DNA of 64,000 nucleotides, taken from an uncultured Pseudomonadota bacterium (GTDB lineage Bacteria > Pseudomonadota > Alphaproteobacteria > Rhizobiales > Xanthobacteraceae). Both the position numbers and the translations under genes were made by a program. Shown piece by piece: positions 1-64,000 of the stretch. The stretch spans positions 67,414 through 131,413 of the forward strand of contig CAWDUV010000005.1 of assembly GCA_963805535.1 (NCBI GenBank), in the 5' to 3' direction. Each line of letters opens with the position of its first letter. The stretch's first letter is position 1. The notes beneath the pieces were generated by a model. That model was given only the letters and a program-made list of their open reading frames with translations. It was not told the DNA's origin and searched no databases.

Positions 1-83
1 CGACCGTTGCCGGCGACAAGATCGAGTGCGCGGTCGAAGGCGTCGGCACGTTGACGGTGACCATCGGGCCGGCGTTGAAGTAA
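1..83 (+). CDS. 3' end of a fumarylacetoacetate-hydrolase (FAH) family protein; the gene starts upstream of the window
   Basis: Frame 3 reads ...TVAGDKIECAVEGVGTLTVTIGPALK and ends at TAA 81-83. The GD-x-I-x(3)-EG[IV]G-x-L pattern is a typical FAH-family C-terminus. Confidence 0.4.
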   Translation, partial: TVAGDKIECAVEGVGTLTVTIGPALK

Positions 84-93
84 TTTTCTTCGC

Positions 94-130
94 CATTCCG
101 GAGTCCGGCCTTTGGCCGGCCCCCGGAATG
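94..130. terminator. REP-like hairpin between convergent genes; probable bidirectional terminator
   Basis: The outer stem is cattccgg (94-101) / ccggaatg (123-130), with an inner ccggcc-tttg-gccgg hairpin. It uses the same 'cattccgg...ccggaatg' arm as the larger REP family in this window. Confidence 0.45.
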
Positions 131-133
131 AGC

Positions 134-838
134 TCAGAGCCCTAAATACGCCTGCCGCACCCGGTCGTCGTCCAACAGCGCGGCGCCGGTGCCGGCGAGC
201 GTAACGCGGCCGTTCTCCAGCACATAGGCTTGGCTCGCCAGCCTGAGCGAGACCGCGACGTTCTGCTCGACCAGCACACAGGTGAGGCCGTCGCGGTTCA
301 AGTCGCGCACGGTCTTCAACACGCTCTGCACGATGGTGGGCGCAAGACCCAGCGAGGGCTCGTCGAACATGACGAGCTCGGGCGCGCCCATCAAGCAGCG
401 GCCAATGGCGAGCATCTGCTGCTCGCCGCCCGACAGCGTGCCGGCGGCTTGCGCGCGCCGCTCGGCCAGCACCGGAAACAGCGTATAGACCCACTCCAGA
501 TTGCGCGCGCGCTGGGCGCGGGCGCGCGCCAGCATGGCGCCCGTCTCCAGGTTCTCGGCGACCGAGAGCGAGGGGAAGACCTGGCGGCCTTCCGCCACCT
601 GGCCGAGGCCGAGCTCGCACACCTTGTGGCTCGGCCAGCCGGCGATGTCGGTGCCGCGATAGAGGATGCGGCCGCGCGCGGGCTTGAGCATGCCGGCGAT
701 GGCGCGGATGAGCGAGGTCTTGCCGGCGCCGTTGGCGCCGACGATGGCCGCGATGGCGCCCTGTTCGATGGTGAGCGAAACGCCGTCGAGCGCCTGGGCG
801 TCGCCGTGGAAGACGTCGAGGTTTTCGACGGTGAGCAT
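134..838 (-). CDS. livF: Branched-chain amino acid ABC transporter ATP-binding protein (LivF type)
   Basis: The internal ATG at 838 (MLTVENLDVFHGD...) shares one base with the livG stop (TGATG). Walker A GANGAGKT, signature LSGGEQQ and Walker B VMFDEPS are present. The longer 399-aa ORF prefix is Arg-rich junk. Confidence 0.85.
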   Translation of the reverse strand: MLTVENLDVFHGDAQALDGVSLTIEQGAIAAIVGANGAGKTSLIRAIAGMLKPARGRILYRGTDIAGWPSHKVCELGLGQVAEGRQVFPSLSVAENLETGAMLARARAQRARNLEWVYTLFPVLAERRAQAAGTLSGGEQQMLAIGRCLMGAPELVMFDEPSLGLAPTIVQSVLKTVRDLNRDGLTCVLVEQNVAVSLRLASQAYVLENGRVTLAGTGAALLDDDRVRQAYLGL

Positions 839-1566
839 CACTCGACCGCCTCCGCGCCGAGGTAGGAATCGATCACCGCCGGATCGCGCACCACTTCCGC
901 CGGCGCGCCGTCCGCGATCTTGGCGCCGTGGTGCAGCACCGTCACGCGTCCGGCGAGCGCCATGACCGCGCGCATGACGTGCTCGATCAACAAAATGGCG
1001 AGGCCGCGCTCGCGGTTGATCTCCCGCAGGATGGCGACGATGCGGTCGGTTTCGGTGGGGCGCAGGCCCGCCATCACCTCGTCGAGCAGAAGCAGCTTGG
1101 GGTCGGTGGCGAGCGCGCGCGCCATTTCCAGCCGCTTGCGGTCGGGCAGCGTAAGCGAGCCGGCCCGCTGCTCGCGCTTGTCGTAGAGATCGAGCTGGCG
1201 CAGCACGTCGTGGGCGTGGGCGCGCGCCAGGCTTACATCGCCGCGCCGCATGAGCGCGCCGACGATCACATTGTCCTCGACGCTGAGCGCCGGGAACGGC
1301 CGCACGATCTGGAAGGTGCGGCCGACGCCGCACCGGCAGATGCGGTCGGGCGCCAGCCCGTCGATGCGCGCGCCGGCGAAGACGACGCTGCCAGCGTCGG
1401 GCTTGAGCGCGCCGGCGATGACATTGAACAGCGTGGTCTTTCCGGCGCCGTTGGGGCCGATCACCGCGCAGATCGCGCCCTCCGGCACCTCCAAGCTGAC
1501 GCGATCGACCGCGACCAGACCGCGGAAGCGCTTGCTGACATTGTCGACGGTGAGCAGCGCGCTCAT
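838..1566 (-). CDS. livG: Branched-chain amino acid ABC transporter ATP-binding protein (LivG type)
   Basis: MSALLTVDNVSKRFRGLVAVDRVSLEV... with GPNGAGKTT and LLLDEVMAGL motifs. Its ATG at 1566 overlaps the livM stop (ATGA). Confidence 0.85.
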   Translation of the reverse strand: MSALLTVDNVSKRFRGLVAVDRVSLEVPEGAICAVIGPNGAGKTTLFNVIAGALKPDAGSVVFAGARIDGLAPDRICRCGVGRTFQIVRPFPALSVEDNVIVGALMRRGDVSLARAHAHDVLRQLDLYDKREQRAGSLTLPDRKRLEMARALATDPKLLLLDEVMAGLRPTETDRIVAILREINRERGLAILLIEHVMRAVMALAGRVTVLHHGAKIADGAPAEVVRDPAVIDSYLGAEAVE

Positions 1567-2567
1567 TTCGGTTTTCCCGTCAGCCGCAGCCGCCGCGACA
1601 ACCACGGCCAGACGCCGTCGGGCAGCGCCAGGATGACCAGCAACAGGCAGATGCCGTAGAACACCTGCTTGGCGCCGGGCAGATCGATGCCGGCGACGGC
1701 AAGCACCCCGGTGAGCGTCTCGGCAAGGCCGGTCAGCACGAAGGCGCCGAGGATCGGTCCGAACAGCGTGCCGACGCCGCCGACGATCGGCCCCAGGATG
1801 ATCTCGATCGATTGGGCGATATTGAACACCTGCTCGGGAAACAGGTTGTTGTAGTAGAAGGCGAAGATCACGCCGGCGAAGGCGGTCATGCCGGCGGAGA
1901 TCACCACCGCGATCATCTTGTAGCGGAAAGTGTCGATGCCGACCGAACGGGCGGCCTCCTCGTCCTCGCGGATCGCCAGCCAGAAATAGCCGACGCGGCT
2001 TTGCAGCAGCATGCGGCAACCGACGAAGGCCAGGACGGTGGCGGCGAGCAGCACGTAATAAAACATCACCGGTAGGCCGCGCAGGCGCCAGAGGTCGTTG
2101 TGGGCGTATTGCTTGACCGGCAGGAACAGGCCGGCCGAAGCGCCGGTCCAGCCGAGATGGTCGAAGCCGACGCGGGCGAATTCGGCAAAGGCAATGGTCA
2201 GGATGGCGAAATAGACGCCGCCGACCCGGAAACGAAAAGCGAGAAAGCCGATGCAGGCACCGGTCAGGCCGGCGATCGGCACCGCCAGGATGAGGCCGAG
2301 CCAGGGCCCGACGCCGAAATGCACGTAGAGCGCGGCGGCGGTATAGGCGCCGAGGCCAACATAGAGCGCGTGGCCGAGCGAGAGCTGGCCGGCAAAGCCC
2401 ATCATGATGTTCCAGGCCTGGCCGACATAGGCGAAATAGAAGATCACAATCAGAACGGTCAGCAGATAGTCGCCGGCAAACAGCGGGGCGACGAGGGCGA
2501 GCGCCAGCAAGAGGGCCATCAGCGCCAGCGTGCGGCGCGGCACGCCCTCGATCAGGCGGGCGATCAT
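1563..2567 (-). CDS. livM: Branched-chain amino acid ABC transporter permease (LivM type)
   Basis: 334-aa polytopic membrane protein with 4-nt overlaps to both neighbouring genes. The sequence is typical of LivM. Confidence 0.8.
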   Translation of the reverse strand: MIARLIEGVPRRTLALMALLLALALVAPLFAGDYLLTVLIVIFYFAYVGQAWNIMMGFAGQLSLGHALYVGLGAYTAAALYVHFGVGPWLGLILAVPIAGLTGACIGFLAFRFRVGGVYFAILTIAFAEFARVGFDHLGWTGASAGLFLPVKQYAHNDLWRLRGLPVMFYYVLLAATVLAFVGCRMLLQSRVGYFWLAIREDEEAARSVGIDTFRYKMIAVVISAGMTAFAGVIFAFYYNNLFPEQVFNIAQSIEIILGPIVGGVGTLFGPILGAFVLTGLAETLTGVLAVAGIDLPGAKQVFYGICLLLVILALPDGVWPWLSRRLRLTGKPK

Positions 2568-3436
2568 GCCGCCCTCTTGCCCATGATGCCCTGCGGGCGG
2601 AACAGCAGCACCAAGACGAGAAGGGCGAAGGAGAACATGCTCTTGGCCGAGGGGCTGAACATGAGGCCGGCCATCGCCTCGGTCAGCCCGATCAGCACGC
2701 CGCCGATCAGCGCGCCGGGCATGGAGCCCAAGCCGCCGGTGATGACGATGACGAAGGCGAGCAGCGTGTAGGACGGGCCGGCGCCCGGCGTGACGTCGAA
2801 CAGCAGCAGCAGGATGGTGCCGGCGGCGCCGACGCAGGCCGCGCCCAGGCCGAAGGTCAGCGCGTAGAGGCGGTTCACGTCGAGCCCGACCACCAGCGCG
2901 CCGGTATGGTTATCGGCGCAGGCGCGGATGGCGGTGCCGACCGCGGTATAGCGGAAGAAGGCAAACAGCGCCGCCGCCACCACGACGGCGCCGACGGCGG
3001 CGTAGAGCTTGGTGGCGTCGACGATCAGCGGGCCGATCGCGTAGCTATCGTAGGCGTAGGAAACCTGCACGTTCTGGGCGTCCGGCCCGAACAGGATGAG
3101 CAGGACATTGGCGATGATCAGCCCGATGCCGACCAGCAGCAGGAACTGGCTGTGCTCGGGCCGCGTGATGAAGCGGTTGATCAGGCCAGCCTGCACTGTA
3201 TAGCCGAAGGCGAACATGACCGCGGCGATCGGCACCAGCATGACCAGCGGGTCGAGATGGAAGGCGGCGAACAGCGCCACCGCGATATACATGGCGACGG
3301 TCATCATCTCGCCGTGGGCGAAATTGACCACGCGCACCACGCCGAAGATGACCGACAGGCCGAGCGCCATCAGCCCGTAGACCAGGCCGGTGAGAATCCC
3401 GCCGACGGCGACGTTGAGATAGAGCGAGAGGGGCAC
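2564..3436 (-). CDS. livH: Branched-chain amino acid ABC transporter permease (LivH type)
   Basis: 290-aa polytopic membrane protein (MPLSLYLNVAVGGILTGLVYGLMALGLSVIFGV...), a typical LivH N-terminus. Confidence 0.8.
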   Translation of the reverse strand: MPLSLYLNVAVGGILTGLVYGLMALGLSVIFGVVRVVNFAHGEMMTVAMYIAVALFAAFHLDPLVMLVPIAAVMFAFGYTVQAGLINRFITRPEHSQFLLLVGIGLIIANVLLILFGPDAQNVQVSYAYDSYAIGPLIVDATKLYAAVGAVVVAAALFAFFRYTAVGTAIRACADNHTGALVVGLDVNRLYALTFGLGAACVGAAGTILLLLFDVTPGAGPSYTLLAFVIVITGGLGSMPGALIGGVLIGLTEAMAGLMFSPSAKSMFSFALLVLVLLFRPQGIMGKRAA

Positions 3437-3467
3437 GAAACGGTCCTTGGCGTCGGCTACTTACTCG

Positions 3468-3555
3468 GTCATGCGCGGGCTTGACCCGCGCATCCATCTT
3501 TTAGCGAAAGATGGATTGCCGGGTCACGCCGCTCGCGCGGCGGCCCGGCAATGAC
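3468..3555. repeat. REP/MITE-like palindromic element, 'gtcatg/tgccggg...cccggcaatgac' family
   Basis: Two hairpin modules: gtcatgcgcgggcttgacccgcgcatcc and gattgccgggtcacgcc...ggcccggcaatgac. Related copies lie at 40035, 41046 and 53227. Confidence 0.7.
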
Positions 3556-3569
3556 GGAGAAAAAGTGCC

Positions 3570-4814
3570 TTAGCCGCGCTTGTCGAAGGGCGGATAGGGC
3601 CACACCACCTTGCCGTTGGCGGCGGCCTTGGGCGCCACCGTCACCGTCTTGCCCCCTTGGTTCTGGATCGCCGAGTCCTGCAGCTTGTCGTTCTGGCCCT
3701 TGGCATTGAACATGATGCCGGGACCGGGGCTGACATTGTCGGTGATGTGGGTCTTGCGGATGGCGTCCGCGAGCGCCTTCGGGTCGGCGCTGCCGGCGCG
3801 CTTATAGGCGTCGGCGGCCACCAGCAGCGCCTCGAAGGTGTAGACCTGATTGGTATCGAGGTTGGAGCCGGGATATTTCTTCGCCATCGCCGCTTCCAGC
3901 TTCTTCGACAGCGGCTTGTTGGGATCGTACCAGGGCACGAAGCTCAGCGGCCCGTCGGAAAGCTTGCCGAGCGTCTTGAGATACTGGTCCTCGTACCAGC
4001 CCGGGCCCATGCTCATGATCGCCATCGGGGACCAGCGCTGTTTGACCAGTTCACGCGTGATCAGGATGGCGTCGTTGAGGCGCGACACCATCAACAGCGC
4101 GTCGGCGCCGGTCGCTTTTGCCTTCGCCACTTCGACCGAGAGGTCGCGCGCGGCCGGATCGTAAGATATCTCCTGCACGATCTTATAGGGCATCTTGAAG
4201 TGCGGCATGACGTGCTTGATGCCGCCGGACATCGCCGTGCCGAAAGTGTCGTTGACATGCATGAACACGACCGTCTTAGGCGCCGCGCCGACCTGCTTGA
4301 ACACTTCGAGCTGGTTCTTGAAGGCGTCGATGAGGATCATGGGCGCGGTCGGGAAGTTGCGGAACACGAACTTGTAGCCCTGCTCGGTGATCGGCGGGGC
4401 GGCGGCGATATTGATGACGAGCGGTACGCCCTTCTGCTCGGCAACCTGCGCGATCGCGGTGGTCTGGCCGGAATCGAAGGCACCGACCAGGAGCTGGGCG
4501 CCCTCGCCGATCAACTTCTCGGCCTGGGAGCGCGCGACGTCCACTTTGGTCTCGGTGTCGCCGCTCATGACATGCAGTTCCGGCAGGCCGAGGCTCTTCA
4601 AGATCGGCCCCGCAAGCTCCACGCCACGCCAGCAGTCCTGGCCGATGCCTGCCTGCACACCCGAGCGCGGCAGCAGCACGCCCACTTTCAGCGGCGCGTT
4701 GGCGGCACGGCCGATGCTGAAGGGCGCGGTGCCGGCGACAATGGCCGCGCCGGCGCCGATATTGAAGCCGCGGCGGGTGACGCGCGCTGCCTTGGACGAC
4801 GAATTATATTTCAT
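3570..4814 (-). CDS. Periplasmic amino-acid (Leu/Ile/Val-type) ABC substrate-binding protein
   Basis: 414 aa with an N-terminal twin-Arg-like signal (VTRRGFNIGAGAAIVAGTAPFSIGRAANA) and a type-I PBP-like sequence. It is the first gene of the liv operon. Confidence 0.8.
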   Translation of the reverse strand: MKYNSSSKAARVTRRGFNIGAGAAIVAGTAPFSIGRAANAPLKVGVLLPRSGVQAGIGQDCWRGVELAGPILKSLGLPELHVMSGDTETKVDVARSQAEKLIGEGAQLLVGAFDSGQTTAIAQVAEQKGVPLVINIAAAPPITEQGYKFVFRNFPTAPMILIDAFKNQLEVFKQVGAAPKTVVFMHVNDTFGTAMSGGIKHVMPHFKMPYKIVQEISYDPAARDLSVEVAKAKATGADALLMVSRLNDAILITRELVKQRWSPMAIMSMGPGWYEDQYLKTLGKLSDGPLSFVPWYDPNKPLSKKLEAAMAKKYPGSNLDTNQVYTFEALLVAADAYKRAGSADPKALADAIRKTHITDNVSPGPGIMFNAKGQNDKLQDSAIQNQGGKTVTVAPKAAANGKVVWPYPPFDKRG

Positions 4815-4979
4815 GTTTCCCTCCCTGGCCGCGAGGCGGCCGTTTCCCGGATGATGCCGGATTTTTTCCGATCCTTACAAGCGTGCCGAACCCCCGCCGG
4901 ACGGCAGCGGAACTTGCGCGGCTGCGGCAGGTCCGACCAAGCCGTCGCCGGCGCTATCGCCCCCTCGTCTCCGGCGATA

Positions 4980-5010
4980 TTGTTGACGTGGACAACAAAT
5001 TTCGTCAACA
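4980..5010. promoter_or_regulatory. Putative MarR operator in the divergent liv/marR intergenic region
   Basis: TGTTGACG (4981-4988) and CGTCAACA (5003-5010) form an inverted repeat. A third half-site GACAACAA (4991-4998) lies between them, about 30 bp upstream of the MarR ATG. Confidence 0.4.
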
Positions 5011-5038
5011 CCGACCTTGGGGGGTACGGGGGACGCCG

Positions 5039-5539
5039 ATGTCGCCGGCAAAGCAGCGGAAGGCAGGCGGCGGACGTGCGCTGTTGCACAAGACGCCGGC
5101 ACTCAGCCTGCGCAGCAAGCCGGCGATCGATCTCGACGTGCTCAACGAGCGGCTCGGCTATTTCGTGCGCCGCTTGCAGGTCTGGGTGTTCCAGGATTTC
5201 AACCGGCATCTCGCCGCGATCGACGTCAGCCCGGCGCAGTTCTCGGTGCTGGTGGTGATCAGCGCCAATCCGGGCCTTTCGCAATCGGAACTCGCCGCCA
5301 CGCTCGGCATCGAACGCGCGCGGCTGGTGCGCCTGCTGCACCGGCTGGAAGCCCGCGGGCTCACGCAGCGCCTGCCCTCCTCGGCCGATGCCCGCCGGCA
5401 CGCTTTGCGGCTGACGCGCCAGGGCGACAAGGTGCTGGCTCAAGCGAAACGGCTGGCGGCCGAGCACGAGGCGGCGCTGCAGGAAAAGCTTGGGGCGGAG
5501 AACTACCGGCGGCTGCTGGAGATGCTAAGGGAGTTTTAG
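5039..5539 (+). CDS. MarR-family transcriptional regulator
   Basis: MSPAKQ... start at ATG 5039. A winged-HTH region reads ISANPGLSQSELAATLGIERARLVRLLHRLEARGLTQR...DARRHALRLTRQG. It is divergent from the liv operon. Confidence 0.8.
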   Translation: MSPAKQRKAGGGRALLHKTPALSLRSKPAIDLDVLNERLGYFVRRLQVWVFQDFNRHLAAIDVSPAQFSVLVVISANPGLSQSELAATLGIERARLVRLLHRLEARGLTQRLPSSADARRHALRLTRQGDKVLAQAKRLAAEHEAALQEKLGAENYRRLLEMLREF

Positions 5540-5798
5540 CCAGGACGTGCACTCATAAATCCGCCCATTTCCGCATTACCCCCGGAGGCGGACATTTGCA
5601 GTGCACTCTCCTGTGTCTGCATTGTGTTGGCGATCAGTTGAACCCGCCGCCACCTTCGGACTTAGGCACTGCAGCAACCGGCTTTAACTCTTGCGCCGTA
5701 AGAGAGCAGTCCCCAGCATCAGGGCTGAAGTTCGGCGACCTATTGCGAAGCCGGACCGCGCTGACTATGCTCGTAAATTGAAAGCTGGGGGCACGGTC

Positions 5799-6584
5799 AT
5801 GACTAGCACGACAATGCGGCGAGCTGCGCTCTACGGAGTTGCGGCCTTTTTGTCGCTATCACTTTTGGTTGGCGGCGGACTTGCTCGAGCCGACGAAATC
5901 AAAGTGATGGCGTCGGTCGCCCTGAAATCGACATTGGACGACCTTGCGGCAAAATTCGAAAGCACCGGCGGCGGCAAGGTGACGATGGTTTATGGCCTTG
6001 CGGCGCAGTTGAAACAGCGGGTCGCCAACGGCGAAGCGGACGACGTCGCCATCCTGATCCGTCCGATGATGGAAGATCTTCTCAAACAGGGGAAATTGAC
6101 GGCCGGCAGCCTCGCCAATGTCGGCGGCACACCGGTTGCGATCGCCATTCGCAAAGGCGCCGCCAAGCCGGATATCGGCACTGTCGACGCCCTGAAACAT
6201 ACGCTGATCGCGGCCAAATCGATTTCATACGCCGACCCGGCGAAAGGCGGCGCCAGCGGCGTGTACTTCGCCAAGGTTGTCGGGCAGCTCGGCCTGACCG
6301 ATGAACTCAAGGCGAAGACAATTCTCGTGCCCGGCGCCCAGGCGCCCGAGCTTGTCGCCAAGGGCGAAGCCGAATTGGGCGTGGCGCAAGGCTCGGAAAT
6401 CATTCCGGTCGCGGGCGCGGAAATCCTCGGACCGTTGCCGGGCAAATTCGGCAGCGTGACCCTGTTTACCGCGGGCATCGCCACGGCGAGCAAAGCACCC
6501 GATAGCGCCAAAGCATTCATCAAGTTCATCACCGGGCCGGATGGAGCGCGCGTCCTGAAGGCCAAGGGTTTCGACCCGGGCTGA
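5799..6584 (+). CDS. Orphan periplasmic substrate-binding protein, ModA-like (molybdate/tungstate PBP2 family)
   Basis: ATG 5799 is preceded by gctggggg. The signal peptide is MTSTTMRRAALYGVAAFLSLSLLVGGGLARA. The ...ISYADPAKGGASGVYF... region is like ModA-type binders. No permease or ATPase gene is adjacent. Confidence 0.6.
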   Translation: MTSTTMRRAALYGVAAFLSLSLLVGGGLARADEIKVMASVALKSTLDDLAAKFESTGGGKVTMVYGLAAQLKQRVANGEADDVAILIRPMMEDLLKQGKLTAGSLANVGGTPVAIAIRKGAAKPDIGTVDALKHTLIAAKSISYADPAKGGASGVYFAKVVGQLGLTDELKAKTILVPGAQAPELVAKGEAELGVAQGSEIIPVAGAEILGPLPGKFGSVTLFTAGIATASKAPDSAKAFIKFITGPDGARVLKAKGFDPG

Positions 6585-6707
6585 TTGCCAGAAACACTTG
6601 TCGATAACGGTACGTCGCCGCCAGCATGACGAGGCCGACGACCGACGCAATCCACCTAATTACTTCAGCTCATGCCAATTCAGCGCGGCGGACATGCCAT
6701 CTGCATT

Positions 6708-8009
6708 TCACGCCGCCAACAAGCGCTCCACCGCGGCGGCGATGCGGAAAAGACGGCGGTCGCAGCCGTTGCGGGCGGCCAGCATCAGGCCGGTGGCAAG
6801 GCCGCCGTGGCGCGGCAGCGGCAGCGAGATGGCGCAGCAGTCGAAGAAATTCCAGACCGTGGTGTTGCGCAGCAAAAGCGCGTTGCGGCGGGAGAAGTCG
6901 TCCGGGGCGGCGACCTCCGCCATGAGCGGCGCCACGATCGGCGTGGTCGGCATGACGACCGCGTCGAGATCGGCCAGGCGGGCATCCATGGCGCCGATGA
7001 GTTCGGTGCGCGCGCGGGCCATGTCGATATAGTCGGCGGCCGCGATCTGGCTCGCGCGCTCGAGCCGGGCGCGGATATTCGGATCGATGTCGCCGGCGCG
7101 ACGGCCGAGCCGGTCGCGATGCACGGCATAGGCTTCCGGCAGCAGCACGCCGCCCTTGCCGAGCAGCTCGGTCATCCGCTCGATGAGCGGCAGCTTCTCG
7201 GCCGACACGCGGACGCCGGATTTCTCCAGGCGGTCGAGCGCCGAGGGAAAGCTCTTGCCCACCGTGTCGTCGAGCCGGTCGAGCGCGAAGCCTTGCACGA
7301 CGCCGATGCGCAAATTGGCCAGCGGCGCGGGATCGAGCGCAAGCGGCGCTTCACCCGCCATGACGGCGTCGGCATCGGCGCAATCTTGCACGCTGCGCGC
7401 CATCGGCCCGACCGAATCGAGCGCCCAGGACAAAGGAAAGGCGCCGTCGGTCGGCACGCGCTGGCGGCTCGGCTTGAAGCCGACGATGCCGCAGAGCGCG
7501 GCCGGCACGCGGGTGGAGCCGCCGGTGTCGGAGCCGATCGAAATCTCGCACATGCCGTCGGCGCAGGCGACCGCGCCGCCGGAGGTGGAGCCGCCGGGAA
7601 TGCGCGCGCGGTCGAACGGGTTGCCCGGCGTGCCGAAATGCGGATTGGCGCCGACGCCGGAAAAGGCGAATTCGGTCATGTTGGTCTTGGCGACGATGAC
7701 ACAGCCTGCGCGGCGCAGGCGGCGCACGATGGTTGCGTCCCGAACGGCCGGTCTGCCTTCCTCGGCGATCACTTTCGAGCCTGCGCGCGTGACTTCGCCG
7801 GCAACGTCGAACAGGTCTTTGATGGAAACGATGGCGCCGTCGAGGGCGCCTAGCGAGATGCCGGCCTTGGCGCGGGCGTCGGATGCCTCGGCCGCCGCTT
7901 TGGCCGCTTCGCGGTAGACGTTGAGGCAGGCGCGTGCGCCCTCGCCTTTCGAATCGTCGATGCGGGCGAGCGCGGCGTCGAGACGTTCGCGGACGGATGC
8001 ACGGCTCAT
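6708..8009 (-). CDS. Amidase-signature (AS) family amidase
   Basis: 433 aa with SIKDL (catalytic Lys), GGSTSGG and [12 protein letters not shown] (Ser-cisSer) motifs. Its ATG overlaps the ureG stop (ATGA). Confidence 0.8.
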
Positions 8010-8644
8010 TTGCCCAACCCACCTTTGTCTTCAATAAATTTGGCGATTGCCTCGACGCCCTGCCCCTGGCGCAGATTGGTCATGACGAAAGGCCGTGCCC
8101 CCCGCATTTTCTTGGCGTCGCGCTCCATCACTTCGAGCGAGGCGCCGACGTAAGGCGCGAGATCGATCTTGTTGATCACCAAGAGATCGGAGCGCGTGAT
8201 GCCGGGCCCGCCCTTGGACGGGATCTTGTCGCCGGCGGCCACGTCGATGACATAGAGGGTGAGATCGGCAAGCTCCGGCGAAAAGGTAGCGGCGAGGTTA
8301 TCGCCGCCCGATTCGATCAGCACCAGGTCGAGCGCGGGAAACTTGGCGCGCATCTCGGCGATCGCCGCGAGATTGATCGAGGCGTCCTCGCGGATGGCGG
8401 TGTGCGGGCAGCCGCCGGTTTCGACGCCGGCGATGCGCTCGGCGGCCAGCGCGCCCGAGCGCACGAGATAGTCGGCGTCCCATTTGGTGTAGATGTCGTT
8501 GGTGATGGCGGCGATCTCGTAACGGTCGCGCAGCGTCTTGCAGAGCGCGTCCATCAGCGCGGTCTTGCCGGAGCCGACCGGGCCGCCGACACCGACGCGC
8601 AAGGGGCCGTGCGGATTGGGGCCGTGGGGATTCTCAATCGTCAT
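8006..8644 (-). CDS. ureG: Urease accessory GTPase UreG
   Basis: 212 aa: [16 protein letters not shown]...ITNDIYT...[13 protein letters not shown]...ESGGDNL...NKIDLAP, the canonical UreG motifs. Confidence 0.95.
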
Positions 8645-8793
8645 ATTCGGTCATGGCCGGGCTTGTCCCGGCCAGCTCGCTAAGAAAGGCACTGTTACAC
8701 GTCCCTCATCGGGGTCGCGCCGAAAGTCGGGTATATCCGACTTCCGCATTCAAGCAACCGCAAGCCCGCCGGCGAGCATCCATTCAGGCGGCG

Positions 8794-9234
8794 TCAAAAT
8801 GACAACCGCCCGAGGGTAAGCACGGCAAAGGCCACTGCCAACAAAAGGCACAGCGGCCCGTAAAAGCCGGTATCGAGGCTGGCGAATGGTTGCTGGGCGA
8901 AGCGTCGCCGCCAGGCCGGTACATAGGCGGCAATCCCGCGGACGGCGAAGACCAAAGCGACCGCGGCACCGGCCGTCGTCACCAGCATTGCCGGCACAGG
9001 CTGTGCGATCACATCGGCGAGCGCCAACGCCACCAGACCGGCGACCAAAATCGCGCCTGCGGCCGCCAGACATTGCAGCAGCGGCGGCATGCGCGAGCGC
9101 CCGGTCGCGCCGACGACGAGTGCGACCAAGCCTGCCTCGTCGCGTGCCGGAAAGCGCAGACCGAAGCCCCACAAGACATGCAGCGCGGCAACCGCCGCCA
9201 GGAATCCGAAGATCAAAACGGCCAACAGGCTCAT
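8794..9234 (-). CDS. Small 4-TM membrane protein (DUF3995-like) nested in the ure accessory operon
   Basis: [25 protein letters not shown]... 146 aa. ATG 9234 overlaps the ureF stop 9231-9233 (ATGA). It appears fused to ureF in the 437-aa ORF only because of the ureF frameshift. Confidence 0.6.
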
Positions 9235-10107
9235 GAGCGGAACAGCCGTGTGTATTGCGTCTCGTGCCGGCTGCCGGCGAGGTCGGCGCGGAAGGCGGCG
9301 GCGCCGAGGTCGTCGAGCTTGATCGACGGCGCGCGGGCGGCGGTGTGCGCGACGATGTGCTTCGAGCGCGGCCAGCACGCGCTGGCCGTCCGTCTGGCCG
9401 AGCGGGATCAGCCGCACGCCGGCGGAGACCAGATTGGCGGCGACCGCCTGCAGCAAGGCCGCGAGCGAAGGTGCCAGCGCGATGCCGTGGCCGCTCGCCG
9501 CAACGGCGACCGCCACCGGATAGGCGACCGGGCCGTCCCAGACTGCTTTGAGCTTGTCGAGCGCTGCGCAAGGCCAGGCGGCGCGCGTCGCTTCGACGAA
9601 GGCATTGCCTTGCGCGGTCGTCTCCAGATGCCGCTCCTTGGAAGAGGCGAAGGCGGCGGCCAGCTCGGCGACGGCGCGCAGGGCTTTGTCGTCGCTGTCG
9701 GTGACGGCGCGGTGGGCATGCGCGAACAGCACGGCATCGCAGGCAGCCGAGCCTTCGCCCAGCATGACGGCGAGCCAGGCTTGCAAGCTGCCGGCGTCGT
9801 GCACGTCGCCCGCTTCCACCGCCCATTCGATGCCGCTCGAATAAGAGAAGGCGCCGACCGGATAGGCGGGCGACAGCCAGGCCATGAGGCGGTAGAGGGC
9901 CGCGCTTTCCCTCTCCCCGCTCGCGCGGAGAGGGTGGCAAGCATCGCGCGCCAGCGCGGTGCTAGTCAGGTGAGGGGGCGTATCGAAACGCTCAAGCACT
10001 GGCGAGGTCCCCTCACCCGCCCGCGCTACGCGCGGCCCACCTCTCCCCGCCTGCGGGGAGAGGTGGGCCGCGTCCGCGGCGCCATTCCCACCCTTCTTAC
10101 CCGCCAT
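9231..10107 (-). CDS. ureF: Urease accessory protein UreF, interrupted by a 1-nt frameshift near 9357-9363; the 5' region carries a REP element
   Basis: The N-terminal part (...[28 protein letters not shown]...[18 protein letters not shown]) is in the 8794..10107 frame. The canonical C-terminus ([42 protein letters not shown]) is in the next frame and ends at TGA 9233-9231. The start at ATG 10107 overlaps the ureE end and is uncertain. Confidence 0.75.
9909..10067. repeat. Composite REP element (three hairpins) lying inside the annotated 5' part of ureF
   Basis: The three stems are cctctcc...ggagagg, ggtgagggg...cccctcacc and ccacctctcccc-gcctgc-ggggagaggtgg. This is the 'ctctccccgc...gcggggagag' family common in Rhizobiales. 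Confidence 0.65.
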
Positions 10108-10558
10108 GCGCCTGCCCGTGCGCGTGATGATGCGGCGACGCCGGCTCCGGATCGAACGGCGCCTCGAGCGCGCTCAGATGCGCGCCGAGGCCGCGCAACA
10201 TGTCCTCCAGCACGTGATCGCGCCGGATACGCAATTTGCCGCCGGCGATCTCGACGTCGGTGTGGCGGTTGCCGAGGTGCCAGGCAAGCCGCAGCGTCGC
10301 GAGCGCGTCGCGGCCGGCGATCTCGATCAGCGGCTCGGGATGGCCGGCCACCCACACCAGCGCGCCGTCGTCGAGCGCGAATGCATCACCGTCGTGCAAC
10401 TGCAGCGGGCGCGGCAGATCGACCAGGAAACGCAAGCCGCGCTCTCCGGTAAGCACCACGCGGCGCAGATGGCGGTCGCCGGCGTCGAGCACCACGCGGT
10501 CGGCTGCGGCCGCGGCATCCCACTGCCCGGAGCGCTTTATTTCGGATGCCCGCCGCAT
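10097..10558 (-). CDS. ureE: Urease accessory metallochaperone UreE
   Basis: [14 protein letters not shown]...[14 protein letters not shown]...[10 protein letters not shown], with a His-rich tail [12 protein letters not shown]. Start at ATG 10558. Confidence 0.85.
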
Positions 10559-10685
10559 GATTCGTGACCCGTTCACCAAATTCTCGCAATGCGCAAGACT
10601 TGCCTTCGCCGCCTGCGTCATTATGCCATGAATGGCGCGTGTGAAGCACGTCCCGCCCCGCCGGGCCCCAAGGAGCCTCAAGCCC

Positions 10686-11114
10686 ATGCACCCGTTTCGC
10701 GCGGCCACATTTGCGCTCCTGCTCACCGGTCTTCCAGCGTTGGCGCAGGCCGCCGAGCCGACCGGCACCTGGCTGACGCAGAAGGGCGATGCCCAGATCC
10801 GCATCGCGCATTGCGGGCAGGCGCTGTGCGGCACGGTGACCTGGCTGAAGGACGCCGTCGACCCCGACACCGGCCGGCCGCCGGTCGACGCCCAAAATCC
10901 CGATCCACGCCGGCGCTCGCGGCAAATCCTCGGCTTGCGCATCTTCGCCATGCGGTCGAACGGGCAAGGCACCTGGGCGGGCGCGATCTACAATTCCGAC
11001 GATGGGCAGACTTACGCCGGCAAGCTGCTCTGGCACAGCGCCGACCGGCTGGAAGTGCAGGGCTGCGCCGGCGTGATATGCGGCGGCGAGACCTGGCGGC
11101 GGGTGAGACGCTGA
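10686..11114 (+). CDS. Secreted DUF2147-family protein
   Basis: An aaggag RBS lies 10 nt upstream of ATG 10686. The signal peptide is MHPFRAATFALLLTGLPALAQA. TGTWLTQKGDAQIRIAHCGQALCGTVTWL...GAIYNSDDGQTYAGKL matches the DUF2147 pattern. Confidence 0.7.
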   Translation: MHPFRAATFALLLTGLPALAQAAEPTGTWLTQKGDAQIRIAHCGQALCGTVTWLKDAVDPDTGRPPVDAQNPDPRRRSRQILGLRIFAMRSNGQGTWAGAIYNSDDGQTYAGKLLWHSADRLEVQGCAGVICGGETWRRVRR

Positions 11115-11133
11115 CCCTGCGCGGCCGCCTGAG

Positions 11134-11682
11134 CTAATGCCCTTCGAATGACACCAGCGTGCGCACCGGCACGTCGAGCTTGCGCAGCTTCGCGGCGCCG
11201 CCGAGGTCGGGCAGGTCGATGACGAAACAGGCGGCCAGCACATTGGCGCCGAGCTGGCGCAACAGCTTCACCGCGGCTTCCGCGGTGCCGCCGGTGGCGA
11301 TCAGGTCGTCGACCAGCACCACCCGCTCGCCGGCCACCAGCGCGTCGGCGTGCATTTCGATGACGTCCTCGCCGTATTCCAGCGCATAGGCGACGCTCAC
11401 CCGCTTGTGCGGGAGCTTGCCCTTCTTGCGGATCGGCACGAAGCCGGCCGAGACCTGGTGCGCCACCGCCCCGCCCAGGATGAAACCGCGCGCCTCGATG
11501 CCGGCGACCTTGTCGATCTTCATGCCGGCCCAGGGCTGCACCAATTCGTCGACCGCGCGGCGGAAGGCGCGCGCATTGCCCAGGAGCGTGGTGATGTCGC
11601 GGAAGACGATCCCCGGCTTGGGATAGTCCGGGATCGAGCGGATGGCGTCCTGCAGGTCGTTTTCGATGGCGGAAGCGGTCAT
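11134..11682 (-). CDS. apt: Adenine phosphoribosyltransferase
   Basis: [18 protein letters not shown]...[14 protein letters not shown]...[16 protein letters not shown] (PRPP-binding motif). Start chosen at MTASAIEND (ATG 11682). Confidence 0.9.
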
Positions 11683-11754
11683 CAGGCTCTCACTTGGGTT
11701 CCGGGGCGGGCCGGATGATTTCATAGCCACCTGAGGCCCGAATAGCCACCGCCG

Positions 11755-12594
11755 TCAGCCTGGCTTGGCGGCGGCAAAGCGCGCGCCGCCGAGCCCCCCG
11801 GCATTCACCAGATCGACGAAACGCACATAGCTCGCATAGAAGGCGTCGTGGCCGGCCGGCGCGCCGGCGGCTTGCGCCTCCAGGCGCAGCTTGCGGTACA
11901 TGGCCAGCCGCTCGCGCAGGATGGCGCCCCAGTCCGCGGTCAGATCCTCGACCGAGCGGAGCTCGAAGCCGGCGCGCTCGATCAGTTCGCCGTAGGCCCG
12001 CGGGCTGTAGAGCGTGGTCACCGCCATGCCCTGCCACAGCAAATCCTTGTCGGCCTCGGACAGGAGGCGGTGGGCAACCCAGTCGGTGAAGGCAAGCCGG
12101 CCGCCCGGCTTCAGGATGCGAAACGCCTCGGCCAACGCCCGCACTTTGTCCGGCACGTGCAGCAGCGCTTCCTGGCTGATCACGACGTCGATGCTGGCGT
12201 CGGCCAGCGGCACCGCCATGACATCACCCTCGATCACCCGCACTGTGTCCTGCAGGCCGACCAGGCGCGTCAGCTCGCGCGCGCCTTTGACGCGCGCCGG
12301 CGTCAATTCGATGCCGGTGACGTCGGCGCCGTAGCGCTGCGCGAAATAGCGCGCCGGACCGCCGAGCCCGGCGCAGAAATCGGCGACCTTGACGCCTTCC
12401 GCAAGACGAGCGCGCGCGGCCAGCGCGTCGTTCGCCGCCAGTCCGCCGTAGTGATCCTGATCGTGCGCGAACAGCTCCTCCGGCCGCACGTCGTCGAGAT
12501 GGCCGCGGCTCGCCTTCAGTTTTTCCAGGATGATTTCCAAGGAGATCGGATGGCGCGAATAAAAATCGACCGCCGAGTGGATTTCGTCAGCCAT
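11755..12594 (-). CDS. Class I SAM-dependent methyltransferase
   Basis: 279 aa with SAM-binding motif I VADFCAGLGGPARYFA and the post-I/II region IDVVISQEALLHVPD...LKPGGRLAF. Confidence 0.75.
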   Translation of the reverse strand: MADEIHSAVDFYSRHPISLEIILEKLKASRGHLDDVRPEELFAHDQDHYGGLAANDALAARARLAEGVKVADFCAGLGGPARYFAQRYGADVTGIELTPARVKGARELTRLVGLQDTVRVIEGDVMAVPLADASIDVVISQEALLHVPDKVRALAEAFRILKPGGRLAFTDWVAHRLLSEADKDLLWQGMAVTTLYSPRAYGELIERAGFELRSVEDLTADWGAILRERLAMYRKLRLEAQAAGAPAGHDAFYASYVRFVDLVNAGGLGGARFAAAKPG

Positions 12595-12607
12595 GCTGTC
12601 CCTCGGG

Positions 12608-13054
12608 CTAGGCCTTGATCACCTCGCCGGCCAACAGCGCCCACAAGACCACGGGCGGCTGGAACAGCAGGCGGAGCCAATAATACCAGCGCGCGTCCGG
12701 CATGCCTTGCACCGATTTGCCGGCGACGGCCACGTAGATATTGGCCGGAAAGACGCAGACGAAATAGACCGCGAGCAGCAGCCCGGCGAGCCAACGCAAC
12801 GGCGCTATCAACAGGCCAATGCCGCCGGCGATCTCGCACAACCCGGTAAACGCGACCAGAAAGCCGTGCCAGGGCAGCAGGGATGGCATCATCGGCAGGT
12901 AGCGCTGCGGGTTGCGCAGATGATCGATGCCGATCGGGATCAGCGCCAGCGCCATGCCCCAGCGCAGGCTGGCGGCGAGATCAAAGCCACCCATGACCGC
13001 CTGCACGCCGGCGGCGGCAAGCGCGATCGCGACCATCAGGCCGAAGAACAACAT
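12608..13054 (-). CDS. DoxX-like integral membrane protein
   Basis: 148 aa with 4 predicted TM helices. ...FLVAFTGLCEIAGGIGLLIAPLRWLAGLLLAVYFVCVFPANIY... is DoxX-like. Confidence 0.5.
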   Translation of the reverse strand: MLFFGLMVAIALAAAGVQAVMGGFDLAASLRWGMALALIPIGIDHLRNPQRYLPMMPSLLPWHGFLVAFTGLCEIAGGIGLLIAPLRWLAGLLLAVYFVCVFPANIYVAVAGKSVQGMPDARWYYWLRLLFQPPVVLWALLAGEVIKA

Positions 13055-13057
13055 CGC

Positions 13058-13932
13058 TCAGACCTTCAGCACCCTTCCCGCCACCGCGTCGAGCTTTGCG
13101 AGCAGCGCCGGATCGCGCGCCTCCGGCGCCGTGATCAGCGCGGTGTCGAGCGCACGGTCGGAGCCGATCGGGCACGGCTCGTGCTCGCGCGGGAAATCGC
13201 GCGCCAGCCGCGCCACCAGCCGCTTGGCGCGGTCGGCATTGTCCATGAGCACCTTGACGATGTCGGCCACGGTGACGGCGTCGTGGTCCGGGTGCCAGCA
13301 GTCGAAATCGGTCACCATGGCGGCGGTCGCATAGCAGATCTCGGCTTCGCGTGCGAGCTTGGCCTCCGGCATGTTGGTCATGCCGATCACCGAATAGCCG
13401 AGCTGCTTGTAGGTCATGCTCTCGGCGTAAGTGGAGAATTGCGGACCTTCCATGCACACGTAAGTGCCGCCGAACTTCGGCTCGATGCCTTCCAGCAAGC
13501 CGCCTCGCCGATGCGCGCGCGCAGGCGCGGGGAGACCGGATGCGCCATCGAGACATGCGCCACCATGCCCTTGCCGAAGAACGAGCTCTCGCGCTTGTGG
13601 GTGCGGTCGACGAACTGATCGACCAGCACGAAGGTGCCGGGCGGCAGTTCTTCCTTGAACGAGCCGCAGGCCGACAGCGAGACCAGGTCGGTGACGCCGA
13701 CGCGCTTCAAGACGTCGATATTGGCGCGGTAGTTGATGTCGGAGGGAGAGAGGCGATGGCCCGGCTCGTGGCGCGAGAGGAAGACGACCGGCAGGCCGTC
13801 GATCTCGCCGATGCGCAGCGGGTTCGACGGCTCGCCCCAGGGACTTTCCACGCGCTGCTCGCGCACGTTGGAAAGGCCCGGCAGGTCGTAGATGCCGGAC
13901 CCGCCGATGATGCCGAGCACCGATTTGGTCAT
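13058..13932 (-). CDS. mtnP: S-methyl-5'-thioadenosine phosphorylase (MTAP), interrupted by a 1-nt deletion-type frameshift near 13496-13500
   Basis: The N-terminal half (MTKSVLGIIGGSGIYDL...FLSRHEPGHRLSPSDINYRANI...GKGMVAHVSMAHPVSPRLRARIGEAA) is in the 13414..15054 frame. The C-terminal half (LLEGIEPKFGGTYVCMEGPQFSTYAESMTYK...GMTNMPEAKLAREAEICY...) is in the 13058..13939 frame. The total span of 875 nt is not a multiple of 3. Confidence 0.85.
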
Positions 13933-13952
13933 TGTCCACCTCCCGACGTATC

Positions 13953-13981
13953 CAAAAGCGAAGGGCCCCGAACGGGGCCCT
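13953..13981 (-). terminator. Rho-independent terminator after petC
   Basis: On the minus strand: agggcccc-gttc-ggggccct followed by tcgcttttgg. It lies between the petC stop (14010) and the mtnP start (13932). Confidence 0.6.
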
Positions 13982-14009
13982 CGCGTCAAGTGAATTTGCC
14001 GGTGCGGCT

Positions 14010-14844
14010 TCAGTGCACCGACGACCACACCTTCTTCTTGGTGAAGTACAAGAGGCCCGACAGGATGATCAGGAACACGATCACCTGGAAGCCGATGCGC
14101 TTGCGCGCGTCGAGAGACGGCTCGGCCGCCCACATCAGGAAGGCCGCGATGTCCTTGGAGTACTGGTCCATGGTCTCCGGCGAGCCGTCCTCGTATTTCA
14201 CTTGGCCCGCGGTCAGCGGCGGCGGCATGGCGATGTTGTGGCCGGGGAAATATTCGTTGTAGTGGCCGCCCGGCGGCAGGGTGAAGTCCTTGGGCGGCGG
14301 GTCCTTGTAGCCTTTCAGGATGCGCGGCGATGTAGTCCGGCCCCTGCTCCTGATATTGCGTGAAGGCATCGAAGATGAACCACGGGAAGCCGCGCTGGTA
14401 GGTGCGCGCCTTGGCCAGCGTCGACATGTCGGGGGGCGCGACGCCGTAGGTCGCCTTCGCCGCCAGATCGTTGGGGAACGGCGACGGGAAATGGTCGGCC
14501 GGCCGGCCCGGCCGCTCGATCGGCTGGCCTTTGTCGTCGAGGTCCTTGATCTTGTACTCGGAGGCGATCTGCGCCACCTGCGCCTCGCTGTAACCGAGGC
14601 CGCCCGGCTCGGCGAGATTGCGGAACGACAGCAGGTTCATCGAATGGCAGTTCGAGCAGACCTCGCGGTAGATCTTGAAGCCGCGCTGCAATTGCGCCTG
14701 GTCGTAGTGGCCGAACGGGCCGGCGAACGACCAGGTGAGCCGCGGCGGCGGCACCTGCTCGGCAAGCTGCGCGCAAGCAGGCGCAACGGAGGCAACGGCG
14801 AAGCCGGCGAGAGCGGCGGCGAAGATTGTGCGCTGAATGTTCAT
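14010..14844 (-). CDS. petC: Cytochrome c1 of the bc1 complex, interrupted by a 1-nt insertion-type frameshift near 14321-14327
   Basis: The signal peptide MNIQRTIFAAALAGFAVASVAPACA and haem motif CSNCHS are in the 13414..15054 frame up to ...QGPDYIAA. The continuation ILKGYKDPPPKDFTLPPGGHYNEYFPGHNIAMPPPL...C-terminal TM anchor IGFQVIVFLIILSGLLYF is in the 14010..14369 frame. Confidence 0.85.
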
Positions 14845-14858
14845 CGGCCTTCTCCCGC

Positions 14859-16085
14859 TCACGCCTTGGCGCCCAGCACCAATTCCGAAATCGAATTCGG
14901 CAGCGGCTTGGTCTTTTCGAAGATGCCGAGCAGCGGCAGGACGATCAGGAAGAACCCGAAATAGTAGGCGGTGAACAACCGCGAGATGATCACGTAAGCG
15001 CCCTCGGGCGGCTTGGAGCCAAGCCAGCCGAGCCCGATGCAGGCGACCACCCACAGCCAGAAGAACTGCTTGAACAGCGGCCGATAGCGCGCCGAGCGCA
15101 CCTTCGACGTATCCAGCCAGGGCAGGAAGGCGAGGATCGCGATCGAGGAAAACAGCGCGGTCACGCCCAACAGCTTATTCGGGATCGAGCGCAAGATCGC
15201 GTAGAACGGCAGGTAATACCATTCCGGCACGATCTCCGACGGCGTTACCGCCGGGTTGGCCGGGATATAGTTGTCGGCGTGGCCGAGATAGTTCGGGATA
15301 TAGAACACGAACCAGGCGAACAGGATCAGGAAGCAGGCCATGAAAAAGCCGTCCTTAACCGTCGCATAGGGTGTAAACGGCACCGTGTCCTTGTCCGACT
15401 TGGGCTCGATGCCGGTCGGGTTGTTCTGCCCCGCGACGTGCAGCGCCCACACATGCAGCACCACCACGCCGGCGATCACGAAGGGCAACAGGTAGTGCAG
15501 CGAGTAGAAGCGGTTAAGCGTCGGATTGCCGACCGCGTAGCCGCCCCACAGCCAGGTGACGATGGAGTCGCCCACGCCCGGTATGGCCGAGAACAAGTTG
15601 GTGATCACGGTCGCCGCCCAGAAGCTCATCTGCCCCCAGACCAGCACATAGCCCATGAAGCCGGTCGCCATCATCAACAGGTAGATGATGACGCCGAGGA
15701 TCCACAAAACTTCACGCGGCTCTTTATAGGACCCGTAATAGATGCCGCGGAACATGTGGACATAGGCGGCCAGGAAGAACATCGAAGCGCCGTTCGCGTG
15801 CAGATAACGCAACAGCCAGCCATAATTCACATCGCGCATGATGCCTTCGACCAAGTCGAAGGCCAGGTTGACGTTCGGGGTGTAATGCATCGCCAGCACG
15901 ATGCCGGTGAGAATCTGGATGCCGAGCATCATCGAAAGGATGCCGCCGAAGGTCCACCAGTAGTTCAGGTTGCGCGGCGTCGGATAGGCGACGAAGGAGT
16001 CATACATCAAGCCGCCGATCGGCAGCCGCTTTTCGAACCACTGCAGCGCTTTGTTCTTCGGCTGGTAGGTCGCGTGTCCGCTCAT
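14859..16085 (-). CDS. petB: Cytochrome b of the bc1 complex
   Basis: 408 aa: ...[32 protein letters not shown]...[11 protein letters not shown]...[16 protein letters not shown], canonical cytochrome b motifs. It has its own stop codon 15 nt before the petC ATG. Confidence 0.95.
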
Positions 16086-16115
16086 GATCGAACCTTTAGA
16101 GACTGTCGTCGCGGA

Positions 16116-16646
16116 TCAGCCGATCCGGATCTTGCTGTCGGAGAGAAAAGCGTAAGGCGGCAGGTACAAATTCTTCGGCGCCGGACCTTTGCGGATGCGG
16201 CCCGCGGTGTCGTATTGCGAGCCGTGGCAGGGGCAGAACCAGCCGTGAAATTCGCCCTCATGGGCGAGCGGGATGCAGCCGAGATGGGTGCAGATGCCGA
16301 TCACCACCAGCCACTGCTCGTGGCCGGGCTTGGTTCGCTCGGCGTCGGTGGCCGGATCGGGCAACGCGGCGACGTCCACGTTCACGGCCGCCGCGATTTC
16401 CTGCTTGGTGCGATGGAAGATGAAGATCGGCTTGGAGCGCCAGAACACCTTGACGATCTGGCCGTCGGCGATCGGCTTCAAGTCGATCTCCACGGGTGCG
16501 CCGGCGGCGACCGTGGAAGCGTCCGGATTCATCTGGGTGATCAGCGGCACCAGCACGGCGGCCCCGCCGACGGCGGCGACGGCTCCGGTGGCAATGTAAA
16601 GAAAATCGCGGCGCGAGTGCTGCACCGCCGAAGAAACGGTCGTCAC
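16116..16646 (-). CDS. petA: Rieske [2Fe-2S] subunit of the bc1 complex
   Basis: GTG start at 16646 gives (M)TTVSSAVQHSRRDFLYIATGAV... (Tat-type RRDFL). The cluster-binding boxes CTHLGC and CPCHGS are present. Confidence 0.9.
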   Translation of the reverse strand: MTTVSSAVQHSRRDFLYIATGAVAAVGGAAVLVPLITQMNPDASTVAAGAPVEIDLKPIADGQIVKVFWRSKPIFIFHRTKQEIAAAVNVDVAALPDPATDAERTKPGHEQWLVVIGICTHLGCIPLAHEGEFHGWFCPCHGSQYDTAGRIRKGPAPKNLYLPPYAFLSDSKIRIG

Positions 16647-16904
16647 GTGTGTAGCCCTCTCCCCCGGCTGGCTTGTTCGACCCCCCGCGGCTGGAGCCCG
16701 AGAGGTCAAGACTTCAGGGGCGGCGGGCGGACCGGCTGCGGCAGTCCTTCCAAATGGCCGGAAAGCGCTTCGGTGGCGTTCTATTGGCACCCTTGTGGTA
16801 GGAGTGCAAGCCCGCTAACGCCGCAGCCACGGCACCCCCACATTAATTCTTGGCATCGGGTGGGGCCGGCCGGCGGCAGGCCCGGAATCCGCACCGGGAG
16901 CCCC

Positions 16905-17366
16905 ATGCGAATAGCCCTCTACGAGCCGGATATCCCGCAGAATACCGGAACTATATTGCGGCTGTGCGCCTGCCTCGGCATCGAGGCGCATATCATCGAG
17001 CCGGCCGGCTTTCCGGTGACCGACCGCGCTTTCCGCCGAGCGGGCATGGATTACCTCGACCACGTGGCGCTTTGCCGCCACGGCTCGTTCGCGGCGTTCG
17101 AGGACTGGCGCCGGCGCGAGCGCCTCGCGCTGGTGCTGATCACCACCCAGGCCGAACGGAATTATCTCGATTTTCGATTTGGTGAGCACCAGGTACTGCT
17201 GTTCGGCCGCGAGAGCGCCGGCGTCCCCCAGGCCGTCCATGACGCGGCCGATGCGCGGCTGCGCATCCCCATGCGGGCGGGCCTGCGCTCGCTCAACGTC
17301 GCCATGGCGGCTGCCCTGGTGGCGGGCGAGGCGCTGCGGCAGACGGGGGGCTTGCGAATTGGCTAA
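16905..17366 (+). CDS. trmL: tRNA (cytidine/uridine-2'-O-)-methyltransferase TrmL (SpoU family)
   Basis: A gggag RBS lies 5 nt upstream of ATG 16905. MRIALYEPDIPQNTGTILRLCACLG...LLFGRESAGVP...IPM...RSLNVAMAAA are SPOUT knot motifs. Confidence 0.85.
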   Translation: MRIALYEPDIPQNTGTILRLCACLGIEAHIIEPAGFPVTDRAFRRAGMDYLDHVALCRHGSFAAFEDWRRRERLALVLITTQAERNYLDFRFGEHQVLLFGRESAGVPQAVHDAADARLRIPMRAGLRSLNVAMAAALVAGEALRQTGGLRIG

Positions 17367-17378
17367 GGTCCGCCGGCG

Positions 17379-18269
17379 ATGACCGACAACATCCTCGAAA
17401 CCCGCAAATTGCGCGCGCGCGCCTGGTTCGAGGCCTTGCGCGACGACATCTGCGCGGGGCTGGAGCAGATCGAGGACACTCTGCCCGCCTGTGCGCCGCT
17501 GGCGGAGCGCGCGCCCGGCCGCTTCGTGCGCACGCCATGGGCCCGCACCGATCACACCGGGAAGCCGGGTGGCGGCGGCGTCATGGCGATGATGCGCGGC
17601 CGCGTGTTTGAGAAGGTCGGCGTGCACTGCTCGACCGTGTTCGGCGAGTTCGCGCCCGAATTCCGCAAGGAAATCCCCGGCGCCGCCGACAACCCGGGCT
17701 TCTGGGCCTCGGGCATTTCGCTCATTGCGCATCCGAACAATCCACACACACCGGCGGTGCACATGAACACGCGCTTCGTGGTCACCGGCAAAGCCTGGTT
17801 CGGCGGCGGCGCCGATTTGACGCCGGTGCTCGATGCGCGCCGCACGCAGGCCGATCCCGACACGATCGCCTTCCATGCGGCGATGCAGGCGGCTTGCGAC
17901 GCGCACCCGGCGGTCGCGCCCTACGCGAAATTCAAGCAATGGTGCGACGACTATTTCTTCCTCAAGCACCGCAACGAGCCGCGCGGCATCGGCGGCATTT
18001 TCTACGACTATCTGGAAAGCGACTGGGAGGCGACCTTCGCCTTCACGCAAAGCGTCGGCCGCGCTTTCTTGAGCGTCTATCCTGAGCTGGTGCGCGCCAA
18101 TTTCGAGAAGCCCTGGAGCGAGGGCGAGCGCGAGGAGCAATTGATCCGCCGCGGCCGCTATGTCGAGTTCAACCTGCTCTACGACCGTGGCACGATTTTC
18201 GGCTTGCGCACCGGCGGCAATGTGGAGTCGATCCTCTCCTCCATGCCGCCGCTGGTGAAATGGCCGTGA
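17379..18269 (+). CDS. hemF: Oxygen-dependent coproporphyrinogen III oxidase
   Basis: 296 aa: ...[23 protein letters not shown]...[20 protein letters not shown]...[10 protein letters not shown]...[11 protein letters not shown]...[15 protein letters not shown], canonical HemF motifs. Confidence 0.95.
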
Positions 18270-18272
18270 GCC

Positions 18273-19799
18273 TTACGCCGCGCGCGGCGCCAGCGCCCAG
18301 GTGCCGCCCAGCACCATCAGCGCGATCAGCCCGGTGAAGACGGCGAGCGGGCTTGCCGCCGCGCCGAGCGCCGCCGTGCCGGCCCAGGCGATCGAGGAGA
18401 AGGCTTCCGCGAAGGTCGCCATGCGCGAGGACACCTGGCGGCGGCGGAACTGGCTGCGCTTGGCCTGGCTGCGGAACCAGAGCTGCACCGCGGTTGCCGA
18501 TGCCGCCGCCAGCACGATCCCTAAGCCGGCGCACAGCGCGAACCAGTGCGCGGCGAAGGCGAGCGGCAACAGAATGGGCGCGAACACCAACGCCACCGCG
18601 CCGATGACCGCCTCGATCTTGGCGTAGAGGATCAGGCGCCGCGGCACCGGCGCGGTCGCCACCAGGTCGGGCGCGTCCTCGCCGGAAATCGCCAGCCACG
18701 ACAGCCCGCCGGCAAGCTGGCCCGCCGCCATCACCAGCACCGGCACCAGGAGCACCAGCGCGCCGCCGGCATGGTCGAAGCTCTTCCACAACAGCAGCGC
18801 CGGCGGCAGCAGATACAGAAGCTGCATCAGCGTCTGCGAAATGAGCCAAGGGTCGCGCTTGAGCAGCGTCCATTCCTTCTGCCGCAGCGCGGCCATGGCG
18901 GAGCCGGCGCGGAAGCCCCTGCCCGCGTATCTTGGGCCTGCGGCCTGCGCGATGCCGGCGGCGGCGATGACGCGCTCGCCGAAGCGCGCCGAGAAGGCCG
19001 CCACCGTCAGCCCCATGGCCAGCAGGCTCGCACCGAGCACCGCGGCCAGCGCCGGCAGATCGCCGAGCGCGGCGCGCGCCGGCCACCAGAACAGGCTGCC
19101 GAGCGCCGGCGCCTGCGCCATCAGCCAATCCGAGCGCAGCAGCGCAAAGCGCGACAGCGTGCCGTAGGTCAGGATGGCCGCCACCTGCAGCCCGATGATG
19201 AAGGCGGCGCCGATCACCGCCGCCACGACCTGCGCCACCAGCCGCGTGCGCTTCGGTCCGATCAGGCGGAACAGCGCGACGGTGAGCGCCACGGCAAGCG
19301 CGGAGGAAAAGCACCCCGTCGCCGCCACCACGCCATAGGCCGCAAGCCAGCGCAGCCCGCCGGCGTAGGCGAGCACGTCGATGAAGGGCGCGGCCAGCGC
19401 CAGGCCGAGCAGCGTGGTGGAGGCGCCCAACGCCGCGATGCGCACCGCGAAAACTTTCGTCACGTCGACGGGCGACGACATGATCAGGTCGAGATCGCCG
19501 CGCGTGTAGAAGGCGCGCGTCACATGCTCCATGGCCTGCGACAGCATGAGCGAGAAGGCAAGCAGCAGGCTCGCCGTCACCGCCACCAGCGCCGGCTCGT
19601 CGGGCGGCGCGCCGATATGGGCAAAGCCCGCCACGATCGAATAGGCGAACAGATGCATGAAGCCGGCAAACAGCACCAACACGATGGCCACCACGCGCGC
19701 GCGCCGCGGCTTGCCGGCGGTCATCATCCACAGCCAGTCGCGCCAGGCGAGCCGGAACTCGTGGCGGGCGAACCAGGCGAGGGTGGAGGATCGATTCAC
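18273..19799 (-). CDS. Large polytopic membrane protein, putative ABC exporter permease component
   Basis: 508 aa with at least 10 hydrophobic segments. Its start overlaps the stop of the upstream ABC ATPase by 4 nt. I do not recognise a specific family. Confidence 0.55.
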   Translation of the reverse strand: MNRSSTLAWFARHEFRLAWRDWLWMMTAGKPRRARVVAIVLVLFAGFMHLFAYSIVAGFAHIGAPPDEPALVAVTASLLLAFSLMLSQAMEHVTRAFYTRGDLDLIMSSPVDVTKVFAVRIAALGASTTLLGLALAAPFIDVLAYAGGLRWLAAYGVVAATGCFSSALAVALTVALFRLIGPKRTRLVAQVVAAVIGAAFIIGLQVAAILTYGTLSRFALLRSDWLMAQAPALGSLFWWPARAALGDLPALAAVLGASLLAMGLTVAAFSARFGERVIAAAGIAQAAGPRYAGRGFRAGSAMAALRQKEWTLLKRDPWLISQTLMQLLYLLPPALLLWKSFDHAGGALVLLVPVLVMAAGQLAGGLSWLAISGEDAPDLVATAPVPRRLILYAKIEAVIGAVALVFAPILLPLAFAAHWFALCAGLGIVLAAASATAVQLWFRSQAKRSQFRRRQVSSRMATFAEAFSSIAWAGTAALGAAASPLAVFTGLIALMVLGGTWALAPRAA

Positions 19800-20572
19800 G
19801 CGGCCTCGGCCGGTGCGGCGGCGACCAGCGCGAGGAAGGTGTCCTCCAGGCTGGTGCCACGAATGCCGGCCTGCGCACCAACTTGGCGGTTGAGCTCTTC
19901 CAGCGTGCCTTCCGCGATCAGCCGCCCCGCCGCGATCACGCCGATGCGGTCGGCCATGCGCTCGGCCACTTCAAGAATATGCGTGGTCATAATCACCGTG
20001 CCGCCGGCGGCGACGCGCTCGCGCAGCACGCGCTTGACCTGGCGCGCGGAGCCCGCGTCGAGCCCGGTGAGCGGCTCGTCGAGAATGATCAGCTTGGGAT
20101 CGTGCACCAGCGCGCCGGCGAGCGTCACCTTTTGCCGCATGCCCTTCGACAGGCTCTCGCAGCGCTCGTTCGCGTGCGCGGCAAGCTCGAGCCATTCGAT
20201 CAGCGCCTGCGCGCGCTCGTCCGCGACGCGCGCATCGACGCCCCACAGCCGCGCGACGAAGGCGAGATATTCGAGCGGGGTGAGCTTGTCGTAGATCATC
20301 GGCTCGTCGGAGACCCAGGCCATCACCTGCTTGGCGGCGACGGAATCGGCGAGCGCGTCGATGCCTTCGACGTAAATCGCGCCGGAGTCCGGCTTTAACA
20401 GTCCGGTCACCATGCGCAGCGTGGTGGTCTTGCCGGCGCCGTTCGGCCCGAGCAGCGCGTAGAACTCGCCTTTGCGCACGATGAGATCGAGATGATCGAC
20501 CGCCGGGCGCTGGAAACTCTTGCACAGGGCGCGCGTCTCAAGCGCGACGGGGAATTCGCTCGCCGGCATCAT
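19796..20572 (-). CDS. ABC transporter ATP-binding protein (ABC-2/DrrA-like)
   Basis: 258 aa with Walker A GPNGAGKTT, signature LSKGMRQK and Walker B LIILDEPLTGLD. Confidence 0.85.
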   Translation of the reverse strand: MMPASEFPVALETRALCKSFQRPAVDHLDLIVRKGEFYALLGPNGAGKTTTLRMVTGLLKPDSGAIYVEGIDALADSVAAKQVMAWVSDEPMIYDKLTPLEYLAFVARLWGVDARVADERAQALIEWLELAAHANERCESLSKGMRQKVTLAGALVHDPKLIILDEPLTGLDAGSARQVKRVLRERVAAGGTVIMTTHILEVAERMADRIGVIAAGRLIAEGTLEELNRQVGAQAGIRGTSLEDTFLALVAAAPAEAA

Positions 20573-20687
20573 AGGGAAACCTTCGACAGGGCCATGGTTA
20601 ACGGCAAGCCTAGCCGAAACAGGTTTCGGCGCCGTGAATCGAATGGGAAGAAAATGCGGGATTTATTCGTTCGGCACAGACTGCGCC

Positions 20688-20810
20688 GTCATTCCCGGAC
20701 GGCGCGATAGCGCCGGGCCCGGAATCCAAGGTCAAGCACGAGCGCGCCGCTCTCGATTCCGGGTTCGTCCGCCTTCGCCCTTCGGGCTTCGGCGGACGCC
20801 CCGGAATGAC
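20688..20810. repeat. REP/MITE-like element, 'gtcattccgg...ccggaatgac' family (two-hairpin, about 120 bp)
   Basis: gtcattcccgg...gggcccggaatcc plus gattccgggttcg...gccccggaatgac. Near-identical architecture occurs at 50660, 56584 and (variant) 58331. Confidence 0.75.
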
Positions 20811-20825
20811 GAATGACAATCTCCG

Positions 20826-21152
20826 CTAATCCGCGCTCGGCAGCCGCCGCATGGTGAACTCGATTGCGCCGTCCGGCAGTTCGCACCAACTCTCGATCTC
20901 GGTCATGTAGGCGGCCTTGGGGAAGCGCTGGAAGAATTCGCGCGCCTTGGCGCGCGCGGCCTCGCGCGGCAACGCGAAGGTCTCGCGGCGGAAGCTGTCG
21001 CTGCGCGCAAGCTTGCGCCGGGTATTTGCTCCGGCGAGCCGGCGGGCCAAGTCTTTCGGGCGATCGGCGCGCTGCATTGTGGATAACTTAGCCGAAGGCG
21101 GGCCGGAAGCCGAATCCCGCTGCCCGTCAATGGCTTGCGCGGTCGCCGCCAC
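20826..21152 (-). CDS. Hypothetical small protein; start uncertain (GTG 21152 or ATG 21077)
   Basis: The open frame ends ...FRRETFALPREAARAKAREFFQRFPKAAYMTEIESWCELPDGAIEFTMRRLPSAD. The composition is protein-like but I recognise no family. Confidence 0.35.
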   Translation of the reverse strand: MAATAQAIDGQRDSASGPPSAKLSTMQRADRPKDLARRLAGANTRRKLARSDSFRRETFALPREAARAKAREFFQRFPKAAYMTEIESWCELPDGAIEFTMRRLPSAD

Positions 21153-21294
21153 CCCAGATCATTAACACGCGGTCGATCGCCTCCATTCCAATACCGCTCG
21201 CCAACGTCGGCGCGCTCATTCACTTCAAGTCGCGGACAGTCTCGGATACACTTGGTTTCACACTTCGTGGGCCGAGCTGGCCGAGGAGAATAGC

Positions 21295-22068
21295 GTGCGT
21301 GGCATTGTCGTGAGTTTCGGTCGCGCGTTCGGCTGCACAGCAGCGACATTGTTTTTGCTCGCAGGACCCGCGTCGGCCGGCGGCGAGCCCGCCGCGCGCA
21401 TGGCGCCGGCACCCTTGATTGCGCACTGGGCCGGCTTCTATGCCGGCGGCGAGGTCGGCGGCGCCTGGAGCCGGTTTGACTGGTCCGCCACCAACGGCAA
21501 TTACTTCAACACTGTCGGACCCATCCTGTTGGGAACGGCGTTTGATCAAAGCGCTAAAGGCAGCGTCATCGGCGGCGGCTTCTTAGGCTACAATTTCCAG
21601 AGCGGGCCCTGGGTCTATGGCATCGAATTTTCAGGCACAGCCTCCGGCCTCGCTGTGACCAACGTAAGCCCCTACTTTCCCGCAACCGACACTTATACGT
21701 CCAAGATCAAATGGCTTGCGACCGCGACAGGCCGTGTCGGCTACGCCTGGGATCGCTGGCTGGTCTACGTCAAAGGCGGCTGGGCCGGCGCCGACGTGCA
21801 GTTCACGATTTACGACAGCGCAGCGCTCGTGCGCGCCGACACCGACACATGGGCCAATGGCTGGACGGTCGGCATCGGCGCCGATTACATGTTGACGGAC
21901 CGCGTCGCGCTCGGCGTCGTCTATGACTACGCCGATCTATCGGTCGGCGGCGCGACAGTGACCTGTCCGAACTGCGGTACCGGCGTTGGATTCGGCACGC
22001 CGGTCGTCGATGGCCACATCCGGCTGCAGTCAGTCATGGCGCGCTTGAGCGTCAAGCTCTCGCCATGA
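21295..22068 (+). CDS. Outer-membrane beta-barrel protein (Omp25/Omp31/RopB-like porin family)
   Basis: A gaggag RBS precedes GTG 21295. There is a signal peptide ...LFLLAGPASA. It has the WAGFYAGGEVGGAW start, alternating aromatic strands, and a C-terminal ...ARLSVKLSP typical of this family. Confidence 0.8.
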   Translation: MRGIVVSFGRAFGCTAATLFLLAGPASAGGEPAARMAPAPLIAHWAGFYAGGEVGGAWSRFDWSATNGNYFNTVGPILLGTAFDQSAKGSVIGGGFLGYNFQSGPWVYGIEFSGTASGLAVTNVSPYFPATDTYTSKIKWLATATGRVGYAWDRWLVYVKGGWAGADVQFTIYDSAALVRADTDTWANGWTVGIGADYMLTDRVALGVVYDYADLSVGGATVTCPNCGTGVGFGTPVVDGHIRLQSVMARLSVKLSP

Positions 22069-22109
22069 CGGTCTGAGTTCGAGCGAAGGAACGCAAACGG
22101 CCGACGAGC

Positions 22110-23375
22110 CTAAGCAACCTGCGCTGCCGTATCAGCGATCTTCGAAACCGCTTCGGCATCCACCGGAAAATCCGCCGCGATCCACGCCTCCTCCGCCGCG
22201 CGCATGGCGGCGCCGAGCGCCGGGCCCTTCGCCACGCCGCGCTCCATCAAGTCCGCCGCCTTAAGCGGAAACACCGGCGCGCTCCAGCGTGAGGGAAGGC
22301 CGGCGAGCGAGTGCCAGGCTTCGTCATGCGCGCCGGCCTCCGACCGCGCCCAGGCCATGAGCGCGGCGTCGGTGAATTTCACCGGGCCGAGGCGATAGAC
22401 CAACGCGCGCTGCTCCCGGCCGCTCAAGGCCGGCGACAGGTACCGCCAGGCCTGCGCCACCGATGACAGCCGCTCGTGCTCGGCATTGGTCAGCCGCAGC
22501 TTGTGCCACAGCCTTTCGGCGTCTTCCGTCACCCAGACGCCGAGCGCACCGAGCCGGCGCACCGGGTCGGCCGCGCCGCCCAGCGCCGCCTCCACCTTGG
22601 CCATCATCTCGAACGCGCCGAGATAGCTGACGCCGCCCAGCACGCGCAGCGTCAGGCCGGCATCGCTCATGGCAATGAGCGTCGGCGTTGCGTGCGGCGC
22701 CACCATCAGCTTCATCAGCTCCATGCGCAGACGTTCGCGCGACAGCGCGTCGAGCCCGGCGCGCCCGGCGATGCAGGCGATCAGCCCCTCGCGGTCGGGA
22801 TGGTCGCTGGTGCCGTAGGCGGCGTGGAAGCGGAAGAAGCGCAGGATGCGCAGGTAATCTTCCTCGATGCGCTGCTTGGGATCGCCGATGAAGCGCACGC
22901 GGCGCGCTTTCAGATCGGCGAGCCCGCCGACATAGTCGTAGACCGTGCCGTCGCGCGTCGCCGAGAAAGCGTTGATGGTGAAGTCGCGCCGCTCGGCGTC
23001 GGCGCGCCAGTCGCGGCCGAAGGCGACCTTGGCGTGGCGGCCATAGGTCTCGACGTCGCGGCGCAGCGTGGTCACTTCGAACGGCGTCTTGTCGACCACC
23101 ACGGTGACGGTGCCGTGCTCGATGCCGGTGGGGACCGGCTTGAAGCCGGCGGTCTGCACGCGGTGCACGACCTCTTGCGGCACCGCGGTGGTGGCGACGT
23201 CGATCTCCTGCGCCGGCAGGCCGAGCAGCGCGTTGCGCACCGCGCCGCCCACCACGCGCGCTTCTTCGCCTTGAGTATCGAGCACGGCGAGCAGTTGCGC
23301 CAGCGCGCCCTCGCCGAGCCAGGGGGCTTGGTCGATCTTGCGGTCGGTGCGGCCCGTCTTGTCGTGCGTTGTCAC
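22110..23375 (-). CDS. cca: CCA-adding tRNA nucleotidyltransferase / poly(A) polymerase family protein
   Basis: GTG 23375 overlaps the upstream stop (GTGA). ...ARVVGGAVRNALLGLPAQEIDVATTA...GIEHGTVTVV...VTTLRRDVETYGRHA...DAERRDFTINA are class-II nucleotidyltransferase motifs. Confidence 0.85.
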   Translation of the reverse strand: MTTHDKTGRTDRKIDQAPWLGEGALAQLLAVLDTQGEEARVVGGAVRNALLGLPAQEIDVATTAVPQEVVHRVQTAGFKPVPTGIEHGTVTVVVDKTPFEVTTLRRDVETYGRHAKVAFGRDWRADAERRDFTINAFSATRDGTVYDYVGGLADLKARRVRFIGDPKQRIEEDYLRILRFFRFHAAYGTSDHPDREGLIACIAGRAGLDALSRERLRMELMKLMVAPHATPTLIAMSDAGLTLRVLGGVSYLGAFEMMAKVEAALGGAADPVRRLGALGVWVTEDAERLWHKLRLTNAEHERLSSVAQAWRYLSPALSGREQRALVYRLGPVKFTDAALMAWARSEAGAHDEAWHSLAGLPSRWSAPVFPLKAADLMERGVAKGPALGAAMRAAEEAWIAADFPVDAEAVSKIADTAAQVA

Positions 23376-23635
23376 TTCACCGTCCCCGGCACGAATTTTC
23401 CGTTCTCCATATGCGCCGGCACGTAAGTGGCGCCCGGCGGCGCGCCGGTGAAATTGGCGAAATAGACGAAGCTGCCGACCATCAGCAAGACCGCGGTGAC
23501 AGCGAGCGAGAGGATGCGCGAGAACGGCCATGCTTCCGGGTCGAAGACGCCCGCGCGCGTCGTCCACAGGAAAACGCCGTACAGCACGAAAGGCATGGCG
23601 AACAGCGAGAGCTCGGTGAGGCCGTAGCGGATCAT
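23372..23635 (-). CDS. Small 2-TM membrane protein, conserved neighbour of cca/nudL in alphaproteobacteria
   Basis: 87 aa: MIRYGLTELSLFAMPFVLYGVFLW...LAVTAVLLMVGSFVYF. It overlaps both neighbours by 4 nt. Confidence 0.6.
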   Translation of the reverse strand: MIRYGLTELSLFAMPFVLYGVFLWTTRAGVFDPEAWPFSRILSLAVTAVLLMVGSFVYFANFTGAPPGATYVPAHMENGKFVPGTVK

Positions 23636-24297
23636 CGATAAATTCTCTCGTGCAAATTCCTTAAAATGCCCGCGGTCACTCCCCAGATGTAGCGCTCACC
23701 GAAGGTGATGGCATAGTAATGCCGCGTCATGCCCTGCCAGTCGCGCGACTGGCGCTGCACGTTGTTCTGATCCATCAGGAACGAGAGCGGCACTTCGAAC
23801 ACCGCGTCCACCTCGCCCATGTTGAGGGTGAGCGTGAAGCCCGGCTTCACGCGCGCGATCACCGGCACGATGCGGTAGCCGAGCGTGGTCATGTAGAGAT
23901 CGAGATAGCCGAGCGGGGCGACGAAGGAGCGCGCCAGGCCGATCTCTTCATCCGCCTCGCGCAGCGCGGAAGCGAGCGGGCTGGCGTCGCCCTTGTCGAT
24001 CTTGCCGCCGGGAAACGACACCTGGCCGGCATGGTCGGGCAAATGCTGCGCGCGCTGCGTCAGCAGCACCGTCGGCTCGGCGTGGTCGACGATCGCTACC
24101 AGCACGGCCGCCGGCCGTATCGGCCGCACCATGGCGATCTTTTCCATCACCGGATCGGCGTCGTGGTCGCCGCGCTTGGGCGTGATAGTGGGGTCGGTGA
24201 GGCCCGCCGGCACATCGAGGGTGAGCCGCGCCTGGGCGCGGGCGAAGACTTCCGCCGCCGACAGCACCGGCTGACGATGTTGCGTAACCTCGGTCAT
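23632..24297 (-). CDS. CoA pyrophosphatase (NUDIX hydrolase, NudL type)
   Basis: Start MTEVTQHRQP (ATG 24297). The NUDIX box is GQVSFPGGKIDKGDASPLASALREADEEIGL. The UPF0035/CoAse-type upstream motif LLTQRA is present. Confidence 0.8.
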   Translation of the reverse strand: MTEVTQHRQPVLSAAEVFARAQARLTLDVPAGLTDPTITPKRGDHDADPVMEKIAMVRPIRPAAVLVAIVDHAEPTVLLTQRAQHLPDHAGQVSFPGGKIDKGDASPLASALREADEEIGLARSFVAPLGYLDLYMTTLGYRIVPVIARVKPGFTLTLNMGEVDAVFEVPLSFLMDQNNVQRQSRDWQGMTRHYYAITFGERYIWGVTAGILRNLHERIYR

Positions 24298-24394
24298 TCC
24301 CTGCCCAATAGCACATGTCGCCGAAGCATGCGCAACGCGGAGCTCGATAGGCCTTTTCTTTTGGTTATTAAGAAAAGCGAAGCACAAACGCCCC

Positions 24395-24613
24395 CTATCG
24401 AATTGATAACCGCTTGGGCCTGCGTCCCTGCCGGCCGCGCGCAAGGTTGCCGCGCCAACGATAGCTCCCAACAGCCGTTTCGACTGCCTTCTGCCGTCGC
24501 AACTTGATCATGAGGCGGAGCGCTTCCTCGACGGTCGCCCGCTTGGTCGGATTCCCGGATGACTCTTGCGCGTCGGCCAACAGCGCATCGTCGATCTCGA
24601 TAGTGAGCCGCAT
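24395..24613 (-). CDS. Orphan VapB-type (DUF2191-like) type II antitoxin
   Basis: MRLTIEIDDALLADAQESSGNPTKRATVEEALRLMIKLRRQKA...YRWRGNL, 72 aa. This matches the MR-T-L-x-IDD-x-LL...W-x-G-[DN]-L antitoxin pattern. No PIN toxin gene follows. Confidence 0.6.
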   Translation of the reverse strand: MRLTIEIDDALLADAQESSGNPTKRATVEEALRLMIKLRRQKAVETAVGSYRWRGNLARGRQGRRPKRLSIR

Positions 24614-24653
24614 GAGCGGTGCTCCCCTTTTCGGTCCGGCATCTGTCACGCCG

Positions 24654-25241
24654 TCATGCAAATTCCCGCAGCGCGCTCGCCTCCGCCATGGGGAAGAACT
24701 CGCCGGCGGAAGCAACGCCGAACATCGCCCGGCCGCCGACTTCGCGCTCCTCGCCCAGCTCCACCAGGTCGTAGAACAAGGCGCGCGTCACCTTGGCCCA
24801 CAGGTCGCGGCGCACGTGCAAATAGGGCTTGAGCCCGCCGGTTTCCGGCTCCGGCACGAACGTGAGGGCATGGCCGGGCCCGGCCTCCACCCAGTCCTCG
24901 ACATTGGTGCGGAAGGCGAGCACCCGGCCGCGCTCGTCCTGGGCAACTTTGAGTTCGACGGCGAGGAAGGGCGAATCGACGACCGTTATGCCTACCTTCT
25001 CCACAGGCGTAACCAAGTAATAACTATCGCCCTCCCGCTTCAGGACGGTGCTGAACAGCCTGACCAGTGCCGGCCGCCCGATCGGGGTCTTTTGATAGAA
25101 CCAGGTACCATCGGCGTCGATTTTCATGTCGATATCGCCGCAAAACGGCGGGTCCCAGAGTTCGACCGGCGGTAATCTGCCCTTTTCGCGGGGCAGCGAT
25201 GCCGTCAACGTTTCCAGTCCGCCCTGCCCTGTCTTCGCCAT
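24654..25241 (-). CDS. DUF1285 domain-containing protein
   Basis: 195 aa: ...PPVELWDPPFCGDIDMKIDADGTWFYQKTPIGRPALVRLFSTVLKREGDSYYLVTPVEKVGI..., characteristic DUF1285 sequence. It is divergent from the MoxR cluster. Confidence 0.75.
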   Translation of the reverse strand: MAKTGQGGLETLTASLPREKGRLPPVELWDPPFCGDIDMKIDADGTWFYQKTPIGRPALVRLFSTVLKREGDSYYLVTPVEKVGITVVDSPFLAVELKVAQDERGRVLAFRTNVEDWVEAGPGHALTFVPEPETGGLKPYLHVRRDLWAKVTRALFYDLVELGEEREVGGRAMFGVASAGEFFPMAEASALREFA

Positions 25242-25475
25242 GATGGTCCTACGATATCAGCGGTTGCGCACCTGTTCGCATCTTCGTGATTCACCCAAGC
25301 GCGCGGCCGAAGATAGCGTAAGCTTGACGAAATAATGAGGCAGATTCGGCGCTGCGACCGCACGCAACGGACCTCTGGTGCGTTTGTTGCATGGGACTGG
25401 ATGAGAGGACTGGCTGAGACCTCCGCCCGGGCCGGCAGCCGGCCCGCAAGGCCCCCGATGAAAGGATAACAAGCC

Positions 25476-26486
25476 ATGGCGTCGGCAAGCGGCGAAAGCC
25501 TGGAAAAGCTGGAAGACATGATCGTGCGCGCGGCGGAATCGACCGCCGCCAATGTGCGCGCCGCCAAGGACGCGATCGGCACCGTTATCTTCGGCCAGGA
25601 CGTGGTGGTCGAGCGCGCGCTCATCACCGTCTTGTCCGGCGGCCATGCGCTGCTGGTCGGTGTGCCGGGCCTCGCCAAGACCAAGCTGGTCGATACCATG
25701 GGCACCGCGCTTGGGCTCGATGCGCGGCGCGTGCAGTTCACCCCCGACCTGATGCCGTCCGACATTCTCGGCACCGAGGTGCTGGAGGAAAGCCCGGGCG
25801 GCAAGCGCAGCTTCCGCTTCATTCAAGGCCCGGTGTTCGCGCAATTGCTGATGGCCGACGAAATCAACCGCGCCTCGCCGCGCACCCAGTCGGCGCTGCT
25901 GCAGGCGATGCAGGAGCAGCACGTCACCGTCGCCGGCGCCCGCCACGACCTGCCCAAGCCCTTCCACGTGCTGGCGACGCAGAACCCGCTGGAGCAGGAA
26001 GGCACCTATCCGCTGCCGGAAGCGCAGCTCGACCGCTTCATCATGGAAGTCGACGTCGACTATCCCGATATTGAAGCCGAGCGGAAAATTCTTTTCGACA
26101 CCACCGGCGCCGAGGAGCACCGCGCCAAGGCGGCGATGACCGCCGAGGATCTGTTGTCGGCGCAGCGCCTGGTGCGCCGGCTGCCGGTCGGCGAGTCGGT
26201 GGTGGAAGCGATCCTGAAGCTCGTGCGCTCGGCGCGTCCCGGCCCCGATGCCGGCGATCTCGGCAAGCTGATCTCCTGGGGCCCCGGTCCGCGCGCGAGC
26301 CAGGCCTTGATGCTGGCGGTGCGCGCGCGCGCGTTGCTCGACGGGCGCTTCGCGCCGTCGGTCGACGACGTGATCGAGCTGGCCGAGCCCGTGCTCAAGC
26401 ACCGCATGGCGCTGACCTTCGCCGCCCGCGCCGAAGGCGAGACCATCGGCAACGTCATTGCGCAGCTCAAGGCGCGCATCGGATAG
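25476..26486 (+). CDS. MoxR-family AAA+ ATPase
   Basis: 336 aa with Walker A GVPGLAKT and Walker B LLMADEINRASPRTQSALLQAMQE, plus ...ATQNPLEQEGTYPLPEAQLDRF. Confidence 0.9.
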   Translation: MASASGESLEKLEDMIVRAAESTAANVRAAKDAIGTVIFGQDVVVERALITVLSGGHALLVGVPGLAKTKLVDTMGTALGLDARRVQFTPDLMPSDILGTEVLEESPGGKRSFRFIQGPVFAQLLMADEINRASPRTQSALLQAMQEQHVTVAGARHDLPKPFHVLATQNPLEQEGTYPLPEAQLDRFIMEVDVDYPDIEAERKILFDTTGAEEHRAKAAMTAEDLLSAQRLVRRLPVGESVVEAILKLVRSARPGPDAGDLGKLISWGPGPRASQALMLAVRARALLDGRFAPSVDDVIELAEPVLKHRMALTFAARAEGETIGNVIAQLKARIG

Positions 26487-26489
26487 GCA

Positions 26490-27440
26490 ATGGCCGAAGC
26501 CCCGCGCACCAGCCAGGACGAAGCGGTCCAGGGCGCCGTCGGCAAGAGCCGCAAGCTTGCCGCGCGGGTGCCGCGTCTCATCCTGGAAGCGCGCCGCGTG
26601 GCGGCCACCGTCATTCACGGCCTGCACGGCCGCCGCCGCGCCGGCCCCGGCGAGAATTTCTGGCAGTACCGCCGCTTCGTCAGCGGCGAGCCGGCCAATG
26701 CGATCGACTGGCGGCGCTCGGCGCGCGACGATCATCTCTATGTGCGCGAGCGCGAGTGGGAAGCCTCGCACACCATCTGGCTCTGGGCCGACCGCTCGCC
26801 CTCGATGGAATTTTCCTCCTCGCTCACCGAATGGAGCAAGCTCGACCGCGCGCTGGTGGTCTCCTTCGCGCTGGCCGAGGTGCTGGTGCAGGGCGGCGAG
26901 CGTATCGGCATCCCGGAGCTGATGCGGCCGACCGCCAATCGCAACGTGATCGAGAAAATGGCCGAGGCGATCGTGCACGATACCGGCGAGCGGCCGAGCC
27001 TGCCGCCCCACTTCTCGCCGGCGCCGTTCTCGGAAATCCTGCTGCTGTCCGACTTCTGGAGCCCGATCGCCGATTTCCGCCGCACCATCGGCCAATTGGC
27101 CGCCAACGGCGCGCGCGGCCATGTCGTGCAGGTGGTCGATCCGGCCGAGGAAGCCTTTCCCTATTCCGGCCGCATGGAATTCATCGAGCCGGAGGGACTG
27201 GGCAGCGTCACCGCCGGTCGCGCCGAGACCTGGCGCAACGACTACCAGAGCCTGCTCGCCGACCACCGCGCGGCCTTGCGCGCCGAATGCGAGCAGTTCG
27301 GCTGGAGCTTCACCATTCACCGCACCGACCGTGGCCCCACCGAATTGCTGTTCGCGATCCATGCCCGCATGGGCGCGGGCGCTCAAGCCATCATCGATAG
27401 GCGCGCGCCGGCGCGCGCCGGCGCGGGAACGGCGCCATGA
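26490..27440 (+). CDS. DUF58 (vWA-like) protein, MoxR partner
   Basis: 316 aa: ...GPGENFWQYRRFVSGEPANAIDWRRSARDDHLYVREREWE... (DUF58 signature). It starts 4 nt after the moxR stop. Confidence 0.8.
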   Translation: MAEAPRTSQDEAVQGAVGKSRKLAARVPRLILEARRVAATVIHGLHGRRRAGPGENFWQYRRFVSGEPANAIDWRRSARDDHLYVREREWEASHTIWLWADRSPSMEFSSSLTEWSKLDRALVVSFALAEVLVQGGERIGIPELMRPTANRNVIEKMAEAIVHDTGERPSLPPHFSPAPFSEILLLSDFWSPIADFRRTIGQLAANGARGHVVQVVDPAEEAFPYSGRMEFIEPEGLGSVTAGRAETWRNDYQSLLADHRAALRAECEQFGWSFTIHRTDRGPTELLFAIHARMGAGAQAIIDRRAPARAGAGTAP

Positions 27441-30296
27441 TGTCCTTCCTGCCGCTCGGCTTCGCCCAGCCGCTGGTGCTGCTCGGCCTGCTCAGCCTGC
27501 CGGCCCTGTGGTGGCTGCTGCGGCTGGTGCCGCCGCGCCCGCGCCGCATCGACTTCCCGCCCACCCGTCTCTTGTTCGAGATCGCGCCCAAGGAGGAGAC
27601 GCCGGCGCGCACGCCCTGGTGGCTGATCCTGCTGCGACTTTCGCTCGCCGCGCTGGTCATTATCGCCGCCGCCGGACCGCTGTGGAATCCGCCGATCGGC
27701 GCTTCCGACCGCGGCGCGCCCATGCTGGTGATGATCGACGACGGCTGGGCGGCCGCGGCGGCCTGGAACGAACGCCTGCGCACCGCCGACGAGATCATCG
27801 CGCGCGCGGCGGCCGACAATCGCGGCGTCGCGCTTCTGCCGCTGTCGCAATCGGCGCGCGATATCTCCTTGCAGGTGGCGGACGCCGCGCGCGTGCAGAT
27901 GAAGGAGCTCAAGCCCAAGCCCTACAGCATCGACCGCAGCGCCACGCTGCCGCTGATCGCCCGTTTCCTCGACAAGGCCCCCGACGTCGGCATCGTCTGG
28001 CTGTCGGACGGCGTCGACAACGGCAAGGCGTGCGCAATTCGTCGACGGGCTGAAGAAGATCGTCGGCAAGCACCCGCTCACCATATTGGCCGGCGGTTTG
28101 CCGGCGGCGCATGCACTCGCCGATGCCGACAATGCAGCCGGCGCGCTGACCGTCAAGGTGCTGCGCGCCGACGCCGGCAAAGCCGAAAACGGGCTGGTGC
28201 GCGCCATCGACCTGAAGGGCCTGCCGCTCGGCGAGGCGCCCTTCGCGTTCAAGGCGGGCGCGCGCGAGACGCAAAGCGCGATCGACCTACCCGTTGAGAT
28301 CCGCAACGACGTGGCGCGGCTGGAGATCGCCGGCGAGCGCTCGGCCGGCGCGGTGCAACTGCTCGACAAGCGCTGGCGCCGCCGCACCATCGGCATCGTC
28401 ACCGGCTCGGACACCGGCCGCGCCATGCCGCTGCTCGGCGCCGAGTATTATCTCAAGCGCGCGCTCGGGCCCTTCGCCGACGTGCGCGTGGCCGAGCCGA
28501 TGGCGCCGGCCAAGGCGGTCGCGCGCTTCCTCGACCAGCATCTGCCCATGCTGATCCTGGCCGACGTCGGCAATGTCGCCGAGGCACGCCAGCCGCTGAT
28601 CAAATGGATCGAGAACGGCGGGGTGCTGGTGCGCTTCGCCGGGCCGCACTTGGCGCAAAACGACGACGAGCTGGTACCGGTGCGCCTGCGCCGCGGCGGC
28701 CGCATCCTCGGCGGCAGCCTGAGCTGGGACAAGCCGCAGAAGCTCGCCGCCTTCTCGCATGACAGTCCGTTCAACGGCATGAAGGTGCCGAACGACGTGA
28801 CCGTCACCCGCCAGGTGCTGGCGGAGCCGGACGCGCTGCTCACCGGCCGCACCTGGGCAACGCTCGGCGACGGCACGCCGCTGGTCACCGCCCAGCGCCG
28901 CGGCAAGGGCCTGTTGGTGCTGTTCCACGTCACCGCCGACACGCGCTGGTCCGACCTGCCGCTATCCGGCGCCTTCGTCGACATGCTGCGCCGGATCGTG
29001 ACGCTCGCCGACACTACCGGCAGCACCGAAAGCGCCAGCACCGCCGCCGGCGCCGTAGCCAAAGACACAAGCCAAGTGGTGCCGCCCACCCGCGTGCTCG
29101 ACGGCTTCGGCGCCTTCACCGTGCCGCCGCCGACCGCGCGCCCGGTGCCGGCCAATTTCAACGCGCGCGCCGACGCCGACCATCCGCCCGGCTTCTACGG
29201 GCCGCCGGAAGGACTGGTCGCGGTCAACACGCTCAAGCCCGGCGACCGGCCGGCGCCGCTCGATTATTCCGCGCTCGGCGCCCGCGTCGACGTCTACCGG
29301 CACGGCGAGCCGCTCGACCTGCGCGGGCCGGTGTTCCTGGCGGCGCTGGCGCTGTTGCTGCTCGACGCGCTGGTGGTGATCTATCTATCCGGCGGCCTCA
29401 TCAACCTGCTGCCGCGCCGGCGCGTGGCGACCATGCTGGTGGCCTCGGCCGGACTGCTGGCCGCGCTCGGCATGCTCGATCCGACGCATGCGCAGACCGC
29501 GGCCCCGCAGCCGCCCGCGCAGATGACCCCCGAGGCGCAAGCCTTCGCCATCCGGGCGACCGAGCGCACGCATCTCGCCTACATCATCACCGGCGACAAG
29601 GACGTCGACGAGGTGAGCGAGGCGGGCCTGCAAGGCCTGAGCATGTTCCTCGCGCAGCGCACCGCGCTCGAGCCGGGCAAGCCGATGGGGCTCGATCCCG
29701 CGCGCGACGAGCTCACCTTCTTTCCGCTGATCTATTGGCCGATATCGCCGAAGGCGCCGAAGCCCTCGCAGGCCGCGCTCGAGCGCATCGACACCTACAT
29801 GAAGCGCGGCGGCACCGTGCTGTTCGACACCCGCGACGCCATCGACGCGCCGCCCGGCCCCGGCGGCGAGAACGCCACGCCCGGCATGGTAGCGCTGCGC
29901 GCGATCCTGTCCTCGCTCGACATCCCCGAACTGGAGCCGGTGCCGCGCGACCATGTGCTGACCAAGACCTTCTTCCTGCTGCGCGACTTCCCCGGCCGCT
30001 TTACTTCCGGGCGCACGTGGGTGGAGGCGCTGCCGCGCGGCGAAGACGACGAGCAGCGGCGGCCGGCGCGCGCCGGCGACGGCGTGTCCTCGATCCTGAT
30101 CACCTCGAACGATCTGGCCGGCGCCTGGGCCATCCGCCCCGACGGCCAGCCGATGCTGCCGATGGTGCCGGGCGAGCCGCGCCAGCGCGAATTCGCCTTC
30201 CGCTCCGGCGTCAACATCGTGATGTACGCGCTGACCGGCAACTACAAGGCCGACCAGGTGCATATCCCGGCGCTGCTCGAGCGGCTGGGGCAGTAG
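27437..30296 (+). CDS. Large membrane protein with a BatA-type N-terminal TM domain and a DUF4159-like C-terminal domain; interrupted by a 1-nt insertion-type frameshift near 28034-28040
   Basis: The N-terminal part MMSFLPLGFAQPLVLLGLLSLPALWWLLRLVPPRPRRIDFPP... runs to ...VWLSDGVDNGKA in frame 27437. The continuation FVDGLKKIVGKHPLTILAGGLPAAH... to GNYKADQVHIPALLERLGQ* is in frame 28086..30296. Its start overlaps the DUF58 stop (ATGA). Confidence 0.7.
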
Positions 30297-30306
30297 GAGC
30301 TGACAC

Positions 30307-32375
30307 GTGAACCTCGGCGTCTCATTTGCCCCGCTGGTGCCGGCCTATGTCGTGTGGTCGGCCTTCGGCGCGGCCGTGTTCATGTCGATCCTGCTGCTGA
30401 TCGCGCGCAGCCGCGGCGCCTGGATGCGGGCGATTGCGCTGGCGCTGTTCGTGCTGGCGCTCGCCAACCCCTCGCTGACGCGCGAGGACCGCGACCCGAT
30501 CCCCTCCGTCGCCGCCGTCATCGTCGACAAGAGCCCGAGCCAGCAGTTCGGCGACCGCACCAAACAGACCGAAGAGGCGCAGAAAATCTTGCTGGCACGG
30601 CTGCACCGCATTCCCGGACTGGAAGTGCGCGTGGCCGACGCAGGCGCCGCCGACGGCGGCAACGAGGGCACGCGGCTATTCTCGGCGCTCTCCTCCACGC
30701 TCGCCGACGTGCCGCCCGACCGCGTCGCCGGCGCCATCATGATCACCGACGGACGCGTGCACGACGTGCCGGCGGAGGCCTCCGCGCTCGGCTTTGCCGC
30801 CCCGCTGCACGCACTGATCACCGGCCACGCCAACGAGATCGACCGCCGCGTGGTGCTGACCGAGACCCCGCGCTTCGGCATCGTCGGCCAGTCGCAAACG
30901 ATCGGCTTCCGCATCGAGGACCAGGGCGCCCATGTCGGCGCCGCCGAGGTGATCGTGCGGCGCGACGGCGACGTGCTGGAAAAGCGCGTGGTCGCCGTGC
31001 ACACCGACATCAAGGTCAAGGTGCCGATCCCGCACGAGGGCCAGAACATCGTCGAGATCGACGCCTCGCCGCTCGAAAACGAGCTGACGCAGGTCAACAA
31101 CCGCGCGGTGCTGGCGATCGACGGCGTGCGCGACAAGCTGCGCGTGCTGCTGGTGTCGGGCGAGCCGCATGCCGGCGAGCGCACCTGGCGCAATTTGCTC
31201 AAATCCGACGCCTCCGTCGATCTGGTGCATTTCACCATTTTGCGCCCGCCGGAGAAGCAGGACGGCACGCCGATCAACGAATTGTCGCTGATCGCCTTCC
31301 CGACGCGCGAGCTGTTCCAGCAGAAGATCTCGCAGTTCCAGCTCATCATCTTCGACCGCTACGCCCGCCAGGGCGTGCTGCCGATGATCTATTTCGACAA
31401 CATCGCCAAATACGTGCGCGAGGGCGGCGCGGTGCTGATCGCCGCCGGACCGGACTACGCCCACCCCAACAGCATCTGGCGCACGCCGCTCGACGTGATC
31501 CTTCCGGCCGAGCCGACCGGTCAGGTGACCGAGCGCGCCTATCGCGCGCGGCTGACCGCCGCCGGCAAGCGCCACCCGGTGACGCGCGGCCTGCAGGGCT
31601 CCGACAGCGATCCGCCGCATTGGAGCCACTGGTTCCGCCTGGTCGACGTCAAGCGCGACGCCGGCAACACGGTGATGGACGGCCCCGACGGCAAGCCGCT
31701 GCTGGTGCTGGCGCACGAGGGCAAGGGCCGCGTCGCCATGCTGCTGTCCGATCACATCTGGCTGTGGGCGCGCGACTACGAGGGCGGCGGGCCGGATATC
31801 GACCTGTTGCGCCGGCTGTCGCACTGGCTGATGAAGCAACCCGACCTGGAAGAGGAAGCGCTGCGGCTGATCGTGCACGGCCGCGACATCACCGTGCAGC
31901 GCCAGACCATGGCCGACGCGGTCAACGAGGTGACGCTCACGTCGCCGACCGGCGCGCGCTCGACCGTCGTCCTCAAGGCGGTGCAGCCCGGCCTCTGGCG
32001 CGCCGAGGTCAACGCCAAGGAGCTCGGCCTGTGGCGCGCGACCGACGGCAAGCTGACTGCGTTGGCCAATGTCGGGCCGGCCAATCCGCGCGAATTCCAG
32101 CAGGTGACCTCGACGACGCGAAGTGCTGCGAAAAGATCGCCGACGCGACCGGCGGCAGCGCGCGCCGCCTCGCCGACGGCGACACGTTGAGCGTGCCGCG
32201 CGTGGTGCCGGTGCGCACGTCTTCGACCTTCAAGGGCGACGACTGGATCGGGCTGAAGATGCGCGACGTCTCGATCGTGCGCGGCATCGGCGTGCTGCCG
32301 ATCTTCGCCGGCCTGATCGGGCTGTTGCTGCTGGTGGGATCGCTGGCGGCGACCTGGGCGAAAGAGGGGCGATAG
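30307..32375 (+). CDS. Membrane-anchored protein, fourth gene of the MoxR cluster (N- and C-terminal TM helices); frameshift near 32100-32130
   Basis: GTG 30307 gives (M)NLGVSFAPLVPAYVVWSAFGAAVFMSILLLIA.... Frame 30307 is protein-like up to ...NVGPANPREFQQVTST. The end ...KIADATGGSARRLADGDTLSVPRV...GIGVLPIFAGLIGLLLLVGSLAATWAKEGR* is in frame 30354..32375. Confidence 0.65.
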
Positions 32376-32382
32376 CCAACCT

Positions 32383-32679
32383 CTATTTGCCTTTGCCGTA
32401 GATCTTCTCCGCAGCGGTGATTACACCGATCGTCGGATTCTTGCCGCAGAATTCGCCGAGCTTCTTGGAGTTCACCGCCATCTTGTCGAAATCGATGATT
32501 GGGTCGGCGTTCTCGTCGCTATAATAGCCCTCCATCCATGTCAGCAGGAGGGTCAAGTTTTCCTTGTTGTACTCGAAGAATTTTTTGCAGGTGATGGTCG
32601 ATAGATCGAGCTTCTCCGCTTGGGCCGGGAGCGGAGCAACCATGGCGGCGGCAACCAACAGCATCGGCAAACGCTTCAT
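32383..32679 (-). CDS. HdeA/HdeB-like periplasmic acid-stress chaperone family protein
   Basis: MKRLPMLLVAAAMVAPLPAQA signal, then EKLDLSTITCKKFFEYNKENLTLLLTWMEGYYSDE...KLGEFCGKNP (two Cys, HdeA-like). The gene is visibly AT-richer than its surroundings. Confidence 0.6.
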   Translation of the reverse strand: MKRLPMLLVAAAMVAPLPAQAEKLDLSTITCKKFFEYNKENLTLLLTWMEGYYSDENADPIIDFDKMAVNSKKLGEFCGKNPTIGVITAAEKIYGKGK

Positions 32680-32763
32680 CGGATTCCCCCGTAAAGGCGC
32701 GGCAATCGCGCAGCGCACAAGCCTTGCACCTCCTCCCACGGCGCCGGCAAGACAATTCAGCGC

Positions 32764-33268
32764 CTAATCCCAGTCCGGGCGGATCATGCCGGCGACGCCA
32801 TCGAAGGCGCCCGTTTTCCAGTTCCGCGACCAGAAGCCGCGCCGGATCGACCGGGCCGGGAAACTTCACCTGGCCCTTGGGGATGCGTCTGAAGCCCGAC
32901 TTGCCGTAATAGGGCTCGTCGCCCACCAGCACCACCAGGCGGTGGCCGGCGGCGCGGGCGTCCTTCAGTGACCGGTCGATCAGCGCGGCGCCGACGCCGC
33001 GCTCGCGGAACGGCGGCTCGACCGTGAGCGGGCCGAGCAGCAGCGCCTTGATCTCACCGATGCAGATCGGCGTCAGCCGCACCGAGCCGACCAGCAGCGT
33101 GCCGACGCGCGCGGTAAAGGACAGCGAAAGGTCGTGGCCGCGCCCTTCGCGGATGCGGTAGGCGCTGCGGGCATAGCGGCCGGGGCCGAAGGTGCGCTCG
33201 TGCAGGCGCTCGATCGCCTCGGCGTCGCCCGCGGTCTCCGGCAGGATGGTGAGGGCCAATTCGCTCAT
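32764..33268 (-). CDS. GNAT-family N-acetyltransferase, with a 1-nt insertion-type frameshift at the ccc run 32810-32812
   Basis: MSELALTILPETAGDAEAIERLHERTFGPGRYARSAYRIREG...VEPPFRERGVGAALI...VLVGDEPYYGKSGF. Removing one G from GGG restores ...ELENGAFDGVAGMIRPDWD* with TAG at 32766-32764. As given, the ORF runs on across the hdeA-like gene. Confidence 0.75.
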
Positions 33269-33369
33269 TAAGCCGAGCCGCTTAGCACTTAGCCCTACCC
33301 CGGTCCATCGCCGGTGGCGTTTCGGCCCCGGGCGGCCTAAATGGAGGCTTTCGGACGGAGGCTTTGGCC

Positions 33370-34345
33370 ATGGGACTGCTGGTCGACGGCGTTTGGCAGC
33401 AAGACGGCGCGCGCACCAAGGACGGCCATTTCATCCGGCCGAGCACACAATTCCGCAACTGGGTGACGGCGGACGGCGCGGCCGGACCCACCGGCGAAGG
33501 CGGCTTCAAGGCGGAAAGCGGGCGCTATCACCTCTACGTCTCGCTCTCCTGCCCCTGGGCGCACCGCACCGTCATCTTGCGCAAGCTCAAAGCCCTGGAG
33601 AACGTCATCTCCATGTCGATCGTCTCGCCCGACATGCTGCAGGACGGCTGGACCTTCAACCGGGACGAGGGCTCGACCGGCGATTCCGTCAACGGCATGA
33701 GCAAGCTGTCCGAGATCTACCTGCTGGCGGCGCCGAAATATTCCGGCCGGGTCAGCGTGCCGGTGCTGTGGGACAAAGACACGCCAAACGATCGTCAGCA
33801 ACGAGTTGGCGGAGATCATCCGCATGCTCAATTCCGCGTTCGATGCCTTCACCAATGTGCACACCGACTATTACCCGCGGGAAATGCGCGCCGAAATCGA
33901 CCGCGTCAACGAGCAGGTCTATGCGAACGTCAACAACGGCGTCTATCGTGCCGGCTTCGCCACGTCGCAAGATGCCTATGAGCAGGCGTTCCGCAACCTG
34001 TTCGACACGCTCGACGAGCTCGAGCAGCGCCTCGCGCAGCAGCGCTATCTGGTCGGCAACAAGATCACCGAGGCCGACTGGCGCTTCTTCGTCACGCTGA
34101 TCCGTTTCGATGCGGTCTATTACGCGCACTTCAAATGCAATTGGCGACACATCTACGAATATCCCAACCTCGGCAACTACGTGCGCGATCTCTATCAGCA
34201 GCCGGGCGTGGCGGAGACGGTGTCGCTTGAGCAGATCAAGCGGCACTATTACGGCAGCCAGCGGCGGGTGAACCCGACCGGCATCGTGCCGGTGGGGCCG
34301 CAATTGGATTTTTCCGCGCCACACGATCGGGCGAGGTTTGGGTAG
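33370..34345 (+). CDS. Glutathionyl-hydroquinone reductase / Xi-class GST (YqjG/ECM4-like), with a 1-nt insertion-type frameshift at the aaa run 33786-33788
   Basis: The N-terminal part ...GGFKAESGRYHLYVSLSCPWAHRTVILRKLKALE...GRVSVPVLWDKDT (CPWA active site) is in frame 33364. The continuation TIVSNELAEIIRMLNSAFDAF...VYRAGFATSQDAYEQA...RYLVGNKITEADWRFFVTLIRFD... is in frame 33806..34345. Confidence 0.8.
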
Positions 34346-35094
34346 CTTCGACGCGGCACCGCTGCTTCTTACCCTCCCCCTCCAGGGGGGGTGAAGCGAG
34401 TGTGCGGCGCGCGCGCCTTCTTTCCGATTAAGTTTTCAGACAGCCCGCATCGCGTTTAGCCAACGCTCCGCCGCCCGTATTGATTTGGTCGGCCCCGGGG
34501 TGGCCGCTATTCCCATTCCACCGCCCGCTCTCGAAAAGAACCGAGGGCGCGCGGGACGCCGCTGGGCCCAAACGGACCCGCAGGCCTCGACACCTCGCGA
34601 CGCCGAGGCGCATCAAACAGCCCCGCTTCACGCTTTCGCGCTCCGCAAGGGCTCCGCAAGTCCGCCAGTCCCAAGGCGTCCCGCGCGCGGTGTTTGTAGG
34701 TTTGCTCCGCATGGCCCCCGGTGGACGTACCTTTCAGGCAACCTTCCTTACGGAAGCCTGCCTATCCACCGCTTTGGCCGACATGGCCAGTGACGCGCGG
34801 CTGGCGCGCCGGGACACATGCGGCTTGGACCGCCGGGCCATGTCAGCGCATCTCCGCTGCCACGTCATTCCCCGGCCACCGCTCCCCGCCCCGTGTCTGA
34901 AGATGCTGTACAGACACCCCTCGGTAACGAGGCGGGATGCCACGCATTATGAGGCCGGTTTTGCGAGCGGGGATAGATTTTTTCGGGCTTTGAATTTGCT
35001 GGTTTTTTCGGGAATGGTGCGATGTTGCGCTTCGCCTCACGCTTACGAGGGAGAGAGCCGCCCTCCCGAAACATGAGGCGAGGCGAATGCGGCG

Positions 35095-35373
35095 TCAGCC
35101 GAGAATATCCTTCTTCTTCTGCAGATATTCGTCGCGGTTGATCTCGCCGCGCGCGTAGCGCTCCTCCAGCACATCGAGGCCGCCGGAGCGGCGCGGCGGC
35201 GCCAGGTGGTGCATGCCGCCGCCGCCGGTCAGCGAGCGCACCAGCCAGACCACCAGCGCCACGATGGCGATGAGGATGACAAACCAGACGATCATGCCGA
35301 TTGGTCCATATCCGTAACCGCCATAACCGCCCATCATGCCCCAGCCGGGGCCGTAGCCGTATCCCATGGTCAT
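35095..35373 (-). CDS. Small membrane protein: Gly/Tyr/Met-rich N-terminus, one TM helix, SHOCT-like C-terminal domain
   Basis: MTMGYGYGPGWGMMGGYGGYGYGP-IGMIVWFVILIAIVALVVWLV-...GGLDVLEERYARGEINRDEYLQKKKDILG. Its ATG overlaps the stop of the upstream gene (ATGA). Confidence 0.7.
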   Translation of the reverse strand: MTMGYGYGPGWGMMGGYGGYGYGPIGMIVWFVILIAIVALVVWLVRSLTGGGGMHHLAPPRRSGGLDVLEERYARGEINRDEYLQKKKDILG

Positions 35374-35879
35374 TGCTCCGGTTGCACAAAGCCGTTATGG
35401 CGATTGAAATCGAGCCGCTGCACCAGCACGTCCTTTTCCTTGGTGACGACCTCCGCCACGATGGTGTCGGCGTCCTTTTCCTTGACGTCACCGACCTTCA
35501 GATTCGGATTGCGGATCATGTGCGCGAGATATTGCTTGACCTGGTCGGCGGTCAGCTTGAGGTCGCCTTGATTGCCGTAGCCGCCGCCATAGCCGTACAT
35601 CATGCCGGGACCCATACCGTAACCGCGCATCATGCCCGGGCCCATGCCGTAGCCGTGCATCATCCAGCCGGGACCGTAACCGCCGCCCATCATGCCGCGG
35701 CCGTAACTGCCCATCATGCCGCCACCGTAGCCGGGCCCCATCATGCCCGGGCCCATCATGCCGTAGCCGGGGCCCATCATCCCGGGGCCGTAGCCGTAAG
35801 GCTGCGCCTGCACGGGGAGAGCGAACGCGGCCGCCGCCACTGCAGCCGCCGCCAGCAAGCCGTAACGAGATTTGCGCAT
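35370..35879 (-). CDS. Secreted Gly-Met-Tyr-Pro repeat protein with a globular C-terminal domain of unknown function
   Basis: Start MRKSRYGLLAAAAVAAAAFALPVQA (signal peptide). About 75 aa of (P)GMMG(P)GYG-type repeats follow (8 Met-Met dipeptides), then ...LKLTADQVKQYLAHMIRNPNLKVGDVKEKDADTIVAEVVTKEKDVLVQRLDFNRHNGFVQPEQ. Confidence 0.7.
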   Translation of the reverse strand: MRKSRYGLLAAAAVAAAAFALPVQAQPYGYGPGMMGPGYGMMGPGMMGPGYGGGMMGSYGRGMMGGGYGPGWMMHGYGMGPGMMRGYGMGPGMMYGYGGGYGNQGDLKLTADQVKQYLAHMIRNPNLKVGDVKEKDADTIVAEVVTKEKDVLVQRLDFNRHNGFVQPEQ

Positions 35880-35941
35880 ATGAATGCTCCTTGGTTTCGC
35901 CCCCAAGGTAACGGTCGAATCTCAAACCCCGATGACGCCAG

Positions 35942-36292
35942 CTAGTTCGGGCACTTGCCGTAGTAGCCGCTATTCTGGTCGTCGCCGGTCTGGTGCCAGC
36001 AAAGCTGCTTGCCGCGGTAGACGTGGTTGCCCTGGCCGCGCCGGCCGTCATACGGCTCACCGTTGGCGCCGTAGCCGTACATCATGCCCGGACCCATGCC
36101 GTAGCCGCCGCCATAGCCGTTCGTCATGCCGGGACCGTGGCCGGAGCCGCCGCCCATGCCGTAACCGCCGCCGTAACCGCCCATCATGCCGTAACCGCCG
36201 CCGCCATAGCCGCCCATCATCTGCGCCTGGGCAGGCAGGCCGACCGTGGCGAGCCCGAGCGCGATTACCGCCGGAACAAGGACTTTGCGCAT
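35942..36292 (-). CDS. Secreted Gly-Tyr-Met repeat protein with a two-Cys C-terminal tail
   Basis: MRKVLVPAVIALGLATVGLPAQA signal, then QMMGGYGGGGYGMMGGYGGGYGMGGG...GMGPGMMYGYG, ending ...HVYRGKQLCWHQTGDDQNSGYYGKCPN. Confidence 0.65.
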   Translation of the reverse strand: MRKVLVPAVIALGLATVGLPAQAQMMGGYGGGGYGMMGGYGGGYGMGGGSGHGPGMTNGYGGGYGMGPGMMYGYGANGEPYDGRRGQGNHVYRGKQLCWHQTGDDQNSGYYGKCPN

Positions 36293-36365
36293 GGCTAGAA
36301 CTCCTTGCTCAGGGCCATATCGCCCACGCAAGATTGCTAGCCGAACGCGGGCGCGGGCGTATTGA

Positions 36366-36518
36366 TCCGAGTCAAAGGCCTCGAACCGCGGGCAATACGA
36401 TCTCAAGGACTGGTGGTCGCGCCGCATCACCGGCGAGCACCGGCTGGTCTACCGCGTTTCAGGCAAGGGCGAGGAGCGGACGCTGCAAATCGCGCAATGC
36501 CGCTATCATTACAAATAG
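36366..36518 (+). pseudogene. Remnant of a YoeB/Txe-family type II toxin gene (C-terminal part only)
   Basis: Frame reads ...YDLKDWWSRRITGEHRLVYRVSGKGEERTLQIAQCRYHYK* (TAG 36516-36518). This matches the YoeB C-terminus (..WSRRIT.EHRLVY......L.I..CRYHY). The N-terminal ~35 aa are absent, an upstream piece (..KGLEP..) sits in another frame, and no antitoxin gene is present. Confidence 0.7.
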
Positions 36519-36522
36519 CCGA

Positions 36523-37131
36523 TCAGCGCCGTTCGCGACCGCCGATCAGCACGATTCTGCCGCCCGCGCGCCTGATCTCGCCGGCGCGCTCGAGCGCGGC
36601 GAGCGTGCGGTAGAGCGCCTCGTGCGTCAGGCCGAGCTCGGCGGCAAGTTCCTTGAGCGTGCCGTTCACACGCACGGTGCGGCCGTCGGGGCCCGTATTG
36701 AGCGCGAGATAATGGCGGACGCGCTCGCGCGCGGAACGGATGTCGCGCTGCGCCAGCCGCGTGCGCAGGCTCATCACCTGGCGCGCCAGCATGGCGCCGA
36801 AGGCCTGCGCGGCCTTGGGATCCTTGGCGAAGGCCGCGAGCACCGCCGCTTTCGGATAGACGCGCACGGCGGCATCGCCGGCGGCGACCGCGTCGCAGTG
36901 ATAGGTCGGCGAAAACAGCGAGGCCTCCGCGATTGTTTCGCCGGGGCCGGCGACATAGAGCACGGTCTCGCGGCCCGAGCGGTCGACGCGCGTCAGCCGC
37001 ACGCGGCCGCTCACCACCTCGACCAGGCCGGCGGTCTTGTCGCCGAGATGGAACAGCGGCTCGCCGGCTTTGAGCTTGCGCTCGACGGCGGAGGCGCGCG
37101 CGGCGGCGGGCAGCCAGTCTTTGACGGGCAT
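36523..37131 (-). CDS. Crp/Fnr-family transcriptional regulator
   Basis: MPVKDW... start at ATG 37131. There is a cNMP-binding-like beta-roll (LFHLGDKTAGLVEVVSGRVRLTRVDRSGRETVLYVAGPGETIAEASLF) and a C-terminal HTH (LKELAAELGLTHEALYRTLAALER). No N-terminal Cys cluster is present, so it is not a classical FNR. Confidence 0.8.
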   Translation of the reverse strand: MPVKDWLPAAARASAVERKLKAGEPLFHLGDKTAGLVEVVSGRVRLTRVDRSGRETVLYVAGPGETIAEASLFSPTYHCDAVAAGDAAVRVYPKAAVLAAFAKDPKAAQAFGAMLARQVMSLRTRLAQRDIRSARERVRHYLALNTGPDGRTVRVNGTLKELAAELGLTHEALYRTLAALERAGEIRRAGGRIVLIGGRERR

Positions 37132-37185
37132 GATCGCTACTCCCAGCGGGGCCGTGTTATACAACGGCAGCAAACCCGATCCATC

Positions 37186-38410
37186 ATGCCGAGGCCGGAT
37201 TACTTCGCCATGGCAGACAACGCGCTCAATCCCTACGAACGAGCCATCGTGCGCAACGCCGACTGGTTCATCCGCCGCCAAACGCGCGAGGGCTATATCG
37301 ATGCCGATGGCGACGAGTTCTACGGCATCCGCGGCGACGCGACGCTGGTCGGCCATTCGGTGACGGTGCGCTGCTATGCCGGCGTTCTGACCGCTTCCGA
37401 ACGCTACCTTGATTCCGCCCGCCAATCGCTCTCCTGGCTGGCGGCCCGGCAGGACGAACACGGCGGATGGCGAAACCATTCCGCCTTCACACTCGACGGC
37501 GCGCAATGCGTGTTCGAGGGCTTCAATACTTACGAGAGGGTCACCGGCGACCGCCGCTACCACGACGTGCTGGTGAAAGCCGCCGACCGCATGATCGCGG
37601 GCACGCTGACGCAAGACGGCGGCCTGCAACTCTCCGACATCATCGAGATCGGCGAGTACGCTCATTTCGCGCTGCTCGCCTGGAAGACGACCGGCGAGGC
37701 GCGCTTCAAGCAGGCGGGCGAGCGCATCCTCGCGCATATCGAACGCAATTTCGACGCCACGGAAGGGATGTGGCGACCCTTCGACAGGGCGAAGCTGCGC
37801 AACGACATGCTGGCGCGGATATTGCGTCCGCTGCTGCGCGGCGCGATGACCCACCTGCCGTTACGCGGCCGCCTGGTGGCGCGCGTCTCCGAGCACATGG
37901 CGCCGTTCGCGGTGGGCGACAGCCACCCGCAATACGCCATGAACCTGATGGACGCGGAAGCCTTGCTCGATACGCTTGGACGGCGCGTGCGACTTCCCAA
38001 CCCTCAAGGCGCAGACGCGGGCCGCCATTGCCTGGGCCGAAAGCAATTGCCGCGGACCGTTTGCGGGCAGCCTGGTCGAATCCAAAAAGATGAACGGCAG
38101 GGCGGACGTCTATCCCGTTCCCATCATCAACGACACGCGCACCGCCGCGCTGTGGCCGACGACCTGCCTGCTCATCGCCTATTGCGGCATGAACGACGCG
38201 GCCTACCGGAGCAAGGCGCAAAGCGTCGCCGACTGGATCCTGACCGTGCAGGACGAGCAAGGCGGCTTCAGCAATTTCCAGAATGCCGACGGTTCGAAGC
38301 GGCCGTTGCAGAGCGGCAACGTCAATTTCTACGCGTCGATGGCCTTGTGGCTGTTCAACGAAATCTACCGCGACGGCCGGATCAAGCTCTTTTCGGCGCC
38401 GGCCACATAG
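37186..38410 (+). CDS. Cytoplasmic alpha/alpha-toroid protein with prenyltransferase/terpene-cyclase-like QW motifs; 1-nt insertion-type frameshift at 37976-37979
   Basis: MPRPDYFAMADNALNPYERAIVRNADWFIRRQ...WLAARQDEHGGWRN... is in frame 37186 up to ...NLMDAEALLDT. The continuation LDGACDFPTLKAQTRAAIAWAES...WILTVQDEQGGFSNFQ... is in frame 37976..38410. The repeated Q-D-E-x-G-G-[WF] motif suggests the fold. Confidence 0.55.
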
Positions 38411-38419
38411 GTTCGCGTG

Positions 38420-38947
38420 CTACCACAGCTCGCTCACCGCCGCGCCGTCGAACACCTCGGCGATGCGGGCGCGGGTGGCGCGGCCGGTGTCCTCGGGCAG
38501 GCCGGCGCGCGCGAAGAAGCCGTGCGCGACGATCTCGCGGTTGGGCTTCGGCGGCTGCTCCTGGATGAAGTCGCGCACGATATAGAGCGCGACATGATCG
38601 CGGCGCGACACCCGCTTGTTGAAATAGACCGCGTGCAGGCGCGGCGCCCCGGTCAGGCGGATATTGCCCTCCTCCACCAATTCGCGCGCCAGCGCATCGC
38701 CGATGGTCTCGCCCTTCTCCACCCCGCCGCCGGGCAGGTGCCAGCCCTCCACATAGGAGTGCTTGACCAGGAAGACGCGGCCCTGGCCGTCGATGACCAA
38801 GGCGCGGGCGCCGATCGTCAGGGGCCGCGACCAGCGCCAATAGGCGTGCATGAACGGCCGGATTACCGGCTCCATTCTGCGGCGCAGGCGGCGCGCGCGG
38901 CCTTTCTGGGCGGTCGGTGTCACGGCGGCGTTTTCTCTCTCCGGCAT
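38420..38947 (-). CDS. NUDIX hydrolase
   Basis: NUDIX box GGGVEKGETIGDALARELVEEGNI. The start is at ATG 38947 or ATG 38875. Confidence 0.8.
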   Translation of the reverse strand: MPERENAAVTPTAQKGRARRLRRRMEPVIRPFMHAYWRWSRPLTIGARALVIDGQGRVFLVKHSYVEGWHLPGGGVEKGETIGDALARELVEEGNIRLTGAPRLHAVYFNKRVSRRDHVALYIVRDFIQEQPPKPNREIVAHGFFARAGLPEDTGRATRARIAEVFDGAAVSELW

Positions 38948-39011
38948 TCGCAACGCAGGGCAAGGGCTTACAGGAAACCGCCACGGCCGGCAGTAGACCG
39001 TGACTTTGCAG

Positions 39012-39028
39012 TTTGGAATCGCTCTAAT
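39012..39028. promoter_or_regulatory. ICE-like (iron control element) candidate Irr-binding site upstream of mbfA
   Basis: TTTGGAA-TCG-CTCTAAT matches the Bradyrhizobium ICE consensus TTTAGAA-N3-TTCTAAA at 11/14 positions. It lies 40 bp upstream of the mbfA GTG. Confidence 0.45.
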
Positions 39029-39067
39029 ATATGGAACAGGCGCATCCGGGACCGAAAGGGTTTTTTC

Positions 39068-40027
39068 GTGAAGAATTTCTCCGACCTCACCGAGCAGGAA
39101 GTGCTGGCGCTGGCCATCACCAACGAGGAAGAGGACAGCCGCATCTACCGCGGCTTTGCCGAGGGCCTGCGCGAGCAGTTCCCCGCCTCGGCCAAGGTGT
39201 TCGACGAGATGGCCGAGGAGGAGGTGCACCACCGCACCATGCTCTACGATCTCTATCGCGAGAAATTCGGCGAATATTTGCCGCTGATCCGGCGCCAGGA
39301 CGTCAAGGGCTTTCTGCACCCCAAGCAGCCTTTATGGCTGACGCGGCCGCTCGGCCTCGAGGAGGTGCGCAAGTTCGCCGAGAACATGGAATTCGAAGCC
39401 GAGCGCTACTATCGCAAGGCGGCGGCGAACGCGCGCGACGCATCGGTGCGCCAGCTGCTGGTGGAACTCGCGGAAGCGGAGGCCGGCCACGAGAATTTGG
39501 CGCACAAGCTCTCCAAGGAAATCCTCACCGCGGGCGCGCGCGAGGTGGAAGCCGAGACCGCGCGGCGCATGTTCTTGCTGCAATACGTGCAGCCGGGCCT
39601 GGTCGGACTGATGGACGGCTCGGTGTCGACGCTGGCGCCGTTGTTTGCGGCGGCCTTCGCCACGCACAATACCTGGGCCACCTTCCTGGTGGGCCTGGCG
39701 GCCTCGGTCGGCGCCGGCATTTCCATGGGTTTTGCCGAGGCGCTGTCGGATGACGGCTCGCTCACCGGGCGCGGCTCACCGATCATTCGCGGGCTCGTCA
39801 CCGGCGGCATGACCGCGCTCGGCGGGCTGGGCCATACGCTGCCCTACCTCATTCCGCATTTCTGGACGGCGACCGTGATATCGATCGTCGTGGTCGCGAT
39901 CGAGCTCGCCGCGATTTCCTATATCCGCTACCGCTACATGGACACGCCGATCGTCTCCGCCACCTTCCAGATCGCGTTCGGCGGCGCCCTGGTGTTCATC
40001 GCCGGGATTTTGATCGGGAGTGCGTAG
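39068..40027 (+). CDS. mbfA: Membrane-bound ferritin-like / VIT1-CCC1 iron exporter (MbfA)
   Basis: GTG 39068 gives (M)KNFSDLTEQEVLALAITNEEEDSRIYRGFAEGL.... The N-terminal erythrin/ferritin-like domain has two E-x-x-H motifs (EEEVHH, EAGHE). The C-terminal VIT1 membrane domain reads ...GLMDGSVSTLAPLFAAAF.... Confidence 0.85.
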   Translation: MKNFSDLTEQEVLALAITNEEEDSRIYRGFAEGLREQFPASAKVFDEMAEEEVHHRTMLYDLYREKFGEYLPLIRRQDVKGFLHPKQPLWLTRPLGLEEVRKFAENMEFEAERYYRKAAANARDASVRQLLVELAEAEAGHENLAHKLSKEILTAGAREVEAETARRMFLLQYVQPGLVGLMDGSVSTLAPLFAAAFATHNTWATFLVGLAASVGAGISMGFAEALSDDGSLTGRGSPIIRGLVTGGMTALGGLGHTLPYLIPHFWTATVISIVVVAIELAAISYIRYRYMDTPIVSATFQIAFGGALVFIAGILIGSA

Positions 40028-40034
40028 CAATTCT

Positions 40035-40120
40035 GTCGTCACCGGCTCGTCCCGGTGACCCCGCTTAGGTTGGCGCCGTGCCTTTCTCAGCGAGATTGCC
40101 GGGACAAGCCCGGCAATGAC
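40035..40120. repeat. REP-type palindromes ('gtcaccgg..ccggtgac' and 'gattgccggg..cccggcaatgac')
   Basis: The two hairpins are gtcgtcaccggctcgtcccggtgac and gattgccgggacaagcccggcaatgac. They lie between mbfA and the next gene. Confidence 0.65.
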
Positions 40121-40137
40121 ATGCTTTACCTTGCCGC

Positions 40138-41022
40138 ATGCCCTTCACCCTCGCCCATCTCTCCGATCCGCACCTTGCGCCGCTGCCGGCGCCGCGGCCG
40201 AGCGAGCTCATCGGCAAGCGGCTGACCGGCTATATCAACTGGCAGCGGCGGCGGCGCTTCATCCACGACGCCGGGGTGCTGGCCAAAATCGTCGCCGACC
40301 TGAAGGCGCAGCAGCCCGACCACGTAGCCTTAACCGGCGATCTCGCCAATATCGCGCTGCCGGAGGAATTCACCCGCGGGCGGCAATGGCTGCAAGCGCT
40401 GGGATCGCCGCATGACGTGAGCCTGGTGCCGGGCAATCACGACGCCTATGTGCGCGGCGCGCTGGTTGCGGCGTCGCACGCCTGGGCGCCCTACATGTTC
40501 GGCGACGAGGCGGCCGGCTTTCCCTATCTGCGGCGGCGCGGGCCGCTTTGCTTGATCGGCCTGACGAGCGCGACGCCGACGCCTTGGGGCATGGCCAGCG
40601 GGCGGCTGGGCGGCACGCAGATCGCGGCGCTCGCCGCGATGCTGGCGGCGCTCAAGCGCGAGGACGTGTTCCGCGTCGTGCTGATCCATCATCCGCCGGT
40701 GAGCCAGGCCAAATCGCACAAGCTGTTGCGCGACGCCGGCCCGCTCATGCAGGCGATCGCCGCCCACGGCGCCGAGCTTTTGCTGCACGGCCACGATCAT
40801 CTCGCCATGCTCAATTGGCTTAAAGGTCCTGCCGGCACGCGCGTGCCGGCGGTCGGGGTGCCGTCGGCTTCGGCCGCGCCGGGACAGGCCAAGCATGCGG
40901 CGGCCTATAATCTGTATCGGATCGACGGCACGCGCGGCGCGTGGCGTTGCGAGATGATATCGCGCGGGATCGATGCGGGCGGTGCAGTGAGCGAGCGGAA
41001 CAGGATAGCGCTGGCAGGTTGA
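40138..41022 (+). CDS. Metallophosphoesterase (calcineurin-like)
   Basis: MPFTLAHLSDPHL...VALTGDLAN...VPGNHD...LIHHPP...LHGHDH are the canonical metallophosphoesterase motifs. Confidence 0.85.
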   Translation: MPFTLAHLSDPHLAPLPAPRPSELIGKRLTGYINWQRRRRFIHDAGVLAKIVADLKAQQPDHVALTGDLANIALPEEFTRGRQWLQALGSPHDVSLVPGNHDAYVRGALVAASHAWAPYMFGDEAAGFPYLRRRGPLCLIGLTSATPTPWGMASGRLGGTQIAALAAMLAALKREDVFRVVLIHHPPVSQAKSHKLLRDAGPLMQAIAAHGAELLLHGHDHLAMLNWLKGPAGTRVPAVGVPSASAAPGQAKHAAAYNLYRIDGTRGAWRCEMISRGIDAGGAVSERNRIALAG

Positions 41023-41045
41023 AGGAGCGCAACGCACTCTGCCCC

Positions 41046-41159
41046 GTCATTGCCGGGCTTGACCCGGCAATCCATGATGACGCGCCGCTACAAGAATCTC
41101 TTGTAAGCTCCGCAACACGGCGACCCAGCATGGATGCGCGGGTCAAGCCCGCGCATGAC
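41046..41159. repeat. REP/MITE-like element, 'gtcattgccggg...gcgcatgac' family
   Basis: gtcattgccgggcttgacccggcaatcc ... atggatgcgcgggtcaagcccgcgcatgac. The two-hairpin architecture is the same as at 3468 and 53227. Confidence 0.7.
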
Positions 41160-41184
41160 GCCGAATATGCGGTGACGCAGCACC

Positions 41185-41769
41185 TTACGGATGCGGGCGG
41201 TAGACCATCGCCAGCGCGAACAGCGCGGCCACGCCGACGATCACGCCCAACACGAAACTGCGCAGCGCGCGCCAGCGGCGGTGGCGGCGCTCCTGCTGCA
41301 AAATTTTCTGCGCGGAAGCCTGGCCCATGGCGGCGTCGTCGGCGAGCGCGCGCTCGCGCTCGACCAGCCGGCGCGCCACGTATTTGGTGATCGCCTGCGC
41401 CATCTCGGGCACTTCGTAGGTTTCGGCGAGCACGGTGCGGCCGTAGCGGGTGTCCTGCACGAAACGGTATTGCCGCTTGTCGCGGCCCATCTCGACATGG
41501 GCGATGACGTCGATCCACAGCCGCGGCACGTCGCCGTGGCTGATGCCGCGGTCGAACAATTCGACCGTCGCCGGGACGTCGCGGAACAAAGGCTCGAGCG
41601 CTTCGTCGAGCAATTCGAGCCGCACCACCTCGGCGTCGCGCAGATCGACCACCACGGCCGAGCGCTCGGCCGCCTCGACGCGCGCCTCGCGCACGGCCGC
41701 CTTCAGCGCCGTCGGCGCTTCCGGAGTCTCGGCCTCGGCTTTTTTTCGCCGTCCCCACATGGCCCCCAA
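41185..41769 (-). CDS. Conserved hypothetical protein with a C-terminal TM anchor
   Basis: About 190 aa, protein-like (…LFDRGISHGDVPRLWIDVIAHVEMGRDKRQYRFVQDTRYGRTVLAETYEVPEMAQAITKYVARRL…), with the C-terminal helix SFVLGVIVGVAALFALAMVY. I do not recognise the family, and the start is ambiguous (41769 or 41760). Confidence 0.5.
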   Translation of the reverse strand: MGAMWGRRKKAEAETPEAPTALKAAVREARVEAAERSAVVVDLRDAEVVRLELLDEALEPLFRDVPATVELFDRGISHGDVPRLWIDVIAHVEMGRDKRQYRFVQDTRYGRTVLAETYEVPEMAQAITKYVARRLVERERALADDAAMGQASAQKILQQERRHRRWRALRSFVLGVIVGVAALFALAMVYRPHP

Positions 41770-41863
41770 TCTAGCAATGGCGCGACCCGGCGCAAAGGGG
41801 AAAAATGAGCCTTTTCAATGCATTCGATGGTTAATCGGGGCTTAAAAGCGGCAAGAGTTGCCT

Positions 41864-42604
41864 TTAGACACAGCGCCCGCCGTCCACCTCCATGATGTTG
41901 CCGGTGAGGAATTTGGCGTCGTCGGAGGCGAGAAACAGCGCGGCATCGGCGATGTCCTGCGCGGTGGCGAGCCGCCCGAGCGGCACGGTGGCGATGAATT
42001 TCTCGCGCATGCCGGGCGCGGGGCCGAGGAAAGTCGGCAACAGCGGCGTGTCGGTCGCCACCGGCGCGATGGCCACGACGCGGATCTGGTCGGGCGCGAG
42101 CTCGACGGCCAGCGTCTTGGTGAGGTTATGCACAGCGCCCTTGGTGGCATTGTAGGCCGACAGGCCGGGACGCGGGCGCAGGCCCGCGGTCGAGCCGATA
42201 TTGACGATGACGCCGCCCTTGCCGCGCATCGCCGCCACCGCGGCCTGGCTGAACAGGAACACGCCCTTCACGTTGACGGCGAAGACGCGGTCGAATTCGG
42301 TCTCGTCGATGTCGAGCAGCGGCTTGTTGGCGTGGGCGACGCCGGCATTGTTGACCAGCACGTCAAGAGTGCCGAAGGCCTTCAGCGTCTCGGCGACGGC
42401 GGCGTCGATGTCGCCGCGCCTGGTGACGTCACAACGGATGGCGATGGCAGATTTGCCGATGCGTGTCGCGACTTTCTTGGCGGCCTCGCCGTCGACATCG
42501 ACGACGGCGACTTTCGCGCCCTCGCGCGCATAGGTCTCGGCGATGGCTTCGCCCATGCCGGAGCCACCGCCGGTGACGATCGCTGTCCTGTTCTGCAGAC
42601 GCAT
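41864..42604 (-). CDS. SDR-family oxidoreductase
   Basis: 246 aa with TGGGSGMG (cofactor motif), NNAG, and YNATKGAV (Y-x3-K). Confidence 0.85.
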   Translation of the reverse strand: MRLQNRTAIVTGGGSGMGEAIAETYAREGAKVAVVDVDGEAAKKVATRIGKSAIAIRCDVTRRGDIDAAVAETLKAFGTLDVLVNNAGVAHANKPLLDIDETEFDRVFAVNVKGVFLFSQAAVAAMRGKGGVIVNIGSTAGLRPRPGLSAYNATKGAVHNLTKTLAVELAPDQIRVVAIAPVATDTPLLPTFLGPAPGMREKFIATVPLGRLATAQDIADAALFLASDDAKFLTGNIMEVDGGRCV

Positions 42605-42616
42605 GACTGAACCCTT

Positions 42617-43402
42617 CTATGTTCGCGGCACGACGCCGTAAGGCCGCGCCCAGCCTAATCCGTCCTCGGTGCGCCCGCGCGGGCGGTATTCGGCGCCGAT
42701 CCAGCCCTCATAGCCGAACTTGTCGAGCTCGGAAAAGACGAAGGGGTAGTTGATCTCGCCGTCGTCGTCGGGCTCGTGCCGCACCGGCACCTGCGAGCAC
42801 TGCACGTGGCCGATGATCTTTTGGTGCTTCTCGAAGCGCCTGATCAGATCGCCGCCGACGATCTGCACGTGATAGAAATCGTACTGCAGCCACAAGTTCG
42901 GCCGGTCGACCTTGGCGATCACCTCGGCGGCGTGCTCCACCCAATTGAGAAAATAACCCGGCACGTCGATCGGATTGATGGGCTCGATATAGAGCTTGAC
43001 GTTCTTTGCCGCCGCCAGGTCGGCGGCGCGTTTCAGGTTGTCGACGAACACGGCATCGGCCTTGGCGCGTTCGGCCTCATCGACCTTGCCGGCCAGGCAA
43101 TGAATGGCGCTGGCGCCGACCGAGGTAACGAAAGCGAGCGCCTCGGCGAAGGTTTTTTTCCAGTCGTCCTGGCGGCCGGGCACGGCGCCAAAACCGAATT
43201 CGCCGGCGCCGCCCGTGGGCGTATTGATGCCAAGCGCTTGCACATCGTTGCGCTCGAGCGCGCGCTTGAAGTCGCTCGCCGGCACGCCTTCCGGAAAACG
43301 GCACTCGACCGCCTTAAAGCCGGCCGCGGCGGCGGCATCGATGCGCTGCAGCAGCGGACGATCGGTGAAAAGATAGTCCAGATGAGCGGAAAACCGAGGC
43401 AT
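42617..43402 (-). CDS. Hydroxypyruvate isomerase-like TIM-barrel (xylose isomerase-like) protein
   Basis: 261 aa: MPRFSAHLDYLFTDRPLLQRIDAAAAAGFKAVE...YIEPINPIDVPGYFL...QYDFYHVQI...GHVQ... is a typical Hyi/OtnI-like sequence. Confidence 0.75.
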   Translation of the reverse strand: MPRFSAHLDYLFTDRPLLQRIDAAAAAGFKAVECRFPEGVPASDFKRALERNDVQALGINTPTGGAGEFGFGAVPGRQDDWKKTFAEALAFVTSVGASAIHCLAGKVDEAERAKADAVFVDNLKRAADLAAAKNVKLYIEPINPIDVPGYFLNWVEHAAEVIAKVDRPNLWLQYDFYHVQIVGGDLIRRFEKHQKIIGHVQCSQVPVRHEPDDDGEINYPFVFSELDKFGYEGWIGAEYRPRGRTEDGLGWARPYGVVPRT

Positions 43403-43420
43403 GCAATCCCCAATTTGTTC

Positions 43421-43535
43421 CTCACCTGAGGAGCCACCGTCAGGTGCGCGTCTCGAAGGGTGAGGCCCGCTGTCGTCCTCACCCTTCGAGCCGCCCGCCT
43501 TCGCTCACGCTTCGGCGGAATCTCAGGATGAGGGC
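43421..43535. repeat. REP-type element with perfect 12-bp stem
   Basis: cacctga(43423-29)/tcaggtg(43440-46) and cgaagggtgagg(43454-65)/cctcacccttcg(43477-88), followed by ...ctcaggatgaggg. It lies in the hyi / dehydrogenase divergent intergenic region. Confidence 0.65.
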
Positions 43536-43608
43536 TCAGACTTGCGCGCGGGCGCGCGGACGTATTGATTAGCCGCCCAACCCGCCGAACGCTACCCGGG
43601 AAACGCCA

Positions 43609-44694
43609 ATGTCCGCCAACGCCGCCTTCCACATCGCCGTGCTGCCGGGCGACGGCATCGGGCCGGAGGTGATGGCGCCCGCGCTCGACGTGCTCAGGCG
43701 GGTGGCGGATACGACGCCGAGCCTCGATTTTCGCTTCACGGAGGGCGCGGCCGGGGCCGGCCACTACAAGGAAACCGGCCAATCGATGCCGGAGAGCACG
43801 CTCAAGCTGACGGAAGAAGCCGACGCCATCCTGCTCGGCGCCTGCGGGCTGCCCTCGGTGCGCTACCCCGACAATACCGAGATCATGCCGCAAGTGGAGC
43901 TGCGCTTCATCTTCGATCTCTATGCCGGCGTGCGCCCGGCGCGTCTCATCCCCGGCGTGCCCAGCCCGATCGTCGGGGCGGCCGAGCGCGGCATCGATTT
44001 CGTGCTGATCCGCGAATCGACCGAAGGCCTGTTCGCGTCGATGGGCAAGGGCGTGGTAACCGAGAACGATGCGCGCGAGACGCTGGTGGTCACGCGCGAC
44101 AAGACCGAGCGCCTGTTCGACTTCTCCCTGAAACTTGCCGAGCGGCGCAAGAAACGCGGGAAGCCCGGCCGATTGACGCTGGTCGACAAGGCCAATGTGT
44201 TCAAGGCCTTCAACTGGCAGCGCGCGATCTTCGACGAGCGCAAGGCGAAATTTCCAAACGTCGAAACCGACAAGCTCTATGTCGACGCCTGCGCCGCCAT
44301 GATGGTGCGCAAGCCTTGGGACTTCGACGTCATGGTGATGGAGAACATGTTCGGCGACATCCTTTCCGATCTCGCCGCCGGGCTGATCGGCGGCTTAGGC
44401 ATGGCGCCCTCGGCCGATATCGGCGACACCCACGCGGTGTTCCAGCCCTGCCACGGCACCGCGCCCGACATCATGGGGCAAGGCAAGGCCAATCCGACCG
44501 CCATGATCCTGTCGGCGGCGATGATGCTCGACTGGTTGGCCGACAAGCACGACCATCCGCCGGCGGCGGAGGCCGCCCAGCGCATCGAGCACGCGGTCGA
44601 TGCGGCTTACGCCGGCGGCCTCAAGCCGATGGAATTCGGCGGCGGCGACGGCACCGCGGCCATCGCCGGCGCGGTGCTCAAGGCGCTGGGTTAG
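43609..44694 (+). CDS. Isocitrate/isopropylmalate dehydrogenase-family enzyme (tartrate/D-malate dehydrogenase-like)
   Basis: 361 aa: IAVLPGDGIGPEV...LIRESTEGLF...VDKANV...ENMFGDILSDLAAGLIGGLGMAPSA... are family motifs. Confidence 0.85.
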   Translation: MSANAAFHIAVLPGDGIGPEVMAPALDVLRRVADTTPSLDFRFTEGAAGAGHYKETGQSMPESTLKLTEEADAILLGACGLPSVRYPDNTEIMPQVELRFIFDLYAGVRPARLIPGVPSPIVGAAERGIDFVLIRESTEGLFASMGKGVVTENDARETLVVTRDKTERLFDFSLKLAERRKKRGKPGRLTLVDKANVFKAFNWQRAIFDERKAKFPNVETDKLYVDACAAMMVRKPWDFDVMVMENMFGDILSDLAAGLIGGLGMAPSADIGDTHAVFQPCHGTAPDIMGQGKANPTAMILSAAMMLDWLADKHDHPPAAEAAQRIEHAVDAAYAGGLKPMEFGGGDGTAAIAGAVLKALG

Positions 44695-45661
44695 CCGCCC
44701 GCCGGGCGAGCGCTTTCGCCTCATGCGCGTGCCAGACGAAGAGAAACGGCACGCCGATCACGAGGTCCGGAACGCGCTTGACCAGCGACAGCGCCACCGC
44801 TTCCGGCGCCGCGATGCCATAGACCGCGCAAATGGCGATGAAGCCCGCCTCCTGCACGCCGAGCGCACCCGGCACCAGGAAGGCGCCGGCACGCACCGCG
44901 TGGCCGAGGCTCTCGATCACGACCGCGTCGCCGAAGGAAATCGGATGGCCCATCAGCCGCAATGCCACGAGCACTTCGAGCGCGCCGACAAACCAGACGA
45001 CGATGTGCACCACCATGGCCAAAGCGAAGCGCGGAAGGTCGGCATAGATGCGCACGAGATTGTCGTGCAGGCTGGCGAGGTTGGCGAGCGACGACCAGCC
45101 GAAGCGGTCGGCCAGCGCCATCAGGCCGCGGTCGACCAGCTTGACGCCGCCGAAACGTTGCGCCGCAAAGAACCCGGCCAGCACCAGCCCCATGAGGGCG
45201 GTGCCGGTGATCGTCGACATGATAAAGCCGGTGTCGGCGCCTTGGGTGGCGAGGATGGCGATGCCGGCGACAATGAACAAAAACAGCGCCACCACCTGCA
45301 TCAGCATGTCGGCCAGCACGGTCGCGCCGGCGAGCCCCGCCGGGATGCCGAAGAACGTCATGACGCGGGCGCCGGCGATCTCGCCGCCGACCTGTGCCAC
45401 CGGCAGCAGGACGTTGATCGCCTCGCGGATGAAGCGCACCCACACGCACGCCGTCAGCGACGCCTTTGCCGCGGGCGGAAAGATCATCCACCAGCCGGTG
45501 CCGGCGCCGACCAACGCCAGCACGCGCAGCGCGACGACGGCGATGAGGCCGAAACCCACGGCCGCAAAGGCCTGCGCGACCGCGCCGAAGCCTTCCACGG
45601 CGACCAGCGCCACCGCCAGGATCAGCCCGAGCCCGGCCGCAACGATGAGTACACGCTTCAT
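44678..45661 (-). CDS. Polytopic membrane protein, lysyl-phosphatidylglycerol-synthase TM-region / flippase-like (UPF0104) family
   Basis: 327 aa with about 8 TM segments. ...FIREAINVLLPVAQVGGEIAGARV... and ...ESLGHAVRAGAFLVPGALGVQEAGF... resemble the UPF0104 family. Its 3' end overlaps the convergent dehydrogenase gene by 17 nt. Confidence 0.55.
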   Translation of the reverse strand: MKRVLIVAAGLGLILAVALVAVEGFGAVAQAFAAVGFGLIAVVALRVLALVGAGTGWWMIFPPAAKASLTACVWVRFIREAINVLLPVAQVGGEIAGARVMTFFGIPAGLAGATVLADMLMQVVALFLFIVAGIAILATQGADTGFIMSTITGTALMGLVLAGFFAAQRFGGVKLVDRGLMALADRFGWSSLANLASLHDNLVRIYADLPRFALAMVVHIVVWFVGALEVLVALRLMGHPISFGDAVVIESLGHAVRAGAFLVPGALGVQEAGFIAICAVYGIAAPEAVALSLVKRVPDLVIGVPFLFVWHAHEAKALARRAANPAP

Positions 45662-45702
45662 GCTGCCATCTTGCTGTGAGGATTGCGCGCGCGTCGCCGG
45701 GG

Positions 45703-46491
45703 CTAAAGCCCGACGAATTCCTTGATCGCCTTGAGAAAGGCGTCCGGCTGCTCGAGCGGCGGGCAGTGGCCGCAGCCGGGCAGCTCGATATAGCGCGAGC
45801 CTGCCACCTTCTCGACGATCGCCTTGTTGAGCGCCGGCGGTGTCGCCTGATCCTGCTCGCCGGCGACGACAAGCGTCGGCACGTGCAGGTGATGCAAGAG
45901 CGGCGTCAGGTCGGTCTCCTGCAGGATCTTGCAGGCGGCCGCGAAGCCCGCCGGCTCGATGCCGAGCAGCGTTTTTTTGCGCTCGTCGATCGCCTGCGGA
46001 TGGTGCTGCAGATATGCCGGCGAATGCACGCGGCGGGCGGCGATCTCCGCCACGCTGGCAAGCCCGCTCTCGGCCACCTTGTCGGCCATCAGCGCGAATT
46101 GCTGGCGCCCTTCCGGCGGAAAGCAGGCGGCGGCATCGCTCAACAGCAGCTTGGAGATGCGCTCGGGATGGGCGAGCGCGAAAGCTAGCGCCACCGTGCC
46201 GCCGAAGCCGTTGCCGATCAGCACCGCGTCCCTGCCGATAGCGAACTCGTCGAAGCCGTCCTCGATCGCCGCCACGTAGGCGTCCATCAGCGCCAGCGGC
46301 GTCGGCTTGGAGCCATGGAAGCCAGGCAGGTTGATGAGCGTGACGCGGTGCCTGGCGGCGAGCGCCGGCAGCACGGCATCGAAGGCATGGCGGTCGGCGA
46401 GCAGCGAATGCAGCACCACGATGTCGCGACCTTCGCCGGTGCGGGCCGCCGTCAGCACGCCGTGGCCGGCGGTCAGCTCCTGCATTTGCAT
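45703..46491 (-). CDS. Alpha/beta-fold hydrolase (enol-lactonase-like)
   Basis: 262 aa with HSLLAD, the nucleophile elbow GNGFGG and a C-terminal GCGHCPPLEQP. Confidence 0.8.
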   Translation of the reverse strand: MQMQELTAGHGVLTAARTGEGRDIVVLHSLLADRHAFDAVLPALAARHRVTLINLPGFHGSKPTPLALMDAYVAAIEDGFDEFAIGRDAVLIGNGFGGTVALAFALAHPERISKLLLSDAAACFPPEGRQQFALMADKVAESGLASVAEIAARRVHSPAYLQHHPQAIDERKKTLLGIEPAGFAAACKILQETDLTPLLHHLHVPTLVVAGEQDQATPPALNKAIVEKVAGSRYIELPGCGHCPPLEQPDAFLKAIKEFVGL

Positions 46492-46641
46492 TGCGTGCTC
46501 TCCTTGGGCGTCGGCTTCACACAGGTTAATCGCGCGCCGAGCGTCAAGTTCCCTGCCGTCGCGTCAGCCTAAGACGTGGATGGCCGGGACAAGTATACAG
46601 GCGGGCCGGCCATGACGTCGAAAGGCCGGACGACAAGAATT

Positions 46642-47703
46642 TTAATTCCCCTCGCGCCAGATGCCGAGCGCTTCCTGCGCCGGGCGGTCGGAGATGGAGA
46701 ACAGCACCGATTCTTCCGCCGCACTGTGCCGGTACTGCTTCCAAGGCGGCACCACGAACACGTCGTTGACGCTCCAGTCAAACGGCTGGCCATCGATCAC
46801 CGTGGTGCCCTTGCCCTCCGCCACCGCAAACACGGTGCCGTCGGTCGAGCGGTAGGGCTCGCCCGCAAAGCCCTTCGGCAGCAGCGCGAGATGCGCGCCC
46901 ATGGTCGGCAGCACCGGCCCGCCATTGATCGGGTTGGCGTAGCGCACGCGCGCGCCGTGGCGCTTGTCGATGTCGCCGGTCTCCTGCAGCCGTTCCAGAA
47001 TCGGCCGCATGGTGGCGTAGGGGTAGTTGATCACCGGCGTGCGGTTCTTGACCGCCGGCAGGCCGTCCGGCAGCACGCCCATGGCGTAGCGCGCGAATGA
47101 ATCGCCGTCGGCGTGATCGGTCTTCTGCATCTTCTCGTCGAAATGCTCGGCAAACGACGTTTCAAAGTGATTGACCGTCGGCATGTCGAGCACGTCGAGC
47201 CACATCACCGGCTCTTTGCCGGGATTGCCGTGGTCGTGCGGCGCCCAGTTGGCGGTGATGATGAAGTCGCCGTGCTTCATCGCCGACTTCTCGCCCTCGA
47301 CCGCGGTATAGGCGCCCTCGCCTTCCAACACGAAGCGAATGGCGGAGGCGACGTGGCGGTGCGCGTCGGCAATCTCGCCCGGCAGGATGAGCTGGATGCC
47401 GGCGAACAGCGAATTGGTCACCCGCGATTTGCCCTTCTCGCCGGGATTTTCCAGCACCAGCACGCGGCGTTCGGCCTCCTCAGCGCTGATCACGTCGCCG
47501 GCTTCCAGCATCAGTTTCTTGACGTCGGAGTACTTCCACAGCGCCGGCACGCATTGCGTTTTCGGCTCGGGCGTCACCAGGCCCTTCAGTACCTCCCATA
47601 ATGGCGCCATGTGAAATTCGGCGATCTTGTCGTAATAAGCCTGCCGCGCGGCCTGCAGATTGTGCTTGGCGCCGGGCTGTTGCGTTGCGGTGGCGACGGC
47701 CAT
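46642..47703 (-). CDS. Gentisate 1,2-dioxygenase (bicupin)
   Basis: 353 aa: ...YYDKIAEFHMAPLWEVL...GEIADAHRHVASAIRFVLEGEGAYTAVEG...ITANWAPHDHGN... is the characteristic GDO sequence. Confidence 0.85.
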   Translation of the reverse strand: MAVATATQQPGAKHNLQAARQAYYDKIAEFHMAPLWEVLKGLVTPEPKTQCVPALWKYSDVKKLMLEAGDVISAEEAERRVLVLENPGEKGKSRVTNSLFAGIQLILPGEIADAHRHVASAIRFVLEGEGAYTAVEGEKSAMKHGDFIITANWAPHDHGNPGKEPVMWLDVLDMPTVNHFETSFAEHFDEKMQKTDHADGDSFARYAMGVLPDGLPAVKNRTPVINYPYATMRPILERLQETGDIDKRHGARVRYANPINGGPVLPTMGAHLALLPKGFAGEPYRSTDGTVFAVAEGKGTTVIDGQPFDWSVNDVFVVPPWKQYRHSAAEESVLFSISDRPAQEALGIWREGN

Positions 47704-47866
47704 AGGCTTGGCTCCTCGGGGTTTATCGTCCGATTTGCAACTAATATAGCGGCTTTTGGCCCGGGCTCAATGCTGGCGGAACCGCCCGCCGTTGAAGCTC
47801 AAAATACGGCAGGAACTGGGCCCGCCCGCTGACGTTGTCGCAAGGCAAACCAGGGAGGGCTGAGCC

Positions 47867-48133
47867 GTGAAATACATTTCCGTCATGATTGCCGCCGCGC
47901 TGCTGACGAGCGCGCCTTTGGCGCCGGCTTTCGCACAACAGCAAAACGGCGATCAGATGCAGGTCGAGCAGCAGGCCTGCCAGGACGATGTCTATGCGCT
48001 GTGCGGCGAGGACATTCCCGACCAGCATCGCATCGAGAAATGCCTGCGCAAGAAGTGGAGCAAGGTCAGCCACAAATGCCGCAATGTCATCGCAAGCTAC
48101 GGCCGGCGGCACAAGGCAGACCAAAACGACTGA
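47867..48133 (+). CDS. Small secreted four-Cys protein of unknown function
   Basis: A gggaggg RBS precedes GTG 47867. The signal peptide is (M)KYISVMIAAALLTSAPLAPAFA. The mature part is QQACQDDVYALCGEDIPDQHRIEKCLRKKWSKVSHKCRNV. Confidence 0.55.
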   Translation: MKYISVMIAAALLTSAPLAPAFAQQQNGDQMQVEQQACQDDVYALCGEDIPDQHRIEKCLRKKWSKVSHKCRNVIASYGRRHKADQND

Positions 48134-48206
48134 GCCAATTCCCGCACTTTCGGGTCGCAAACGGCGTGGTAGATTGGGTCAAGCTTGACCCAGGAGACCA
48201 CGCCCC

Positions 48207-49088
48207 ATGCGTCCATTATCGATCGGCGATTACGCAATCGCGCGCGTCACCGAGCTCCAATTTCCGGCCTTTCAGGCCACCGAATTCTTCCCCGCCGCCA
48301 CGCCCGACATGGTGGAAGAGGCCCGCCGCGCTCTTCCGGGGCGCATCGACGCCGACGGCAAGATCGTCATGAGCTTCCACTCGTTCGTGCTCAAGACCGG
48401 CCGCCACACCATCGTGATCGACACCTGCTGCAACAAGTCGCGGCCCGGGCGCGGGCAATTCGACGAAGGCAAGGCCGATTATCTGGCAGGCCTCGCCGCC
48501 GCCGGCGTCCAGCCGGAAGAGGTCACGCATGTGATGTGCACGCATCTGCACTGGGACCATGTCGGCTGGAACACGCGGCTGGTGAACGGCCAATGGGTGC
48601 CGACCTTCGCCAACGCGCAATACGTCATGGCCAAGCGCGAATACGACCACTGGAACGCCTTCTACGCCAAGGAGAAGGGCAACCAGAATAGCCCGCACGC
48701 GCTCGCTTTCGAGGACAGCGTGCTGCCGATCATGCGGGCGGAAAAGGCGCTCCTGGTGCACGACGATTATGAGCTCGACTCAGGCGTTTCGATCGAGCCC
48801 TGCCACGGCCATACGCCGGGGCACGTGGCCATCAACGTCGCATCGAACGACAAACGCGGCGTGTTCATCGGCGACGTAATCCATCACCCGATCCAGCTCC
48901 TGTTCCCGGATCTGTCGACGCGCGCCGATACCGATCAGGACGCCGCGCGCGTCTCCCGCCGCGCGCTGATCGACAAGCACGCCGGCACCGGCAATGTGGT
49001 GATGCCGCATCACTTCTCGACCCCGACCTCAGGCACCATCGAGCCCGCCGGCAAGGCGTTCCGCTTCGATTTCATCGAAGGCTCGTGA
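48207..49088 (+). CDS. MBL-fold metallo-hydrolase
   Basis: 293 aa with the THLHWDHVG (H-x-H-x-D-H) motif, plus ...EPCHGHTPGH... and ...MPHHF. Confidence 0.85.
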   Translation: MRPLSIGDYAIARVTELQFPAFQATEFFPAATPDMVEEARRALPGRIDADGKIVMSFHSFVLKTGRHTIVIDTCCNKSRPGRGQFDEGKADYLAGLAAAGVQPEEVTHVMCTHLHWDHVGWNTRLVNGQWVPTFANAQYVMAKREYDHWNAFYAKEKGNQNSPHALAFEDSVLPIMRAEKALLVHDDYELDSGVSIEPCHGHTPGHVAINVASNDKRGVFIGDVIHHPIQLLFPDLSTRADTDQDAARVSRRALIDKHAGTGNVVMPHHFSTPTSGTIEPAGKAFRFDFIEGS

Positions 49089-49091
49089 GTC

Positions 49092-50936
49092 ATGGTGCCG
49101 GAGACGCTTCTGCAAGGCAAACAGCGCCCGTTCACCGGCGCGGAATATCTCGAATCGCTGCGCGACGGCCGCGAAATCTATATCTACGGCGAGCGGGTGA
49201 AGGACGTCACCACGCACCCGGCCTTCCGCAACGCGGCCGCTTCCGTCGCCAAGCTTTACGACGCGCTGCACGACCCCAAGACCAAGCCCACGCTGACCGC
49301 GCCGACCGACACCGGCTCCGGCGGCTATACCCATAGGTTTTTCAAAGCGGCGCATTCGCCGGCCGAGGTGATCGCGCAGCGCGACGCCATCGCCGCCTGG
49401 GCGCGCATCACCTATGGCTGGATGGGCCGCAGCCCCGACTACAAGGCGGCGCTGCTCAACACGCTGGGCGCCAATGCCGAGTTCTACGGAAAATTCGCCG
49501 ACAACGCGCGCGCCTGGCACAAGCGCGGCCAGGAGGCCGTGCTCTACCTCAACCACGCGCTGATCAATCCGCCGATCGACCGCAACCGGCCGGTGGAAGA
49601 GGTCAAAGACGTCTATATCACCATCCAGAAGGAGACCGACGCCGGCATCTACGTCTCCGGCGCCAAAGTGGTGGCGACCAATTCGGCGCTCACGCACTAC
49701 AATTTTCTCGGCCAGAACATGGGCCAGGAGATCACCGATCCGTCGATGGTGGTGATGTTCATCGCGCCGATGGACACGCCCGGCATCAAGCTGATCTGCC
49801 GCGCATCCTATGAATTGGCGGCCGCGGCGACCGGCTCGCCGTGGGACTATCCCCTCACCTCGCGCTTCGACGAGAACGACGCCATCTTCGTGTTCGACAA
49901 CGCCTTCATCCCCTGGGAGAACGTGTTCATCCACCGCGACACACAGCGGCTGAAGGACTTCTATCCGAAGTCCGGCTTCGTCAATAACTACACGCTGCAG
50001 GGCTGCACACGGCTGGCGGTCAAGCTCGATTTCATCGCCGGGCTGCTGCTGAAGGCAACGCGCGCGACCGGCGTCGAGTCGTTCCGCGGCGTGCAGGTGC
50101 ATATCGGCGAGGTGATCGGCTGGCGCAACCTGTTCTGGTCGCTGACCGACGCTATGGCCTGCAACCCGGAGCCGTGGGTCGACGGCACGGTGCTGCCGAA
50201 CATCCGCGCCTCGACCGCCTACCGCCTGTTCATGACGGAGGCCTATCCGGCGGTGCGCTCGATCGTGGAGAAGGTGGTGGCCTCCGGGCTGATCTATCTG
50301 CCCTCGCACGCGCGCGACTTCAAGAACCCGGACATCGACAAATATCTCAAGCGCTACGTGCGCGGCTCCAACAACACCGACTACAAGCAGCGCATCAAGC
50401 TGATGAAGCTGCTGTGGGACGCCATCGGCAGCGAATTCGGCGCCCGCCACGAGCTCTACGAGATGAACTATGCCGGCAGCCACGAGCTGGTGCGGCTGTT
50501 CCCACTGCAGCAGGCGACCGCCTCCGGCGCGCTGGCCGAGATGGAGGCGCTGGCCGACCGCTGCATGGCGGATTACGACGAGGACGGCTGGAAGGACGGC
50601 GGCTATAGCGACGGGTCCGACGTCAGCATTCTTGGCAAGGGCGGGTTTTGTCATTTTCTGTCATTCCGGGGCGCTCAAGCCCACAGGGCGAAGGCGAGCG
50701 AACCCGGAATCCAGGGCAGCACTGAGAAAACGTCGCCCCTGGATTCCGGGTTCGCGGCCTTCGGCGCGCGTCCCGGAATGACAGCAAGAGCTACTCCGCC
50801 GCCTGTTGCCCGGGCGGGCGCATGCTTTCCACGCCGTCGGCGGCGCTGGCCGAGATCGTGGTGCGCACCATCAGCCGCGCCTGGTCGGGCGGCCAGGGCC
50901 GGCCGCGATGCATGGTGGCGCGGTTGTCCCACATGA
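49092..50936 (+). CDS. 4-hydroxyphenylacetate 3-monooxygenase oxygenase-component family (HpaB-like). The 3' end is uncertain because the ORF reads through a REP element and into tauD
   Basis: About 515 aa of clear HpaB-family sequence (FTGAEYLESLRDGREIYIYGERVKDVTTHPAFRN...YGWMGRSPDYKAA...VSGAKVVATNSA...) runs to ...ADYDEDGWKDGGYSDGSDVSILGKGG (about 50650). There is no stop codon in this frame until 50936. Confidence 0.75.
   Translation: MVPETLLQGKQRPFTGAEYLESLRDGREIYIYGERVKDVTTHPAFRNAAASVAKLYDALHDPKTKPTLTAPTDTGSGGYTHRFFKAAHSPAEVIAQRDAIAAWARITYGWMGRSPDYKAALLNTLGANAEFYGKFADNARAWHKRGQEAVLYLNHALINPPIDRNRPVEEVKDVYITIQKETDAGIYVSGAKVVATNSALTHYNFLGQNMGQEITDPSMVVMFIAPMDTPGIKLICRASYELAAAATGSPWDYPLTSRFDENDAIFVFDNAFIPWENVFIHRDTQRLKDFYPKSGFVNNYTLQGCTRLAVKLDFIAGLLLKATRATGVESFRGVQVHIGEVIGWRNLFWSLTDAMACNPEPWVDGTVLPNIRASTAYRLFMTEAYPAVRSIVEKVVASGLIYLPSHARDFKNPDIDKYLKRYVRGSNNTDYKQRIKLMKLLWDAIGSEFGARHELYEMNYAGSHELVRLFPLQQATASGALAEMEALADRCMADYDEDGWKDGGYSDGSDVSILGKGGFCHFLSFRGAQAHRAKASEPGIQGSTEKTSPLDSGFAAFGARPGMTARATPPPVARAGACFPRRRRRWPRSWCAPSAAPGRAARAGRDAWWRGCPT
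50660..50782. repeat. REP/MITE-like element, 'gtcattccgg...ccggaatgac' family
   Basis: gtcattccggggcgc...aacccggaatcc plus ggattccgggttcg...gtcccggaatgac. It lies at the hpaB-like/tauD convergent junction. Confidence 0.75.
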
Positions 50937-51678
50937 CGACGTCGCCGGCCCGCCATTTGTGCTCGTAGCTTGCGCCGGGCGCGGTGGCGGCCGCCATCAA
51001 TTCATCGATCAGCTGGCGGCCGGCCTCCGCCGCCATGCCTTCGACCGCATAGGCGTGCGAGGCAAGATAAAGCGCCTTGCGCCCGTTCGCCGGGTTCGCC
51101 CACACCATGCGCCAGCACACCGGCGGCAGCGCCGCGCGCTCTTCAGGCGAGGCGAGATCGGCCGCGATCTGCCCGCGCGAATGGGCGTAGTCGTGCCAGG
51201 CGAAGGAATTTTCCAATTGCGCCTGCAAGGCGGGCGCGAGCCGCGCGAAGGCCAGCCGGGTGGAAACGAACTCGGTCTCGCCGCCGGCGCCCGGAACGAT
51301 GCGTGCCGACAGGATCGAGGTGAGCGCCGGCACGCGCTTGAACGATGAATCGGTATGCCAGAGCTGGTTGGCCTTGTTGCGCAGCGCCAGGCGCGAACCG
51401 GCCGGCGCCACTTTGCCGTCGGGGCCGATGGTCGTGAGGATGACGAAATGGGTGCCGGTGCCTTGCGAGCCGACTTTGGTGGTCTCCGGCTCACCGAAGC
51501 GGCGCGAGAAGGCGAGCTGCACCTCGTCGGTCACCTCCTGGCCGCGGAACACCAGCACCGAATGCTCTTCGAAGGCTGAGCGCACGGCGGCATAGGCCGC
51601 GTCGTCGTGGGCGACTTGCGCCAACGTCACGCCGTGCAGCTCGGCGGCGAAGCCGGGACCGACCGGAACGATTTGCAT
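50791..51678 (-). CDS. TauD/TfdA-family Fe(II)/2-oxoglutarate dioxygenase
   Basis: 295 aa: ...LVFRGQEVTDEVQLAFSRRFG...WHTDSSF (H-x-D)...VMWDNRATMHRG.... Confidence 0.85.
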   Translation of the reverse strand: MQIVPVGPGFAAELHGVTLAQVAHDDAAYAAVRSAFEEHSVLVFRGQEVTDEVQLAFSRRFGEPETTKVGSQGTGTHFVILTTIGPDGKVAPAGSRLALRNKANQLWHTDSSFKRVPALTSILSARIVPGAGGETEFVSTRLAFARLAPALQAQLENSFAWHDYAHSRGQIAADLASPEERAALPPVCWRMVWANPANGRKALYLASHAYAVEGMAAEAGRQLIDELMAAATAPGASYEHKWRAGDVVMWDNRATMHRGRPWPPDQARLMVRTTISASAADGVESMRPPGQQAAE

Positions 51679-51793
51679 GGACGCCTCCCCGCTTTTGGTT
51701 TGAACGAATGTTCAACCAAAACGCGGGAGCCGGCAAGGCGGCTACCGTGCGGCGCCGGCCAGATCCGGCGCCGCCGATGCGCGGGCGAAAGGC

Positions 51794-52372
51794 TTAAGCG
51801 TGCTCGCGTGCGCCTTCGACCTTCACGATATAGGGCTTCTCGCGCTTGCCTTCGGGGTCGAACTCCGAGCGGCCGGTGAAGTTGATGTGGCGGCCGTAGG
51901 TGTGCAGCGACATGGAAACGCCCTTGCCGGTGTTCCAGACGCTGTGGATGTGCTCGGGATAGCAGCGCGCGACGTCGCCGGCCGTCATCACCTGCACGTT
52001 GCCGCGCTTCAAATCGGCGAAGCCTGGCTTGCTGCCGTCGTCGAGCCGGTCGTAATTGACCTCCTGTTCCTGGCCTTCCATGCCGACCACCACCGCCCAG
52101 GTCTTGTGATTGTGCGGGGTGGTGCCGCGGTTGGGTAGCCAGGAGATCAGGAACACCGCCAGATCGTGATTGGGCTCCTCGTGCAGGATGTGCAGGCTGA
52201 AGCCCTGTTCGGGATCGCATTCGCGGAATTCGGGGCGGAACCAGCCTGGCTCCTTGGCGAACCGCTTCGCCAGCGGCTCGACGCGCTCGGTGATCTTCTC
52301 GGGATCGCTTTCCTGCGCGGCGATGGCGCGCAGATCGTCGACATACTGCTCGAGCGTATAGGGGCTCGTCAT
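51794..52372 (-). CDS. Cupin-fold metalloprotein (cysteine-dioxygenase-like, COG5553-type)
   Basis: 192 aa: ...GTTPHNHKTWAVVVGMEGQE...HSVWN... (His-rich cupin motifs). Confidence 0.6.
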   Translation of the reverse strand: MTSPYTLEQYVDDLRAIAAQESDPEKITERVEPLAKRFAKEPGWFRPEFRECDPEQGFSLHILHEEPNHDLAVFLISWLPNRGTTPHNHKTWAVVVGMEGQEQEVNYDRLDDGSKPGFADLKRGNVQVMTAGDVARCYPEHIHSVWNTGKGVSMSLHTYGRHINFTGRSEFDPEGKREKPYIVKVEGAREHA

Positions 52373-52446
52373 GGCAAATTATCCTCCGGTTCCGGCTGCC
52401 GAAACAATAATCATTTTGCCACGTCGGCGCCGCAAGGACAATCTTG

Positions 52447-53211
52447 CTAATTATTGACCGAACCGCCGTCCACCACGATGGACTGGCCGGTGATGAAATC
52501 GCTGTCGCTGGAGGCCAGAAAAACCAGCGTTCCGGTGAGGTCTTGCGGGTAGGCATCGCGCTTGAACGCGCGGGAATTGCGCACGGGGAGACGCTCTTCT
52601 TCAACGTGTTGGGTGTTTTCGAGGCCCGTATCGGACAGGATATAGCCGGGCGACAGCGAATTGACCGCGATGCCATAGTCGCCCAATTCGCGCGACAGCG
52701 CGCGGGTGAAGGCGATGATGGCGCCCTTCGACGACACGTAAGGCAGCATGCGCGGCACGCCCTTGTAGGGCGCGCCGGAGGCGATGTTGACGATCTTGCC
52801 GGAGCGGCGCGCCATCATGTGCGGGGCGACGTGCTTGACCATCAGGAAGGGCCCGCGCGTATTGACCGCCATGACCTTGTCCCAGGTGGCGACGTCCCAT
52901 TCGTTGAAGTTGCGGGGGCTGAGCTTTGCATAGAGCGCGGCATTGTTGACCAGAATGTCGATCCGGCGGAAGCGCGCGAGCGTTTGCGCGACCAGCGCCT
53001 GCACTTGAGTTTCGTCGCTGACGTCGCAGACGGCGGCAACGGCGCTGTCCTTGCCGTGCGCCGCGGCGATTTCCTCGGCGAGCCCCGAACCATCCTCGAT
53101 GTCGGCGATCATCACGCGCGCGCCTTCGGCGGCGAGCGCGCGCGAGTAATGCGCGCCGATGCCCTTGGCACCGCCGGTGACGAGCGCAACCTTCCCCTCA
53201 AGTCTGGCCAT
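52447..53211 (-). CDS. SDR-family oxidoreductase
   Basis: Start MARLEGKVALVTGGAKGIG (ATG 53211). NNAA and YVSSKGAI (Y-x3-K) are present. The longer ORF prefix is REP-derived. Confidence 0.85.
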   Translation of the reverse strand: MARLEGKVALVTGGAKGIGAHYSRALAAEGARVMIADIEDGSGLAEEIAAAHGKDSAVAAVCDVSDETQVQALVAQTLARFRRIDILVNNAALYAKLSPRNFNEWDVATWDKVMAVNTRGPFLMVKHVAPHMMARRSGKIVNIASGAPYKGVPRMLPYVSSKGAIIAFTRALSRELGDYGIAVNSLSPGYILSDTGLENTQHVEEERLPVRNSRAFKRDAYPQDLTGTLVFLASSDSDFITGQSIVVDGGSVNN

Positions 53212-53226
53212 GAGTATCTCCACCCT

Positions 53227-53313
53227 GTCATGGCCGGCCTTGTGCCGGCCATCCCGCTTAGATAGGCACATTGCTCACCTAAGCGGGATTGCCGGGTCAA
53301 GCCCGGCAATGAC
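53227..53313. repeat. REP/MITE-like element, 'gtcatggccgg...cccggcaatgac' family
   Basis: gtcatggccggccttgtgccggccatcc ... gattgccgggtcaagcccggcaatgac. Confidence 0.7.
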
Positions 53314-53349
53314 ACATGAACGGCCTCGTGGCCAACCGACGAGCCAGCC

Positions 53350-54000
53350 ATGACCAACACCGCCGACCGCCTTGCCATCCGCGAACTCGTCGAGAACTGG
53401 GCGCTGTGGCGCGACGCCCGCCAATGGGACCGCTTCCGCACGCTCTGGCACAAGGACGGCCAGATGTGGGCGACCTGGTTTCAGGGCTCCTACGAAGAGT
53501 TCATCAAGGTGAGCCAGGAGGGCCACGAGCGCGGCGTGCGCATCCTGCACATGCTGGGCGGCATGGCGATCGACATCGAGGGCGCTCGCGCCATCGCGCA
53601 AACCAAGATGACCATCTCGCAGCGCGCCGAGGTCGAGGGCGTATTGTGCGACGTGGTCTGCAGCGGGCGGTTCTACGATTTCCTCGAGAAGCGGCGCGGA
53701 CGCTGGGGCCTGGTGCTGCGGCGCCTCGCCTATGAAAAGGACCGGCTCGATCCCGTCGAGCCCGGCGCGCGGCCCTTTCTCGACCGCGCGCTGCTGGCGC
53801 AGTTTCCGGAGGGCTACCGGCATCTCGCTTATCTGCAGACCCGCATCGGCTACACGGTCAAGCGCGACATGCCCGGCCTCGACGGGCAGGCGCTGGAGGC
53901 GCTCTACACGCAAGGCGAAGCATGGCTGAAGGGCCGCCCGCTCCTAGCGAGCAAGCCCCGGGCAACGGCCAAGCGCCGGACTAGTCGCGCCCGCAAATAA
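53350..54000 (+). CDS. SnoaL-like / NTF2-fold protein
   Basis: 216 aa: MTNTADRLAIRELVENWALWRDARQWDRFRTLWHKDGQM... is a typical SnoaL_4 N-terminus. It has a basic C-terminal tail. Confidence 0.65.
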   Translation: MTNTADRLAIRELVENWALWRDARQWDRFRTLWHKDGQMWATWFQGSYEEFIKVSQEGHERGVRILHMLGGMAIDIEGARAIAQTKMTISQRAEVEGVLCDVVCSGRFYDFLEKRRGRWGLVLRRLAYEKDRLDPVEPGARPFLDRALLAQFPEGYRHLAYLQTRIGYTVKRDMPGLDGQALEALYTQGEAWLKGRPLLASKPRATAKRRTSRARK

Positions 54001-54039
54001 ATGCGATTTTCCCGGCCGGCAAGAATTCATCCGGGGGGA

Positions 54040-54420
54040 ATGGCGATGTCGTGGGCCGACAAATTCAACCTGTTGAATGAATTCAACCTGCTGCGCATCA
54101 TTTGCGGGCTGTTCTTCATCCCGCACATCGTCGGCAAGATCACCGTGCCGGCGACGCTCGAATTCTTCGTGGTGGCGGGCTTCAAGCCGCCGAAGACCTG
54201 GATGTATATCGCCGGCGCCATCGAGACCGTGCTCACCATCGGGCTGGTGTTCGACATCCTGACGCCCTATGTGGCGGCTATCGCCTTCGTGCACTTGCTC
54301 GTCGCGGCGGCGGCCACCTACAAGGTCAAGCGCTGCTGGATCTGGGTGATCGGCGGCGTCGAATATTGCATCTTCTGGGCGCTTTGCTGCCTGGTCGTCG
54401 CGATGCACACTTGGCCCTGA
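54040..54420 (+). CDS. DoxX-family membrane protein
   Basis: A gggggga RBS precedes ATG 54040. ...LLRIICGLFFIPHIVGK...AGAIETVLTIGLVF... gives 4 TM segments. Confidence 0.65.
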   Translation: MAMSWADKFNLLNEFNLLRIICGLFFIPHIVGKITVPATLEFFVVAGFKPPKTWMYIAGAIETVLTIGLVFDILTPYVAAIAFVHLLVAAAATYKVKRCWIWVIGGVEYCIFWALCCLVVAMHTWP

Positions 54421-54459
54421 ATAAAATAACGAAATCTCAAGTCGAAAGGAAATCCAACA

Positions 54460-55575
54460 ATGGCGAGCGTCCTGTTCACCCCGATCACGCTGCGCGGCCT
54501 CACGCTGCCCGACCGCGTCGTGGTCTCGCCGATGTGCCAGTACAATTCCGACAATGGCTCGGCCAACGATTGGCATCTGATGCATCTCGGCTCCTTCTCG
54601 CTCGGCGCCGCGGGCCTCGTCATGTGCGAGATGACAAACGTCAACCCGCAGGGGCGCATCAGCCCCCGTTGCGCCGGCATGTGGTCGGACGACAACGAAA
54701 AGGCGCTCAAACGCGTGCACGATTTCTGCCGGCAATACGGCGTCGCCAAGCTCGGCGTGCAGTTGGCACATGCCGGCCGCAAGGGTCCGCAGATGCCGCC
54801 GGCCGCCGGCGGCAAGCCGATCCTGGAAGGGCCGGACGCCTGGACGCCGGAAGCGCCCTCCGCCATCCCCTATGACGAGGGCTGGCCGGTGCCGCACGCC
54901 ATGAGCAAGGACGACATCAAGCGCGTGATCGGCGAATTCGCGGCGGCTGCCAAGCGCGTCGACCGCATCGGCTTCGACGTGATCGAGCTGCACGGCGCGC
55001 ACGGCTATCTGGCGCACCAGTTCCTCTCGCCGATTTCCAACCAGCGCACCGACGAATACGGCGGCTCGACCGAGAACCGCATGCGCTTCGCCATCGAGAT
55101 GTACGAAGCGGTGCGCGCCGTGTGGCCGGAGCAGAAGCCGATCGGCATGCGCGTCTCCGCCACCGACTGGGTCGACGGCGGCTGGACGCCGGAGGAAACC
55201 GTGCTGCTCGCCAAGGAGCTGAAGAAGCGCGGCATGGACTACATGGATGTAACCTCCGGCGGGTTGTCGCCGAAACAAAAGATTCCGCTGTCGCCCGGCT
55301 ATCAGGTGCCGTTCGCCGAGAAGGTGAAGAAGGAAAGCGGCATCACCACCATGACGGTCGGGCTGATCGCCGGCTATCAGCAGGCGGAGGACATTCTGGC
55401 CGCGGGCAAGGCCGACCTCATCTGCATCGGGCGCGCCGCGATGTGGGACCCGCGCTGGGCCTGGCACGCGGCCGAGGAATTGGGCGCGGAAGCGCCCTAC
55501 GCGCCCAAGACCATGCCGTGCCATCCCAAGCTGCGCCCGCAGCTCTTTCCCAAACGCGCGCAGGCGGCGGGCTAA
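54460..55575 (+). CDS. NADH:flavin oxidoreductase (Old Yellow Enzyme family, YqjM/NamA type)
   Basis: 371 aa: ...RVVVSPMCQY...HAGRKG...ELHGAHGYLAHQFLSP..NQRTDEYGGS.ENRMRF... are OYE motifs. Confidence 0.9.
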   Translation: MASVLFTPITLRGLTLPDRVVVSPMCQYNSDNGSANDWHLMHLGSFSLGAAGLVMCEMTNVNPQGRISPRCAGMWSDDNEKALKRVHDFCRQYGVAKLGVQLAHAGRKGPQMPPAAGGKPILEGPDAWTPEAPSAIPYDEGWPVPHAMSKDDIKRVIGEFAAAAKRVDRIGFDVIELHGAHGYLAHQFLSPISNQRTDEYGGSTENRMRFAIEMYEAVRAVWPEQKPIGMRVSATDWVDGGWTPEETVLLAKELKKRGMDYMDVTSGGLSPKQKIPLSPGYQVPFAEKVKKESGITTMTVGLIAGYQQAEDILAAGKADLICIGRAAMWDPRWAWHAAEELGAEAPYAPKTMPCHPKLRPQLFPKRAQAAG

Positions 55576-55585
55576 ACGCAACCAC

Positions 55586-55677
55586 CCGTTCGTCCCCGCG
55601 CAAGCGGGGACCCAGAGCTAATTAATTCACGCTCTCAGTTCGCGATCCTGGGTGCCCGCTTGCGCGGGCACGAACGG
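55586..55677. repeat. REP-type long palindrome ('ccgttcgtccccgcgcaagcgggga...cccgcttgcgcgggcacgaacgg')
   Basis: Two arms of about 28 nt each carry their own hairpin. They are separated by an AT-rich centre (agagctaattaattcacgc). Confidence 0.7.
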
Positions 55678-55694
55678 AGAATGGAGGCGCGCTC

Positions 55695-56583
55695 ATGATT
55701 TCGGCAACGCCGTTCGGTGAAAAGAAATTCGCCACCGTCAAAGGCAGGCGCATGGCCTATGTGGAGGACGGCAGCGGCGACGCGATCGTGTTCCAGCACG
55801 GCAACCCGACCTCGTCCTATCTCTGGCGCAACGTGATGCCGCATTGCGCCGGCCTCGGACGCCTCATCGCCTGCGACCTGATCGGCATGGGGGATTCCGA
55901 CAAGCTCGAGAACTCCGGTCCCGGCCGCTACACCTACGCCGAGCAGCGCGACTATCTGTTCGCGCTGTGGGACGAGCTCGCGCTGGGGAACCGCGTCGTC
56001 TTGGTCATCCACGACTGGGGCTCGGCGCTCGGCTTCGAATGGGCGCGGCATCACCCCGAGCGCGTCGCCGGCATCGTCTATATGGAGGCGGTCGTGACAC
56101 CGGTCACCTGGGCCGACTGGCCGGAGAACGCGCGCCGCGCCTTCCAGGGCTTCCGCTCCGCCAAGGGCGAGGAAATGATCCTCGCCAACAACATGTTCGT
56201 CGAGCGCATCCTGCCGGCCTCCGTGCTGCGCAAGCTCACCGACGAAGAGATGGCCGAATACCGCAGGCCCTTCGCCAATCCCGGCGAGGACCGCCGCCCG
56301 ACGCTGACCTGGCCGCGCATGATCCCGATCGAGGGCGAGCCCGCCGACGTCGTGAGCATCGTCGAAGATTATTCGGCCTGGCTCGCAAAGAGCGACGTGC
56401 CCAAGCTGTTCATCAATGCCGAGCCCGGCTCGATCCTGACCGGCCGCCAGCGCGAACTCTGCCGGCGCTGGCCGAACCAGACGGAAATCACCGTGAAGGG
56501 CCTGCACTTCATCCAGGAGGACAGCCCGGACGAGATCGGCAAGGCGGTGGCGGATTTTGTGAAGAGAGTGCAGGCCCCTCTAA
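55695..56583 (+). CDS. Haloalkane dehalogenase (HLD-II, DhaA/LinB/DmbA-like). The stop is restored by removing one C from the cccc run 56575-56578
   Basis: [13 protein letters not shown], the nucleophile motif IHDWGSALG, ...PIEGEPADV..., ...GLHFIQED.... As given, the ORF runs to 56882 through a REP and into the convergent gene. With ccc the C-terminus is ...DFVKRVQAL* (TAA 56581-56583). Confidence 0.85.
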
Positions 56584-56689
56584 GTCATTCCGGGACGCGC
56601 CGAAGGCGCGGGCCCGGAATCCAGGGGCCGCGCATAGCGCACATTGCTCTGGATTCCGGGCTCGCCGCTCCGCGGCGCCCCGGAATGAC
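56584..56689. repeat. REP/MITE-like element, 'gtcattccgg...ccggaatgac' family
   Basis: gtcattccgggacgcgccgaaggcgcgggcccggaatcc ... ggattccgggctcgccgctccgcggcgccccggaatgac. Confidence 0.75.
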
Positions 56690-56698
56690 GGCGGAAGG

Positions 56699-57265
56699 TT
56701 ATGCCCTCACCCTTACGATAAACTTCGCAAACGCCGCCAGCTGCAGCCGGATGATGTCCTTGGTCGCTTCGTCGGTCAGCGCGCCGGTCGCCTCGTCGAA
56801 CTTCTTGGCGGCGAAATTGACGAACACCTCGGGCTTGCCGAACAGAAAAGCGTCGAGCGTGGTGAGCGCCATGCGCAAATGATACTGCATGCGCGCGCCG
56901 CCGACCTGCCCGGCGGAGGCCGATTGCAGCGCCACCGGCTTGTCCTTGAACGGAATGTCCTTCAGCCGCGAGGCCCAGTCGATGGCGTTTTTCAGCCCGC
57001 CCGGGATCGACCAGTTGTATTCCGGCGAGACGATGACCACCGCGTCGGCGGCGCGGATGGCGTCGCACCAGGCATTCACGTCGGCCGGCACGCCGGCGGA
57101 ATTGTGCCGGTCGACATCGTAGATCGGAAAATTCTCGAAGGACGGCGCCGCGCTGAACGCCATTTCCGGCGGCGCCAGGCCGGGCAACGCGCGCGCGATC
57201 GCGGCGTTGAACGAGCCCTTGCGCAGCGAGCCGCAGATCGTCAGCACGTTCAATTGCTCGGCCAT
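56699..57265 (-). CDS. NADPH-dependent FMN reductase (ChrR/YieF-like)
   Basis: 188 aa: [13 protein letters not shown]...[21 protein letters not shown].... Confidence 0.85.
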
Positions 57266-57329
57266 TTGGTCCTCATTGCATAATCGAAAAACAACGCGCG
57301 CGGTCCGCGCTTAGTTCGTTTTTGTGTTT

Positions 57330-57378
57330 GCGCGTGATCTTATCCGAAAACCGGTACCCACTTTTCGGGATCACGCGC
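57330..57378. repeat. REP-type palindrome ('gcgcgtgatc..ccgaaaa...ttttcgg..gatcacgcgc')
   Basis: A 10-bp outer stem and a 7-bp inner stem. It overlaps the last codons and stop of the FAH gene. It is a widespread Rhizobiales palindrome. Confidence 0.65.
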
Positions 57379-58249
57379 CCTCATCCTCGATCGGATTGCG
57401 CAAAATCCCCACGCCCTCGATCTCGACCTCGACGGTGTCGCCTGCCTTCATCCACACCGGCTCGGGCTTGCGCGCATGGCCGACGCCGGACGGCGTGCCG
57501 GTGAAGATCATGTCGCCCGGCTCCAAGGTCATGCCTTCGCTGAGATAGACGAGCGACTCGGCAACCGGGAACATGAACATGTCGGTATTCGCCGACTGCA
57601 TGGTCTTGCCGTTGAGGCGCGTCTCGATTCCGAGACCCTTGCCGCCTTTCGGCAGGTCGTCGGCGCTCACCATCCAAGGGCCGACGCTGCCGGTGCGGTC
57701 GAAATTCTTGCCCATGCCCCATTGCGTGGTGTGGCGCTGATACTCGCGCACGGAGCCTTCCATGCCGCAGCTATATCCAGCGACGCAGTCAGTCGCATTG
57801 TCGAGGGTCAGGTGCTTGGCGCGCTTGCCGATGATCACGACCATCTCGCCTTCATAGTCGAGCTGGATCGATTTCTTGGGCCGCACCAGTGGCTGTAGGT
57901 GCGGCGTGAGCGACGTCAACATGCGGAAGAAGATCGACTGATATTTCGGAATATTGTCGCGCTGCGGGCCTTCCTTGACGTGGTCGAGATAATTGAGCCC
58001 CAAGCAGACGATCTTGCCGGGGCGCGTGACCGGCAGCGCGTAGTTGAGGCCGGCGAGGGGGCGGCGCGCTTCCGCTTTGGCGATCTTGGCGAGATCGCCG
58101 AGCGGCTTGAGCTCGCCCTTGGTCCGGCGCAGCACGTCGCCGAGATCGGCCGGCAGCATGGGGTCCACCGCCTGTAGATCGACGACCTGATCGCCCTCGA
58201 CCAAGCCTAGCCGCAATCTGCCTTCCGCTTCGAAGCCGACGATTTTCAT
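57371..58249 (-). CDS. Fumarylacetoacetate hydrolase family protein (possible fumarylpyruvate hydrolase)
   Basis: Start MKIVGFEAEGRLRLG (ATG 58249). ...KIVCLGLNYLDH...LDYEGEMVVIIGK...GDMIFTGTPSGVG.... Confidence 0.8.
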   Translation of the reverse strand: MKIVGFEAEGRLRLGLVEGDQVVDLQAVDPMLPADLGDVLRRTKGELKPLGDLAKIAKAEARRPLAGLNYALPVTRPGKIVCLGLNYLDHVKEGPQRDNIPKYQSIFFRMLTSLTPHLQPLVRPKKSIQLDYEGEMVVIIGKRAKHLTLDNATDCVAGYSCGMEGSVREYQRHTTQWGMGKNFDRTGSVGPWMVSADDLPKGGKGLGIETRLNGKTMQSANTDMFMFPVAESLVYLSEGMTLEPGDMIFTGTPSGVGHARKPEPVWMKAGDTVEVEIEGVGILRNPIEDEGA

Positions 58250-58330
58250 GAGCCCCGCCCCAGCGCCTTCATGCGAACGCCCGGCCGGAGCGGCCGGGCG
58301 AGGCAAGGCTTAGCGCAGGCAATTCACTTT

Positions 58331-58503
58331 GTCATTCCGGGGGTGCCCCGGATGCGGCGCAGCATCCTCGCGTTCGCGCTGCGCGCACCGCGAGGACAGG
58401 CTCCGCGAAGCGACTGCTCCGCTGATCCGGGGGCGTTCCAAGCTCGCAGTGTGAAACGGTCCCGGGTCTGCGGCGCACCGCTATCGCACTGCGTCCCGGA
58501 CAC
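58331..58503. repeat. Composite REP element (variant of the 'gtcattccgg' family fused to a 'gcactgcgtcccggacac' module)
   Basis: gtcattccgggggtgccccggatg... ...ctgatccgggggcgttcc...cgcactgcgtcccggacac. It lies between the FAH start and the egtD stop. Confidence 0.6.
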
Positions 58504-58508
58504 GAGCG

Positions 58509-59504
58509 CTACCCCGCCGCGCGCAGCGGCGGCTCGTCGGCAAGCTCGAAGGCCTGCATTGAGAAATAATCGCGCGAATCTGTCCAGGCCTTGAGCGGCC
58601 GCCACCCGGCGCCGCGCGCCAGCGCCGTGAGCTTCTCGATCGAATACTTGTAGCTGTTCTCGGTGTGGATGGTCTCGCCGGCGCGGAAGTCGATGGTCTC
58701 GCCGTTGACCCTCACCTTCTGCCGCTTGAGGCTGGCGAGATGCATCTCCACGCGGTGACGCTCGCGGTTGTAGAAGGCGTGATGCTCGAAGCTGGCGAGA
58801 TTGAAATTGCCGCCCAGCTCGCGGTTGATGCGGGTGAGCAGATTGAGATTGAACTTGGCGGTGACGCCTTCCTTGTCGTTATAGGCGGCGTTGAGCACCT
58901 CGGCCGGCTTGATCAGGTCGGCGCCGACGATCAGCCGCGCGCCGGGCCCGAGAATCTTGCCGGCGTGGCGCAGGAAGGCGGCCGCCTCGTGCGGCTCGAA
59001 ATTGCCGATGGTCGAGCCGGGGAAGAAGCCGACCCGCACCGCCGCCGCACGCGCCTCCGGCGGCAGTGCGAAGTCTTGCGTGAAATCGGCGGCGACCGGC
59101 AGCACCGTGAGCGCGGGAAAATCGGGGCGCAGTTCGGCCGCCTCCTGCTCCACCATCTCGCCGCAGATGTCGACCGGCACGTAGCAGGCAAGCTGCGGCG
59201 CGGCCTTGAGCAGAATGCGTGCCTTCTTGTTGGAGCCGCTGCCGAACTCGACGAGCGCGGCGCCTTTCGGGATCAGCTTGGCGATTTCGGCGGCCTGCGT
59301 CTCCAGGATGCGCATCTCGCAGCGCGTCGGGTAATATTCCGGCAATTCGGTGATGCGGTCGAACAGATGCGAGCCGGTCTCGTCGTAGAAATATTTCGGC
59401 GGCACGCGCTTGGGGCTGGCCAAGAGGCCGCCGATCACGTCGGAGGCGAAACCATCATCCTCGTCGCCCGGCAGCGGACGGCTGTTACGTGCAAGCGCGG
59501 CCAT
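58509..59504 (-). CDS. egtD: L-histidine N-alpha-methyltransferase (ergothioneine biosynthesis EgtD)
   Basis: An aaggag RBS lies 7 nt upstream of ATG 59504. ...PKYFYDETGSHLFDRITELPEYYPTRCE...EFGSGSNKK...GFFPGSTIGNF...NAAYNDKEGVTAKFNLN...IHTENSYKY are canonical EgtD motifs. Confidence 0.9.
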   Translation of the reverse strand: MAALARNSRPLPGDEDDGFASDVIGGLLASPKRVPPKYFYDETGSHLFDRITELPEYYPTRCEMRILETQAAEIAKLIPKGAALVEFGSGSNKKARILLKAAPQLACYVPVDICGEMVEQEAAELRPDFPALTVLPVAADFTQDFALPPEARAAAVRVGFFPGSTIGNFEPHEAAAFLRHAGKILGPGARLIVGADLIKPAEVLNAAYNDKEGVTAKFNLNLLTRINRELGGNFNLASFEHHAFYNRERHRVEMHLASLKRQKVRVNGETIDFRAGETIHTENSYKYSIEKLTALARGAGWRPLKAWTDSRDYFSMQAFELADEPPLRAAG

Positions 59505-59523
59505 TCCCGGCTCCTTTCGATTT

Positions 59524-60789
59524 TCACGCAAACTCGGCAAGGCGCAGGCCGCTGAACTGCCAGCGCGACGGCGGATAGAAGAAATTGCGGTAACTCAGTC
59601 TCTGGTGTCCGTGCGGTGTCGCGAGCGAGGAGCCGCGCAGCACCATCTGGTTGACCATGAACTTGCCGTTGTATTCCCCGAGCGCGCCTTCGGCGGCCCG
59701 GTAGCCTGGATAGGGTAGATAGGCGCTGCGTGTCCATTGCCAAGCGATGCCGAAGGCGTCGGCGATGAGCCCTGCGCCCGCCGCCACCTCCCATTCCGCC
59801 TCGCTGGGCAGGTGTTTGCCGGCAAAACGCGCAAAGGCGTCCGCCTCGTAATAGCTGATATGCGCCACGGGGGCAGCTGGATCGACGGGCTTTAACCCTG
59901 CCAGCGTCATCGACTGCCAGCCTGAATCCGTGCGCCGCCAATAGCCGGGCGCTTGCCAGTCCTCCGCCTGCACGGCGGCCCAGCCGTCGGAGAGCCAGAG
60001 CGCGGCCGTCGCGTAGCCGCCGGCGTCGATGAACTCCATCCACTCGGCATTGCTGACCAGATGGCGCGCGATGCGCATGGCGGGAATCAGTTCGTCGTGG
60101 CGCGGCGTCTCGTTGTCGAAGCAGAAGCCGTCGCCGTCGTGGCCGATTTCGTGAATGCCGGACGGCACTTCGACAAAGCCGCGCGGGCCTTGTGTGGCGC
60201 GCGGCGGCCGCCAGTTCGGATCGTAAGCGGGGTCGGTCGGGTTCTGCGCGAAGGCGTGCAGGATGTCGGTGATCAGCAACTCCTGGTGCTGCTGCTCGTG
60301 ATTGAGCCCGATCTCGAGAATCTCGAATACGCGGGGCGCATCCTGCGCCGGCACGGCCTCGATCAGGCGCGCGACCGCACGATCGACATGCGCGCGATAT
60401 TCGGCGACGTCTTCGCCGTTCGGCCGCGTGATCAATCCGCGTTGCGGCCGCGCATAGCGCGGGCCGGCGGCGACATAGTAGGAATTGAACAGGAAGGGAA
60501 AGCGCTCGTCATAGATCTCGTAGGACGGATCGTGCGGCTTGAGCAGGAAGGTCTCGAAGAACCAGGTCACATGCGCGCGATGCCATTTGGCCGGCGAGGC
60601 ATCCGCCATCGACTGCACGATCTGGTCCTCGGCCGACAGATGCGACGCCCGCTTTTCCGTCTCGCCGCGCACGCGCGCGAAGGCGTCGCGCCAATGCGCG
60701 CGCGCTTCGTCAAGCGACGGTTCGGCCTCAGCCTGCCCGGCACCTTTGGCGCCATCGCGCGAGACTTGCGAAACTGCGGTACGCGCCAT
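59524..60789 (-). CDS. egtB: Ergothioneine biosynthesis sulfoxide synthase EgtB (DinB_2 + FGE-sulfatase domains)
   Basis: 421 aa: ...SPAKWHRAHVTWFFE...IGLNHEQQHQELL... (DinB-type His triad region) and ...WEWT.. -like WQWTRSAYLPYPGY...RGSSLATP.... Confidence 0.85.
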   Translation of the reverse strand: MARTAVSQVSRDGAKGAGQAEAEPSLDEARAHWRDAFARVRGETEKRASHLSAEDQIVQSMADASPAKWHRAHVTWFFETFLLKPHDPSYEIYDERFPFLFNSYYVAAGPRYARPQRGLITRPNGEDVAEYRAHVDRAVARLIEAVPAQDAPRVFEILEIGLNHEQQHQELLITDILHAFAQNPTDPAYDPNWRPPRATQGPRGFVEVPSGIHEIGHDGDGFCFDNETPRHDELIPAMRIARHLVSNAEWMEFIDAGGYATAALWLSDGWAAVQAEDWQAPGYWRRTDSGWQSMTLAGLKPVDPAAPVAHISYYEADAFARFAGKHLPSEAEWEVAAGAGLIADAFGIAWQWTRSAYLPYPGYRAAEGALGEYNGKFMVNQMVLRGSSLATPHGHQRLSYRNFFYPPSRWQFSGLRLAEFA

Positions 60790-61079
60790 GGGTCGTCTCC
60801 CGGCCGCTATTCATTGGTGATGCGCAGCCCGAGCTAGGTAAGAGTACGTTCAATGAATGCAATAGTTCCATCCGTCGCACCCCCGGGCAACCCGAAATCT
60901 GACGCTGCTCACAGCCTGACACAGACGTGATTAGCGCATCATGACAGGTTGCTAAGTCACCCGCTCGCCGCATTTTTTTCGATTTTCACGAAACGCGCCT
61001 TAAGTTGCATAACGAACTTTGACGCGCGCAACGCTTATCGCGCATGGCGTGTCGGGCCGGCCCGTGCTTGTGGAAAATT

Positions 61080-61156
61080 TGGTAGCGGGGGAGGGATTTG
61101 AACCCCCGACCTCCGGATTATGATTCCGCTGCTCTAACCAGCTGAGCTACCCCGCC
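61080..61156 (-). tRNA. tRNA-Met (anticodon CAU), elongator type. tRNA-Ile2 (lysidine) cannot be excluded by eye
   Basis: The minus strand reads GGCGGGGTAGCTCAGCTGGTTAGAGCAGCGGAATCATAATCCGGAGGTCGGGGGTTCAAATCCCTCCCCCGCTACCA, 77 nt. It folds as a cloverleaf with a GCTC/GAGC D-stem, a CU-CAU-AA loop, GGGGG/CCCTC T-stem with TTCAAAT loop and an encoded CCA. It lacks the initiator features (the 1:72 pair is G:U rather than the C:A mismatch, and there is no 3xG:C anticodon stem). Confidence 0.9.
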
Positions 61157-61294
61157 ACGGGTTCCGGCCGCCGGCCGGAATGGGGCGATATAGGGAGCCG
61201 CTTCACAACCTGTCAAGCAAGCCCGGTTTTTGTCGATGCGGGGTGCGCGGGCGCGCGCCCGCGAGCCCGCCGCAAACGATTCGGCGTTCCCGCC

Positions 61295-61942
61295 TCAGGC
61301 CCGCCCGAAGCGGACGAGCGCGAAATGGCCGAGCGGCGCTATGGCGCGCCGCTCCAGCAGCGTGACGCCGCCGTGGCGCGCGGCCCAGTCGGTCAGCCGC
61401 CGATAGGGGAATTCCGGCCGCCAGCCCAGCCGCCGCGCCACCGGCGCAAAGCACAATTCGAAGGCGCGGCGCAGGCCTGCCTCGGCGCCAATATGGTTGA
61501 CCAGCACGATCTCGCCGCTCGGCTTGATCACGCGCGCGAACTCGTCGAGCGTCGCTTCCGGATGCGGCACCGCCGTGATGACGAACTGCGCCACCACCAC
61601 GTCGAAGGATTTATCGGGCAGCGGCAGGCGCGCGGCATCCATGACGGCAAGCAATTCGACATTGTCGAGCTTGTGCTCGTGCACGCGCTGCACCGCCTTG
61701 CGCAGCATGGGCTTGGAAATATCGCAGCCGACCAGCCGGTTGACGCGTGCATAGTCCGGCAACGAGATGCCGGTGCCGACGCCCACTTCCAGGATGCGGC
61801 CGCCTTGCGGACCGCAGGCCTTTTCGGCCGCCGCGATCGCCGCCCGCCGGCCGGGATCGAACACCGCGCCGAAGACGAGATCGTAAACCGGCGCCCAGCG
61901 CGCATAGGCGCGCGTCACGCTTTGTTTGTCGATGTCCCCCAT
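61295..61942 (-). CDS. Class I SAM-dependent methyltransferase (phosphatidylethanolamine N-methyltransferase/UbiE-like)
   Basis: Start MGDIDKQSVTRAYARWAPVYDLVFG (ATG 61942). Motif I is ILEVGVGTGISL, plus ...FDVVVAQFVI...IKPSGEIVLVNH. It resembles the Rhodobacter-type PmtA. Confidence 0.7.
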   Translation of the reverse strand: MGDIDKQSVTRAYARWAPVYDLVFGAVFDPGRRAAIAAAEKACGPQGGRILEVGVGTGISLPDYARVNRLVGCDISKPMLRKAVQRVHEHKLDNVELLAVMDAARLPLPDKSFDVVVAQFVITAVPHPEATLDEFARVIKPSGEIVLVNHIGAEAGLRRAFELCFAPVARRLGWRPEFPYRRLTDWAARHGGVTLLERRAIAPLGHFALVRFGRA

Positions 61943-61955
61943 CGCCCGCGAGAGT

Positions 61956-63146
61956 TCAGCGCGCCGCCGCTTGCGCCACGCGCTCGCCATCCGCCGGCAG
62001 CTTTTCGCTGGCCGCCGCGGCTTGCCGAATGAAGCCGCCGCCAAGCACGCGCGCCTGGCCGCTTCCGGCGTCGTAGAACACGCAGGCCTGCCCCGGCGAG
62101 ACGCCGTCCTCGCCGGCGGCGAGTTCCACCTCGACCGCGTCGCCGGCGGTGCGCAGCCAGCCCGGCTGCGGGGCCCTCGTCGAGCGCACCTTGACGAAGA
62201 CCTCGCGGCGGTCGTCGGCGAGCGCCTCGGCGAGCGAGCCGTCGCCGATCCAGTTGACGTCGCGCAGGCGGATGCGGCGCATGCGCAGCGCATCGCGCGG
62301 GCCGACCACCACCTGGCGGCGGTCGGCGTCGAGCCGCACCACGTAGAGCGGCTTGCCGGTCGCCAGCCCCAAGCCGCGGCGCTGGCCGACGGTGAAGTGG
62401 ATGATGCCGTTATGCGCGCCCAGCACCTTGCCGTCGAGATCGACGATGGCGCCCTGCTCGGCGGCGCCCGGCTTGAGGCGTTCGATCACCTCGGCATAGT
62501 GGCCGGCCGGCACGAAGCAGATGTCCTGGCTGTCGTGCTTGTCGGCGACCGGGAGCCCGAAGCGGTGGGCGAGCGCGCGCGTCTCGGCCTTCGTGCGCTC
62601 GCCGAGCGGAAAGCGCAGGAAATCGAGCTGCGCGCGCGTGGTGCCGAAGAGGAAATAGCTCTGGTCGCGCTCTTCCTCGCGCGCGCGGTAAAGCCCACGC
62701 CCGCCCGCGGGCAGCCGGCGCGCGGCGACGTAATGGCCGGTCGCCAGCGCTTGCGCGCCCAATTCGCGCGCGGTGATCAAGAGATCCTGAAACTTGATCA
62801 GCATGTTGCAGTCGACGCAAGGCACTGGCGTCTCGCCGTGGATATAGCTCTCGGCGAAACGGTCGATCACCTCCGCCTTGAAGCGGCTCTCATAGTCGAG
62901 CACGTAATGCGGGATGCCGATGCTTTCGGCCACGCGGCGCGCGTCGTAAATGTCTTGCCCCGCGCAGCAGGCGCCTTTGCGGTGGGTGGCCTCGCCGTGG
63001 TCGTAGAGCTGCAGCGTCACGCCCACCACGTCGTAGCCTTCCGCCTTCAGCAGCGCAGCCGTCACCGACGAATCGACGCCACCGGACATGGCGACGACGA
63101 CGCGGGTGTCTTGCGGGCGGCGGTCGAGGTCGAGGCTGTTGGGCAT
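61956..63146 (-). CDS. mnmA: tRNA 2-thiouridine(34) synthase MnmA
   Basis: Start MPNSLDLD (ATG 63146). The PP-loop is [12 protein letters not shown], plus ...[16 protein letters not shown]...CVDCN...DQSYFL...DSQDICF.... Confidence 0.9.
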
Positions 63147-63384
63147 GGTTCTTCTTACTATAGGTGGCGATCGAGGACACACAATGCAGGGGGTTTTTCG
63201 GAAACATTATGCGTGGTGGCCGGACGGGCAAAACTTGCCGGCCGGCCAGCAGGCGCTGCCGGGAGCGGCGCCCGGCCGGTGCCGGGCGTTCCGTTTAAGT
63301 ATCTGATATTACGTAAGAATATATGGCGACGCGAATGGCCTGCCGCTTGCAGACCGAAACGGCGGATAGCCGGAGGTCCCTGCC

Positions 63385-64000
63385 TTGCCGTCAGTTGCGT
63401 CGGAAGCCCCTGTCCTGAAGCCCGCCGCCGCGCCCGCGCAGCGCAGTGCACCCGCGCCCGCTGCGCCCTCACCCTTTGCCAGCCTCTTGGACGACGGGGC
63501 GCAAACCGCCCCGCCCGCCCCAGCCGCCGCGCCCGCCCCGCCCGCCGCAGCCGCCCCGCGCACCGAGGCGGAACAGCCGCCCAAGGCGGAGCGGACCGCC
63601 GCCCCGGCCAAGACGGATCCCGCTGCCAAGAGCGGCAAGTTGGCCGGCAAGATCGGCGGCAAGACCGGCGACAAGACAAGCGGCAAGACCGCCCGCAAAG
63701 CGGCCAAGGCCACGCAGACCGACGCCAAAGCGGGCGATACTTCGAAGACCGCCGGCAGCGACGGCAAGCCGGAAACTCAAACCGCGGGCGACGATCCGAA
63801 CGGCGACGCCACCGCCGCCGCCGCCCCCGCCGCCGGCAAGGCTAAAACCGGCGCCAAGGCCGCGACGCGCGCCGCCAGCGAAACCGGCATCGAACCGACA
63901 AGCAAAGACGGCAAGGACAAGCCGGACGATGCGCAGAGCGCGGACGGCGCCACGGCGGCCGCTGCGGCGCCATCGCCCGCAACCGGCAGCAACGCGGTGG
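63385..64000 (+). CDS. 5' part of an Ala/Pro/Lys-rich low-complexity protein that continues beyond the window (possibly FliK-like; weak)
   Basis: GGAGG (63372-76) lies 8 nt upstream of TTG 63385. The frame is open to the window end: (M)PSVASEAPVLKPAAAPAQRSAPAPAAPSPFASLLDDGAQTAPPAPAAAP...KSGKLAGKIGGKTGDKTSGKTARKAAKA.... It is not in the ORF track because it has no stop within the window. Confidence 0.35.
   Translation, partial: MPSVASEAPVLKPAAAPAQRSAPAPAAPSPFASLLDDGAQTAPPAPAAAPAPPAAAAPRTEAEQPPKAERTAAPAKTDPAAKSGKLAGKIGGKTGDKTSGKTARKAAKATQTDAKAGDTSKTAGSDGKPETQTAGDDPNGDATAAAAPAAGKAKTGAKAATRAASETGIEPTSKDGKDKPDDAQSADGATAAAAAPSPATGSNAV

Follow-up and report, generated by a model that had tools for sequence, protein, structure and literature searches.

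A conserved gene pair for a Met-rich repeat protein and a SHOCT membrane protein in soil Alphaproteobacteria, with a possible role in Cu(I) buffering under low oxygen

The 169-aa product of gene B, the middle gene of a three-gene operon, founds an unannotated protein family, and the conserved unit of the operon is the pair that gene B forms with the following gene C, which encodes a membrane protein carrying a SHOCT domain. The operon occupies positions 35095–36292 on the minus strand of the window, that is, of the whole 64-kb stretch of DNA that was analysed. We tentatively read the operon as encoding a buffer for periplasmic Cu(I) and Ag(I), together with its membrane partner, that would be induced by oxygen limitation, an interpretation that we regard as possible without calling it probable.

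The ORF listing and the sequence bear out the three co-directional minus-strand genes described in an earlier note on this DNA: gene A (35942–36292, 116 aa, ATG at 36292), gene B (35370–35879, 169 aa, ATG at 35879) and gene C (35095–35373, 92 aa). An AAGGAG sequence lies 8 nt 5′ of the ATG of both gene A (36306–36301) and gene B (35892–35887), and the stop codon of gene B and the start codon of gene C share a 4-nt overlap (ATGA, 35370–35373), in agreement with the translational coupling that the same note had reported. Third-position GC of the three genes is 0.80–0.84, matching that of other genes in the window. DNA repeats with periods of 15–60 nt were found in the operon with Tandem Repeats Finder, and since the same layout is kept in hundreds of homologues, a chance origin of this layout is excluded. 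Judged from sequence, A and B both begin with what resembles a Sec signal peptide, as had been proposed, with MRK followed by a hydrophobic core and an AQA/VQA-type end (predicted residues 1–23 and 1–25, respectively). The regions that follow are, as claimed, built almost entirely from Gly, Met, Tyr and Pro, these residues making up 89% of A residues 24–76 and 92% of B residues 26–102.

The low-complexity region of B (35574–35804) consists of GMMG, GYG and GPG repeats and includes exactly the eight Met-Met dipeptides counted previously. It contains 23% Met, about 3% charged residues and a single His, and MxM and MxxM are absent. Such motifs and His are usual in characterised Cu(I)/Ag(I) sites, and we count this composition against the Cu(I) reading. 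The repeat region is followed by a conserved domain of about 65 residues (residues 103–169, 35373–35573), for which an AlphaFold2 model (pLDDT 89) predicts one helix and four strands; the domain has conserved charged surface residues and no conserved metal ligands. The order of signal peptide, GMMG-repeat tail and folded α+4β domain is the layout of the whole B family, which numbers thousands of sequences, grouped into 388 clusters at 50% identity, and, within the genome collection searched, occurs mainly in soil Alphaproteobacteria. Whole B proteins span 146–199 residues, the length of the repeat varying among relatives that share at least about 80% identity in the C-terminal domain.

Gene B has no match in Pfam or NCBIfam, a PDB sequence search with the B-family profile returned nothing below E=1, and a Foldseek search of the PDB with the domain model gave a best E-value of 0.3 with TM≤0.45. 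A PepSY-like fold had been suggested by the strand pattern and was dropped because no PDB fold match fell below E=0.3; the top 50 Foldseek entries include no PepSY protein, and Pfam gave no PepSY match. In the sources A and B appear as 'hypothetical protein', and they are named in none of the databases searched. Searching the literature for PGMMG and similar repeat strings matched only irrelevant papers. The plasmid collection yielded a single relative, annotated as hypothetical, on a plasmid of Phenylobacterium zucineum, where functional hints are limited to the conserved promoter box described below and a nearby Crp/Fnr gene.

Gene C encodes a short N-terminal tail (residues 1–24) with the motif YGPxWGMMG, a single TM helix (about residues 25–46), an HH/PPRR linker and a C-terminal SHOCT domain (residues 66–91, 35101–35178). 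The SHOCT-like end recognised earlier from the sequence is a bona fide member of Pfam PF09851 (E=1.2e-8, 34.8 bits against a curated cut-off of 27), and nearly all of the 120 homologues of C listed carry the same precomputed annotation. The single TM helix was likewise corroborated, as there is one strongly hydrophobic 19-mer (residues 27–45, mean Kyte-Doolittle value 3.2). The tail is 46% Gly, 21% Tyr and 17% Met, and the positive charges of C are located solely C-terminal to the helix. Among 50 homologues Tyr 7, Gly 8, Pro 9 and Met 13 are invariant, and Trp 11, Gly 12 and Met 14 nearly so; the motif corresponds to one copy of the B repeat unit. The tail is predicted to face outward, a topology supported by paralogues of C in which a cleavable signal peptide precedes the same tail (P0490, P0501 and L038). 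Another entry, P0386, is 100% identical to C. SHOCT domains are predicted to be intracellular and membrane-proximal (PMC11237479), and the domain itself has been without known function since its description in 2013 (PMC3581485). What sets the C subfamily apart from other SHOCT membrane proteins is its conserved outward tail and its obligatory pairing with B. The sole literature match to 'SHOCT' and 'copper', a silver-induced haloarchaeal SHOCT membrane protein, was rejected as a precedent because it is too remote.

B and C are adjacent in 57 of the 58 related loci that form group 1, and the start of C overlaps or abuts the stop of B at 38 of 40 evaluable loci. Homologues of A with the same tail were found in only about 13 loci, so that the three-part architecture described in the earlier note is not the conserved unit. 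A is instead an optional extra, one among several interchangeable accessory genes; those in the same islands encode Met/His-rich secreted proteins, which is counted for the Cu(I) reading. Its repeat region, of GYG/GMMG type, contains 17% Met and leads into the two-Cys tail observed before, which is conserved among these homologues as YRGxxLCWHxT...GYYxxC. Gene A matched no Pfam or NCBIfam entry. The closest related locus (L001) is from the MAG of an uncultured proteobacterium. Cultured carriers include Xanthobacter sp. DSM 24535, Terripilifer ovatus, Bradyrhizobium sp. SZCCHNS3053 and Phenylobacterium zucineum HLK1. Because many of the loci belong to soil Xanthobacteraceae that are related to one another, the locus counts given here are not independent, and this kinship is also counted against the Cu(I) reading.

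The promoter region of the operon contains an FNR/FixK-type box, TTGAC-TCGG-ATCAA (36362–36375, read on the minus strand; consensus TTGAY-N4-RTCAA), whose centre is 76.5 nt 5′ of the gene A start codon. It is the sole match to TTGAYNNNNRTCAA in the window, where 0.05 matches are expected. A box of this type is present in the operon promoter at 43 of the 58 group-1 loci and likewise at L085, L086 and the Phenylobacterium plasmid locus (L089); the 878 kb of loci contain 69 matches altogether, 48 of them within the operon upstream zone. A putative −10-like hexamer, TAGCAA (36334–36339), lies about 21–22 nt past the box, and an anchored alignment of 46 promoters places CTAGCA, CTAGAA or TATAAA at the same spacing. 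From the position of this hexamer, transcription is predicted to start near 36327 with the box centre at about −41.5, which is the class II geometry of a TTGAT-N4-ATCAA-like box for a start site that is itself a prediction. Scans of 34800–36700 for a sigma-70 consensus and for intrinsic terminators gave no match, so that no self-sufficient promoter was detected here by the consensus search. In the Cu(I) reading the operon is activator-dependent and is probably turned on by oxygen limitation.

Directly upstream, at 36523–37131 on the same strand, lies a gene for a 202-aa Crp/Fnr-family regulator (starting MPVKDW) with matches to PF00027 (cNMP_binding, E=4e-17) and PF13545 (HTH_Crp_2, E=2e-7). 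The solved structures nearest to it are Crp-family proteins, and no NCBIfam equivalog reached its cut-off. What we take to be the recognition helix (THEALYR) retains Glu and Arg as in the E--SR motif of FNR. About 26 related loci have an orthologue 1–3.5 kb upstream of B. The Crp gene beside the multicopper oxidase in L085 was considered as a further orthologue and set aside, being a different, FNR-like protein. The box and the adjacent Crp/Fnr member are counted in favour of low-oxygen regulation, and the lack of an FNR-type Cys cluster in the local regulator is counted against the Cu(I) reading. The earlier note had missed the conserved promoter, the adjacent regulator and the YGPxWGMMG motif of C.

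At some loci copper genes are found beside family members (CopA ATPase, CsoR, multicopper oxidase, DUF411 and CopL-like). A CPC-type ATPase with YHS and HMBD domains is encoded at both L006, together with CsoR (PF02583, E=1e-29), and L078. A multicopper oxidase gene is divergent from B-C in L085 and another is present in L029; the L085 enzyme carries GMMMGMMGGM inserts much like the B repeat. DUF411 genes occur at L065, L077 and L087, and CopL-like or DUF2946-like proteins, both as weak matches under the curated cut-offs, in about eight loci. A regular-expression match to HMA (CopZ-like) in L015 proved to be a spurious ORF. The occurrence of copper genes in independent arrangements is counted for the Cu(I) reading. 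Counted against it is that most loci, and this window as well, have no recognisable copper gene, the operon here being neighboured by genes for a GST, a GNAT-like protein, a NUDIX protein and a rubrerythrin-VIT protein. So is the occurrence of sulfur-type genes beside B in other loci, namely ArsR-rhodanese, beta-lactamase-fold, DsrE and BigR-like ArsR with YgaP-TM. Support for the metal buffering suggested in the earlier note is thus circumstantial, consisting of the copper genes at several loci and of a Met4-His motif in linked sensor kinases (see below).

If the operon does buffer Cu(I), and perhaps Ag(I), a Crp/Fnr-family activator (the neighbouring regulator, a global FixK/FNR-type protein, or both) would bind TTGAC-N4-ATCAA at about −41.5 and drive A-B-C. 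A and B would be exported by Sec, so that the periplasm would receive a flexible polypeptide rich in thioethers; B would consist of a disordered GMMG/GYG chain on a small folded α/β domain that probably mediates protein contacts. Translational coupling would ensure that C is made in step with B. C would be inserted with its YGPxWGMMG tail outside and its SHOCT domain at the cytoplasmic face; C could either dock B at the inner membrane or supply a membrane-bound copy of the site. The Met pairs in the Gly-rich, uncharged chain would bind Cu(I) with no need for O2, and buffering would thereby extend to the condition that disables multicopper oxidases.

A close parallel to such a buffer is offered by SilE, a disordered periplasmic metal sponge, and PcoE, which are small, Sec-exported and largely disordered, as B is predicted to be, with repeated soft-metal side chains (PMC5008109), and whose genes adjoin those for copper or silver homeostasis. 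SilE and PcoE are charged and use His and Met in HxxM/MxxH-type motifs. In B, MM pairs are set in an uncharged chain of Gly, Tyr and Pro, and the protein has in addition its folded C-terminal domain and its own membrane partner; repeated His/Met motifs of the SilE/PcoE type (HxxM, MxxH, MxxM) are lacking in the B repeat, and no relationship at the sequence level was detected. Flexible Gly/Met-rich segments recruiting Cu(I) are also found as inserts in multicopper oxidases of the CueO/PcoA type and in the N-terminal disordered region of PcoB; Cu+ is recruited by the Met-rich domain of CueO (PMC12041951), and the PcoB region is rich in His and Met (PMC12509749). These are parts of an enzyme or channel, whereas B stands alone as a repeat protein, has no catalytic domain and would function without O2. 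A further precedent is CopI, which acts in microaerobic conditions (PMC13308877).

A rather unlikely alternative is that B is an accessory or modulator of envelope-stress signalling like CpxP, Spy or ZraP, its domain recognising GMMG/YGPxWGMMG and thereby binding, in group 1, the tail of C and, in group 2, the periplasmic loop of the sensor kinase; B would then tune signalling or assist unfolded envelope proteins as a 'methionine-bristle' chaperone. The second branch of the family, group 2, has no C, and in it B is divergent from a two-component system. At about 20 loci a B-like gene is divergent from genes for an OmpR-type regulator and an EnvZ/CpxA-like kinase, the position that cpxP and zraP hold in E. 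coli relative to cpxRA and zraSR; CpxP, Spy and ZraP are themselves small stress-induced periplasmic proteins. A conserved periplasmic GGMGGMMHGMMGPGFG segment is present in 19 of the 23 linked kinases; it is of the GGMMHGMMGPG type, with a conserved Met4-His motif, and kinase, C and B have a GMMGPG[FY]G-like unit in common. The best match of the linked system is EnvZ/CpxA-like rather than the heavy-metal subfamily, which also counts against the Cu(I) reading. The conserved charged surface of the B domain, with no metal ligands, fits a role in signalling, as does an LTXXQ (CpxP/Spy) protein with a GMMG N-region (E=7e-26), whose gene in L081 immediately precedes a B-like gene. The library that detects this protein gave no LTXXQ (PF07813) match to A or B at E≤1, contrary to the Spy/CpxP/ZraP membership entertained earlier, and the modelled fold of B, a helix plus four strands, differs from the all-helical hairpin dimer of that family. 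No two-component system lies near the operon in this window, and the copper-gene neighbours would go unexplained unless the sensed stress is copper. In a related and still less likely proposal, GMMGPG[YF]G/YGPxWGMMG would be a linear motif read by B's own domain, so that multivalent B could cross-link itself, the C tail and kinase loops in a periplasmic domain-motif signalling or condensate system, with SHOCT as the cytoplasmic output and the copper or redox state of the Met pairs as the switch.

Two further explanations appear very doubtful to us. In the first, the methionines of A and B would be sacrificed to oxidants (HOCl, peroxynitrite) in the periplasm. Their Met content would suit this, and FNR-type boxes also serve the NO-responsive regulators NnrR and Dnr, which we count in its favour; low-oxygen induction fits poorly with oxidant defence. 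The precedent is MrpX of Azospira suillum, a small, secreted, Met-rich scavenger that is recycled by a periplasmic methionine sulfoxide reductase (PMC4436054). MrpX is highly charged (20% Met and 44% charged residues, against about 3% charged in the B repeat), is co-transcribed with yedY1/yedZ1 and is controlled by SigF/NrsF, none of which is seen here. Neither a methionine sulfoxide reductase nor a YedY/MsrP-type molybdoenzyme occurs in the eight contexts with precomputed Pfam annotation, and no MsrP/MsrA/MsrB-like neighbour is evident in the recurrent neighbour clusters on inspection by eye. These results speak against the oxidant-buffering idea of the earlier note. Equally improbable is that the three proteins self-assemble, with C as their anchor, into a low-complexity matrix, gel or coat that lines the inner membrane or surrounds a deposit in the periplasm. 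The G/Y/M/P-rich, uncharged and length-polymorphic composition would suit such a matrix, C and its signal-peptide-bearing paralogues would tether the same type of sequence to the membrane, and sulfur-type genes stand beside B in L081 and L084. The likeness of A and B to the Gly/Tyr-rich envelope proteins of sulfur globules is in composition only, as neither matched SgpA/B/C or any structural family in NCBIfam or Pfam at E≤1. The absence of dsr and sox genes among the annotated window neighbours is weak evidence against a matrix, since annotation covers only part of the window. The conserved B domain and the invariant motif of C point to specific recognition and not to bulk assembly.

The sizeable B family, named in no database, now has a conserved partner, a promoter element and testable ligands. 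If the Cu(I) reading is true, an O2-independent periplasmic Cu(I) buffer would take its place beside CueO, Cus, CopI and SilE/PcoE and would be present in abundant soil bacteria (relatives of Pseudolabrys, Xanthobacter and Bradyrhizobium), and SHOCT would gain its first defined functional partner.

Genes A (35942-36292, 116 aa), B (35370-35879, 169 aa) and C (35095-35373, 92 aa) lie on the minus strand at the coordinates given in the earlier note, which was also correct as to their anatomy, and the finding of these genes is real. An AAGGAG ribosome-binding site stands in front of both A and B, the stop of B and the start of C overlap in ATGA, and third-position GC (0.80-0.84) is the same as in other genes of the window. 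A and B begin with putative signal peptides, composed of MRK, a hydrophobic core and AQA or VQA, and G, M, Y and P make up 89% and 92%, respectively, of their low-complexity regions, with exactly 8 Met-Met dipeptides in B. The DNA repeats beneath these regions were recovered by Tandem Repeats Finder. C has a Pfam SHOCT match above cut-off plus one strongly hydrophobic segment, and is known in databases only as "SHOCT domain-containing protein" or "putative membrane protein".

Two neighboring plus-strand genes are frameshifted in the window. A YqjG-type glutathione S-transferase gene (33370-34342) is split near 33777, passing from frame 1 to frame 2. Its orthologues in loci L002, L013 and L032 keep an unbroken frame of 324 aa; either long-read sequencing has introduced an indel here or the gene is a pseudogene. 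An alpha/alpha-toroid (squalene-cyclase/prenyltransferase-like) gene (37210-38404) is frameshifted near 37976-38109, and its L019 orthologue is intact (399 aa). The occurrence of two frameshifts within 5 kb suggests assembly indels.

The B family falls into two branches among 80 genomic loci, mainly from soil Xanthobacteraceae MAGs together with Xanthobacter, Terripilifer, Bradyrhizobium and Rhodoplanes. In group 1, which comprises 58 loci and the window, C lies directly 3' of B in 57 of the 58, with a 4-nt overlap or a 2-3 nt gap in 38 of 40 evaluable cases. A is found in only about 13 of them, so that the conserved unit is B plus C rather than the three-part architecture previously proposed. 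A Crp/Fnr-family gene is present in about 26, and what separates it from B differs by locus: A, a CopL/DUF2946-like Cys protein, a cytochrome c'-like protein, two Met/His-rich secreted families or a second SHOCT protein. Of the extra families in this interval, one ends in HHQPHHLMMAKGE, a second in MMKNHGGMMGGPMMMHGMMH, and the third is the cytochrome c'-like CxxCH protein. The unannotated secreted Met/His-rich proteins are encoded at L019 4380-5150, L039 4818-5531, L021 4107-4724 and L009 4766-5413 (-) and 4162-4704, and none of the extra proteins in these four loci reached the Pfam cut-off. In about 27-29 related loci, a rubrerythrin-VIT1 fusion of the erythrin-vacuolar iron transporter type (window 39031-40027, plus strand) and a NUDIX gene keep their synteny with the island.

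Group 2 (about 20 loci, plus L082, L083, L087 and L088) is without C, and its B-like genes, often duplicated, are divergent from genes for an OmpR-like regulator and an EnvZ/CpxA-like kinase. In 19 of 23 such linked kinases, for example L059 3270-4748 (-), the periplasmic segment GGMGGMMHGMMGPGFG is conserved, and is a candidate Met4-His sensing site.

The window contains a single match to TTGAYNNNNRTCAA, against 0.05 expected, and this FNR/FixK-type box (36362-36375) lies 76 nt upstream of A. In 878 kb of related loci, 48 of 69 box matches are directly 5' of the first operon gene. The operon promoter carries the box in 43 of the 58 group-1 loci and also in L079, L080, L085, L086 and a Phenylobacterium zucineum plasmid locus; the sequence flanking it in related promoters is not conserved. 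Some 21 nt further on, at constant spacing, comes a -10-like CTAGCA or TATAAA, which matches the geometry of class II FNR/FixK-dependent promoters. The regulator beside the window operon is a generic member of the Crp/Fnr family and has no FNR Cys cluster. Group-2 loci have no box at the operon-promoter position. A second FNR-type box (L059 11789-11802), kept in position in L062-L066, L071-L076, L082, L083 and L088, lies about 5.7 kb downstream of B, past RND pump genes and before another gene.

A search with B returned more than 2,000 relatives, every one unnamed. When the query was its last 71 residues, in an exhaustive search without a profile, 388 clusters at 50% identity emerged, and this family is uncharacterized and lacks annotation. 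With few exceptions, a signal peptide leads into a Gly/Met-rich region, and the C-terminal domain is present once, twice or three times; GMMG is the common unit across the family, and Trp or Gln can stand in for Tyr. The repeat region differs in length (the whole proteins span 146-199 aa) among relatives with domains ~80% or more identical, so that composition matters more than exact sequence. The domain was modeled confidently by AlphaFold2 (pLDDT 89) as one helix and four strands, and matched nothing in Pfam, NCBIfam, PDB-sequence or PDB-fold searches. Its conserved residues (Asn, Gly, Thr, Leu, Val, Lys, Glu, Asp, Arg) include no typical metal ligand.

The outward tail of C is a conserved motif, YGPxWGMMG, and not mere low complexity: across 50 homologues Y7, G8, P9 and M13 are invariant and W11, G12 and M14 nearly so. 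Since charges occur only after the TM helix, and paralogues (P0490, P0501, L038 4602-4979) carry a cleavable signal peptide before a tail of this type, the tail is most likely periplasmic and the SHOCT domain cytoplasmic, in agreement with the published prediction of SHOCT topology (PMC11237479). These paralogues, with signal peptide, GYG/GMMG region, TM helix and SHOCT, in effect amount to the B repeat joined straight to C with the folded domain absent.

Copper genes adjoin B-family members in several different arrangements: CsoR with a YHS/HMBD CPC-type ATPase (L006), such an ATPase (L078), multicopper oxidases (L029 and L085, the latter with GMMG-type inserts), DUF411 (L065, L077, L087) and, as weak hits, CopL-like or DUF2946-like proteins in about eight loci. 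On the other side, most loci, including the window, have no recognizable copper gene, B lacks classical MxM and MxxM motifs, B has sulfur-type neighbors in some loci (L081 and L084 with ArsR-rhodanese, beta-lactamase-fold and DsrE; group 2 with a BigR-like ArsR and YgaP-TM), and methionine sulfoxide reductase is absent from all eight Pfam-annotated contexts. Directly upstream of a B-like gene in L081 is a gene (7098-7643) for an LTXXQ protein of the CpxP/Spy/ZraP family whose N-region contains GMMGMMGMMGM, and directly downstream is one (8362-8670) for a HiPIP-like four-Cys protein that has a Tat signal and a GSGMMGGQMGPGMMG insert; GMMG segments are therefore shared in these bacteria by a number of periplasmic proteins that are not otherwise related.

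The function of the operon is inferential, as is its likely kind, a variant form of periplasmic Met-rich buffer or stress protein. In the best-supported model, which we advance tentatively, low oxygen would induce the operon, the exported, thioether-rich disordered protein would buffer Cu(I), and C would be a membrane partner bearing one copy of the B-type motif. This recalls SilE (PMC5008109), the Met-rich domain of CueO (PMC12041951), the disordered region of PcoB (PMC12509749) and CopI with its microaerobic role (PMC13308877), although the window system differs from all four in sequence, motif type, the folded domain of B and the SHOCT partner. A CpxP/ZraP-like modulator or chaperone is rather unlikely, and an MrpX-like oxidant sink or a self-assembling matrix, equally, would be more surprising still. 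An attractive idea is that the folded domain of B may read the shared motif; if so, B, C and the kinases would be joined in one recognition system.
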